From Antedon mediterranea (taxonomy: Eukaryota > Animalia > Echinodermata), in assembly GCF_964355755.1 (NCBI RefSeq), contig NC_092670.1, positions 28,260,388 to 28,324,387 on the forward strand: 64,000 nt of DNA, written 5' to 3'. The translations under genes were made by a program, and so were the position numbers. Of this stretch, positions 1 to 64,000 are shown in pieces. Position 1 is the stretch's first letter; the number at the start of each line of letters is the position of its first letter. Under the pieces are notes generated by a model that saw only the letters and a program-made list of their open reading frames with translations, searched no databases and was not told where the DNA came from.

Positions 1-3000
1 TTTGTGTGAAAAGTTTTATCGAAATGCTCAAAATGGTCTAAAACGGTTTCTAATGTGATTTTAAGCACTTTGATGTTTTTATGTTAACAACTTTTTTAGA
101 AAATTACAAAATGGTGTAAAACGTCTCCAAATGCGATTTGAAGCTATTCTAAGCAATTTCATGTTTTTATGTTAACAAGTTTTTTCGAAAATCACAAAAT
201 GGTCTAAAACGTCTCCAAATGCGATTTGAAGCTATTCTAAGCACTTTTGTGTTTTTATGTTAACAAGTTTTTTCGAAAATCACAAAATGGTCTAAAATGT
301 CTCCAAATGCGATTTTAAGGTATTCTAAGCACTTTGGTGTTTTTATGTTAACAAGTTTTTTCGAAAATCACAAAATGGTCTAAAACGTCTCCAAATGCGA
401 TTTGAAGCTATTCTAAGCACTTTGGTGTTTTTATGTTAACAAGTTTTTTCGAAAATCACAAAATGGTGTAAAACTTCTCCAAATACGATTTTAAGCTATT
501 CTAAGCAATTTGGTGTTTTTATGTTAACAAGTTTTTTCGAAAATCACAAAATGGTATAAAACGTCTCCAAATACGATTTGAAGCAATTCTAAGCACTTTG
601 GTGTTTTTATGTTAACAAGTTTTTTCGAAAATTACAAAATGGTATAAAACGTCTCCAAATGCGATTTGAAGATTTTCTAAGCACTTTGGTGTTTTTATGT
701 TTACAAGTTTTTTCGAAAATCACAAAATGGTCTAAAACGTCTCCAAATGCGATTTGAAGCTATTCTGTACACTTTGCTGTTTTGTGTGAATAATTTTGTC
801 AAAATGCTCAAAATGGTCAAAAACGTTTTTAAATACTATATTAAGCTATTTTGTGTTCTTTGATGTTTTTGTGTGAAAAGTTTTATCGAAATGCTCAAAA
901 TGGTCTAAAACGGTTTCTAATGAAATGATTTTAAGAACTTTGATGTTTTTATGTTAAGAACTTTTTTAGAAAATCACAAAATGGTCTAAAACGTCTACAA
1001 ATGCGATTTGAAGCTATTCTAAGCACTTTGGTGTTTTTATGTTAACAAGTCTTTTCGAAAATCACAAAATGGTATAAAACGTCTCCAAATGAGATTTTAA
1101 GGTATTCTAAGCACTTTGGTGTTTTTATGTTAACAAGTTTTTTCGAAAATCACAAAATGGTCTAAAACGTCTACAAATGCGATTTGAAGCTATTCTAAGC
1201 ACTTTGGTGTTTTTATGTTAACAAGTTTTTTCGAAAATCACAAAATGGTCTAAAACGTCTCCAAATGCGATTTGAAGCTATTCTGTACACTTTGCTGTTT
1301 TGTGTGAATAATTTTTGTCGAAATGCTCAAAATGGTCAAAAACGTTTTTAAATACAATATTAAGCTATTTTGTGCTCTTTGATGTTTTTGTGTGAAAAGT
1401 TTTATCGAAATGCTCAAAATGGTCTAAAACGGTTTCTAATGTGATTTTAAGCACTTTGATGTTTTTATGTTAACAACTTTTTTAGAAAATCACAAAATGG
1501 TCTAAAACGTCTCCAAATGCGATTTGAAGCAATTCTAAGCACTTTGGTGTTTTTATGGTAACGAGTTTTTTTGAATATCACAAAATGGTCTAAAATGTCT
1601 CCAAATGCGATTTGAAGCTATTCTGTACACTTTGATGTTTTTTTGTTAACAAGTTTTTTCGAAAGTCACAAAATGGTCTAAAACGTCTCCAAATGCGATT
1701 TGAAGCTATTCTAAGCACTTTGGTGTTTTTATGTTAACAAGTTTTTTCGAAAATCACAAAATGGTGTAAAACGTCTCCAAATGCGATTTGAAGCTATTCT
1801 AAGCACTTTGGTGTTTTTATGTTAACAAGTTTTTTCGAAAATCACAAAATGGTGTAAAACTTCTCCAAATACGATTTTAAGCTATTCTAAGCAATTTGGT
1901 GTTTTTATGTTAACAAGTTTTTTCGAAAATCACAAAATGGTCTAAAACGTCTCCAAATGCGATTTGAAGCTATTCTGTACACTTTGCTGTTTTGTGTGAA
2001 TAATTTTTGTTGAAATGCTCAAAATGGTCAAAAACGTTTTTAAATACGATATTAAGCTATTTTGTGCTCTTTGATGTTTTTGTGTGAAAAGTTTTATCGA
2101 AATGCTCAAAATGGTCTAAAACGGTTTCTAATGTGATTTTAAGCACTTTGATGTTTTTATGTTAACAACTTTTTTAGAAAATTACAAAATTGTGTAAAAC
2201 GTCTCCAAATGCGATTTGAAGCTATTCTAAGCAATTTCGTGTTTTTATGTTAACAAGTTTTTTCGAAAATCACAAAATGGTCTAAAACGTCTCCAAATGC
2301 GATTTGAAGCTATTCTAAGCACTTTTGTGTTTTTATGTTAACAAGTTTTTTCGAAAATCACAAAATGGTCTAAAATGTCTCCAAATGCGATTTTAAGGTA
2401 TTCTAAGCACTTTGGTGTTTTTATGTTAACAAGTTTTTTCGAAAATCACAAAATGGTCTAAAACGTCTACAAATGCGATTTGAAGCTATTCTAAGCACTT
2501 TGGTGTTTTTATGTTAACAAGTTTTTTCGAAAATTACAAAATGGTATAAAACGTCTCCAAATGCGATTTGAAGATTTTCTAAGCACTTTGGTGTTTTTAT
2601 GTTTACAAGTTTTTTCGAAAATCACAAAATGGTCTAAAACGTCTCCAAATGCGATTTGAAGCTATTCTGTACACTTTGCTGTTTTGTGTGAATAATTTTG
2701 TCAAAATGCTCAAAATGGTCAAAAACGTTTTTAAATACTATATTAAGCTATTTTGTGTTCTTTGATGTTTTTGTGTGAAAAGTTTTATCGAAATGCTCAA
2801 AATGGTCTAAAACGGTTTCTAATGAAATGATTATAAGATGTTTTGATGTTTTTATGTTAACAACTTTTTTAGAAAATCACAAAATGGTCTAAAACGTCTC
2901 CAAATGCGATTTGAAGCAATTCTAAGCACTTTGGTGTTTTTATGTTAACAAGTTTTTTCGAAAATCACAAAATGGTATAAAACCTCTCCAAATGCGATTT

Positions 3001-6000
3001 TAAGGTATTCTAAGCACTTTGGTGTTTTTATGTTAACAAGTTTTTTCGAAAATCACAAAATGGTCTAAAACGTCTACAAATGCGATTTGAAGCTATTCTA
3101 AGCACTTTGGTGTTTTTATGTTAACAAGTTTTTTCGAAAATTACAAAATGGTATAAAACGTCTCCAAATGCGATTTGAAGATTTTCTAAGCACTTTGGTG
3201 TTTTTATGTTTACAAGTTTTTTCGAAAATCACAAAATGGTCTAAAACGTCTCCAAATGCGATTTGAAGCTATTCTGTACACTTTGCTGTTTTGTGTGAAT
3301 AATTTTGTCAAAATGCTCAAAATGGTCAAAAACGTTTTTAAATACTATATTAAGCTATTTTGTGTTCTTTGATGTTTTTGTGTGAAAAGTTTTATCGAAA
3401 TGCTCAAAATGGTCTAAAACGGTTTCTAATGAAATGATTATAAGATGTTTTGATGTTTTTATGTTAACAACTTTTTTAGAAAATCACAAAATGGTCTAAA
3501 ACGTCTCCAAATGCGATTTGAAGCAATTCTAAGCACTTTGGTGTTTTTATGTTAACAAGTTTTTTCGAAAATCACAAAATGGTATAAAACCTCTCCAAAT
3601 GCGATTTTAAGGTATTCTAAGCACTTTGGTGTTTTTATGTTAACAAGTTTTTTCGAAAATCACAAAATGGTCTAAAACGTCTACAAATGCGATTTGAAGC
3701 TATTCTAAGCACTTTGGTGTTTTTATGTTAACAAGTTTTTTCGAAAATCACAAAATGGTATAAAACGTCTCCAAATGAGATTTTAAGGTATTCTAAGCAC
3801 TTTGGTGTTTTTATGTTAACAAGTTTTTTCGAAAATCACAAAATGGTCTAAAACGTCTACAAATGCGATTTGAAGCTATTCTAAGCACTTTGGTGTTTTT
3901 ATGTAAACAAGTTTTTTCGAAAATCACAAAATGGTCTAAAACGTCTCCAAATGCGATTTGAAGCTATTCTGTACACTTTGCTGTTTTGTGTGAATAATTT
4001 TTGTCGAAATGCTCAAAATGGTCAAAAACGTTTTTAAATACGATATTAAGCTATTTTGTGCTCTTTGATGTTTTTGTGTGAAAAGTTTTATCGAAATGCT
4101 CAAAATGGTCTAAAACGGTTTCTAATGTGATTTTAAGCACTTTGATGTTTTTATGTTAACAACTTTTTTAGAAAATCACAAAATGGTCTAAAACGTCTCC
4201 AAATGCGATTTGAAGCAATTCTAAGCACTTTGGTGTTTTTATGGTAACGAGTTTTTTTGAATATCACAAAATGGTCTAAAATGTCTCCAAATGCGATTTG
4301 AAGCTATTCTGTACACTTTGATGTTTTTTTGTTAACAAGTTTTTTCGAAAGTCACAAAATGGTCTAAAACGTCTCCAAATGCGATTTGAAACTATTCTAA
4401 GCACTTTGGTGTTTTTATGTTAACAAGTTTTTTCGAAAATCACAAAATGGGGTAAAACGTCTCCAAATGCGATTTGAAGCAATTCTAAGCACTTTGGTGT
4501 TTTTATGTTAACAAGTTTTTTCGAAAATCACAAAATGGTGTAAAACTTCTCCAAATACGATTTTAAGCTATTCTAAGCAATTTGGTGTTTTTATGTTAAC
4601 AAGTTTTTTCGAAAATCACAAAATGGTCTAAAACGTCTCCAAATGCGATTTGAAGCTATTCTGTACACTTTGCTGTTTTGTGTGAATAATTTTTGTTGAA
4701 ATGCTCAAAATGGTCAAAAACGTTTTTAAATACTATATTAAGCTATTTTGTGCTCTTTGATGTTTTTGTGTGAAAAGTTTTATCGAAATGCTCAAAATGG
4801 TCTAAAACGGTTTCTAATGTGATTTTAAGCACTTTGATGTTTTTATGTTAACAACTTTTTTAGAAAATTACAAAATGGTGTAAAACGTCTCCAAATGCGA
4901 TTTGAAGCTATTCTAAGCACTTTGGTGTTTTTATGGTAACGAGTTTTTTTGAATATCACAAAATGGTCTAAAATGTCTCCAAATGCGATTTGAAGCTTTT
5001 CTAAGCACTTTGGTGTTTTTATGTTAACAAGTTTTTTCGAAAATCACAAAATGGTCTAAAACGTCTCCAAATGTGATTTGAAGCTATTCTAAACACTTTG
5101 GTGTTTTTATGTTAACAAGTTTTTTCGAAAATCACAAATTGGTCTAAAACGTCTCCAAATGCGATTTGAAGCTAGTTTAAGCACTTTGGTGTTTTTGTGT
5201 AACCAAGTTTTTTCGAAAATCACAAAAGGGTCTAAAATGTCTCAAAATGCGATTTGAAGCTATTCTGTACACTTTGATGTTTTTTTTGTTAACAAGTTTT
5301 TTCGAAAGTCACAAAATGGTCTAAAACGTCTCCAAATGCGATTTGAAGCTATTCTAAGCACTTTGGTGTTTTTATGTTAACAAGTTTTTTCGAAAATCAC
5401 AAAATGGTGTAAAACGTCTCCAAATGCGATTTGAAGCTATTCTAAGCAATTTGGTGTTTTTATGTTAACAAGTTTTTTCGAAAATCACAAAATGGTGTAA
5501 AACGTCTCCAAATGCGATTTTAAGCTATTCTAAGCAATTTGGGGTTTTTTTATGTTAACAAGTTTTTTCGAAAATCACAAAATGGTCTAAAACGTCTCCA
5601 AATGCGATTTGAAGCTATTCTGTACACTTTGCTGTTTTGTGAGAATAATTTTTGTCGAAATGCTCAAAATGGTCAAAAACGTTTTTAAATACGATATTAA
5701 GCTATTTTGTGCTCTTTGATGTTTTTGTGTGAAAAGTTTTATCGAAATGCTCAAAATGGTCTAAAACGGTTTCTAATGTGATTTTAAGCACTTTGGTGTT
5801 TTTATGTTAACAAGTTTTTTCGAAAATCACAAAATGGTCTAAAACGTCTCCAAATGTGATTTGAAGCTATTCAAAACACTTTGGTGTTTTTATGTTAACA
5901 AGTTTTTTCGAAAATCACAAATTGGTCTAAAACGTCTCCAAATGCGATTTGAAGTTATTTTAAGCACTTTGGTGTTTTTGTGTAACCAAGTTTTTTCGAA

Positions 6001-9000
6001 AATCACAAAAGGGTCTAAAATGTCTCAAAATGCGATTTGAAGCTATTCTGTACACTTTGATGTTTTTTTGTTAACAAGTTTTTTCGAAAGTCACAAAATG
6101 GTCTAAAACGTCTCCAAATGCGATTTGAAGCTATTCTAAGCACTTTGCTGTATTGTGTGAATAATTTTTGTCGAAATGCTCAAAATGGTCAAAAACGTTT
6201 TTAAATACGATATTAAGCTATTTTGTGCTCTTTGATGTTTTTGTGTGAAAAGTTTTATCGAAATGCTCAAAATGGTCTAAAACGGTTTCTAATGTGATTT
6301 TAAGCACTTTGATGTTTTTATGTTAACAACTTTTTTAGAAAATCACAAAATGGTCTAAAACGTCTCCAAATGCGATTTGAAGCAATTCTAAGCACTTTGG
6401 TGTTTTTATGGTAACGAGTTTTTTTGAATATCACAAAATGGTCTAAAATGTCTCCAAATGCGATTTGAAGCTTTTCTAAGCACTTTGGTGTTTTTATGTT
6501 AACAAGTTTTTTCGAAAATCACAAAATGGTCTAAAACGTCTCCAAATGCGATTTGAAGCTATTCTGTACACTTTGCTGTTTTGTGTGAATAATTTTTGTC
6601 GAAATGCTCAAAATGGTCAAAAACGTTTTTAAATACGATATTAAGCTATTTTGTGCTCTTTTATGTTTTTGTGTGAAAAGTTTTATCGAAATGCTCAAAA
6701 TGGTCTAAAACGGTTTCTAATGTGATTTTAAGCACTTTGATGTTTTTATGTTAACAACTTTTTTAGAAAATCACAAAATGGTCTAAAACGTCTCCAAATG
6801 CGATTTGAAGCAATTCTAAGCACTTTGGTGTTTTTATGGTAACGAGTTTTTTTGAATATCACAAAATGGTCTAAAATGTCTCCAAATGCGATTTGAAGCT
6901 TTTCTAAGCACTTTGGTGTTTTTATGGTAACGAGTTATTTCGAAAATCACAAAATGGTCTAAAACGTCTCCAAATGCGATTTGAAGCTATTCTGTACACT
7001 TTGCGGTTTTGTGTGAATAATTTTTGTCAAAATGCTCAAAATGGTCAAAAACGTTTTTAAATACTATATTAAGCTATTTTGTGCTCTTTGATGTTTTTGT
7101 GTGAAAAGTTTTATCGAAATGCTCAAAATGGTCTAAAACGGTTTCTAATGTGATTTTAAGCACTTTGATGTTTTTATGTTAACAACTTTTTTAGAAAATT
7201 ACAAAATGGTGTAAAACGTCTCCAAATGCGATTTGAAGCTATTCTAAGCAATTTGGTGTTTTTATGTTAACAAGTTTTTTCGAAAATCACAAAATGGTCT
7301 AAAACGTCTCCAAATGCGATTTGAAGCTATTCTAAGCACTTTTGTGTTTTTATGTTAACAAGTTTTTTCGAAAATCACAAAATGGTCTAAAATGTCTCCA
7401 AATGCGATTTGAAGCTTTTCTAAGCACTTTTGTGTTTTTATGTTTACAAGTTTTTTCGAAAATCACAAAATGGTCTAAAACGTCTCCAAATGCGATTTGA
7501 AGCTATTCTGTACACTTTGCTGTTTTGTGTGAATAATTTTTGTCAAAATGCTCAAAATGGTCAAAAACGTTTTTAAATACTATATTAAGCTATTTTGTGT
7601 TCTTTGATGTTTTTATGTGAAAAGTTTTATCGAAATGCTCAAAATGGTCTAAAACGGTTTCTAATGTGATTTTAAGAACTTTGATGTTTTTATGTTAAAA
7701 ACTTTTTTAGAAAATCACAAAATGGTCTAAAACGTCTCCAAATGCGATTTGAAGCAATTCTAAGCACTTTGGTGTTTTTATGTTAACACGTTTTTTCGAA
7801 AATCACAAAATGGTCTAAAACGTCTCCAAATGCGATTTGAAGCTATTCTAAGCACTTTTGTGTTTTTATGTTAACAAGTTTTTTCGAAAATCACAAAATG
7901 GTCTAAAATGTCTCCAAATGCGATTTTAAGGTATTCTAAGCACTTTGGTGTTTTTATGTTAACAAGTTTTTTTGAAAATCACAAAATGGTCTAAAACGTC
8001 TACAAATGCGATTTGAAGCTATTCTAAGCACTTTGGTGTTTTTATGTTAACAAGTTTTTTCGAAAATCACAAAATGGTATAAAACGTCTCCAAATGCGAT
8101 TTGAAGATTTTCTAAGCACTTTGGTGTTTTTATGTTTACAAGTTTTTTCGAAAATCACAAAATGGTCTAAAACGTCTCCAAATGCGATTTGAAGCTATTC
8201 TGTACACTTTGCTGTTTTGTGTGAATAATTTTGTCAAAATGCTCAAAATGGTCAAAAACGTTTTTAAATACTATATTAAGCTATTTTGTGTTCTTTGATG
8301 TTTTTGTGTGAAAAGTTTTATCGAAATGCTCAAAATGGTCTAAAACGGTTTCTAATGAAATGATTTTAAGAACTTTGATGTTTTTATGTTAACAACTTTT
8401 TTAGAAAATCACAAAATGGTCTAAAACGTCTCCAAATGCGATTTGAAGCAATTCTAAGCACTTTGGTGTTTTTATGTTAACAAGTTTTTTCGAAAATCAC
8501 AAAATGGTATAAAACCTCTCCAAATACGATTTTAAGGTATTCTAAGCACTTTGGTGTTTTTATGTTAACAAGTTTGTTCGAAAATCACAAAATGGTCTAA
8601 AACGTCTACAAATGCGATTTGAAGCTATTCTAAGCACTTTGGTGTTTTTATGTTAACAAGTTTTTTCGAAAATCACAAAATGGTATAAAACGTCTCCAAA
8701 TGAGATTTTAAGGTATTCTAAGCACTTTGGTGTTTTTATGTTAACAAGTTTTTTCGAAAATCACAAAATGGTCTAAAACGTCTACAAATGCGATTTGAAG
8801 CTATTCTAAGCACTTTGGTGTTTTTATGTTAACAAGTTTTTTCGAAAATCACAAAATGGTATAAAACGTCTCCAAATGCGATTTTAAGCTATTCTAAGCA
8901 ATTTGGTGTTTTTATGTTAACAAGTTTTTTCGAAAATCACAAAATGGTCGAAAATGTCACAAAATGCGATTTGAAGCTATTCTAAGCACTTTGGTGTTAT

Positions 9001-12000
9001 TATGTTAACAAGTTTTTTCGAAAATCACAAATTGGTCTAAAACGTCTCCAAATGCGATTTGAAGCTATTTTAAGCACTTTGGTGTTTTTGTGTAACCAAG
9101 TTTTTTCGAAAATCACAAAAGGGTCTAAAATGTCTATAAATGCGATTTGAAGCTATTCTGTACACTTTGATGTTTTTTTGTTAACAAGTTTTTTCGAAAG
9201 TCACAAAATGGTCTAAAACGTCTCCAAATGCGATTTGAAGCTATTCTAAGCACTTTGGTGTTTTTATGTTAACAAGTTTTTTCGAAAATCACAAAATGGT
9301 GTAAAACGTCTCCAAATGCGATTTGAAGCTATTCTAAGCACTTTGGTGTTTTTATGTTAACAAGTTTTTTCGAAAATCACAAAATGGTGTAAAACTTCTC
9401 CAAATACGATTTTAAGCTATTCTAAGCAATTTGGTGTTTTTATGTTAACAAGTTTTTTCGAAAATCACAAAATGGTCTAAAACGTCTCCAAATGCGATTT
9501 GAAGCTATTCTGTACACTTTGCTGTTTTGTGTGAATAATTTTTGTTGAAATGCTCAAAATGGTCAAAAACGTTTTTAAATACTATATTAAGCTATTTTGT
9601 GTTCTTTGATGTTTTTGTGTGAAAAGTTTTATCGAAATGCTCAAAATGGTCTAAAACGGTTTCTAATGTGATTTTAAGCACTTTGGTGTTTTTATGTTAA
9701 CAAGTTTTTTCGAAAATCACAAAATGGTCTAAAATGTCTCCAAATGCGATTTGAAGCTTTTCTAAGCACTTTGGTGTTTTTATGTTAACAAGTTTTTTCG
9801 AAAATCACAAAATGGTCTAAAACGTCTCCAAATGTGATTTGAAGCTATTCTAAACACTTTGGTGTTTTTATGTTAACAAGTTTTTTCGAAAATCACAAAT
9901 TGGTCTAAAACGTCTCCAAATGCGATTTTAAGCTATTTTAAGCACTTTGGTGTTTTTGTGTAACCAAGTTTTTTCGAAAATCACAAAAGGGTCTAAAATG
10001 TCTCAAAATGCGATTTGAAGCTATTCTGTACACTTTGATGTTTTTTTGTTAACAAGTTTTTTCGAAAGTCACAAAATGGTCTAAAAAGTCTCCAAATGCG
10101 ATTTGAAGCTATTCTAAGCACTTTGGTGTTTTTATGTTAACAAGTTTTATCGAAAATCACAAAATGGTGTAAAACGTCTCCAAATGCGATTTGAAGCTAT
10201 TCTAAGCACTTTGGTGTTTTTATGTTAACAAGTTTTTTTCGAAAATCACAAAATGGTGTAAAACGTCTCCAAATGCGATTTTAAGCTATTCTAAGCAATT
10301 TGGTGTTTTTATGTTAACAAGTTTTTTCGAAAATCACAAAATGGTCTAAAACGTCTCCAAATGCGATTTGAAGCTATTCTGTACACTTTGCTGTTTTGTG
10401 AGAATAATTTTTGTCGAAATGCTCAAAATGGTCAAAAACGTTTTTAAATACGATATTAAGCTATTTTGTGCTCTTTGATGTTTTTGTGTGAAAAGTTTTA
10501 TCGAAATGCTCAAAATGGTCTAAAACGGTTTCTAATGTGATTTTAAGCACTTTGATGTTTTTATGTTAACAACTTTTTTAGAAAATTACAAAATGGTGTA
10601 AAACGTCTCCAAATGCGATTTGAAGCTATTCTAAGCAATTTCGTGTTTTTATGTTAACAAGTTTTTTCGAAAATCACAAAATGGTCTAAAACGTCTCCAA
10701 ATGCGATTTGAAGCTATTCTAAGCACTTTTGTGTTTTTATGTTAACAAGTTTTTTCGAAAATCACAAAATGGTCTAAAATGTCTCCAAATGCGATTTTAA
10801 GGTATTCTAAGCACTTTGGTGTTTTTATGTTAACAAGTTTTTTCGAAAATCACAAAATGGTCTAAAACGTCTACAAATGCGATTTGAAGCTATTCTAAGC
10901 ACTTTGGTGTTTTTATGTTAACAAGTTTTTTCGAAAATTACAAAATGGTATAAAACGTCTCCAAATGCGATTTGAAGATTTTCTAAGCACTTTGGTGTTT
11001 TTATGTTTACAAGTTTTTTCGAAAATCACAAAATGGTCTAAAACGTCTCCAAATGCGATTTGAAGCTATTCTGTACACTTTGCTGTTTTGTGTGAATAAT
11101 TTTGTCAAAATGCTCAAAATGGTCAAAAACGTTTTTAAATACTATATTAAGCTATTTTGTGTTCTTTGATGTTTTTGTGTGAAAAGTTTTATCGAAATGC
11201 TCAAAATGGTCTAAAACGGTTTCTAATGAAATGATTTTAAGAACTTTGATGTTTTTATGTTAACAACATTTTTAGAAAATCACAAAATGGTCTAAAACGT
11301 CTCCAAATGCGATTTGAAGCAATTCTAAGCACTTTGGTGTTTTTATGTTAACAAGTTTTTTCGAAAATCACAAAATGGTATAAAACCTCTCCAAATGCGA
11401 TTTTAAGGTATTCTAAGCACTTTGGTGTTTTTATGTTAACAAGTTTTTTCGAAAATCACAAAATGGTCTAAAACGTCTACAAATGCGATTTGAAGCTATT
11501 CTAAGCACTTTGGTGTTTTTATGTTAACAAGTTTTTTCGAAAATCACAAAATGGTATAAAACGTCTCCAAATGAGATTTTAAGGTATTCTAAGCACTTTG
11601 GTGTTTTTATGTTAACAAGTTTTTTCGAAAATCACAAAATGGTCTAAAACGTCTCCAAATGCGATTTGAAGCTATTCTGTACACTTTGCTGTTTTGTGTG
11701 AATAATTTTGTCAAAATGCTCAAAATGGTCAAAAACGTTTTTAAATACTATATTAAGCTATTTTGTGTTCTTTCATGTTTTTGTGTGAAAAGTTTTATCG
11801 AAATGCTCAAAATGGTCTAAAACGGTTTCTAATGAAATGATTTTAAGAACTTTGATGTTTTTATGTTAACAACTTTTTTAGAAAATCACAAAATGGTCTA
11901 AAACGTCTCCAAATGCGATTTGAAGCAATTCTAAGCACTTTGGTGTTTTTATGTTAACAAGTTTTTTCGAAAATCACAAAATGGTATAAAACCTCTCCAA

Positions 12001-15000
12001 ATGCGATTTTAAGGTATTCTAAGCACTTTGGTGTTTTTATGTTAACAAGTTTTTTCGAAAATCACAAAATGGTCTAAAACGTCTACAAATGCGATTTGAA
12101 GCTATTCTAAGCACTTTGGTGTTTTTATGTTAACAAGTTTTTTCGAAAATAACAAAATGGTATAAAACGTCTCCAAATGAGATTTTAAGGTATTCTAAGC
12201 ACTTTGGTGTTTTTATGTTAACAAGTTTTTTCGAAAATCACAAAATGGTCTAAAACGTCTACAAATGCGATTTGAAGCTATTCTAAGCACTTTGGTGTTT
12301 TTATGTTAACAAGTTTTTTCGAAAATCACAAAATGGTATAAAACGTCTCCAAATGCGATTTTAAGCTATTCTAAGCAATTTGGTGTTTTTATGTTAACAA
12401 GTTTTTTCGAAAATCACAAAATGGTCGAAAATGTCACAAAATGCGATTTGAAGCTATTCTAAGCACTTTGGTGTTATTATGTTAACAAGTTTTTTCGAAA
12501 ATCACAAATTGGTCTAAAACGTCTCCAAATGCGATTTGAAGCTATTTTAAGCACTTTGGTGTTTTTGTGTAACCAAGTTTTTTCGAAAATCACAAAAGGG
12601 TCTAAAATGTCTCAAAATGCGATTTGAAGCTATTCTGTACACTTTGATGTTTTTTTGTTAACAAGTTTTTTCGAAAGTCACAAAATGGTCTAAAACGTCT
12701 CCAAATGCGATTTGAAGCTATTCTAAGCACTTTGGTGTTTTTATGTTAACAAGTTTTTTCGAAAATCACAAAATGGTGTAAAACGTCTCCAAATGCGATT
12801 TGAAGCTATTCTAAGCACTTTGGTGTTTTTATGTTAACAAGTTTTTTCGAAAATCACAAAATGGTGTAAAACTTCTCCAAATACGATTTTAAGCTATTCT
12901 AAGCAATTTGGTGTTTTTATGTTAACAAGTTTTTTCGAAAATCACAAAATGGTCTAAAACGTCTCCAAATGCGATTTGAAGTTATTCTGTACACTTTGCT
13001 GTTTTGTGAGAATAATTTTTGTCGAAATGCTCAAAATGGTCAAAAACGTTTTTAAATACGATATTAAGCTATTTTGTGCTCTTTGATGTTTTTGTGTGAA
13101 AAGTTTTATCGAAATGCTCAAAATGGTCTAAAACGGTTTCTAATGTGATTTTAAGCACTTTGGTGTTTTTATGTTAACAAGTTTTTTCGAAAATCACAAA
13201 ATGGTCTAAAACGTCTCCAAATGTGATTTGAAGCTATTCTAAACACTTTGGTGTTTTTATGTTAACAAGTTTTTTCGAAAATCACAAATTGGTCTAAAAC
13301 GTCTCCAAATGCGATTTGAAGCTATTTTAAGCACTTTGGTGTTTTTGTGTAACCAAGTTTTTTCGAAAATCACAAAAGGGTCTAAAATGTCTCAAAATGC
13401 GATTTGAAGCTATTCTGTACACTTTGATGTTTTTTTGTTAACAAGTTTTTTCGAAAGTCACAAAATGGTCTAAAACGTCTCCAAATGCGATTTGAAGCTA
13501 TTCTAAGCACTTTGGTGTTTTTATGTTAACAAGTTTTTTCGAAAATCACAAAATGGTGTAAAACGTCTCCAAATGCGATTTGAAGCTATTCTAAGCACTT
13601 TGGTGTTTTTATGTTAACAAGTTTTTTCGAAAATCACAAAATGGTGTAAAACTTCTCCAAATACGATTTTAAGCTATTCTAAGCAATTTGGTGTTTTTAT
13701 GTTAACAAGTTTTTTCGAAAATCACAAAATGGTCTAAAACGTCTCCAAATGCGATTTGAAGCTATTCTGTACACTTTGCTGTTTTGTGTGAATAATTTTT
13801 GTTGAAATGCTCAAAATGGTCAAAAACGTTTTTAAATACTATATTAAGCTATTTTGTGTTCTTTGATGTTTTTGTGTGAAAAGTTTTATCGAAATGCTCA
13901 AAATGGTCTAAAACGGTTTCTAATGTGATTTTAAGCACTTTGATGTTTTTATGTTAATAACTTTTTTAGAAAATCACAAAATGGTCTAAAACGTCTCCAA
14001 ATGCGATTTGAAGCAATTCTAAGCACTTTGGTGTTTTTATGTTAACAAGTTTTTTCGAAAATCACAAAATGGTATAAAACGTCTCCAAATGCGATTTTAA
14101 GGTATTCTAAGCACTTTGGTGTTTTTATGTTAACAACTTTTTTAGAAAATCACAAAATGGTCTAAAACGTCTCCAAATGCGATTTGAAGCAATTCTAAGC
14201 ACTTTGGTGTTTTTATGGTAACGAGTTATTTCGAAAATCACAAAATGGTCTAAAACGTCTCCAAATGCGATTTGAAGCAATTCTAAGCACTTTGGTGTTT
14301 TTATGGTAACGAGTTATTTCGAAAATCACAAAATGGTCTAAAACGTCTCCAAATGCGATTTGAAGCTATTCTGTACACTTTGCTGTTTTGTGTGAATAAT
14401 TTTTGTTGAAATGCTCAAAATGGTCAAAAACGTTTTTAAATACTATATTAAGCTATTTTGTGTTCTTTGATGTTTTTGTGTGAAAAGTTTTATCGAAATG
14501 CTCAAAATGGTCTAAAACGGTTTCTAATGTGATTTTAAGCACTTTGATGTTTTTATGTTAACAACTTTTTTAGAAAATCACAAAATGGTCTAAAACGTCT
14601 CCAAATGCGATTTGAAGCAATTCTAAGCACTTTGGTGTTTTTATGGTAACGAGTTATTTCGAAAATCACAAAATGGTCTAAAACGTCTCCAAATGCGATT
14701 TGAAGCTATTCTGTACACTTTGCTGTTTTGTGTGAATAATTTTTGTCAAATTGCTCAAAATGTTCAAAAACGTTTTTTAATACTATATTAAGCTATTTTG
14801 TGCTCTTTGATGTTTTTGTGTGAAAAGTTTTATCGAAATGCTCAAAATGGTCTAAAACGGTTTCTAATGTGATTTTAAGCACTTTGATGTTTTTATGTTA
14901 ACAACTTTTTTAGAAAATTACAAAATGGTGTAAAACGTCTCCAAATGCGATTTGAAGCTATTCTAAGCACTTTGGTGTTTTTATGGTAACGAGTTTTTTT

Positions 15001-18000
15001 GAATATCACAAAATGGTCTAAAATGTCTCCAAATGCGATTTGAAGCTTTTCTAAGCACTTTGGTGTTTTTATGTTAACAAGTTTTTTCGAAAATCACAAA
15101 ATGGTCTAAAACGTCTCCAAATGTGATTTGAAGCTATTCTAAACACTTTGGTGTTTTTATGTTAACAAGTTTTTTCGAAAATCACAAATTGGTCTAAAAC
15201 GTCTCCAAATGCGATTTGAAGCTATTCTAAGCACTTTGGTGTTTTTATGTTAACAAGTTTTTTCGAAAATCACAAAATGGTGTAAAACGTCTCCAAATGC
15301 GATTTGAAGCTATTCTAAGCAATTTGGTGTTTTTATGTTAACAAGTTTTTTCGAAAATCACAAAATGGTGTAAAACGTCTCCAAATGCGATTTTAAGCTA
15401 TTCTAAGCAATTTGGTGTTTTTTTATGTTAACAAGTTTTTTCGAAAATCACAAAATGGTCTAAAACGTCTCCAAATGCGATTTGAAGCTATTCTGTACAC
15501 TTTGCTGTTTTGTGAGAATAATTTTTGTCGAAATGCTCAAAATGGTCAAAAACGTTTTTAAATACGATATTAAGCTATTTTGTGCTCTTTGATGTTTTTG
15601 TGTGAAAAGTTTTATCGAAATGCTCAAAATGGTCTAAAACGGTTTCTAATGTGATTTTAAGCACTTTGGTGTTTTTATGTTAACAAGTTTTTTCGAAAAT
15701 CACAAAATGGTCTAAAACGTCTCCAAATGTGATTTGAAGCTATTCAAAACACTTTGGTGTTTTTATGTTAACAAGTTTTTTCGAAAATCACAAATTGGTC
15801 TAAAACGTCTCCAAATGCGATTTGAAGCTATTTTAAGCACTTTGGTGTTTTTGTGTAACCAAGTTTTTTCGAAAATCACAAAAGGGTCTAAAATGTCTCA
15901 AAATGCGATTTGAAGCTATTCTGTACACTTTGATGTTTTTTTGTTAACAAGTTTTTTCGAAAGTCACAAAATGGTCTAAAACGTCTCCAAATGCGATTTG
16001 AAGCTATTCTAAGCACTTTGCTGTTTTGTGTGAATAATTTTTGTCGAAATGCTCAAAATGGTCAAAAACGTTTTTAAATACGATATTAAGCTATTTTGTG
16101 CTCTTTGATGTTTTTGTGTGAAAAGTTTTATCGAAATGCTCAAAATGGTCTAAAACGGTTTCTAATGTGATTTTAAGCACTTTGATGTTTTTATGTTAAC
16201 AACTTTTTTAGAAAATCACAAAATGGTCTAAAACGTCTCCAAATGCGATTTGAAGCAATTCTAAGCACTTTGGTGTTTTTATGGTAACGAGTTTTTTTGA
16301 ATATCACAAAATGGTCTAAAATGTCTCCAAATGCGATTTGAAGCTTTTCTAAGCACTTTGGTGTTTTTATGGTAACGAGTTTTTTTGAATATCACAAAAT
16401 GGTCTAAAATGTCTCCAAATGCGATTTGAAGCTTTTCTAAGCACTTTGGTGTTTTTATGGTAACGAGTTATTTCGAAAATCACAAAATGGTCTAAAACGT
16501 CTCCAAATGCGATTTGAAGCTATTCTGTACACTTTGCTGTTTTGTGTGAATAATTTTTGTCAAAATGCTCAAAATGGTCAAAAACGTTTTTAAATACTAT
16601 ATTAAGCTATTTTGTGCTCTTTGATGTTTTTGTGTGAAAAGTTTTATCGAAATGCTCAAAATGGTCTAAAACGGTTTCTAATGTGATTTTAAGCACTTTG
16701 ATGTTTTTATGTTAACAACTTTTTTAGAAAATTACAAAATGGTGTAAAACGTCTCCAAATGCGATTTGAAGCTATTCTAAGCAATTTGGTGTTTTTATGT
16801 TAACAAGTTTTTTCGAAAATCACAAAATGGTCTAAAACGTCTCCAAATGCGATTTGAAGCTATTCTAAGCACTTTTGTGTTTTTATGTTAACAAGTTTTT
16901 TCGAAAATCACAAAATGGTCTAAAATGTCTCCAAATGCGATTTGAAGCTTTTCTAAGCACTTTTGTGTTTTTATGTTTACAAGTTTTTTCGAAAATCACA
17001 AAATGGTCTAAAACGTCTCCAAATGCGATTTGAAGCTATTCTGTACACTTTGCTGTTTTGTGTGAATAATTTTTGTCAAAATGCTCAAAATGGTCAAAAA
17101 CGTTTTTAAATACTATATTAAGCTATTTTGTGTTCTTTGATGTTTTTATGTGAAAAGTTTTATCGAAATGCTCAAAATGGTCTAAAACGGTTTCTAATGT
17201 GATTTTAAGAACTTTGATGTTTTTATGTTAAAAACTTTTTTAGAAAATCACAAAATGGTCTAAAACGTCTCCAAATGCGATTTGAAGCAATTCTAAGCAC
17301 TTTGGTGTTTTTATGTTAACACGTTTTTTCGAAAATCACAAAATGGTCTACAACGTCTCCAAATGCGATTTGAAGATATTCTAAGCACTTTGGTGTTTTT
17401 ATGTTAACAAGTTTTTTCGAAAATCACAAAGTGGTATAAAACGTCTCCAAATGCGATTTTAAGGTATTCTAAGCACTTTGGTGTTTTTATGTTAACAAGT
17501 TTTTTCGAAAATCACAAAATGGTCTAAAACGTCTCCAAATGTGATTTGAAGCTATTCTAAACACTTTGGTGTTTTTATGTTAACAAGTTTTTTCGAAAAT
17601 CACAAATTGGTCTAAAACGTCTCCAAATTCGATTTGAAGCTATTTTAAGCACTTTGGTGTTTTTGTGTAACCAAGTTTTTTCGAAAATCACAAAAGGGTC
17701 TAAAATGTCTCAAAATGCGATTTGAAGATATTCTGTACACTTTGATGTTTTTATGTTAACAACTTTTTTAGAAAATCACAAAATGGTCTAAAACGTCTCC
17801 AAATGCGATTTGAAGCAATTCTAAGCACTTTGGTGTTTTTATGGTAACGAGTTTTTTTGAATATCACAAAATGGTCTAAAATGTCTCCAAATGCGATTTG
17901 AAGCTTTTTTAAGCACTTTGGTGTTTTTATGTTAACAAGTTTTTTCGAAAATCACAAAATGGTCTAAAACGTCTCCAAATGCGATTTGAAGCTATTCTGT

Positions 18001-21000
18001 ACACTTTGCTGTTTTGTGTGAATAATTTTTGTCGAAATGCTCAAAATGGTCAAAAACGTTTTTAAATACGATATTAAGCTATTTTGTGCTCTTTGATGTT
18101 TTTGTGTGAAAAGTTTTATCGAAATGCTCAAAATGGTCTAAAACGGTTTCTAATGTGATTTTAAGCACTTTGATGTTTTTATGTTAACAACTTTTTTAGA
18201 AAATCACAAAATGGTCTAAAACGTCTCCAAATGCGATTTGAAGCAATTCTAAGCACTTTGGTGTTTTTATGGTAACGAGTTTTTTTGAATATCACAAAAT
18301 GGTCTAAAACTTCTCCAAATGCGATTTGAAGCTTTTCTAAGCACTTTGGTGTTTTTATGTTTACAAGTTTTTTCGAAAATCACAAAATGGTCTAAAACGG
18401 CTCCAAATACGATTTGAAGCTATTCTAAGCACTTTGGTGTTTTTATGTTAACAAGTTTTTTCGAAAATCACAAAATGGTCTAAAACGTCTCCAAATGCGA
18501 TTTGAAGCTATTCTAAGCACTTTGGTGTTTTTATGTTAACAAGTTTTTTCGAAAATCACAAAATGGTGTAAAACGTCTCCAAATGCGATTTGAAGCTATT
18601 CTAAGCAATTTTGTGTTTTTATGTTAACAAGTTTTTTCGAAAATCACAAAATGGTCTAAAACGTCTCCAAATGCGATTTGAAGCTATTCTAAGCACTTTT
18701 GTGTTTTTATGTTAACAAGTTTTTTCGAAAATCACAAAATGGTCTAAAATGTCTCAAAATGCGATTTGAAGCTATTCTGTACACTTTGCTGTTTTGTGTG
18801 AATAATTTTTGTCAAAATGCTCAAAATGGTCAAAAACGTTTTTAAATACTATATTAAGCTATTTTGTGTTCTTTGATGTTTTTGTGTGAAAAGTTTTTTC
18901 GAAATGCTCAAAATGGTCTAAAACGGTTTCTAATGTGATTTTAAGCACTTTGATGTTTTTATGTTAACAACTTTTTTAGAAAATTACAAAATGGTCTAAA
19001 ACGTCTCCAAATGCGATTTGAAGCAATTCTAAGCACTTTGGTGTTTTTATGTTAACAAGTTTTTTCGAAAATCACAAAATGGTCTAAAACGTCTCCAAAT
19101 GCGATTTGAAGCTATTCTGTACACTTTGCTGTTTTGTGTGAATAATTTTTGTTGAAATGCTCAAAATGGTCAAAAACGTTTTTAAATACGATATTAAGCT
19201 ATTTTGTGCTCTTTGATGTTTTTGTGTGAAAAGTTTTATCGAAATGCTCAAAATGGTCTAAAACGGTTTCTAATGTGATTTTAAGCACTTTGGTGTTTTT
19301 ATGTTAACAAGTTTTTTCAAAAATCACAAAATGGTCTAAAATGTCTACAAATGCGATTTGAAGCTATTCTAAGCACTTTGGTGTTTTTATGTTAACAAGT
19401 TTTTTCGAAAATTACAAAATGGTATAAAACGTCTCCAAATGCGATTTGAAGATTTTCTAAGCACTTTGGTGTTTTTATGTTTACAAGTTTTTTCGAAAAT
19501 CACAAAATGGTCTAAAACGTCTCCAAATGCGATTTGAAGCTATTCTGTACACTTTGCTGTTTTGTGTGAATAATTTTGTCAAAATGCTCAAAATGGTCAA
19601 AAACGTTTTTAAATACTATATTAAGCTATTTTGTGTTCTTTGATGTTTTTGTGTGAAAAGTTTTATCGAAATGCTCAAAATGGTCTAAAACGGTTTCTAA
19701 TGAAATGATTTTAAGAACTTTGATGTTTTTATGTTAACAACTTTTTTAGAAAATCACAAAATGGTCTAAAACGTCTCCAAATGCGATTTGAAGCAATTCT
19801 AAGCACTTTGGTGTTTTTATGTTAACAAGTTTTTTCGAAAATCACAAAATGGTATAAAACCTCTCCAAATGCGATTTTAAGGTATTCTAAGCACTTTGGT
19901 GTTTTTATGTTAACAAGTTTTTTCGAAAATCACAAAATGGTCTAAAACGTCTACAAATGCGATTTGAAGCTATTCTAAGCACTTTGGTGTTTTTATGTTA
20001 ACAAGTTTTTTCGAAAATCACAAAATGGTATAAAACGTCTCCAAATGAGATTTTAAGGTATTCTAAGCACTTTGGTGTTTTTATGTTAACAAGTTTTTTC
20101 GAAAATCACAAAATGGTCTAAAACGTCTACAAATGCGATTTGAAGCTATTCTAAGCACTTTGGTGTTTTTATGTTAACAAGTTTTTTCGAAAATCACAAA
20201 ATGGTATAAAACGTCTCCAAATGCGATTTTAAGCTATTCTAAGCAATTTGGTGTTTTTATGTTAACAAGTTTTTTCGAAAATCACAAAATGGTCGAAAAT
20301 GTCACAAAATGCGATTTGAAGCTATTCTAAGCACTTTGGTGTTATTATGTTAACAAGTTTTTTCGAAAATCACAAATTGGTCTAAAACGTCTCCAAATGC
20401 GATTTGAAGCTATTTTAAGCACTTTGGTGTTTTTGTGTAACCAAGTTTTTTCGAAAATCACAAAAGAGTCTAAAATGTCTCAAAATGCGATTTGAAGCTA
20501 TTCTTTACACTTTGATGTTTTTATGTTAACAACTTTTTTAGAAAATCACAAAATGGTCTAAAACGTCTCCAAATGCGATTTGAAGCAATTCTAAGCACTT
20601 TGGTGTTTTTATGGTAACGAGTTTTTTTGAATATCACAAAATGGTCTAAAATGTCTCCAAATGCGATTTGAAGCTTTTCTAAGCACTTTGGTGTTTTTAT
20701 GTTAACAAGTTTTTTCGAAAATCACAAAATGGTCTAAAACGTCTCCAAATGCGATTTGAAGCTATTCTGTACACTTTGCTGTTTTGTGTGAATAATTTTT
20801 GTCGAAATGCTCAAAATGGTCAAAAACGTTTTTAAATACGATATTAAGCTATTTTGTGCTCTTTGATGTTTTTGTGTGAAAAGTTTTATCGAAATGCTCA
20901 AAATGGTCTAAAACGGTTTCTAATGTGATTTTAAGCACTTTGATGTTTTTATGTTAACAACTTTTTTAGAAAATCACAAAATGGTCTAAAACGTCTCCAA

Positions 21001-24000
21001 ATGCGATTTGAAGCAATTCTAAGCACTTTGGTGTTTTTATGGTAACGAGTTTTTTTGAATATCACAAAATGGTCTAAAACGTCTCCAAATGCGATTTGAA
21101 GCTTTTCTAAGCACTTTGGTGTTTTTATGTTTACAAGTTTTTTCGAAAATCACAAAATGGTCTAAAACGGCTCCAAATACGATTTGAAGCTATTCTAAGC
21201 ACTTTGGTGTTTTTATGTTAACAAGTTTTTTCGAAAATCACAAAATGGTCTAAAACGTCTCCAAATGCGATTTGAAGCTATTCTAAGCACTTTGGTGTTT
21301 TTATGTTAACAAGTTTTTTCGAAAATCACAAAATGGTGTAAAACGTCTCCAAATGCGATTTGAAGCTATTCTAAGCAATTTTGTGTTTTTATGTTAACAA
21401 GTTTTTTCGAAAATCACAAAATGGTCTAAAACGTCTCCAAATGCGATTTGAAGCTATTCTAAGCACTTTTGTGTTTTTATGTTAACAAGTTTTTTCGAAA
21501 ATCACAAAATGGTCTAAAATGTCTCAAAATGCGATTTGAAGCTATTCTGTACACTTTGCTGTTTTGTGTGAATAATTTTTGTCAAAATGCTCAAAATGGT
21601 CAAAAACGTTTTTAAATACTATATTAAGCTATTTTGTGTTCTTTGATGTTTTTGTGTGAAAAGTTTTTTCGAAATGCTCAAAATGGTCTAAAACGGTTTC
21701 TAATGTGATTTTAAGCACTTTGATGTTTTTATGTTAACAACTTTTTTAGAAAATTACAAAATGGTCTAAAACGTCTCCAAATGCGATTTGAAGCAATTCT
21801 AAGCACTTTGGTGTTTTTATGTTAACAAGTTTTTTCGAAAATCACAAAATGGTCTAAAACGTCTCCAAATGCGATTTGAAGCTATTCTGTACACTTTGCT
21901 GTTTTGTGTGAATAATTTTTGTTGAAATGCTCAAAATGGTCAAAAACGTTTTTAAATACGATATTAAGCTATTTTGTGCTCTTTGATGTTTTTGTGTGAA
22001 AAGTTTTATCGAAATGCTCAAAATGGTCTAAAACGGTTTCTAATGTGATTTTAAGCACTTTGGTGTTTTTATGTTAACAAGTTTTTTCGAAAATCACAAA
22101 ATGGTCTAAAATGTCTCCAAATGCGATTTGAAGCTTTTCTAAGCACTTTGGTGTTTTTATGTTAACAAGTTTTTTCGAAAATCACAAAATGGTCTAAAAC
22201 GTCTCCAAATGTGATTTGAAGCTATTCTAAACACTTTGGTGTTTTTATGTTAACAAGTTTTTTCGAAAATCACAAATTGGTCTAAAACGTCTCCAAATGC
22301 GATTTGAAGCTATTTTAAGCACTTTGGTGTTTTTGTGTAACCAAGTTTTTTCGAAAATCACAAAAGGGTCTAAAATGTCTCAAAATGCGATTTGAAGCTA
22401 TTCTGTACACTTTGATGTTTTTTTGTTAACAAGTTTTTTCGAAAGTCACAAAATGGTCTAAAAAGTCTCCAAATGCGATTTGAAGCTATTCTAAGCACTT
22501 TGGTGTTTTTATGTTAACAAGTTTTATCGAAAATCACAAAATGGTGTAAAACGTCTCCAAATGCGATTTGAAGCTATTCTAAGCACTTTGGTTTTTTATG
22601 TTAACAAGTTTTTTCGAAAATCACAAAATGGTGTAAAACGTCTCCAAATGCGATTTTAAGCTATTCTAAGCAATTTGGTGTTTTTATGTTAACAAGTTTT
22701 TTCGAAAATCACAAAATGGTCTAAAACGTCTCCAAATGCGATTTGAAGCTATTCTGTACACTTTGCTGTTTTGTGAGAATAATTTTTGTCGAAATGCTCA
22801 AAATGGTCAAAAACGTTTTTAAATACGATATTAAGCTATTTTGTGCTCTTTGATGTTTTTGTGTGAAAAGTTTTATCGAAATGCTCAAAATGGTCTAAAA
22901 CGGTTTCTAATGTGATTTTAAGCACTTTGATGTTTTTATGTTAACAACTTTTTTAGAAAATTACAAAATGGTGTAAAACGTCTCCAAATGCGATTTGAAG
23001 CTATTCTAAGCAATTTCGTGTTTTTATGTTAACAAGTTTTTTCGAAAATCACAAAATGGTCTAAAACGTCTCCAAATGCGATTTGAAGCTATTCTAAGCA
23101 CTTTTGTGTTTTTATGTTAACAAGTTTTTTCTAAAATCACAAAATGGTCTAAAATGTCTCCAAATGCGATTTTAAGGTATTCTAAGCACTTTGGTGTTTT
23201 TATGTTAACAAGTTTTTTCGAAAATCACAAAATGGTCTAAAACGTCTACAAATGCGATTTGAAGCTATTCTAAGCACTTTGGTGTTTTTATGTTAACAAG
23301 TTTTTTCGAAAATCACAAAATGGTATAAAACGTCTCCAAATGCGATTTGAAGATTTTCTAAGCACTTTGGTGTTTTTATGTTTACAAGTTTTTTCGAAAA
23401 TCACAAAATGGTCTAAAACGTCTCCAAATGCGATTTGAAGCTATTCCGTACACTTTGCTGTTTTGTGTGAATAATTTTGTCAAAATGCTCAAAATGGTCA
23501 AAAACGTTTTTAAATACTATATTAAGCTATTTTGTGTTCTTTGATGTTTTTGTGTGAAAAGTTTTATCGAAATGCTCAAAATGGTCTAAAACGGTTTCTA
23601 ATGAAATGATTTTAAGAACTTTGATGTTTTTATGTTAACAACTTTTTTAGAAAATCACAAAATGGTCTAAAACGTCTCCAAATGCGATTTGAAGCAATTC
23701 TAAGCACTTTGGTGTTTTTATGTTAACAAGTTTTTTCGAAAATCACAAAATGGTATAAAACCTCTCCAAATGCGATTTTAAGGTATTCTAAGCACTTTGG
23801 TGTTTTTATGTTAACAAGTTTTTTCGAAAACCACAAAATGGTATAAAACGTCTCCAAATGCGATTTGAAGCAATTCTAAGCACTTTGGTGTTTTTATGTT
23901 AACAAGTTTTTTCGAAAATCACAAAATGGTATAAAACGTCTCCAAATGAGATTTTAAGGTATTCTAAGCACTTTGGTGTTTTTATGTTAACAAGTTTTTT

Positions 24001-27000
24001 CGAAAATCACAAAATGGTCTAAAACGTCTACAAATGCGATTTGAAGCTATTCTAAGCACTTTGGTGTTTTTATGTTAACAAGTTTTTTCGAAAATCACAA
24101 AATGGTATAAAACGTCTCCAAATGCGATTTTAAGCTATTCTAAGCAATTTGGTGTTTTTATGTTAACAAGTTTTTTCGAAAATCACAAAATGGTCGAAAA
24201 TGTCACAAAATGCGATTTGAAGCTATTCTAAGCACTTTGGTGTTATTATGTTAACAAGTTTTTTCGAAAATCACAAATTGGTCTAAAACGTCTCCAAATG
24301 CGATTTGAAGCTATTCTAAGCACTTTGGTGTTTTTATGGTAACGAGTTTTTTTGAATATCACAAAATGGTCTAAAACGTCTCCAAATGCGATTTGAAGCT
24401 TTTCTAAGCACTTTGGTGTTTTTATGTTAACAAGTTTTTTCGAAAATCACAAAATGGTCTAAAACGTCTCCAAATGTGATTTGAAGCTATTCTAAACACT
24501 TTGGTGTTTTTATGTTAACAAGTTTTTTCGAAAATCACAAATTGGTCTAAAACGTCTCCAAATGCGATTTGAAGCTAGTTTAAGCACTTTGGTGTTTTTG
24601 TGTAACCAAGTTTTTTCGAAAATCACAAAAGGGTCTAAAATGTCTCAAAATGCGATTTGAAGCTATTCTGTACACTTTGATGTTTTTTTTGTTAACAAGT
24701 TTTTTCGAAAGTCACAAAATGGTCTAAAACGTCTCCAAATGCGATTTGAAGCTATTCTAAGCACTTTGGTGTTTTTATGTTAACAAGTTTTTTCGAAAAT
24801 CACAAAATGGTGTAAAACGTCTCCAAATGCGATTTGAAGCTATTCTAAGCAATTTGGTGTTTTTATGTTAACAAGTTTTTTCGAAAATCACAAAATGGTG
24901 TAAAACGTCTCCAAATGCGATTTTAAGCTATTCTAAGCAATTTGGTGTTCTTTTATGTTAACAAGTTTTTTCGAAAATCACAAAATGGTCTAAAACGTCT
25001 CCAAATGCGATTTGAAGCTATTCTAAGCACTTTTGTGTTTTTATGTTAACAAGTTTTTTCGAAAATCACAAAATGGTCTAAAATGTCTCAAAATGCGATT
25101 TGAAGCTATTCTGTACACTTTGCTGTTTTGTGTGAATAATTTTTGTCAAAATGCTCAAAATGGTCAAAAACGTTTTTAAATACTATATTAAGCTATTTTG
25201 TGTTCTTTGATGTTTTTGTGTGAAAAGTTTTTTCGAAATGCTCAAAATGGTCTAAAACGGTTTCTAATGTGATTTTAAGCACTTTGATGTTTTTATGTTA
25301 ACAACTTTTTTAGAAAATTACAAAATGGTCTAAAACGTCTCCAAATGCAATTTGAAGCAATTCTAAGCACTTTGGTGTTTTTATGTTAACAAGTTTTTTC
25401 GAAAATCACAAAATGGTCTAAAACGTCTCCAAATGCTATTTGAAGCTATTCTGTACACTTTGCTGTTTTGTGTGAATAATTTTTGTTGAAATGCTCAAAA
25501 TGGTCAAAAACGTTTTTAAATACGATATTAAGCTATTTTGTGCTCTTTGATGTTTTTGTGTGAAAAGTTTTATCGAAATGCTCAAAATGGTCTAAAACGG
25601 TTTCTAATGTGATTTTAAGCACTTTGGTGTTTTTATGTTAACAAGTTTTTTCGAAAATCACAAAATGGTCTAAAATATCTCCAAATGCGATTTGAAGCTT
25701 TTCTAAGCACTTTGGTGTTTTTATGTTAACAAGTTTTTTCGAAAATCACAAAATGGTCTAAAACGTCTCCAAATGTGATTTGAAGCTATTCTAAACACTT
25801 TGGTGTTTTTATGTTAACAAGTTTTTTCGAAAATCACAAATTGGTCTAAAACGTCTCCAAATGCGATTTTAAGCAATTCTAAGCACTTTGGTGTTTTTAT
25901 GTTAAAAAGTTTTTTTCGAAAATCACAAAATGGTCTAAAACCTCTCCAAATGCGATTTGAAGCTATTCTGTACACTTTGCTGTTTTGTGTGAATAATTTT
26001 TGTCGAAATGCTCAAAATGGTCAAAAACGTTTTTAAATACGATATTAAGCTATTTTGTGCTCTTTGATGTTTTTGTGTGAAAAGTTTTATCGAAATGCTC
26101 AAAATGGTCTAAAACGGTTTCTAATGTGATTTTAAGCACTTTGGTGTTTTTATGTTAACAAGTTTTTTCGAAAATCACAAAATGGTCTAAAACGTCTCCA
26201 AATGTGATTTGAAGCTATTTTAAACACTTTGGTGTTTTTATGTTAATAAGTTTTTTCGAAAATCACAAATTGGTCTAAAACGTCTCCAAATGCGATTTGA
26301 AGCTTTTCTAAGCACTTTGGTGTTTTTATGGTAACGAGTTATTTCGAAAATTACAAAATGGTCTAAAACGTCTCCAAATGCGATTTGAAGCTATTCTGTA
26401 CACTTTGCTGTTTTGTGTGAATAATTTTTGTCAAAATGCTCAAAATGGTCAAAAACGTTTTTAAATACTATATTAAGCTATTTTGTGTTCTTTGATGTTT
26501 TTATGTGAAAAGTTTTATCGAAATGCTCAAAATGGTCTAAAACGGTTTCTAATGTGATTTTAAGAACTTTGATGTTTTTATGTTAAAAACTTTTTTAGAA
26601 AATCACAAAATGGTCTAAAACGTCTCCAAATGCGATTTGAAGCAATTCTAAGCACTTTGGTGTTTTTATGTTAACACGTTTTTTCGAAAATCACAAAATG
26701 GTCTACAACGTCTCCAAATGCGATTTGAAGATATTCTAAGCACTTTGGTGTTTTTATGTTAACAAGTTTTTTCGAAAATCACAAAGTGGTATAAAACGTC
26801 TCCAAATGCGATTTTAAGGTATTCTAAGCACTTTGGTGTTTTTATGTTAACAAGTTTTTTAGAAAATCACAAAATGGTCTAAAACGTCTCCAAATGCGAT
26901 TTGAAGCAATTCTAAGCACTTTGGTGTTTTTATGGTAACGAGTTTTTTTGAATATCACAAAATGGTCTAAAATGTCTCCAAATGCGATTTGAAGCTTTTC

Positions 27001-30000
27001 TAAGCACTTTGGTGTTTTTATGTTAACAAGTTTTTTCGAAAATCACAAAATGGTCTAAAACGTCTCCAAATGCGATTTGAAGCTATTCTGTACACTTTGC
27101 TGTTTTGTGTGAATAATTTTTGTCGAAATGCTCAAAATGGTCAAAAACGTTTTTAAATACGATATTAAGCTATTTTGTGCTCTTTGATGTTTTTGTGTGA
27201 AAAGTTTTATCGAAATGCTCAAAATGGTCTAAAACGGTTTCTAATGTGATTTTAAGCACTTTGATGTTTTTATGTTAACAACTTTTTTAGAAAATCACAA
27301 AATGGTCTAAAACGTCTCCAAATGCGATTTGAAGCTTTTCTAAGCACTTTTGTGTTTTTATGTTTACAAGTTTTTTCGAAAATCACAAAATGGTCTAAAA
27401 CGGCTCCAAATACGATTTGAAGCTATTCTAAGCACTTTGGTGTTTTTATGTTAACAAGTTTTTTCGAAAATCACAAAATGGTCTAAAACGTCTCCAAATG
27501 CGATTTGAAGCTATTCTAAGCACTTTGGTGTTTTTATGTTAACAAGTTTTTTCGAAAATCACAAAATGGTGTAAAACGTCTCCAAATGCGATTTGAAGCT
27601 ATTCTAAGCAATTTTGTGTTTTTATGTTAACAAGTTTTTTCGAAAATCACAAAATGGTCTAAAACGTCTCCAAATGCGATTTGAAGCTATTCTAAGCACT
27701 TTTGTGTTTTTATGTTAACAAGTTTTTTCGAAAATCACAAAATTGTCTAAAATGTCTCAAAATGCGATTTGAAGCTATTCTTTACACTTTGCTGTTTTGT
27801 GTGAATAATTTTTGTCAAAATGCTCAAAATGGTCAAAAACGTTTTTAAATACTATATTAAGCTATTTTGTGTTCTTTGATGTTTTTGTGTGAAAAGTTTT
27901 TTCGAAATGCTCAAAATGGTCTAAAACGGTTTCTAATGTGATTTTAAGCACTTTGATGTTTTTATGTTAACAACTTTTTTAGAAAATTACAAAATGGTCT
28001 AAAACGTCTCCAAATGCGATTTGAAGCAATTCTAAGCACTTTGGTGTTTTTATGTTAACAAGTTTTTTCGAAAATCACAAAATGGTCTAAAACGTCTCCA
28101 AATGCGATTTGAAGCTATTCTGTACACTTTGCTGTTTTGTGTGAATAATTTTTGTTGAAATGCTCAAAATGGTCAAAAACGTTTTTAAATACGATATTAA
28201 GCTATTTTGTGCTCTTTGATGTTTTTGTGTGAAAAGTTTTATCGAAATGCTCAAAATGGTCTAAAACGGTTTCTAATGTGATTTTAAGCACTTTGGTGTT
28301 TTTATGTTAACAAGTTTTTTCGAAAATCACAAAATGGTCTAAAATGTCTCCAAATGCGATTTGAAGCTTTTCTAAGCACTTTGGTGTTTTTATGTTAACA
28401 AGTTTTTTCGAAAATCACAAAATGGTCTAAAACGTCTCCAAATGTGATTTGAAGCTATTCTAAACACTTTGGTGTTTTTATGTTAACAAGTTTTTTCGAA
28501 AATCACAAATTGGTCTAAAACGTCTCCAAATGCGATTTGAAGCTATTTTAAGCACTTTGGTGTTTTTGTGTAACCAAGTTTTTTCGAAAATCACAAAAGG
28601 GTCTAAAATGTCTCAAAATGCGATTTGAAGCTATTCTGTACACTTTGATGTTTTTTTGTTAACAAGTTTTTTCGAAAGTCACAAAATGGTCTAAAAAGTC
28701 TCCAAATGCGATTTGAAGCTATTCTAAGCACTTTGGTGTTTTTATGTTAACAAGTTTTATCGAAAATCACAAAATGGTGTAAAACGTCTCCAAATGCGAT
28801 TTGAAGCTATTCTAAGCACTTTGGTGTTTTTATGTTAACAAGTTTTTTCGAAAATCACAAAATGGTGTAAAACGTCTCCAAATGCGATTTTAAGCTATTC
28901 TAAGCAATTTGGTGTTTTTATGTTAACAAGTTTTTTCGAAAATCACAAAATGGTCTAAAACGTCTCCAAATGCGATTTGAAGCTATTCTGTACACTTTGC
29001 TGTTTTGTGAGAATAATTTTTGTCGAAATGCTCAAAATGGTCAAAAACGTTTTTAAATACGATATTAAGCTATTTTGTGCTCTTTGATGTTTTTGTGTGA
29101 AAAGTTTTATCGAAATGCTCAAAATGGTCTAAAACGGTTTCTAATGTGATTTTAAGCACTTTGATGTTTTTATGTTAACAACTTTTTTAGAAAATTACAA
29201 AATGGTGTAAAACGTCTCCAAATGCGATTTGAAGCTATTCTAAGCAATTTCGTGTTTTTATGTTAACAAGTTTTTTCGAAAATCACAAAATGGTCTAAAA
29301 CGTCTCCAAATGCGATTTGAAGCTATTCTAAGCACTTTTGTGTTTTTATGTTAACAAGTTTTTTCGAAAATCACAAAATGGTCTAAAATGTCTCCAAATG
29401 CGATTTTAAGGTATTCTAAGCACTTTGGTGTTTTTATGTTAACAAGTTTTTTCGAAAATCACAAAATGGTCTAAAACGTCTACAAATGCGATTTGAAGCT
29501 CTTCTAAGCACTTTGGTGTTTTTATGTTAACAAGTTTTTTCGAAAATCACAAAATGGTATAAAACGTCTCCAAATGCGATTTGAAGATTTTCTAAGCACT
29601 TTGGTGTTTTTATGTTTACAAGTTTTTTCGAAAATCACAAAATGGTCTAAAACGTCTCCAAATGCGATTTGAAGCTATTCTGTACACTTTGCTGTTTTGT
29701 GTGAATAATTTTGTCAAAATGCTCAAAATGGTCAAAAACGTTTTTAAAAACTATATTAAGCTATTTTGTGTTCTTTGATGTTTTTGTGTGAAAAGTTTTA
29801 TCGAAATGCTCAAAATGGTCTAAAACGGTTTCTAATGAAATGATTTTAAGAACTTTGATGTTTTTATGTTAACAACTTTTTTAGAAAATCACAAAATGGT
29901 CTAAAACGTCTCCAAATGCGATTTGAAGCAATTCTAAGCACTTTGGTGTTTTTATGTTAACAAGTTTTTTCGAAAATCACAAAATGGTATAAAACGTCTC

Positions 30001-33000
30001 CAAATGCGATTTTAAGGTATTCTAAGCACTTTGGTGATTTTATGTTAACAAGTTTTTTCGAAAATCACAAAATGGTCTAAAACGTCTACAAATGCGATTT
30101 GAAGCTATTCTAAGCACTTTGGTGTTTTTATGTTAACAAGTTTTTTCGAAAATCACAAAATGGTATAAAACGTCTCCAAATGCGATTTTAAGCTATTCTA
30201 AGCAATTTGGTGTTTTTATGTTAACAAGTTTTTTCGAAAATCACAAAATGGTCGAAAATGTCACAAAATGCGATTTGAAGCTATTCTAAGCACTTTGGTG
30301 TTATTATGTTAACAAGTTTTTTCGAAAATCACAAATTGGTCTAAAACGTCTCCAAATGCGATTTGAAGCTATTTTAAGCACTTTGGTGTTTTTGTGTAAC
30401 CAAGTTTTTTCGAAAATCACAAAAGGGTCTAAAATGTCTCAAAATGCGATTTGAAGCTATTCTGTACACTTTGATGTTTTTTTGTTAACAAGTTTTTTCG
30501 AAAGTCACAAAATGGTCTAAAACGTCTCCAAATGCGATTTGAAGCTATTCTAAGCACTTTGGTGTTTTTATGTTAACAAGTTTTTTCGAAAATCACAAAA
30601 TGGTGTAAAACGTCTCCAAATGCGATTTGAAGCTATTCTAAGCACTTTGGTGTTTTTATGTTAACAAGTTTTTTCGAAAATCACAAAATGGTGTAAAACT
30701 TCTCCAAATACGATTTTAAGCTATTCTAAGCAATTTGGTGTTTTTATGTTAACAAGTTTTTTCGAAAATCACAAAATGGTCTAAAACGTCTCCAAATGCG
30801 ATTTGAAGCTATTCTGTACACTTTGCTGTTTTGTGTGAATAATTTTTGTTGAAATGCTCAAAATGGTCAAAAACGTTTTTAAATACTATATTAAGCTATT
30901 TTGTGTTCTTTGATGTTTTTGTGTGAAAAGTTTTATCGAAATGCTCAAAATGGTCTAAAACAGTTTCTAATGTGATTTTAAGCACTTTGATGTTTTTATG
31001 TTAACAACTTTTTTAGAAAATCACAAAATGGTCTAAAACGTCTCCAAATGCGATTTGAAGCAATTCTAAGCACTTTGGTGCTTTTATGTTAACAAGTTTT
31101 TTCGAAAATCACAAAATGGTATAAAACGTCTCCAAATGCGATTTGAAGCAATTCTAAGCACTTTGGTGTTTTTATGTTAACAAGTTTTTTCGAAAATCAC
31201 AAAATGGTATAAAACGTCTCCAAATGCGATTTTAAGGTATTCTAAGCACTTTGGTGTTTTTATGTTAACAAGTTTTTTCGAAAATCACAAAATGGTCTAA
31301 AACGTCTCCAAATGCGATTTGAAGCTATTCTGTACACTTTGCTGTTTTGTGTGAATAATTTTTGTCGAAATGCTCAAAATGGTCAAAAACGTTTTTAAAT
31401 ACGATATTAAGCTATTTTGTGCTCTTTGATGTTTTTGTGTGAAAAGTTTTATCGAAATGCTCAAAATGGTCTAAAACGGTTTCTAATGTGATTTTAAGCA
31501 CTTTGATGTTTTTATGTTAACAACTTTTTTAGAAAATCACAAAATGGTCTAAAACGTCTCCAAATGCGATTTGAAGCAATTCTAAGCACTTTGGTGTTTT
31601 TATGGTAACGAGTTTTTTTGAATATCACAAAATGGTCTAAAACGTCTCCAAATGCGATTTGAAGCTATTCTAAGCACTTTGGTGTTTTTATGTTAACAAG
31701 TTTTTTCGAAAATCACAAAATGGTGTAAAACGTCTCCAAATGCGATTTGAAGCTATTCTAAGCACTTTGGTGTTATTATGTTAACAAGTTTTTTCGAAAA
31801 TCACAAATTGGTCTAAAACGTCTCCAAATGCGATTTGAAGCTATTTTAAGCACTTTGGTGTTTTTGTGTAACCAAGTTTTTTCGAAAATCACAAAAGGGT
31901 CTAAAATGTCTCAAAATGCGATTTGAAGCTATTCTGTACACTTTGATGTTTTTTTGTTAACAAGTTTTTTCGAAAGTCACAAAATGGTCTAAAACGTCTC
32001 CAAATGCGATTTGAAGCTATTCTAAGCACTTTGCTGTTTTGTGTGAATAATTTTTGTCGAAATGCTCAAAATGGTCAAAAACGTTTTTAAATACGATATT
32101 AAGCTATTTTGTGCTCTTTGATGTTTTTGTGTGAAAAGTTTTATCGAAATGCTCAAAATGGTCTAAAACGGTTTCTAATGTGATTTTAAGCACTTTGATG
32201 TTTTTATGTTAACAACTTTTTTAGAAAATCACAAAATGGTCTAAAACGTCTCCAAATGCGATTTGAAGCAATTCTAAGCACTTTGGTGTTTTTATGGTAA
32301 CGAGTTTTTTTGAATATCACAAAATGGTCTAAAATGTCTCCAAATGCGATTTGAAGCTTTTCTAAGCACTTTGGTGTTTTTATGTTAACAAGTTTTTTCG
32401 AAAATCACAAAATGGTCTAAAACGTCTCCAAATGCGATTTGAAGCTATTCTGTACACTTTGCTGTTTTGTGTGAATAATTTTTGTCGAAATGCTCAAAAT
32501 GGTCAAAAACGTTTTTAAATACGATATTAAGCTATTTTGTGCTCTTTGATGTTTTTGTGTGAAAAGTTTTATCGAAATGCTCAAAATGGTCTAAAACGGT
32601 TTCTAATGTGATTTTAAGCACTTTGATGTTTTTATGTTAACAACTTTTTTAGAAAATCACAAAATGGTCTAAAACGTCTCCAAATGCGATTTGAAGCAAT
32701 TCTAAGCACTTTGGTGTTTTTATGGTAACGAGTTTTTTTGAATATCACAAAATGGTCTAAAATGTCTCCAAATGCGATTTGAAGCTTTTCTAAGCACTTT
32801 GGTGTTTTTATGGTAGCGAGTTATTTCGAAAATCACAAAATGGTCTAAAACGTCTCCAAATGCGATTTGAAGCTATTCTAAGCACTTTTGTGTTTTTATG
32901 CTAACAAGTTTTTTCGAAAATCACAAAATTGTCTAAAATGTCTCCAAATGCGATTTTAAGGTATTCTAAGCACTTTGGTGTTTTTATGTTAACAAGTTTT

Positions 33001-36000
33001 TTCGAAAATCACAAAATGGTATAAAACGTCTCCAAATGCGATTTGAAGATTTTCTAAGGACTTTGGTGATTTTATGTTTACAAGTTTTTTCGAAAATCAC
33101 AAAATGGTCTAAAACGTCTCCAAATGCGATTTGAAGCTATTCTGTACACTTTGCTGTTTTGTGTGAATAATTTTTGTCGAAATGCTCAAAATGGTCAAAA
33201 ACGTTTTTAAATACGATATTAAGCTATTTTGTGCTCTTTGATGTTTTTGTGTGAAAAGTTTTATCGAAATGCTCAAAATGGTCTAAAACGGTTTCTATTG
33301 TGATTTTAAGCACTTTGATGTTTTTATGGTAACGAGTTTTTTTGAATATCACAAAATGGTCTAAAATGTCTCCAAATGCGATTTGAAGCTTTTCTAAGCA
33401 CTTTGGTGTTTTTATGTTAACAAGTTTTTTCGAAAATCACAAAATGGTCTAAAACGTCTCCAAATGCGATTTGAAGCTATTCTGTACACTTTGCTGTTTT
33501 GTGTGAATAATTTTTGTCGAAATGCTCAAAATGGTCAAAAACGTTTTTAAATACGATATTAAGCTATTTTGTGCTCTTTGATGTTTTTGTGTGAAAAGTT
33601 TTATCGAAATGCTCAAAATGGTCTAAAACGGTTTCTAATGTGATTTTAAGCACTTTGATGTTTTTATGTTAACAACTTTTTTAGAAAATCACAAAATGGT
33701 CTAAAACGTCTCCAAATGCGATTTGAAGCAATTCTAAGCACTTTGGTGTTTTTATGGTAACGAGTTTTTTTGAATATCACAAAATGGTCTAAAATGTCTC
33801 CAAATGCGATTTGAAGCTTTTCTAAGCACTTTGGTGTTTTTATGGTAGCGAGTTATTTCGAAAATCACAAAATGGTCTAAAACGTCTCCAAATGCGATTT
33901 GAAGCTATTCTAAGCACTTTTGTGTTTTTATGCTAACAAGTTTTTTCGAAAATCACAAAATTGTCTAAAATGTCTCCAAATGCGATTTTAAGGTATTCTA
34001 AGCACTTTGGTGTTTTTATGTTAACAAGTTTTTTCGAAAATCACAAAATGGTCTAAAAAGTCTACAAATGCGATTTGAAGCTATTCTAAGCACTTTGGTG
34101 TTTTTATGTTAACAAGTTTTTTCGAAAATCACAAAATGGTATAAAACGTCTCCAAATGCGATTTGAAGATTTTCTAAGGACTTTGGTGATTTTATGTTTA
34201 CAAGTTTTTTCGAAAATCACAAAATGGTCTAAAACGTCTCCAAATGCGATTTGAAGCTATTCTGTACACTTTGCTGTTTTGTGTGAATAATTTTTGTCGA
34301 AATGCTCAAAATGGTCAAAAACGTTTTTAAATACGATATTAAGCTATTTTGTGCTCTTTGATGTTTTTGTGTGAAAAGTTTTATCGAAATGCTCAAAATG
34401 GTCTAAAACGGTTTCTATTGTGATTTTAAGCACTTTGATGTTTTTATGTTAACAACTTTTTTAGAAAATTACAAAATGGTGTAAAACGTCTCCAAATGCG
34501 AATTGAAGCTATTCTAAGCAATTTGGTGTTTTTATGTTAACAAGTTTTTTCGAAAATCACAAAATGGTCTAAAACGTCTCCAAATGCGATTTGAAGCTAT
34601 TCTAAGCACTTTGGTGTTTTTATGTTAACAAGTTTTTTCCAAAATCACAAAATGTTATAAAACGTCTCTAAATGCGATTTTAAGGTATTTTAAGCACTTT
34701 GATGTTTTTATGTTAACGAGTTTTTTCGAAAATCACAAAATGGTCTAAAACGTCTCCAAATGCGATTTGAAGCTATTCTAAGCACTTTGGTGTTTTTATG
34801 TTAACAAGTTTTTTTCGAAAATCACAAAATGGTATAAAACGTCTCCAAATGCGATTTTAAGCTATTCTAAGTACTTTTGTGTTTTTATGTTAACAAGTTT
34901 TTTCGAAAATTACGAAATGGTCTAAAATGTCTCAAAATGCGATTTGAAGCTATTCTGTACACTTTGATGTTTTTATGTTAACAAGTTTTTCGAAAGTCAC
35001 AAAATGGTCTAAAACGTCTCCAAATGCGATTTGAAGCTATTTTAAGCACTTTGGTGTTTTTGTGTAACCAAGTTTTTGTCGAAAATCACAAAAGGGTCTA
35101 AAATGTCTCAAAATGCGATTTGAAGCTATTCTGTACACTTTGATGTTTTTATGTTAACAAGTTTTTTCGAAAGTCACAAAATGGTCTAAAACGTATCCAA
35201 ATGCTATTTGAAGCAATTCTAAGCACTTTGGTGTTTTTATGTTAACAAGTTTTTTCGAAAATCACAAAATGGTCTAAAACGTCTCCAAATGCGATTTGAA
35301 GCTATTCTAAGCACTTTGGTGTTTTTATGTTAACAAGTTTTTTCGAAAATCACAAAATGGTATAAAACGTCTCCAAATGCGATTTTAAGGTATTCTAAGC
35401 ACTTTGGTGTTTTTATGTTAACAAGTTTTTTCGAAAATCACAAAATGGTCTAAAACGTCTCCAAATGCGATTTGAAGCTATTCTAAGCACTTTGGTGTTT
35501 TTATGTTAACAAGTTTTTTCGAAAATCACAAAATGGTATAAAACGTTTCCAAATGCGATTTTAAGCTATTCTAAGCAATTTAGTGTTTTTATGTTAACAA
35601 GTTTTTTCGAAAATCACAAAATGGTCGAAAATGTCACAAAATGCGATTTGAAGCTATTCTAAGCCCTTTGGTGTTTTTATGTTAACAAGTTTTTTTGAAA
35701 ATCACAAAATGGTCTAAAATGTCTCAAAATGCGATTTGAAGCTATTCTGTACACTTTGCTGTTTTGTGTGAATAATTTTTTTCGAAAATCACAAAATGGT
35801 GTAAAACGTCTCCAAATGTGATTTGAAGCTATTCTAAGCACTTTGGTGTTTTTATGTTAACAAGTTTTTTCGAAAATCACAAAATGGTGTAAAACGTTTC
35901 CAAATGCGATTTTAAGCTATTCTAAACAATTTGTTGTTTTTATGTTAACAAGTTTTTTTCGAAAATCACAAAATGGTGTAAAACGTCTCCAAATGCGATT

Positions 36001-39000
36001 TGAAGCTATTCTAAGCACTTTGGTGTTTTTTTGTTAACAAGTTTTTTCGAAAATCACAAAATGGTGTAAAACGTCTCCAAATGCGATTTTAAGCTATTCT
36101 AAGCAATTTGGTGTTTTTATGTTAACAAGTTTTTTCGAAAATCACAAAATGGTCTAAAACGTCTCCAAATGCGATTTGAAGCTATTCTGTACACTTTGCT
36201 GTTTTGTGTGAATAATTTTTGTCGAAATGCTCAAAATGGTCAAAAACGTTTTTGAATACGATATTAAGCTATTTTGTGCTCTTTGATGTTTTTGTGTGGT
36301 AAGTTTTATCGAAATGCTCAAAATGGTCTAAAACGGTTTCTAATGTGATTTTAAGCACTTTGATGTTTTTATGTTAACAACTTTTTTAGAAAATCACAAA
36401 ATGGTCTAAAACGTCTCCAAATGCGATTTGAAGCAATTCTAAGCACTTTGGTGTTTTTATGGTAACGAGTTTTTTTGAATATCACAAAATGGTCTAAAAT
36501 GTCTCCAAATGCGATTTGAAGCTTTTCTAAGCACTTTGGTGTTTTTATGTTTACAAGTTTTTTCGAAAATCACAAAATGGTCTAAAACGGCTCCAAATGC
36601 AATTTGAAGCTATTTTAAGCACTTTGCTGTTTTGTGTGAATAATTTTTGTCAAAATGCTCAAAATGGTCAAAAACGTTTTTAAATACTATATTAAGCTAT
36701 TTTGTGCTCTTTGATGTTTTTGTGTGAAAAGTTTTATCGAAATGCTCAAAATGGTCTAAAACGGTTTCTAATGTGATTTTAAGCACTTTGATGTTTTTAT
36801 GTTAACAACTTTTTTAGAAAATTACAAAATGGTGTAAAACGTCTCCAAATGCGATTTGAAGCTATTCTAAGCAATTTGGTGTTTTTATGTTAACAAGTTT
36901 TTTCGAAAATCACAAAATGGTCTAAAACGTCTCCAAATGCGATCTGAAGCTATTCTAAGCACTTTTGTGTTTTTATGTTAACAAGTTTTCTCGAAAATCA
37001 CAAAATGGTCTAAAATGTCTCCAAATGCGATTTGAAGCTTTTCTAAGCACTTTGGTGTTTTTATGTTTACAAGTTTTTTTCGAAAATCACAAAAGGGTCT
37101 AAAATTTCTCAAAATGCAATTTGAAGCTATTCTGTACACTTTGATGTTTTTATGTTAACAAGTTTTTTCGAAAGTCACAAAATGGTCTAAAACGTATCCA
37201 AATGCGATTTGAAGCTATTCTAAGCACTTTGGTGTTTTTATGTTAACAAGTTTTTTCGAAAATCACAAAATGGTGTAAAACGTCTCTAAATGCGATTTGA
37301 AGCTATTCTAAGCACTTTGGTGTTTTTATGTTAACAAGTTTTTTCGAAAATCACAAAATGGTATAAAACGTCTCCAAATGCGATTTTAAGGTATTTTAAG
37401 CACTTTGATGTTTTTATGTTAACGAGTTTTTTCGAAAATCACAAAATGGTCTAAAACGTCTCCAAATGCGATTTGAAACTATTTTAAGCACTTTGGTGTT
37501 TTTGTGTAACCAAGTTTTTTCGAAAATCACAAAAGGGTCTAAAATGTCTCCAAATGCGATTTGAAGCTATTCTGTACACTTTGCTGTTTTTATGGTAATT
37601 TATTTCGAAAATCACAAAATGGTCGAAAATGTCACAAAATGCGATTTTAAGCTATTCTAAGCACTTTGGTGTTTTTATGTTAACAAGTTTTTTCGAAAAT
37701 CACAAAATGGTCTAAAACGTCTCCAAATGCGATTTGAAGCTATTCTGTACACTTTGCTGTTTTGTGTGAATAATTTTTGTTGAAATGCTCAAAATGGTCA
37801 AAAACGTTTTTAAATACGATATTAAGCTATTTTGTGCTCTTTGATGTTTTTGTGTGAAAAGTTTTATCGAAATGCTCAAAATGGTCTAAAACGGTTTCTA
37901 ATGTGATTTTAAGCACTTTGGTGTTTTTATGTTAACAAGTTTTTTCGAAAATCACAAAATGGGCTAAAACGTCTCCAAATGTGATTTGAAGCTATTCTAA
38001 ACACTTTGGTGTTTTTATGTTAAAAAGTTTTTTCGAAAATCACAAATTGGTCTAAAACGTCTCCAAATGCGATTTGAAGCTATTTTAAGCACTTTGGTAT
38101 TTTTGTGTAACCAAGTTTTTTCGAAAATCACAAAAGGGTCTAAAATGTCTCAAAATGCGATTTGAAGCTATTCTGTACACTTTGATGTTTTTATGTTAAC
38201 AAGTTTTTTCGAAAGTCACAAAATGGTCTAAAACGTATCCAAATGCGATTAGAAGCTATTCTAAGCACTTTGGTGTTTTTATGTTAACAAGTTTTTTCGA
38301 AAATCACAAAATGGTCTAAAACGTATCCAAATGCGATTTGAAGCTATTCTAAGCACTTTGGTGTTTTTATGTTAACAAGTTTTTTCGAAAATCACAAAAT
38401 GGTCTAAAACGTCTCCAAATGCGATTTTAAGCTATTCTAAGCAATTTGGTGTTTTTATGTTAACAAGTTTTTTCGAAAATCACAAAATGGTCTAAAACGT
38501 CTCCAAATGCGATTTGAAGCTATTCTGTACACTTTGCTGTTTTGTGTGAATAATTTTTGTCGAAATGCTCAAAATGGTCAAAAACGTTTTTGAATACGAT
38601 ATTAAGCTATTTTGTGCTCTTTGATGTTTTTGTGTGGTAAGTTTTATCGAAATGCTCAAAATGGTCTAAAACGGTTTCTAATGTGATTTTAAGCACTTTG
38701 ATGTTTTTATGTTGACAACTTTTTTAGAAAATCACAAAATGGTCTAAAACGTCTCCAAATGCGATTTGAAGCAATTCTAAGCACTTTGGTGTTTTTATGG
38801 TAACGAGTTTTTTTGAATATCACAAAATGGTCTAAAATGTCTCCAAATGCGATTTGAAGCTTTTCTAAGCACTTTGGTGTTTTTATGGTAACGAGTTATT
38901 TCGAAAATCACAAAATGTTCTAAAACGTCTCCAAATGCGATTTGAAGCTATTCTGTACACTTTGCTGTTTTGTGTGAATAATTTTTGTCAAAATGCTCAA

Positions 39001-42000
39001 AATGGTCAAAAACGTTTTTAAATACTATATTAAGCTATTTTGTGCTCTTTTATGTTTTTGTGTGAAAAGTTTTATCGAAATGCTCAAAATGGTCTAAAAC
39101 GTTTTCTACTGTGATTTTAAGCACTTTGATGTTTTTATGTTAACAACTTTTTTAGAAAATTACAAAATGGTGTAAAACGTCTCCAAATGCGATTTGAAGC
39201 TATTCTAAGCAATTTGGTGTTTTTATGTTAACAAGTTTTTTCGAGAATCACAAAATGGTCTAAAACGTCTCCAAATGCGATTTGAAGCTATTCTAAGCAC
39301 TTTGGTGTTTTTATGTTAACAAGTTTTTTCGAAAATCACAAAATGGTATAAAACGTCTCCAAATGCGATTTGAAGGTATTTTAAGCACTTTGATGTTTTT
39401 ATGTTAACGAGTTTTTTCGAAAATCACAAAATGGTCTAAAACGTCTCCAAATGCGATTTGAAGCTATTCTAAGCACTTTGGTGTTTTTATGTTAACAAGT
39501 TTTTTCGAAAATCACAAAATGGTCTAAAACGTCTCCAAATGCGATTTGAAGCTATTCTAAGCACTTTGGTGTTTTTATGTTAACAAGTTTTTTCGAAAAT
39601 CACAAAATGGTATAAAACGTCTCCAAATGCGATTTTAAGATATTCTAAGCACTTTTGTGTTTTTATGTTAACAAGTTTTTTCGAAAATTACAAAATGGTC
39701 TAAAATGTCTCAAAATGCGATTTGAAGCTATTCTGTACACTTTGATGTTTTTATGTTAACAAGTTTTTCGAAAGTCACAAAATGGTCTAAAACGTCTCCA
39801 AATGCGATTTGAAGCTATTTTAAGCACTTTGGTGTTTTTGTGTAACCAAGTTTTTTCGAAAATCACAAAAGGGTCTAAATGTCTCAAAATGCGATTTGAA
39901 GCTATTCTGTACACTTTGATGTTTTTATGTTAACAAGTTTTTTCGAAAGTCACAAAATGGTCTAAAACGTATCCAAATGCGATTTGAAGCAATTCTAAGC
40001 ACTTTGGTGTTTTTATGTTAACAAGTTTTTTCGAAAATCACAAAATGGTCTAAAACGTCTCCAAATGCGATTTGAAGCTATTTTAAGCACTTTGGTGTTT
40101 TTATGTTAACAAGTTTTTTCGAAAATCACAAAATGGTCTAAAACGTCTCCAAATGCGATTTGAAGCTATTCTGTACACTTTACTGTTTTTTGTGAATAAT
40201 TTTTGTCGAAATGCTCAAAATGGTCAAAAACGTTTTTAAATACGATATTAAGCTATTTTGTGCTCTTTGATGTTTTTGTGTGAAAAGTTTTATCGAAATG
40301 CTCAAAATGGTCTAAAACGGTTTCTAATGTGATTTTAAGCACTTTGATGTTTTTATTTTAACAACTTTTTTAGAAAATCACAAAATGGTCTAAAATGTCT
40401 CCAAATGCGATTTCAAGCTATTCTTAGCACTTTGGTGTTTTTATGTTAACAAGTTTTTTCGAAAATCACAAAATGGTCTAAAACGTCTCCAAATGCGATT
40501 TGAAGCTACTCTAAGCACTTTGGTGTTTTTATGTTAACAACTTTTTTAGAAAATCACAAAATGGTCTAAAACGGTTTCTAATGTGATTTTAAGCACTTTG
40601 ATGTTTTTATGTTAACAACTTTTTTAGAAAATCACAAAATGGTCTAAAACGTCTCCAAATGCGATTTGAAGCAATTCTAAGCACTTTGGTGTTTTTATGG
40701 TAACGAGTTTTTTTGAATATCACAAAATGGTCTAAAATTTCTCCAAATGCGATTTGAAGCTTTTCTAAGCACTTTGGTGTTTTTATGTTTACAAGTTTTT
40801 TCGAAAATCACAAAATGGTCTAAAACGGCTTCAAATGCGATTTGAAGCTATTTGAAGCACTTTGCTGTTTTGTGTGAATAATTTTTGTCAAAATGCTCAA
40901 AATGGTCAAAAACGTTTTTAAATACTATATTAAGCTATTTTGTGCTCTTTGATGTTTTTGTGTGAAAAGTTTTATCGAAATGCTCAAAATGGTCTAAAAC
41001 GGTTTCTAATGTGATTTTAAGCACTTTGATGTTTTTATGTTAACAACTTTTTTAGAAAATTACAAAATGGTGTAAAACGTCTCCAAATGCGATTTGAAGC
41101 TATTCTAAGCAATTTGGTGTTTTTATGTTAACAAGTTTTTTCGAAAATCACAAAATGGTCTAAAACGTTTCCAAATGCGATCTGAAGCTATTCTAAGCAT
41201 TTTTGTGTTTTTATGTTAACAAGTTTTTTCGAAAATCACAAAATGGTCTAAAATGTCTCCAAATGCGATTTGAAGCTTTTCTAAGAACTTTGGTGTTTTT
41301 ATGTTTACAAGTTTTTTTCGAAAATCACAAAATGGTCTAAAACGTCTCCAAATGCGATTTGAAGCTATTCTGTACACTTTGCTGTTTTGTGTGAATAATT
41401 TTTGTCAAAATGCTCAAAATGGTCAAAAACGTTTTTAAATACTATATTAAGCTATTTTGTGTTCTTTGATGTTTTTGTGTGAAAAGTTTTTTCGAAATGC
41501 TCAAAATGGTCTAAAACGGTTTCTAATGTGATTTTAAGCACTTTGATGTTTTTATGTTAACAACTTTTTTAGAAAATTACAAAATGGTCTAAAACGTCTC
41601 CAAATGCGATTTGAAGCAATTCTAAGCACTTTGGTGTTTTTTATGTTAACAAGTTTTTTCGAAAATCACAAAATGGTCTAAAACGTCTCCAAAATGCGAT
41701 TTGAAGCTATTCTAAGCACTTTGGTGTTTTTATGTTAACAAGTTTTTTCGAAATTCACAAAATGGTATAAAACGTCTCCAAATGCGATTTTAAGGTATTT
41801 TAAGCACTTTGATGTTTTTATGTTAACGAGTTTTTTCGAAAATTACAAAATGGTCTAAAACGTCTCCAAATGCGATTTGAAGCTATTTTAAGCACTTTGG
41901 TGTTTTTGTGTAACCAAGTTTTTTCGAAAATCACAAAAGGGTCTAAAATGTCTCAAAATGCGATTTGAAGCTATTCTGTACACTTTGATGTTTTTATGTT

Positions 42001-45000
42001 AACAAGTTTTTTCGAAAGTCACAAAATGGTCTAAAACGTCTCCAAATGCGATTTGAAGCTATTCTAAGCACTTCGGTGTTTTTATGGTAATTTATTTCGA
42101 AAATCACAAAATGGTCTAAAACATCTCCAAATGCGATTTTAAGCTATTCTAAGCACTTTGGTGTTTTTATGTTAACAAGTTTTTTCGAAAATCACAAAAA
42201 TAGTCTAAAACGTCTCCAAATGCGATTTGAAGCTATTCTAAGCACTTTGGTGTTTTTATGTTAACAAGTTTTTTCGAAAATCACAAAATGGTGTAAAACG
42301 TCTCCAAATGCGATTTGAAGCTATTGTAAGCACTTTGGTGTTTTTATGTTAACAAGTTTTTTCGAAAATCACAAAATGGTGTAAAACGTCTCCAAATGCG
42401 ATTTTAAGCTATTCTAAGCAATTTGGTGTTTTTATGTTAACAAGTTTTTTCGAAAATCACAAAATGGTCTAAAACGTCTCCAAATGCGATTTGAAGCTAT
42501 TCTGTACACTTTACTGTTTTTTGTGAATAATTTTTGTCGAAATGCTCAAAATGGTCAAAAACGTTTTCAAATACGATATTAAGCTATTTTGTACTCTTTG
42601 ATGTTTTTGTGTGAAAAGTTTTATCGAAATGCTTAAAATGTTCTAAAACGGTTTCTAATGTGATTTTAAGCACTTTGATGTTTTTATGTTAACGAATTTT
42701 TTCGAAAATCACAAAATGGTCTAAAATGTCTCCAAATGCGATTTCAAGCTATTCTGAGCACTTTGGTGTTTTATGTTAACTAGTTTTTTTCGAAAAACAC
42801 AAAATGGTCTAAAACGTCTCCAAATGCGATTTGAAGCTATTCTAAGCAATTTGGTGTTTTTATGTTAACAAGTTTTTTCGAAAATCACAAAATGGTCTAA
42901 AACGTCTCCAAATGCGATTTGAAGCTATTCTAAGCACTTTGGTGTTTTTATGGTAATTTATTTCGAAAATCACAAAATTGTCTAAAACATCTCCAAATGC
43001 GATTTTAAGCTATTCTAAGCACTTTGGTGTTTTTATGTTAACAAGTTTTTTCGAAAATCACAAAATGGTCTAAAATGTCTCCAAATGCGATTTGAAGCTA
43101 TTCTAAGCACTTTGGTGTTTTTATGTTTACAAGTTTTTTCGAAAATCACAAAATGGTCTAAAACGGTTTCTAATGTGATTTTAAGCACTTTGATGTTTTT
43201 ATGTTAACAACTTTTTTAGAAAATCACAAAATGGTCTAAAACGTCTCCAAATGCGATTTGAAGCAATTCTAAGCACTTTGGTGTTTTTATGGTAACGAGT
43301 TTTTTTGAATATCACAAAATGGTCTAAAATGTCTCCAAATGCGATTTGAAGCTTTTCTAAGCACTTTGGTGTTTTTATGTTTACAAGTTTTTTCGAAAAT
43401 CACAAAATGGTCTAAAACGGCTCCAAATGCGATTTGACGCTATTTTAAGCACTTTGGTGTTTTTGTGTAACCAAGTTTTTTCGAAAATCACAAAAGGGTC
43501 TAAAATGTCTCAAAATGCGATTTGAAGCTATTCTGTACACTTTGATGTTTTTATGTTAACAAGTTTTTCGAAAGTCACAAAATGGTCTAAAACGTCTCCA
43601 AATGCGATTTGAAGCTATTCTAAGCACTTTGGTGTTTTTATGTTAACAAGTTTTTTCGAAAATCACAAAATGCTCTAAAACGTCTCCAAATGCGATTTGA
43701 AGCTATTCTGTACACTTTACTGTTTTTTGTGAATAATTTTTGTCGAAATGCTCAAAATGGTCAAAAACGTTTTTAAATACGATATTAAGCTATTTTGTGC
43801 TCTTTGATGTTTTTGTGTGAAAAGTTTTATCGAAATGCTCAAAATGTTCTAAAACGGTTTCTAATGTGATTTTAAGCACTTTGATGTTTTTATGTTAACG
43901 ATTTTTTTCGAAAATCACAAAATGGTCTAAAATGTCTCCAAATGCGATTTCAAGCTATTCTTAGCACTTTGGTGTTTTTATGTTAACAAGTTTTTTCGAA
44001 AATCACAAAATGGTCTAAAACGTCTCCAAATGCGATTTTAAGCTATTCTAAGCAATTTAGTGTTTTTATGTTAACAAGTTTTTTCGAAAATCACAAAATG
44101 GTCTAAAACGTCTCCAAATGCGATTTGAAGCTTTTCTAAGCTTACTTTGGTGTTTTTATGTTTAGGAGTTTTTTCGAAAATCACAAAATGGTCTAAAACG
44201 TCTCCAAATTCGATTTGAAGCTATTCTAAGCACTTTGGTGTTTTTATGTTAACAACTTTTTTAGAAAATCACAAAATGGTCTAAAACGGTTTCTAATGTG
44301 ATTTTAAGCACTTTGATGTTTTTATGTTAACAACTTTTTTAGAAAATCACAAAATGGTCTAAAACGTCTCCAAATGCGATTTGAAGCAATTCTAAGCACT
44401 TTGGTGTTTTTATGGTAACGAGTTTTTTTGAATATCACAAAATGGTCTAAAATGTCTCCAAATGCGATTTGAAGCTTTTCTAAGCACTTTGGTGTTTTTA
44501 TGTTTACAAGTTTTTTTCGAAAATCACAAAATGGTCTAAAACGGCTCCAAATGCGATTTGAAGCTATTCTAAGCACTTTGGTGTTTTTATGTTAACAAGT
44601 TTTTTCGAAAATCACAAAATGGTCTAAAATGTCTCCAAATGCGATTTGAAGCTTTTCTAAGCACTTTGGTGTTTTTAAGTTTACAAGTTTTTTCGAAAAT
44701 CACAAAATGGTCTAAAACGTCTCCAAATGCGATTTGAAGCTATTCTAAGCAATTTGGTGTTTTTATGTTAACAAGTTTTTTCGAAAATCACAAAATGGTC
44801 TAAAACGTCTCCAAATGCGATTTGAAGCTATTCTAAGCACTTTGGTGTTTTTATGTTAACAACTTTTTTAGAAAATCACAAAATGGTCTAAAACGGTTTC
44901 TAATGTGATTTTAAGCACTTTGATGTTTTTATGTTAAATACTTTTTTAGAAAATCACAAAATGGTCTAAAACGTCTCCAAATGCGATTTGAAGCAATTCT

Positions 45001-48000
45001 AAGCACTTTGGTGTTTTTATGGTAACGAGTTTTTTTGAATATCACAAAATGGTCTAAAATGTCTCCAAATGCGATTTGAAGCTTTTCTAAGCACTTTGGT
45101 GTTTTTATGTTTACAAGTTTTTTCGAAAATCACAAAATGGTCTAAAACGGCTCCAAATGCGATTTGAAGCTATTTTAAGCACTTTGGTGTTTTTGTGTAA
45201 CCAAGTTTTTTCGAAAATCACAAAAGGGTCTAAAATGTCTCAAAATGCGATTTGAAGCTATTCTGTACACTTTGATGTTTTTATGTTAACAAGTTTTTCG
45301 AAAGTCACAAAATGGTCTAAAACGTCTCCAAATGCGATTTGAAGCTATTCTAAGCACTTTGGTGTTTTTATGTTAACAAGTTTTTTCGAAAATCACAAAA
45401 TGCTCTAAAACGTCTCCAAATGCGATTTGAAGCTATTCTGTACACTTTACTGTTTTTTGTGAATAATTTTTGTCGAAATGCTCAAAATGGTCAAAAACGT
45501 TTTTAAATACGATATTAAGCTATTTTGTGCTCTTTGATGTTTTTGTGTGAAAAGTTTTATCGAAATGCTCAAAATGTTCTAAAACGGTTTCTAATGTGAT
45601 TTTAAGCACTTTGATGTTTTTATGTTAACGATTTTTTTCGAAAATCACAAAATGGTCTAAAATGTCTCCAAATGCGATTTCAAGCTATTCTTAGCACTTT
45701 GGTGTTTTTATGTTAACAAGTTTTTTCGAAAATCACAAAATGGTCTAAAACGTCTCCAAATGCGATTTTAAGCTATTCTAAGCAATTTGGTGTTTTTATG
45801 TTAACAAGTTTTTTCGAAAATCACAAAATGGTCTAAAACGTCTCCAAATGCGATTTGAAGCTTTTCTAAGCTTACTTTGGTGTTTTTATGTTTAGGAGTT
45901 TTTTCGAAAATCACAAAATGGTCTAAAACGTCTCCAAATTCGATTTGAAGCTATTCTAAGCACTTTGGTGTTTTTATGTTAACAACTTTTTTAGAAAATC
46001 ACAAAATGGTCTAAAACGGTTTCTAATGTGATTTTAAGCACTTTGATGTTTTTATGTTAACAACTTCTTTAGAAAATCACAAAATGGTCTAAAACGTCTC
46101 CAAATGCGATTTGAAGCAATTCTAAGCACTTTGGTGTTTTTATGGTAACGAGTTTTTTTGAATATCACAAAATGGTCTAAAATGTCTCCAAATGCGATTT
46201 GAAGCTTTTCTAAGCACTTTGGTGTTTTTATGTTTACAAGTTTTTTTTGAAAATCACAAAATGGTCTAAAACGGCTCCAAATGCGATTTTTAAGCTATTC
46301 TAAGCACTTTGGTGTTTTTATGTTAACAAGTTTTTTCGAAAATCACAAAATGGTCTGAAACGTCTCCAAATGCGATTTGAAGCTATTCTAAGCAATTTGG
46401 TGTTTTTATGTTAACAAGTTTTTTCGAAAATCACAAAATGGTCTAAAACGTCTCCAAATGCGATTTGAAGCTATTCTAAGCACTTTGGTGTTTTTATGTT
46501 AACAACTTTTTTAGAAAATCACAAAATGGTCTAAAACGGTTTCTAATGTGATTTTAAGCACTTTGATGTTTTTATGTTAACAACTTTTTTAGAAAATCAC
46601 AAAATGGTCTAAAACGTCTCCAAATGCGATTTGAAGCAATTCTAAGCACTTTGGTGTTTTTATGGTAACGAGTTTTTTTGAATATCACAAAATGGTCTAA
46701 AATGTCTCCAAATGCGATTTGAAGCTTTTCTAAGGACTTTGGTGTTTTTATGTTTACAAGTTTTTTCGAAAATCACAAAATGGTCTAAAACGGCTCCAAA
46801 TGCGATTTGAAGCTATTTTAAGCACTTTGGTGTTTTTGTGTAACCAAGTTTTTTCGAAAATCACAAAAGGGTCTAAAATGTCTCAAAATGCGATTTGAAG
46901 CTATTCTGTACACTTTGATGTTTTTATGTTAACAAGTTTTTCGAAAGTCACAAAATGGTCTAAAACGTCTCCAAATGCGATTTGAAGCTATTCTGTACAC
47001 TTTACTGTTTTTTGTGAATAATTTTTGTCGAAATGCTCAAAATGGTCAAAAACGTTTTTAAAAACGATATTAAGCTACAACTAAGCTATTCTAAGCACTT
47101 TGGTGTTTTTATGTTAACAACTTTTTTAGAAAATCACAAAATGGTCTAAAACGGTTTCTAATGTGATTTTAAGCACTTTGATGTTTTTATGTTAACAACT
47201 TTTTTAGAAAATCACAAAATGGTCTAAAACGGTTTCTAATGTGATTTTAAGCACTTTGATGTTTTTATGTTAACAACTTTTTTAGAAAATCACAAAATGG
47301 TCTAAAACGTCTCCAAATGCGATTTGAAGCAATTCTAAGCACTTTGGTGTTTTTATGGTAACGAGTTTTTTTGAATATCACAAAATGGTCTAAAATGTCT
47401 CCAAATGCGATTTGAAGCTTTTCTAAGCACTTTGGTGTTTTTATGTTTACAAGTTTTTTTCGAAAATCACAAAATGGTCTAAAACGGCTCCAAATGCGAT
47501 TTGAAGCTATTCTAAGCACTTTGGTGTTTTTATGTTAACAAGTTTTTTCGAAAATCACAAAATGGTCTAAAATGTCTCCAAATGCGATTTGAAGCTTTTC
47601 TAAGCACTTTGGTGTTTTTATGTTTACAAGTTTTTTCGAAAATCACAAAATGGTCTAAAACGGCTCCAAATGCGATTTGAGGCTATTTTAAGCACTTTGG
47701 TGTTTTTGTGTAACCAAGTTTTTTCGAAAATCACAAAAGGGTCTAAAATGTCTCAAAATGCGATTTGAAGCTATTCTGTACACTTTGATGTTTTTATGTT
47801 AACAAGTTTTTCGAAAGTCACAAAATGGTCTAAAACGTCTCCAAATGCGATTTGAAGCTATTCTAAGCACTTTGGTGTTTTTATGTTAACAAGTTTTTTC
47901 GAAAATCACAAAATGCTCTAAAACGTCTCCAAATGCGATTTGAAGCTATTCTGTACACTTTACTGTTTTTTGTGAATAATTTTTGTCGAAATGCTCAAAA

Positions 48001-51000
48001 TGGTCAAAAACGTTTTTAAATACGATATTAAGCTATTTTGTGCTCTTTGATGTTTTTGTGTGAAAAGTTTTATCGAAATGCTCAAAATGTTCTAAAACGG
48101 TTTCTAATGTGATTTTAAGCACTTTGATGTTTTTATGTTAACGAATTTTTTCGAAAATCACAAAATGGTCTAAAATGTCTCCAAATGCGATTTCAAGCTA
48201 TTCTTAGCACTTTGGTGTTTTTATGTTAACAAGTTTTTTCGAAAATCACAAAATGGTCTAAAACGTCTCCAAATGCGATTTTAAGCTATTCTAAGCAATT
48301 TGGTGTTTTTATGTTAACAAGTTTTTTCGAAAATCACAAAATGGTCTAAAACGTCTCCAAATGCGATTTGAAGCTTTTCTAAGCTTACTTTGGTGTTTTT
48401 ATGTTTAGGAGTTTTTTCGAAAATCACAAAATGGTCTAAAACGTCTCCAAATTCGATTTGAAGCTATTCTAAGCACTTTGGTGTTTTTATGTTAACAACT
48501 TTTTTAGAAAATCACAAAATGGTCTAAAACGGTTTCTAATGTGATTTTAAGCACTTTGATGTTTTTATGTTAACAACTTTTTTAGAAAATCACAAAATGG
48601 TCTAAAACGTCTCCAAATGCGATTTGAAGCAATTCTAAGCACTTTGGTGTTTTTATGGTAACGAGTTTTTTTGAATATCACAAAATGGTCTAAAATGTCT
48701 CCAAATGCGATTTGAAGATTTTCTAAGCACTTTGGTGTTTTTATGTTTACAAGTTTTTTTCGAAAATCACAAAATGGTCTAAAACGGCTCCAAATGCGAT
48801 TTGAAGCTATTCTAAGCACTTTGGTGTTTTTATGTTAACAAGTTTTTTCGAAAATCACAAAATGGTCTAAAACGTCTCCAAATGCGATTTGAAGCTATTC
48901 TGTACACTTTGCTGTTTTGTGTGAATAATTTTTGTCGAAATGCTCAAAATGGTCAAAAACGTTTTTAAAAACGATATTAAGCTATTTTGTGCTCTTTGAT
49001 GTTTTTGTGTGAAAAGTTTTATAGAAATGCTCAAAATGGTCTAAAACGGTTTCTAATGTGATTTTAAGCACTTTGATGTTTTTATGTTAACGAGTTTTTT
49101 CGAAAATCACAAAATGGTCTAAAATGTCTCCAAATGCGATTTCAAGCTATTCTTAGCACTTTGGTGTTTTTATGTTTACAAGTTTTTTCGAAAATCACAA
49201 AATGGTCTAAAACGTCGCCAAATGCGATTTGAAGCACTTTGGTGTTTTTATGGTAATTTATTTCGAAAATCACAAAATTGTCTAAAACATCTCCAAATGC
49301 GATTTTAAACTATTCTAAGCACTTTGGTGTTTTTATGTTAACAAGTTTTTTCGAAAATCACAAAATGGTCTAAAATGTCTCAAAATGCGATTTGAAGCTT
49401 TTCTAAGCACTTTGGTGTTTTTATGTTTACAAGTTTTTTCGAAAATCACAAAATGGTCTAAAACGTCTCCAAATGCGATTTTAAGCTATTCTAAGCAATT
49501 TGGTGTTTTTATGTTAACAAGTTTTTTCGAAAATCACAAAATGGTCGAAAATGTCACCAAATGCGATTTGAAGCTATTCTGTACACTTTGCTGTTTTGTG
49601 TGAATAATTTTTGTCGAAATGCTCAAAATGGTCAAAAACGTTTTTAAATACGATATTAAGCTATTTTGTGCTCTTTGATGTTTTTGTGTGAAAAGTTTTA
49701 TCGAAATGCTCAAAATGGTCTAAAACGGTTTCTAATGTGATTTTAAGCACTTTGATGTTTTTATGTTAACAACTTTTTTAGAAAATCACAAAATGGTCTA
49801 AAACGTCTCCAAATGCGATTTGAAGTAATTCTAAGCACTTTGGTGTTTTTATGGTAACGAGTTTTTTTGAATATCACAAAATGGTCTAAAATGTCTCCAA
49901 ATGCGATTTGAAGCTTTTCTAAGCACTTTAGTGTTTTTATGGTAACGAGTTATTTCGAAAATCACAAAATGGTCTAAAACGTCTCCAAATGCGATTTGAA
50001 GCTATTCTGTACACTTTGCTGTTTTGTGTGAATAATTTTTGTCAAAATTCTCAAAATGGTCAAAAACGTTTTTTAATACTATATTAAGCTATTTTGTGCT
50101 CTTTGATGTTTTTGTGTGAAAAGTTTTATCGAAATGCTCAAAATGGTCTAAAACGGTTTCTAATGTGATTTTAAGCACTTTGATGTTTTTATGTTAACAA
50201 CTTTTTTAGAAAATTACAAAATGGTGTAAAACGTCTCCAAATGCGATTTGAAGCTATTCTAAGCACTTTGGTGTTTTTATGGTAACGAGTTTTTTTGAAT
50301 ATCACAAAATGGTCTAAAATGTCTCCAAATGCGATTTGAAGCTTTTCTAAGCACTTTGGTGTTTTTATGTTAACAAGTTTTTTCGAAAATCACAAAATGG
50401 TCTAAAACGTCTCCAAATGTGATTTGAAGCTATTCTAAACACTTTGGTGTTTTTATGTTAACAAGTTTTTTCGAAAATCACAAATTGGTCTAAAACGTCT
50501 CCAAATGCGATTTGAAGCTATTTTAAGCACTTTGGTGTTTTTGTGTAACCAAGTTTTTTCGAAAATCACAAAAGGGTCTAAAATGTCTCAAAATGCGATT
50601 TGAAGCTATTCTGTACACTTTGATGTTTTTTTTGTTAACAAGTTTTTTCGAAAGTCACAAAATGGTCTAAAACGTCTCCAAATGCGATTTGAAGCTATTC
50701 TAAGCACTTTGGTGTTTTTATGTTAACAAGTTTTTTCGAAAATCACAAAATGGTGTAAAAGTCTCCAAATGCGATTTGAAGCTATTCTAAGCACTTTGGT
50801 GTTTTTATGTTAACAAGTTTTTTCGAAAATCACAAAATGGTGTAAAACGTCTCCAAATGCGATTTTAAGCTATTCTAAGCAATTTGGTGTTTTTATGTTA
50901 ACAAGTTTTTTCGAAAATCACAAAATGGTGTAAAACGTCTCCAAATGCGATTTTAAGCTATTCTAAGCAATTTGGTGTTTTTATGTTAACAAGTTTTTTC

Positions 51001-54000
51001 GAAAATCACAAAATGGTCTAAAACGTCTCCAAATGCGATTTGAAGCTATTCTGTACACTTTACTGTTTTTTGTGAATAATTTTTGTCGAAATGCTCAAAA
51101 TGGTCAAAAACGTTTTCAAATACGATATTAAGCTATTTTGTGCTCTTTGATGTTTTTGTGTGAAAAGTTTTATCGAAATGCTCAAAATGGTCTAAAACGG
51201 TTTCTAATGTGATTTTAAGCACTTTGATGTTTTTATGTTAACAACTTTTTTAGAAAATTACAAAATGGTGTAAAACGTCTCCAAATGCGATTTGAAGCTA
51301 TTCTAAGCACTTTGGTGTTTTTATGGTAACGAGTTTTTTTGAATATCACAAAATGGTCTAAAATGTCTCCAAATGCGATTTGAAGCTTTTCTAAGCACTT
51401 TGGTGTTTTTATGTTAACAAGTTTTTTCGAAAATCACAAAATGGTCTAAAACGTCTCCAAATGTGATTTGAAGCTATTCTAAACACTTTGGTGTTTTTAT
51501 GTTAACAAGTTTTTTCGAAAATCACAAATTGGTCTAAAACGTCTCCAAATGCGATTTGAAGCTATTTTAAGCACTTTGGTGTTTTTGTGTAACCAAGTTT
51601 TTTCGAAAATCACAAAAGGGTCTAAAATGTCTCAAAATGCGATTTGAAGCTATTCTGTACACTTTGATGTTTTTTTTGTTAACAAGTTTTTTCGAAAGTC
51701 ACAAAATGGTCTAAAACGTCTCCAAATGCGATTTGAAGCTATTCTAAGCACTTTGGTGTTTTTATGTTAACAAGTTTTTTCGAAAATCACAAAATGGTGT
51801 AAAAGTCTCCAAATGCGATTTGAAGCTATTCTAAGCACTTTGGTGTTTTTATGTTAACAAGTTTTTTCGAAAATCACAAAATGGTGTAAAACGTCTCCAA
51901 ATGCGATTTTAAGCTATTCTAAGCAATTTGGTGTTTTTATGTTAACAAGTTTTTTCGAAAATCACAAAATGGTGTAAAACGTCTCCAAATGCGATTTTAA
52001 GCTATTCTAAGCAATTTGGTGTTTTTATGTTAACAAGTTTTTTCGAAAATCACAAAATGGTCTAAAACGTCTCCAAATGCGATTTGAAGCTATTCTGTAC
52101 ACTTTACTGTTTTTTGTGAATAATTTTTGTCGAAATGCTCAAAATGGTCAAAAACGTTTTCAAATACGATATTAAGCTATTTTGTGCTCTTTGATGTTTT
52201 TGTGTGAAAAGTTTTATCGAAATGCTCAAAATGGTCTAAAACGGTTTCTAATGTGATTTTAAGCACTTTGATGTTTTTATGTTAACAACTTTTTTAGAAA
52301 ATTACAAAATGGTGTAAAACGTCTCCAAATGCGATTTGAAGCTATTCTAAGCAATTTGGTGTTTTTATGTTAACAAGTTTTTTCGAAAATCACAAAATGG
52401 TCTAAAACGTCTCCAAATGCGATTTGAAGCTATTCTAAGCACTTTTGTGTTTTTATGTTAACAAGTTTTTTCGAAAATCACAAAATGGTCTAAAATGTCT
52501 CCAAATGCAATTTTAAGGTATTCTAAGCACTTTGGGGTTTTTATGTTAACAAGTTTTTTCGAAAATCACAAAATGGTCTAAAACGTCTACAAATGCGATT
52601 TGAAGCTATTCTAAGCACTTTGGTGTTTTTATGTTAACAAGTTTTTTCGAAAATCACAAAATGGTATAAAACGTCTCCAAATGCGATTTGAAGATTTTCT
52701 AAGCACTTTGGTGTTTTTATGTTTACAAGTTTTTTCGAAAATCACAAAATGGTCTAAAACGTCTCCAAATGCGATTTTAAGGTATTCTAAGCACTTTGGT
52801 GTTTTTATGTTAACAAGTTTTTTCGAAAATCACAAAATGGTCTAAAACGTCTACAAATGCGATTTGAAGCTATTCTAAGCAATTTGGTGTTTTTATGTTA
52901 ACAAGTTTTTTCGAAAATCACAAAATGGTCGAAAATGTCACAAAATGCGATTTTAAGCTATTCTAAGCACTTTGTTGTTTTTATGTTAACAAGTTTTTTT
53001 CGAAAATCTCAAAATGGTCTAAAACGTCTCCAAATGCGATTTGAAGCTATTCTGTACACTTTGCTGTTTTGTGTGAATAATTGTTGTCGAAATGCTCAAA
53101 ATGGTCAAAAACGTTTTTAAATACGATATTAAGCTATTTTGTGCTCTTTGATGTTTTTGTGTGAAAAGTTTTATCGAAATGCTCAAAATGGTCTAAAACG
53201 GTTTCTAATGTGATTTTAAGCACTTTGGTGTTTTTATGTTAACAAGTTTTTTCGAAAATCACAAATTGGTCTAAAACGTCTCCAAATGCGATTTGAAGCT
53301 ATTTTAAGCACTTTGGTGTTTTTGTGTAACCAAGTTTTTTCGAAAATCACAAAAGGGTCTAAAATGTCTCAAAATGCGATTTGAAGCTATTCTGTACACT
53401 TTGATGTTTTTTTGTTAACAAGTTTTTTCGAAAGTCACAAAATGGTCTAAAACGTCTCCAAATGCGATTTGAAGCTATTCTAAGCACTTTGCTGTTTTGT
53501 GTGAATAATTTTTGTCGAAATGCTCAAAATGGTCAAAAACGTTTTTAAATACGATATTAAGCTATTTTGTGCTCTTTGATGTTTTTGTGTGAAAAGTTTT
53601 ATCGAAATGCTCAAAATGGTCTAAAACGGTTTCTAATGTGATTTTAAGCACTTTGATGTTTTTATGTTAACAACTTTTTTAGAAAATCACAAAATGGTCT
53701 AAAACGTCTCCAAATGCGATTTGAAGCAATTCTAAGCACTTTGGTGTTTTTATGGTAACGAGTTTTTTTGAATATCACAAAATGGTCGAAAATGTCACAA
53801 AATGCGATTTTAAGCTATTCTAAGCACTTTGTTGTTTTTATGTTAACAAGTTTTTTTCGAAAATCTCAAAATGGTCTAAAACGTCTCCAAATGCGATTTG
53901 AAGCTATTCTGTACACTTTGCTGTTTTGTGTGAATAATTGTTGTCGAAATGCTCAAAATGGTCAAAAACGTTTTTAAATACGATATTAAGCTATTTTGTG

Positions 54001-55512
54001 CTCTTTGATGTTTTTGTGTGAAAAGTTTTATCGAAATGCTCAAAATGGTCTAAAACGGTTTCTAATGTGATTTTAAGCACTTTGGTGTTTTTATGTTAAC
54101 AAGTTTTTTCGAAAATCACAAAATGGTCTAAAACGTCTCCAAATGTGATTTGAAGCTATTCTAAACAATTTGGTGTTTTTATGTTAACAAGTTTTTTCGA
54201 AAATCACAAATTGGTCTAAAACGTCTCCAAATGCGATTTGAAGCTATTTTAAGCACTTTGGTGTTTTTGTGTAACCAAGTTTTTTCGAAAATCACAAAAG
54301 GGTCAAAAACGTTTTTAAATACGATATTAAGCTATTTTGTGCTCTTTGATGTTTTTGTGTGAAAAGTTTTATCGAAATGCTCAAAATGGTCTAAAACGGT
54401 TTCTAATGTGATTTTAAGCACTTTGATGTTTTTATGTTAACAACTTTTTTAGAAAATCACAAAAGGTCTAAAACGTCTCCAAATGCGATTTGAAGCAATT
54501 CTAAGCACTTTGGTGTTTTTATGGTAACGAGTTTTTTTGAATATCACAAAATGGTCTAAAATGTCTCCAAATGCGATTTGAAGCTTTTCTAAGCACTTTG
54601 GTGTTTTTATGTTAACAAGTTTTTTCGAAAATCACAAAATGGTCTAAAACGTCTCCAAATGCGATTTGAAGCTATTCTGTACACTTTGCTGTTTTGTGTG
54701 AATAATTTTTGTCGAAATGCTCAAAATGGTCAAAAACGTTTTTAAATACGATATTAAGCTATTTTGTGCTCTTTGATGTTTTTGTGTGAAAAGTTTTATC
54801 GAAATGCTCAAAATGGTCTAAAACGGTTTCTAATGTGATTTTAAGCACTTTGATGTTTTTATGTTAACAACTTTTTTAGAAAATCACAAAATGGTCTAAA
54901 ACGTCTCCAAATGCGATTTGAAGCAATTCTAAGCACTTTGGTGTTTTTATGGTAACGAGTTTTTTTGAATATCACAAAATGGTCTAAAATGTCTCCAAAT
55001 GCGATTTGAAGCTTTTCTAAGCACTTTGGTGTTTTTATGGTAACGAGTTATTTCGAAAATCACAAAATGGTCTAAAACGTCTCCAAATGCGATTTGAAGC
55101 TATTCTGTACACTTTGCTGTTTTGTGTGAATAATTTTTGTCAAAATGCTCAAAATGGTCAAAAACGTTTTTAAATACTATATTAAGCTATTTTGTGCTCT
55201 TTGATGTTTTTGTGTGAAAAGTTTTATCGAAATGCTCAAAATGGTCTAAAACGGTTTCTAATGTGATTTTAAGCACTTTGATATTTTTATGTTAACAACT
55301 TTTTTAGAAAATTACAAAATGGTGTAAAACGTCTCCAAATGCGATTTGAAGCTATTCTAAGCACTTTGGTGTTTTTATGGTAACGAGTTTTTTTGAATAT
55401 CACAAAATGGTCTAAAATGTCTCCAAATTCGATTTGAAGCTTTTCTAAGCACTTTGGTGTTTTTATGTTAACAAGTTTTTTCGAAAATCACAAAATGGTC
55501 TAAAACGTCTCC
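1..55512 (+). repeat. 88-bp satellite DNA array (left arm) with variable-length higher-order repeat structure
   Basis: Consensus GAAAATCACAAAATGGTCTAAAACGTCTCCAAATGCGATTTGAAGCTATTCTAAGCACTTTGGTGTTTTTATGTTAACAAGTTTTTTC (88 bp; e.g. monomer starts at 187 and 275). It repeats head-to-tail without unique spacers. Recurrent variant monomers of 87 bp (GAAATGCTCAAAATGGTCAAAAACGTTTTT...) and 78 bp (...CGGTTTCTAATGTGATTTTAAGCAC...). The array runs off the window start. Confidence 0.98.
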
Positions 55513-55558
55513 CACAGCTGTTCCAAAAATATGAATTAAGTGCAGCGCCCCCAACGTT
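55513..55558 (+). repeat. Left (3') bipartite terminal inverted repeat: 14-bp TIR + 11-bp spacer + 21-bp inner box
   Basis: CACAGCTGTTCCAA (55513-55526), then AAGTGCAGCGCCCCCAACGTT (55538-55558). Confidence 0.85.
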
Positions 55559-56905
55559 TATAGCGTTTTATGGAGTAGCGATTCCGAAAACATATTGTAT
55601 ACAAACCACACGAGGAACCCGGAAGCAATCAAGCATAAAACGACTGTTTTTTAATAGCCAATAAAAACAAATAAAGACCGCGAAAGTCAGAAAAATAATG
55701 AATATTCATTAGAACAACCCTGGATGAAGGTGAAAAACATGTTGTCGTCGTTTTATCACGTGGATTTTAAGAGGTAATGCAATTGAAATTTGTACACCCA
55801 ACGCCAGTTTTTTTCTCAAGTGATACATTTAAAAAGTAGGTATAAATGTTGTTTTCCATATCAGTTTAAAAATAATTTTTTCTGTTGAATTCTTTGATTT
55901 AGTTGGATAGTTTAGTTATCCTTGAATGTTTTAACAAGGATCGTATTCATATTGCCTGGCCGGATTTTTTCCTATGCTAGCTTATAATAGGCTATGCCCA
56001 GGCCCCATTGCGTGGTTAAAACCAGCTGTGTAAGACTAAGACTAATGGCTGTTTATTATTAACACGTAAACATGTATATTCGGTGGGCCTGATTAATTAC
56101 TTGTTCCTGGTCCTAATTAAAAATTAGGCCTAGGCCTAAGCTTTTTTAATAATCATTCATATTGGGAGAGGAGTACAGAGTAGGCCAGGCTACAGGCCTA
56201 GCTAGGCCTATATATAGGCTAGGCTACATCATCAGCAGGTTAAAGGCTGGAAGCCTACCTAGCATGTCTTAGTCAAAGATCTGTAATATATTAATAGAAA
56301 GAAGCTATAGAGTACTGTGACATTAGATATTTAATCATAAATGCATATTTCTTTCATATTTGTATTGTATATTTATTATTTTGATATGCAATCACAATCT
56401 AAATCAGTAAATAACATCAATTTCCGTTATCAATAAATAATTATTAATATATAAACCAAATTAAAATAAAATAACTGTTTATTTTTAACACGTAAACATG
56501 TCTATTCGGGGGCCTGAGTGACAGTTGACCTGTTATAAAACTGATCAATTACTTGTTCCTGGTCCTAATTAAAAATTAGGCCTAGCCTAGGCCTAAGCTT
56601 TTTTAATAATCATTCATATTGGGAGAGAGGAGTACAGAGTAGGCCAGGTTACAGGCCTAGCTAGGCCTATACTATATATAGGCTAGGCTACATCATTAGC
56701 AGGTTAAAGGCTAGCAGCCTACCTAGCATGTCTTAGTCAAAGATCTGTAATATATTAATAGAAAGAAGCTATAGAGTACTGTGACATTAGATATTTAATC
56801 ATAAATGCATATTTCTTTCATATTTGTATTGTATATTTATTATTTTGATATGCAATCACAATCTAAATCAGTAAATAACATCAATTTCCGTTATCAATAA
56901 ATAAT

Positions 56906-57053
56906 CGCTGTGGCTAAAGATACGGTACCGTATTCTAACTTCTGTTTACTAAAGATACGGTAAAATTGCATTACGTCATAACCAGCCAATGGGGTGCTGG
57001 TACTTGTGTGACGTCATCGTATAAGGACTTTGTGGATTTTTTTTCATATCGCG
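56906..57053 (+). repeat. Left TIR of nested element
   Basis: CGCTGTGGCTAAAGATACGGTACCGTATTCTAAC...CATATCGCG; the reverse complement of 57549-57696. Confidence 0.93.
56971..57026 (+). promoter_or_regulatory. Promoter-like motif cluster within the MULE TIR (mirrored in the right TIR)
   Basis: TTACGTCA (56971-56978), AGCCAATG CCAAT box (~56984-56991), perfect CRE TGACGTCA (57009-57016) and TATAAG (57020-57025). Motif match only, no functional data. Confidence 0.4.
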
Positions 57054-57548
57054 AAAACAGTGTAGTGATCAACCGCATTTTCTTTATGCTTTATTTATCG
57101 CTATTATCGCCGTCGTGTGTGACAAAAACTAAATGTAGCCTACGTCTGTTATTATTATTGAAAAGCCATGTTGATTTTAATTCTAAAATACAGAAAACCG
57201 TTTTAAAAGAGGCCCAGGCCTACTTACTACGTACTATGGTATAACCTCATTATATGAGTTTGTTTGTGTAGGGAAAGCGGATGCCAGGCTGCATGGCCAG
57301 CTAGCTGCATATGTGTGCGCTGATTTCTGTGACTCGTCAGCCCTGGGGCTACACTGCTGTCTAAATCATAGTATTTAAGGGCCCCTTTATTGTCCGAATT
57401 TGCTTGTTGTTTATGGTCACCATTGTAAACAAAGTTTTTAAAAAATAGAGGCCTAAATAGGCCATTTGGAATCAAAATAAAACCCTCATCTGCAGGGCAC
57501 ACACATCCACGCAGCCTGGCGCCGCCGATAGGAATTCTCTACAACAGA

Positions 57549-57696
57549 CGCGATATGAACAAAAAATCCCCAAGTCCTTATACGATGACGTCACACACGT
57601 ACCAGCACCCCATTGGCTGATTATGACGTAATCCAATTTTACCGTACCTTTAGTAAACAGAAGTTAGAATACGGTACCGTATCTTTAGCCACGGCG
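57549..57696 (-). repeat. Right TIR of nested element
   Basis: CGCGATATG...GTTAGAATACGGTACCGTATCTTTAGCCACGGCG. Confidence 0.93.
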
Positions 57697-58813
57697 ATAA
57701 ATAATTATTAATATATAAACCAAATTAAAATAAAATAACTGTTTATTTTTAACACGTAAACATGTCTATTCGGGGGCCTGAGTGACAGTTGACCTGTTAT
57801 AAAACTGATTAATTACTTGTTCCTGGTCCTAATTAAAAATTAGGCCTAGCCTAGGCCTAAGCTTTTTTAATAATCATTCATATTGGGAGAGAGGAGTACA
57901 GAGTAGGCCAGGTTACAGGCCTAGCTAGGCCTATACTATATATAGGCTAGGCTACATCATTAGCAGGTTAAAGGCTAGCAGCCTACCTAGCATGTCTTAG
58001 TCAAAGATCTGTAATATATTAATAGAAAGAAGCTATAGAGTACTGTGACATTAGATATTTAATCATAAATGCATATTTCTTTCATATTTGTATTGTATAT
58101 TTATTATTTTGATATGCAATCACAATCTAAATCAGTAAATAACATCAATTTCCGTTATCAATAAATAATTATTAATATATAAACCAAATTAAAATAAAAT
58201 AACTGTTTATTTTTAACACGTAAACATGTCTATTCGGGGGCCTGAGTGACAGTTGACCTGTTATAAAACTGATTAATTACTTGTTCCTGGTCCTAATTAA
58301 AAATTAGGCCTAGCCTAGGCCTAAGCTTTTTTAATAATCATTCATATTGGGAGAGAGGAGTACAGAGTAGGCCAGGTTACAGGCCTAGCTAGGCCTATAC
58401 TATATATAGGCTAGGCTACATCATTAGCAGGTTAAAGGCTAGCAGCCTACCTAGCATGTCTTAGTCAAAGATCTGTAATATATTAATAGAAAGAAGCTAT
58501 AGAGTACTGTGACATTAGATATTTAATTATAAATGCATATTTCTTTCATATTTGTATTGTATTATATATGCAATCACAGTCTAAGTCAGTAAATAACATC
58601 AATTTCCGTTATCAATCAATAATATATATAAACCAAATTAAAATAAAATAACTTCCTAAAAATTAAATTCAATTACAATTGAATTCATATACCATTTGTT
58701 AAATATTTACAAAATGATTGTTCTAGCAATAACACAAAAAAATACTACCATTCATACAGTATACTGTACATAATAATATGCAATACTGTAACAATTAACT
58801 GAGAAATAGCAAA

Positions 58814-59023
58814 CTATTCCTCAACTTTTCTGCACTTAGTTACCGGCCTAGTTACTTCATGCTGGATCTCAGGTGAAATAAACGTCAGATGTGACTTCAT
58901 GATTTCCCACAAAACTCTTTCCATGGTACTGCTGTCGAGGAATTTATTTTTTCTAAATACCTCGTCCATTTTTGTACATAGAGGTCCAGTTTCAAATCTC
59001 TTGGTTCATACTGTAGTAGTTCG
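58814..59023 (-). pseudogene. Terminal transposase exon with nonsense codon, frameshift and internal deletion
   Basis: Acceptor TATATAG|CGA after a 92-bp AT-rich intron (59115-59024). In-frame TGA at 59008-59006, frameshift near 58942, GNH motif at 58907-58899 joined directly to a C-terminal-like segment, stop TAG at 58816-58814. Confidence 0.75.
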
Positions 59024-59115
59024 CTATATAAAATATATAAAAGAATTATGGCATTAATTTTTATAGTATTGCATGTTTTAGACATAATTTTAAAGGTGTA
59101 TAATGTAGGACTGAC

Positions 59116-59358
59116 CAAGTCTTTGACCTCTTGTTCTTTTAGATTTATTCTGTGGCCAGTCTCTGCAATCTTACTATGCTGTTTTGTCACAAGTGATACT
59201 GAGAGTTCATTTCTTAAATGCTCAAGATTCTCTTCTAAAGACTGGATTTTAATCATTGTACTTTGTAGCATGTCGATATGCTGCAGCTTCTGATTTTCTC
59301 TTTCTGCTAGATGATCACCTGAGATTAAACAATATTGGTCAACCAAATAAATGTCAAT
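59116..59358 (-). pseudogene. Transposase exon (81 codons, open, coiled-coil-like insertion region)
   Basis: Acceptor TTTTTTATGCAG|ATT, donor TTG|GTCAGT; 243 nt, phase 0-0. Heptad-like LQSTMIKIQSLEENLEHLRNEL. This is the N-terminal part of track ORF 58897..59364. Confidence 0.75.
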
Positions 59359-59611
59359 CTGCATAAAAAATGAGCATCAACATTATTATATTTTAAAAAT
59401 GTTAACTATTTCTTGTAGCAGATAATGATAATATATGGATAATTCATAGGAAAATAAGTTCCAGCCAAAGGTTTGCTTTATTATGCATAAAAATAGGATA
59501 AACAATTTTGAAATTCTATGCTCAAATGGACAATGTATATTTAAAGAGCAACTTGACCAATTGAGTTATTATGTAATGTCAATGTAAAGTTGAAACAACA
59601 TTTGAATTTAC

Positions 59612-59664
59612 CAGTCAAGATGTCAGCATCCTGTCGCATGTTGAATATTATAACATATTGACAC
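59612..59664 (-). pseudogene. Short, probably internally deleted transposase exon remnant
   Basis: Acceptor TTTTTCCAG|GTG and donor CTG|GTAAAT. It begins with Val, as expected after ...ELNR, but the expected PxLH motif is not visible. Confidence 0.45.
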
Positions 59665-59855
59665 CTGGAAAAATAGTTGATTGAGGAAATATTTAATAAA
59701 GAAAAGAGGTATATTTATAAATTACTGTAACAATTGTTTGTTTTGACAGTTATTTTATACTAACATTGTTCTTTAATATGAAGTACAAACACACATTTCA
59801 TTATTTGGAGTGTGTATTAAACTTTCTAAAGAGGTGGTTATGATTATTTACCTAC

Positions 59856-60038
59856 CCTGTTTAATTCAACGTCTACCATGTATGGCCTAACAACGCTGTG
59901 CGATATTGTTTTGCTTCTTTTTTATCACTGCCATGGTCTACAAAGACTTGTAGGCCTTGAGATATCTACAGGCTTGAGGAACATTGTTGGTTCTAATGTC
60001 ATCTTGATTACAAAAACAATAGATACAACAGTACTTTC
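59856..60038 (-). pseudogene. Transposase exon remnant with CCxxC zinc-ligand motif
   Basis: Acceptor TTTTTAAAG|GA at 60039/60038 and donor AGG|GTAGGT at 59856/59855. Frameshifts near 59950 and 59897. Confidence 0.75.
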
Positions 60039-60925
60039 CTTTAAAAATAAATCAATTTTTAAATCTACAGTACTTCAGTTTTGTGTCCAAACAAATCCAA
60101 ACAAGAGATCTAATAGCCAAAATATTAAACCATTATTATACTGTACAAATGTATTAATATTAAGGCCTGGCCCTAGCCTAGGGCTAGGCTGTGACTGTCA
60201 CTCAGTCACACCAGCTAGCCTAGAAATGCACCAGGAAAGCAATAATTATTATTATAAACACATGCCATTAATTATTTGGTAACAGTTATAATGATTACAT
60301 TTAGGATTAGGGTAATTAAAGGTTTAACTATTACGAATTTTCTATGTTTCGGCCTAGCTTCATTCTAGGCCCACATTACCGTCACGGTCATCGCGGGCGT
60401 CAACGCACTTTCTAAGCCTATCGCCAAACCGTTTTCTCGCCGATAACAATAACAATGTATAAAAGGGTTGCAAAATATGCGAGTTTTACTAAAAACTGAA
60501 CCAGGCTATATTAACAAAACTAGTATTATTTTGTTTATATAATAATGATGGACTATATTCTAGTTCGTTCTTTTTCTAAAAAAATGAATTATATCCAAAA
60601 AAAAAGTAAAGAATACAATGATATTTTCTACTTACGATTGTTTACTATTTCATTACACAGTTTATCTCAACTTCCTGGTTTATGTGCGGGAGAGTATTTC
60701 AGTAAAATGGACAATATCGTCGTTTATTTATTAATTTATAGTAAAGAAACAATAAAATATTTATTTTTTAATTGAACATACACTTTTTTTAATCGTTTAG
60801 TTTTGTATAAAATGTTTTTACTACATAAAAACTCACGATAGCAAAATTTAATTTGGCGTTCGCGAAATAATGGTTTGTAAACAAAAATTATATGTCCGCG
60901 CGACTCGGGGGGAGCCTCGTCTGCT

Positions 60926-60981
60926 AACACTGAGGGCGCTTGACTTTTTCTTATATCTTAACACTAGTTGAAACAGCTGTG
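60926..60981 (-). repeat. Right (5') bipartite terminal inverted repeat: 14-bp TIR + 21-bp spacer + 21-bp inner box
   Basis: Minus strand reads CACAGCTGTTTCAA (60981-60968), then AAGTCAAGCGCCCTCAGTGTT (60946-60926), which is 16/21 identical to the left inner box. Confidence 0.85.
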
Positions 60982-63900
60982 CTCCAAATGTGATTTGAAG
61001 CTATTCTAAACACTTTGGTGTTTTTATGTTAACAAGTTTTTTCGAAAATCACAAATTGGTCTAAAACGTCTCCAAATGCGATTTGAAGCTATTTTAAGCA
61101 CTTTGGTGTTTTTGTGTAACCAAGTTTTTTCGAAAATCACAAAAGGGTCTAAAATGTCTCAAAATGCGATTTGAAGCTATTCTGTACACTTTGATGTTTT
61201 ATTGTTAACAAGTTTTTTCGAAAGTCACAAAATGGTCTAAAACGTCTCCAAATGCGATTTGAAGCTATTATAAGCACTTTGGTGTTTTTATGTTAACAAG
61301 TTTTTTCGAAAATCACAAAATGGTGTAAAACGTCTCCAAATGCGATTTGAAGCTATTCTAAGCACTTTGGTGTTTTTATGTTAACAAGTTTTTTCGAAAA
61401 TCACAAAATGGTGTAAAACGTCTCCAAATACGATTTTAAGCTATTCTAAGCAATTTGGTGTTTTTATGTTAACAAGTTTTTTCGAAAATCACAAAATGGT
61501 CTAAAACGTCTCCAAATGCGATTTGAAGCTATTCTGTACACTTTGCTGTTTTGTGAGAATAATTTTTGTCGAAATGCTCAAAATGGTCAAAAACGTTTTT
61601 AAATACGATATTAAGCTATTTTTTGCTCTGTGATGTTTTTTTGTGAAAAGTTTTATCGAAATGCTCAAAATGGTCTAAAACGGTTTCTAATGTGATTTTA
61701 AGCACTTTGATGTTTTTATGTTAACAACTTTTTTAGAAAATTACAAAATGGTGTAAAACGTCTCCAAATGCGATTTGAAGCTATTCTAAGCAATTTGGTG
61801 TTTTTATGTTAACAAGTTTTTTCGAAAATCACAAAATGGTCTAAAACGTCTCCAAATGCGATTTGAAGCTATTCTAAGCACTTTTGTGTTTTTATGTTAA
61901 CAAGTTTTTTCGAAAATCACAAAATTGTCTAAAATGTCTCCAAATGCGATTTTAAGGTATTCTAAGCACTTTGGTGTTTTTATGTTAACAAGTTTTTTCG
62001 AAAATCACAAAATGGTCTAAAAAGTCTACAAATGCGATTTGAAGCTATTCTAAGCACTTTGGTGTTTTTATGTTAACAAGTTTTTTCGAAAATCACAAAA
62101 TGGTATAAAACGTCTCCAAATGCGATTTGAAGCTATTTTAAGCACTTTGGTGTTTTTGTGTAACCAAGTTTTTTCGAAAATCACAAAAGGGTCTAAAATG
62201 TCTCAAAATGCGATTTGAAGCTATTCTGTACACTTTGATGTTTTTATGTTAACAACTTTTTTAGAAAATCACAAAATGGTCTAAAACGTCTCCAAATACG
62301 ATTTGAAGCAATTCTAAGCACTTTGGTGTTTTTATGGTAACGAGTTTTTTTGAATATCACAAAATGGTCTAAAATGTCTCCAAATGCGATTTGAAGCTTT
62401 TCTAAGCACTTTGGTGTTTTCATGTTAACAAGTTTTTTCGAAAATCACAAAATGGTCTAAAACGTCTCCAAATGCGATTTGAAGCTATTCTGTACACTTT
62501 GCTGTTTTGTGTGAATAATTTTTGTCGAAATGCTCAAAATGGTCAAAAACGTTTTTAAATACGATATTAAGCTATTTTGTGCTCTTTGATGTTTTTGTGT
62601 GAAAAGTTTTATCGAAATGCTCAAAATGGTCTAAAACGGTTTCTAATGTGATTTTAAGCACTTTGATGTTTTTATGTTAACAACTTTTTTAGAAAATCAC
62701 AAAATGGTCTAAAACGTCTCCAAATGCGATTTGAAGCAATTCTAAGCACTTTGGTGTTTGGCGTTTTTAACGAGTTTTTTTGAATATCACAAAATGGTCT
62801 AAAATGTCTCCAAATGCGATTTGAAGCTTTTCTAAGCACTTTGGTGTTTTTATGTTTACAAGTTTTTTCGAAAATCACAAAATGGTCTAAAACGGCTCCA
62901 AATGCGATTTGAAGCTATTTTAAGCACTTTGCTGTTTTGTGTGAATAATTTTTGTCAAAATGCTCAAAATGGTCAAAAACGTTTTTAAATACTATATTAA
63001 GCTATTTTGTGCTCTTTGATGTTTTTGTGTGAAAAGTTTTATCGAAATGCTCAAAATGGTCTAAAACGGTTTCTAATGTGATTTTAAGCACTTTGATGTT
63101 TTTATGTTAAGAACTTTTTTAGAAAATTACAAAATGGTGTAAAACGTCTCCAAATGCGATTTGAAGCTATTCTAAGCAATTTGGTGTTTTTATGTTAACA
63201 AGTTTTTTCGAAAATCACAAAATGGTCTAAAACGTCTCCAAATGCGATCTGAAGCTATTCTAAGCACTTTTGTGTTTTTATGTTAACAAGTTTTTTCGAA
63301 AATCACAAAATGGTCTAAAATGTCTCCAAATGCGATTTGAAGCTTTTCTAAGCACTTTGGTGTTTTTATGTTTACAAGTTTTTTTCGAAAATCACAAAAT
63401 GGTCTAAAACGTCTCCAAATGCGATTTGAAGCTATTCTGTACACTTTGCTGTTTTGTGTGAATAATTTTTGTCAAAATGCTCAAAATGGTCAAAAACATT
63501 TTTAAAAACTATATTAAGCTATTTTGTGTTCTTTGATGTTTTTGTGTGAAAAGTTTTTTCGAAATGCTCAAAATGGTCTAAAACGGTTTCTAATGTGATT
63601 TTAAGCACTTTGATGTTTTTATGTTAACAACTTTTTTAGAAAATTACAAAATGGTCTAAAACGTCTCCAAATGCGATTTGAAGCTATTCTAAGCACTTTG
63701 GTGTTTTTATGGTAATTTATTTCGAAAATCACAAAATGGTCTAAAACATCTCCAAATGCGATTTTAAGCTATTCTAAGCACTTTGGTGTTTTTATGTTAA
63801 CAAGTTTTTTCGAAAATCACAAAAATAGTCTAAAACGTCTCCAAATGCGATTTGAAGCTATTCTAAGCACTTTGGTGTTTTTATGTTAACAAGTTTTTTC

Positions 63901-64000
63901 GAAAATCACAAAATGGTGTAAAACGTCTCCAAATGCGATTTGAAGCTATTGTAAGCACTTTGGTGTTTTTATGTTAACAAGTTTTTTTGAAAATCACAAA
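60982..64000 (+). repeat. 88-bp satellite DNA array (right arm), same family and orientation
   Basis: Resumes at CTCCAAATGTGATTTGAAGCTATTCTAAACAC, in exact register with the monomer broken at 55512, and runs off the window end. Confidence 0.98.

What the first reader, a model, noticed from the sequence alone, without database searches (positions are those of the whole stretch)
55513..60981. RAG1/Transib-related transposon with asymmetric bipartite ends offset by exactly one helical turn (12/23-RSS-like geometry)
Seen: both ends start CACAGCTGTTYCAA, whose first 5 nt equal the RSS heptamer CACAG. Both carry an inner box AAGTnnAGCGCCCYCARYGTT. The box starts at position 26 from the left end (55538) and position 36 from the right end (60946), giving non-homologous spacers of 11 and 21 bp. 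Known: V(D)J RSSs have heptamer and nonamer separated by 12 or 23 bp (about one turn apart), ProtoRAG has asymmetric bipartite TIRs with 5-bp TSDs, and Chapaev elements have CAC termini with 4-bp TSDs. Inference: this family may enforce asymmetric end pairing by one-turn/two-turn spacing, a parallel or relative of the 12/23 rule outside RAG/ProtoRAG. I cannot tell whether this has already been described.
Basis: partly seen in the sequence, partly recalled or inferred. Interest (0 to 1): 0.88.

Follow-up and report, generated by a model that had tools for sequence, protein, structure and literature searches.

The report
Chapaev transposon with 12/23-like lopsided ends
This is a broken jumping gene, likely of the Chapaev group that is related to the antibody-gene-shuffling enzyme RAG1, whose two ends carry the same inner signal 10 bases apart in position, a layout already known from RAG's closer relatives and likely used by the transposase to grip the ends, although this is untested.

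Summary
55513-60981 is a 5,469-bp insertion in an 88-bp satellite, with a 4-bp target duplication and 14-bp CAC termini. A 21-bp inner box starts at position 26 (left) and 36 (right); 6 of 3,000 shuffles match it as well. Contigs from three organisms keep the left offset without gaps; the right offset stays within about 1 bp, even in a diverged subfamily, so it is not a private indel. The element encodes no working transposase. Its remnants match a crinoid protein whose motifs and the 4-bp duplication point to Chapaev, not RAGL or Transib. The box is not an RSS nonamer, and no pairing rule is shown. New is only that a Chapaev-type element shares the layout; I found no paper saying so, but could not see Repbase Reports. 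The scan noted a similar idea once before, on a sea-urchin Transib, where it was judged copy damage.

The parts
55509..55512 (+). left copy of the 4-bp target site duplication (CTCC)
55513..55526 (+). left terminal repeat, 14 bp; this is the 3' end relative to the transposase remnants
55527..55537 (+). short spacer, 11 bp
   Evidence: no indel listed in laid contigs
55538..55558 (+). left inner box, 21 bp, starting at position 26
56049..58653 (+). internal array of about four 464-bp units, non-coding filler
56906..57696 (.). separate nested 791-bp element with long inverted ends and a 9-bp duplication (Mutator-like by recalled rule)
58817..58912 (-). remnant of the transposase C-terminus (20 of 32 identical to P0002 residues 187-217)
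58899..58999 (-). frameshifted transposase remnant (P0002 residues 6-24, 10 of 19; residues 25-39, 15 of 15); deletion junction near 58898
59116..59318 (-). probable further exon remnant, coiled-coil-like; no homologue found
   Evidence: exon limits read from the sequence
59611..59664 (-). probable small exon remnant
   Evidence: sequence; joints in run X5, weak
60926..60946 (-). right inner box, 21 bp, starting at position 36
60947..60967 (-). long spacer, 21 bp
60968..60981 (-). right terminal repeat, 14 bp; 5' end relative to the transposase remnants
60982..60985 (+). right copy of the 4-bp target site duplication (CTCC)

Best explanation
This is a non-autonomous, internally deleted DNA transposon, likely of the Chapaev group, whose ends each have a 14-bp terminal repeat and a 21-bp inner box set 10 bp further in at one end, and the box likely serves as a second transposase contact kept on the same helical face. 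Shown: boundaries, 4-bp duplication, box, offsets, loss of the catalytic part, family-wide offsets. Inferred: a transposase supplied in trans by a longer relative cuts at CAC and grips terminal repeat plus box; adding one turn at one end keeps the box on the same side of the helix, so one dimer can hold a long and a short end. Inferred and weaker: this favours long-short pairing as a preference, as measured for ProtoRAG, rather than a strict 12/23 rule.
For: Box beats shuffles (6 of 3,000). Left end: 6 of 6 listed contig pieces that span terminus to box keep the register (4 with no gap; 2 with one gap, and the only indel listed lies behind the box at 55559), including pieces with 6-8 other letters in 46-72 bases; 15 further pieces were not shown. 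Right end: the two best-supported spacer indels are +1 (60951) and -1 (60961) at near-equal depth in X1 (1337, 1360) and X8 (1850, 2149), which likely cancel; one X8 contig has a strongly diverged spacer only 1 bp shorter with the box kept; other subfamilies share only the last ~63 bp. Five different left flanks and one different right flank show several insertions. Protein: one hit, P0002, E 2e-6; it has the H(4)H motif and a catalytic-type glutamate and by eye sides with Chapaev3 Garfield against RAG1 and Transib; nearest named Atlas clusters are RAG1 ZnH2 at 0.90, a lead. Loose ends at 58898 in X1 and X8 continue with the next six residues of P0002 (read by eye), so less-deleted relatives exist. 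ProtoRAG prefers asymmetric ends and has rigid spacer lengths (PMC8289069).
Against: No binding or cleavage data. The laid contigs are close kin from three organisms, so the conservation is a few lineages, not many independent events; full end pairs of single copies were not seen. In X5 the +1 is listed without the -1, and some -1 depth has no matching +1, so 20- and 22-bp spacers probably occur (79 indel rows not shown). An offset of 10 +/- 1 is a post-hoc target. The Chapaev call rests on one 217-residue fragment, by-eye motifs and TSD length; no Pfam or PDB sequence hit, no tree, and TSD length is labile in Transib. Invertebrate RAGL is argued to be largely insensitive to asymmetry (PMC7204232).
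Confidence: 0.55

Rival explanations
1. The long and short ends enforce a strict pairing rule like 12/23: cleavage needs one 11-bp and one 21-bp end, read by a hinged dimeric domain, and the rule is inherited from the ancestor of Chapaev, Transib and RAG.
For: Same 9-11 bp difference as RSS, Transib, AanRAGL and PflRAGL-A. On the long end the best nonamer-like 9-mer (6 of 9) sits exactly 23 bp behind the heptamer; about 2% of interior 9-mers score that well (55 and 62 of 2,712).
Against: The short end has no nonamer-like tract (3 of 9). The box runs 17 bp past the nonamer position and is GC-rich. The long end is 5' of the transposase here, whereas the five Transib families have the short end 5'. 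RAG1 alone shows no 12/23 preference according to a review (PMC8355894), and no RAG2-like partner is known for Chapaev (recalled).
Confidence: 0.2
2. The box is what is left of a once longer symmetric inverted repeat; a 10-bp indel arose once in a founder and was copied passively, with no selection on spacing.
For: All ends seen are related, and kin share inherited indels. MAFFT can align the short spacer with the inner half of the long one. An earlier scan note judged a similar asymmetry to be damage.
Against: Spacers have diverged to chance level between the ends while flanking blocks kept 13 of 14 and 16 of 21; a diverged subfamily keeps box and length within 1 bp, and shares nothing inward of 60918.
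Confidence: 0.15
3. The box is a site for a host DNA-binding protein (as YY1 binds ProtoRAG ends) and its position is only loosely fixed.
For: Host-factor binding to ProtoRAG TIRs is in print (PMC7481187, seen only as search listing and start of abstract). The GC-rich core resembles one half of the CTCF consensus (recalled, not tested).
Against: The box occurs only at the two ends, inverted, at near-fixed distances, as expected of a transposase site; the other half of the recalled consensus is absent.
Confidence: 0.1

Closest known systems
Chapaev DNA transposons (Kapitonov and Jurka 2007, not seen; hallmarks as given in PMC4079192 and PMC4411706)
   Same: CAC...GTG termini, 3-4 bp TSD, H(4)H motif in the related protein, non-autonomous deletion derivative
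   Different: bipartite ends with a 10-bp offset were not found described for Chapaev in the papers I could search; the published end alignments I saw show only ~30-35 bp; not Chapaev3 (TWA, 3 bp)
Transib5, Transib2_AG, TransibN1-3_AG (PMC1131882) and subgroup I Transibs (PMC9435367)
   Same: CAC termini, bipartite ends, about one turn of asymmetry
   Different: 5-bp TSD, A-rich nonamer, short end 5'; different motif around the catalytic glutamate
AanRAGL of Aureococcus (PMC9435367)
   Same: 13-bp terminal block plus a non-nonamer inner block, spacers differing by 9 bp (4/13): the closest layout
   Different: 5-bp TSD, RAG1L and RAG2L genes, shorter spacers and box
PflRAGL-A (bioRxiv 10.1101/2023.08.20.553239), ProtoRAG (PMC8289069) and V(D)J RSS
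   Same: heptamer-like terminus, inner element, length asymmetry (10 bp; 27/31; 12/23)
   Different: 5-bp TSD, RAG2L partner, AT-rich nonamer in RAGL-A and RSS; function measured for ProtoRAG and RAG only

Membership tests
Chapaev | 5'-CAC ... GTG-3' termini | tested here: met
   definition
Chapaev | 3-4 bp target site duplication | tested here: met
   4 bp by empty-site test, one insertion
Chapaev | H(4)H motif and catalytic glutamate of the CMC/CMCT core | tested here: inconclusive
   deleted in the window copy; present in the relative P0002, Chapaev3-like by eye
Chapaev | N-terminal Chapa zinc finger | not testable with these tools
   no such region seen in the element's six frames; P0002 is a C-terminal fragment
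Chapaev | transposase groups with Chapaev in a tree | not testable with these tools
   no Chapaev reference proteins could be fetched; only one homologue
Chapaev3 | 3-bp TWA duplication | tested here: not met
   CTCC, 4 bp; definition
Transib | 5-bp duplication | tested here: not met
   exceptions of 2-3 bp are reported
Transib | NDGNT-like and E..E..N motifs as in the Transib proteins read | tested here: not met
   P0002, by eye
RAGL / ProtoRAG | RAG1L plus RAG2L genes | tested here: inconclusive
   no RAG2-like frame in the element, but the element is deleted
RAGL / ProtoRAG | 5-bp duplication | tested here: not met
   definition
RSS 12/23 system | A-rich nonamer 12 and 23 bp behind the heptamer | tested here: not met
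   6 of 9 at 23 bp on the long end, 3 of 9 at 12-13 bp on the short end
RSS 12/23 system | cleavage needs an unlike pair of ends | not testable with these tools
   needs biochemistry

The most novel reading that the evidence does not exclude
Chapaev transposons, the outgroup to Transib and RAG, use a one-turn long/short end code with their own GC-rich box and without RAG2, so asymmetric end pairing is older than the Transib/RAG split and the 12/23 rule is a late re-use of it.
Probability: 0.2. Interest if true: 0.7.

Novelty: new variant of a known kind. Interest (0 to 1): 0.4.

Why it matters
The origin of the 12/23 rule is debated: current models place asymmetric ends in the common ancestor of Transib and RAGL. 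A Chapaev-type family with the same one-turn offset but a different inner box would move that trait one node deeper or show that it evolves repeatedly. It also offers a test: no Chapaev transposase has been assayed in the passages I read (one search says such validation is lacking for the Chapa domain), and relatives that keep the deleted part exist in the same organisms. The step is modest, because the layout itself is known and this copy is dead.

Tried and rejected
No whole genome is held for this window, so copies could not be collected end to end. Protein searches with single-frame remnants found nothing: 58817-59005, 59116-59319 (0 of 11 candidates at E<=10), Pfam on 11, 4 and 1 pieces gave only sub-threshold coiled-coil hits or none, PDB none. 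(first piece) and 61 used a wrong frame and say nothing about the YHG motif; repeated. Pattern scans for terminus plus box gave 1 viral and 22 metagenome loci, all judged chance: GC-rich, scattered offsets, no BLAST match to the element. P0002 found no related locus in viral contigs and 1 weak bacterial match of 25 candidates (24 residues, ignored) in prokaryote genomes. The single-sequence fold of P0002 was unusable (pLDDT 39), so no fold search was run. Rfam: 0 hits. Run X17 gave no cover of the left end (no proof of absence). No RNA holder listed. Contig depth was not used as copy number. Motif searches in four papers' supplements found no Chapaev core sequence other than Garfield. Earlier-finding look-ups by sequence, place and words were empty except one. 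Rejected: private 10-bp indel; Chapaev3, Transib and RAGL membership on TSD and motifs; chance origin of the box.
Full report
What is there. The window is an 88-bp satellite (58-55512, about 640 units; 60982-64000, about 35 units) with one 5,469-bp insertion at 55513-60981. Removing the insertion and exactly 4 bases restores a 60-mer found intact elsewhere in the satellite with 0 mismatches; removing 3 leaves 3 and any other number from 0 to 8 leaves 9 or more. The target duplication is therefore CTCC, 4 bp. The ends agree at 13 of 14 terminal bases and share a 21-bp box at positions 26 and 36 (16 of 21 identical). Six of 3,000 dinucleotide shuffles reach 16 at any offset, and the box occurs nowhere else in the window at up to 6 mismatches. 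The spacers (11, 21 bp) are no more alike than shuffles.

Interior. Half of the element is an array of about four 464-bp units (56049-58653) holding a separate 791-bp element with a 9-bp duplication. No frame of 110 residues or more looks like a transposase. On the minus strand lie exon remnants. A 44-residue reading of 58872-59005 found 1 of 1 candidate, P0002, a 217-residue uncharacterised protein of the crinoid Antedon mediterranea (E 2e-6). P0002 residues 6-24, 25-39 and 187-217 match the window at 58999-58943, 58943-58899 and 58912-58817 (10 of 19, 15 of 15, 20 of 32). Residues 40-186 have no counterpart, so the copy has a frameshift and a deletion that removes the histidine pair and the catalytic-type glutamate. 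It cannot move itself.

Which family. P0002 reads YHGKSFVGNH ... KLHMLEHH ... AEQGGELIH. The Chapaev3 transposase Garfield has GVFVGP ... KVHMLHAH ... SEEQGQRFH; RAG1 has RMNGNF ... FHKTLAH ... SEGNESGN; Transibs have NDGNT ... HKVLLH ... SEEAQEARN. By eye P0002 sides with Chapaev. The ESM Atlas gives unnamed eukaryotic clusters at 0.97 and RAG1 ZnH2 clusters at 0.90 as nearest named ones, a lead only. CAC termini and 3-4 bp duplications are the stated Chapaev hallmarks; RAGL and canonical Transib make 5 bp, Chapaev3 makes TWA. I put Chapaev at about 0.85; no tree could be built, Pfam and PDB gave 0 hits, and TSD length varies within Transib. Chapaev is placed as a distant clade of the Transib superfamily in PMC4411706.

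Is the offset a family trait? Of 18 runs listed I laid 4 on the right part (X1, X5, X8, X11) and 4 on the left end (X1, X8, X11, X17; X17 gave no cover). Left end: 6 listed pieces run from the terminus through the box; 4 have no gap, 2 have one gap, and the only indel listed is behind the box at 55559; three pieces differ at 6-8 letters; 15 pieces were not shown. Five unlike flanks lie before the left end. Right end: +1 at 60951 and -1 at 60961 have near-equal depth in X1 and X8 and likely lie in the same contigs, leaving 21 bp; this is inferred from depths, not seen in one record. Against a rigid length, X5 lists the +1 without the -1, X1 and X8 have some -1 depth in excess, and 79 indel rows were not shown. 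One X8 contig keeps the box but has a strongly diverged spacer 1 bp shorter; contigs in X1, X8 and X11 share only the part from about 60918 outward. So the asymmetry is not private to this copy and is about 9-11 bp. These are related lineages, single ends, and not a sample of independent families.

How it likely works. By established cut-and-paste chemistry of the RAG/Transib group (knowledge, not tested here), a transposase dimer supplied in trans binds both ends, cuts at CAC and inserts with a staggered cut, here of 4 bp. The box, inverted, unique to the ends and conserved beyond its spacer, is most simply a second contact. A 10-bp shift keeps it on the same helical face, so a hinged domain could hold a long and a short end together, as the RAG1 nonamer-binding dimer does. 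Whether that gives a preference (ProtoRAG), a strict rule (RAG), or nothing (argued for protostome RAGL) is open; I give 0.55 to a phased second contact with at most a preference, 0.2 to a strict rule, 0.15 to a neutral founder indel, 0.1 to a host-factor site. One point for the strict reading: on the long end the best nonamer-like 9-mer (6 of 9) lies exactly 23 bp behind the heptamer, a score reached by about 2% of interior 9-mers; the short end has none (3 of 9). The long end is 5' of the transposase remnants, the reverse of the five asymmetric Transib families.

What is known. Kapitonov and Jurka 2005 state that several Transib families have RSS12- and RSS23-like ends and that the 12/23 rule can be derived from them (PMC1131882; passages and section 9). 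Tao et al. 2022 report asymmetric ends in all subgroup I Transibs and, in AanRAGL, a 13-bp and a 10-bp block separated by 4/13 bp (PMC9435367; passages; supplement word searches). PflRAGL-A has a 10-bp asymmetry (10.1101/2023.08.20.553239; passages; supplements not seen). Also read as passages: PMC8355894, PMC4411706 (supplement 5 part 1 of 2; search), PMC3014272, 10.64898/2026.08.26.747230 (34), PMC4079192 (abstract 38, passages 41, supplement parts 1-2 of 3), PMC7204232 (supplement search 102), 10.64898/2026.01.24.700457 (56), PMC12730594 (search 90), PMC8289069. For Chapaev I found no statement of asymmetric bipartite ends: searches (29 papers; 2; 17; 12; 0; 0; 0), most seen as listings only. 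The Repbase Reports that define Chapaev and Yuan and Wessler 2011 were not seen and may bear on this; published Chapaev end alignments that I saw stop at about 35 bp.

Verdict. A real, family-wide feature of a dead Chapaev-type element. The layout is known in the sister clades, so this is a new variant of a known kind; interest 0.4. If a survey of Chapaev families and an assay showed a long/short rule, it would move the root of the 12/23 geometry one node deeper (probability 0.2, interest 0.7).

Noticed in passing
window 56906-57696: Nested 791-bp non-coding element with about 148-bp inverted ends and a 9-bp duplication (ATAAATAAT); sibling 464-bp units show the empty site. Mutator-like MITE by recalled rule.
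   Followed up: partly
window 56049-58653: About four 464-bp tandem units inside the transposon, 99-100% alike for the inner ones, rich in short palindromes; a similar palindrome-rich patch lies at 60159-60190.
   Followed up: no
window 58-55512 and 60982-64000: 88-bp satellite of about 675 units with variant unit types and steady strand skew; possibly centromeric or a higher-order repeat.
   Followed up: no
window 59662-59854 and 59294-59610: Contigs of run X5 (RNA is a guess) skip these stretches, one with minus-strand intron ends; a weak hint that the family or a longer relative is spliced (short sides).
   Followed up: partly
window 55691-55736: Another repeat family in X1, X8 and X11 shares only this 46-bp internal patch, about 180 bp from the left end, with unlike sequence on both sides: a possible further conserved subterminal motif.
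   Followed up: no
window 55548-55556 and 60928-60937: The 3' part of the box loosely resembles the 10-bp inner block printed for AanRAGL (6-7 of 10 by eye); probably chance.
   Followed up: no
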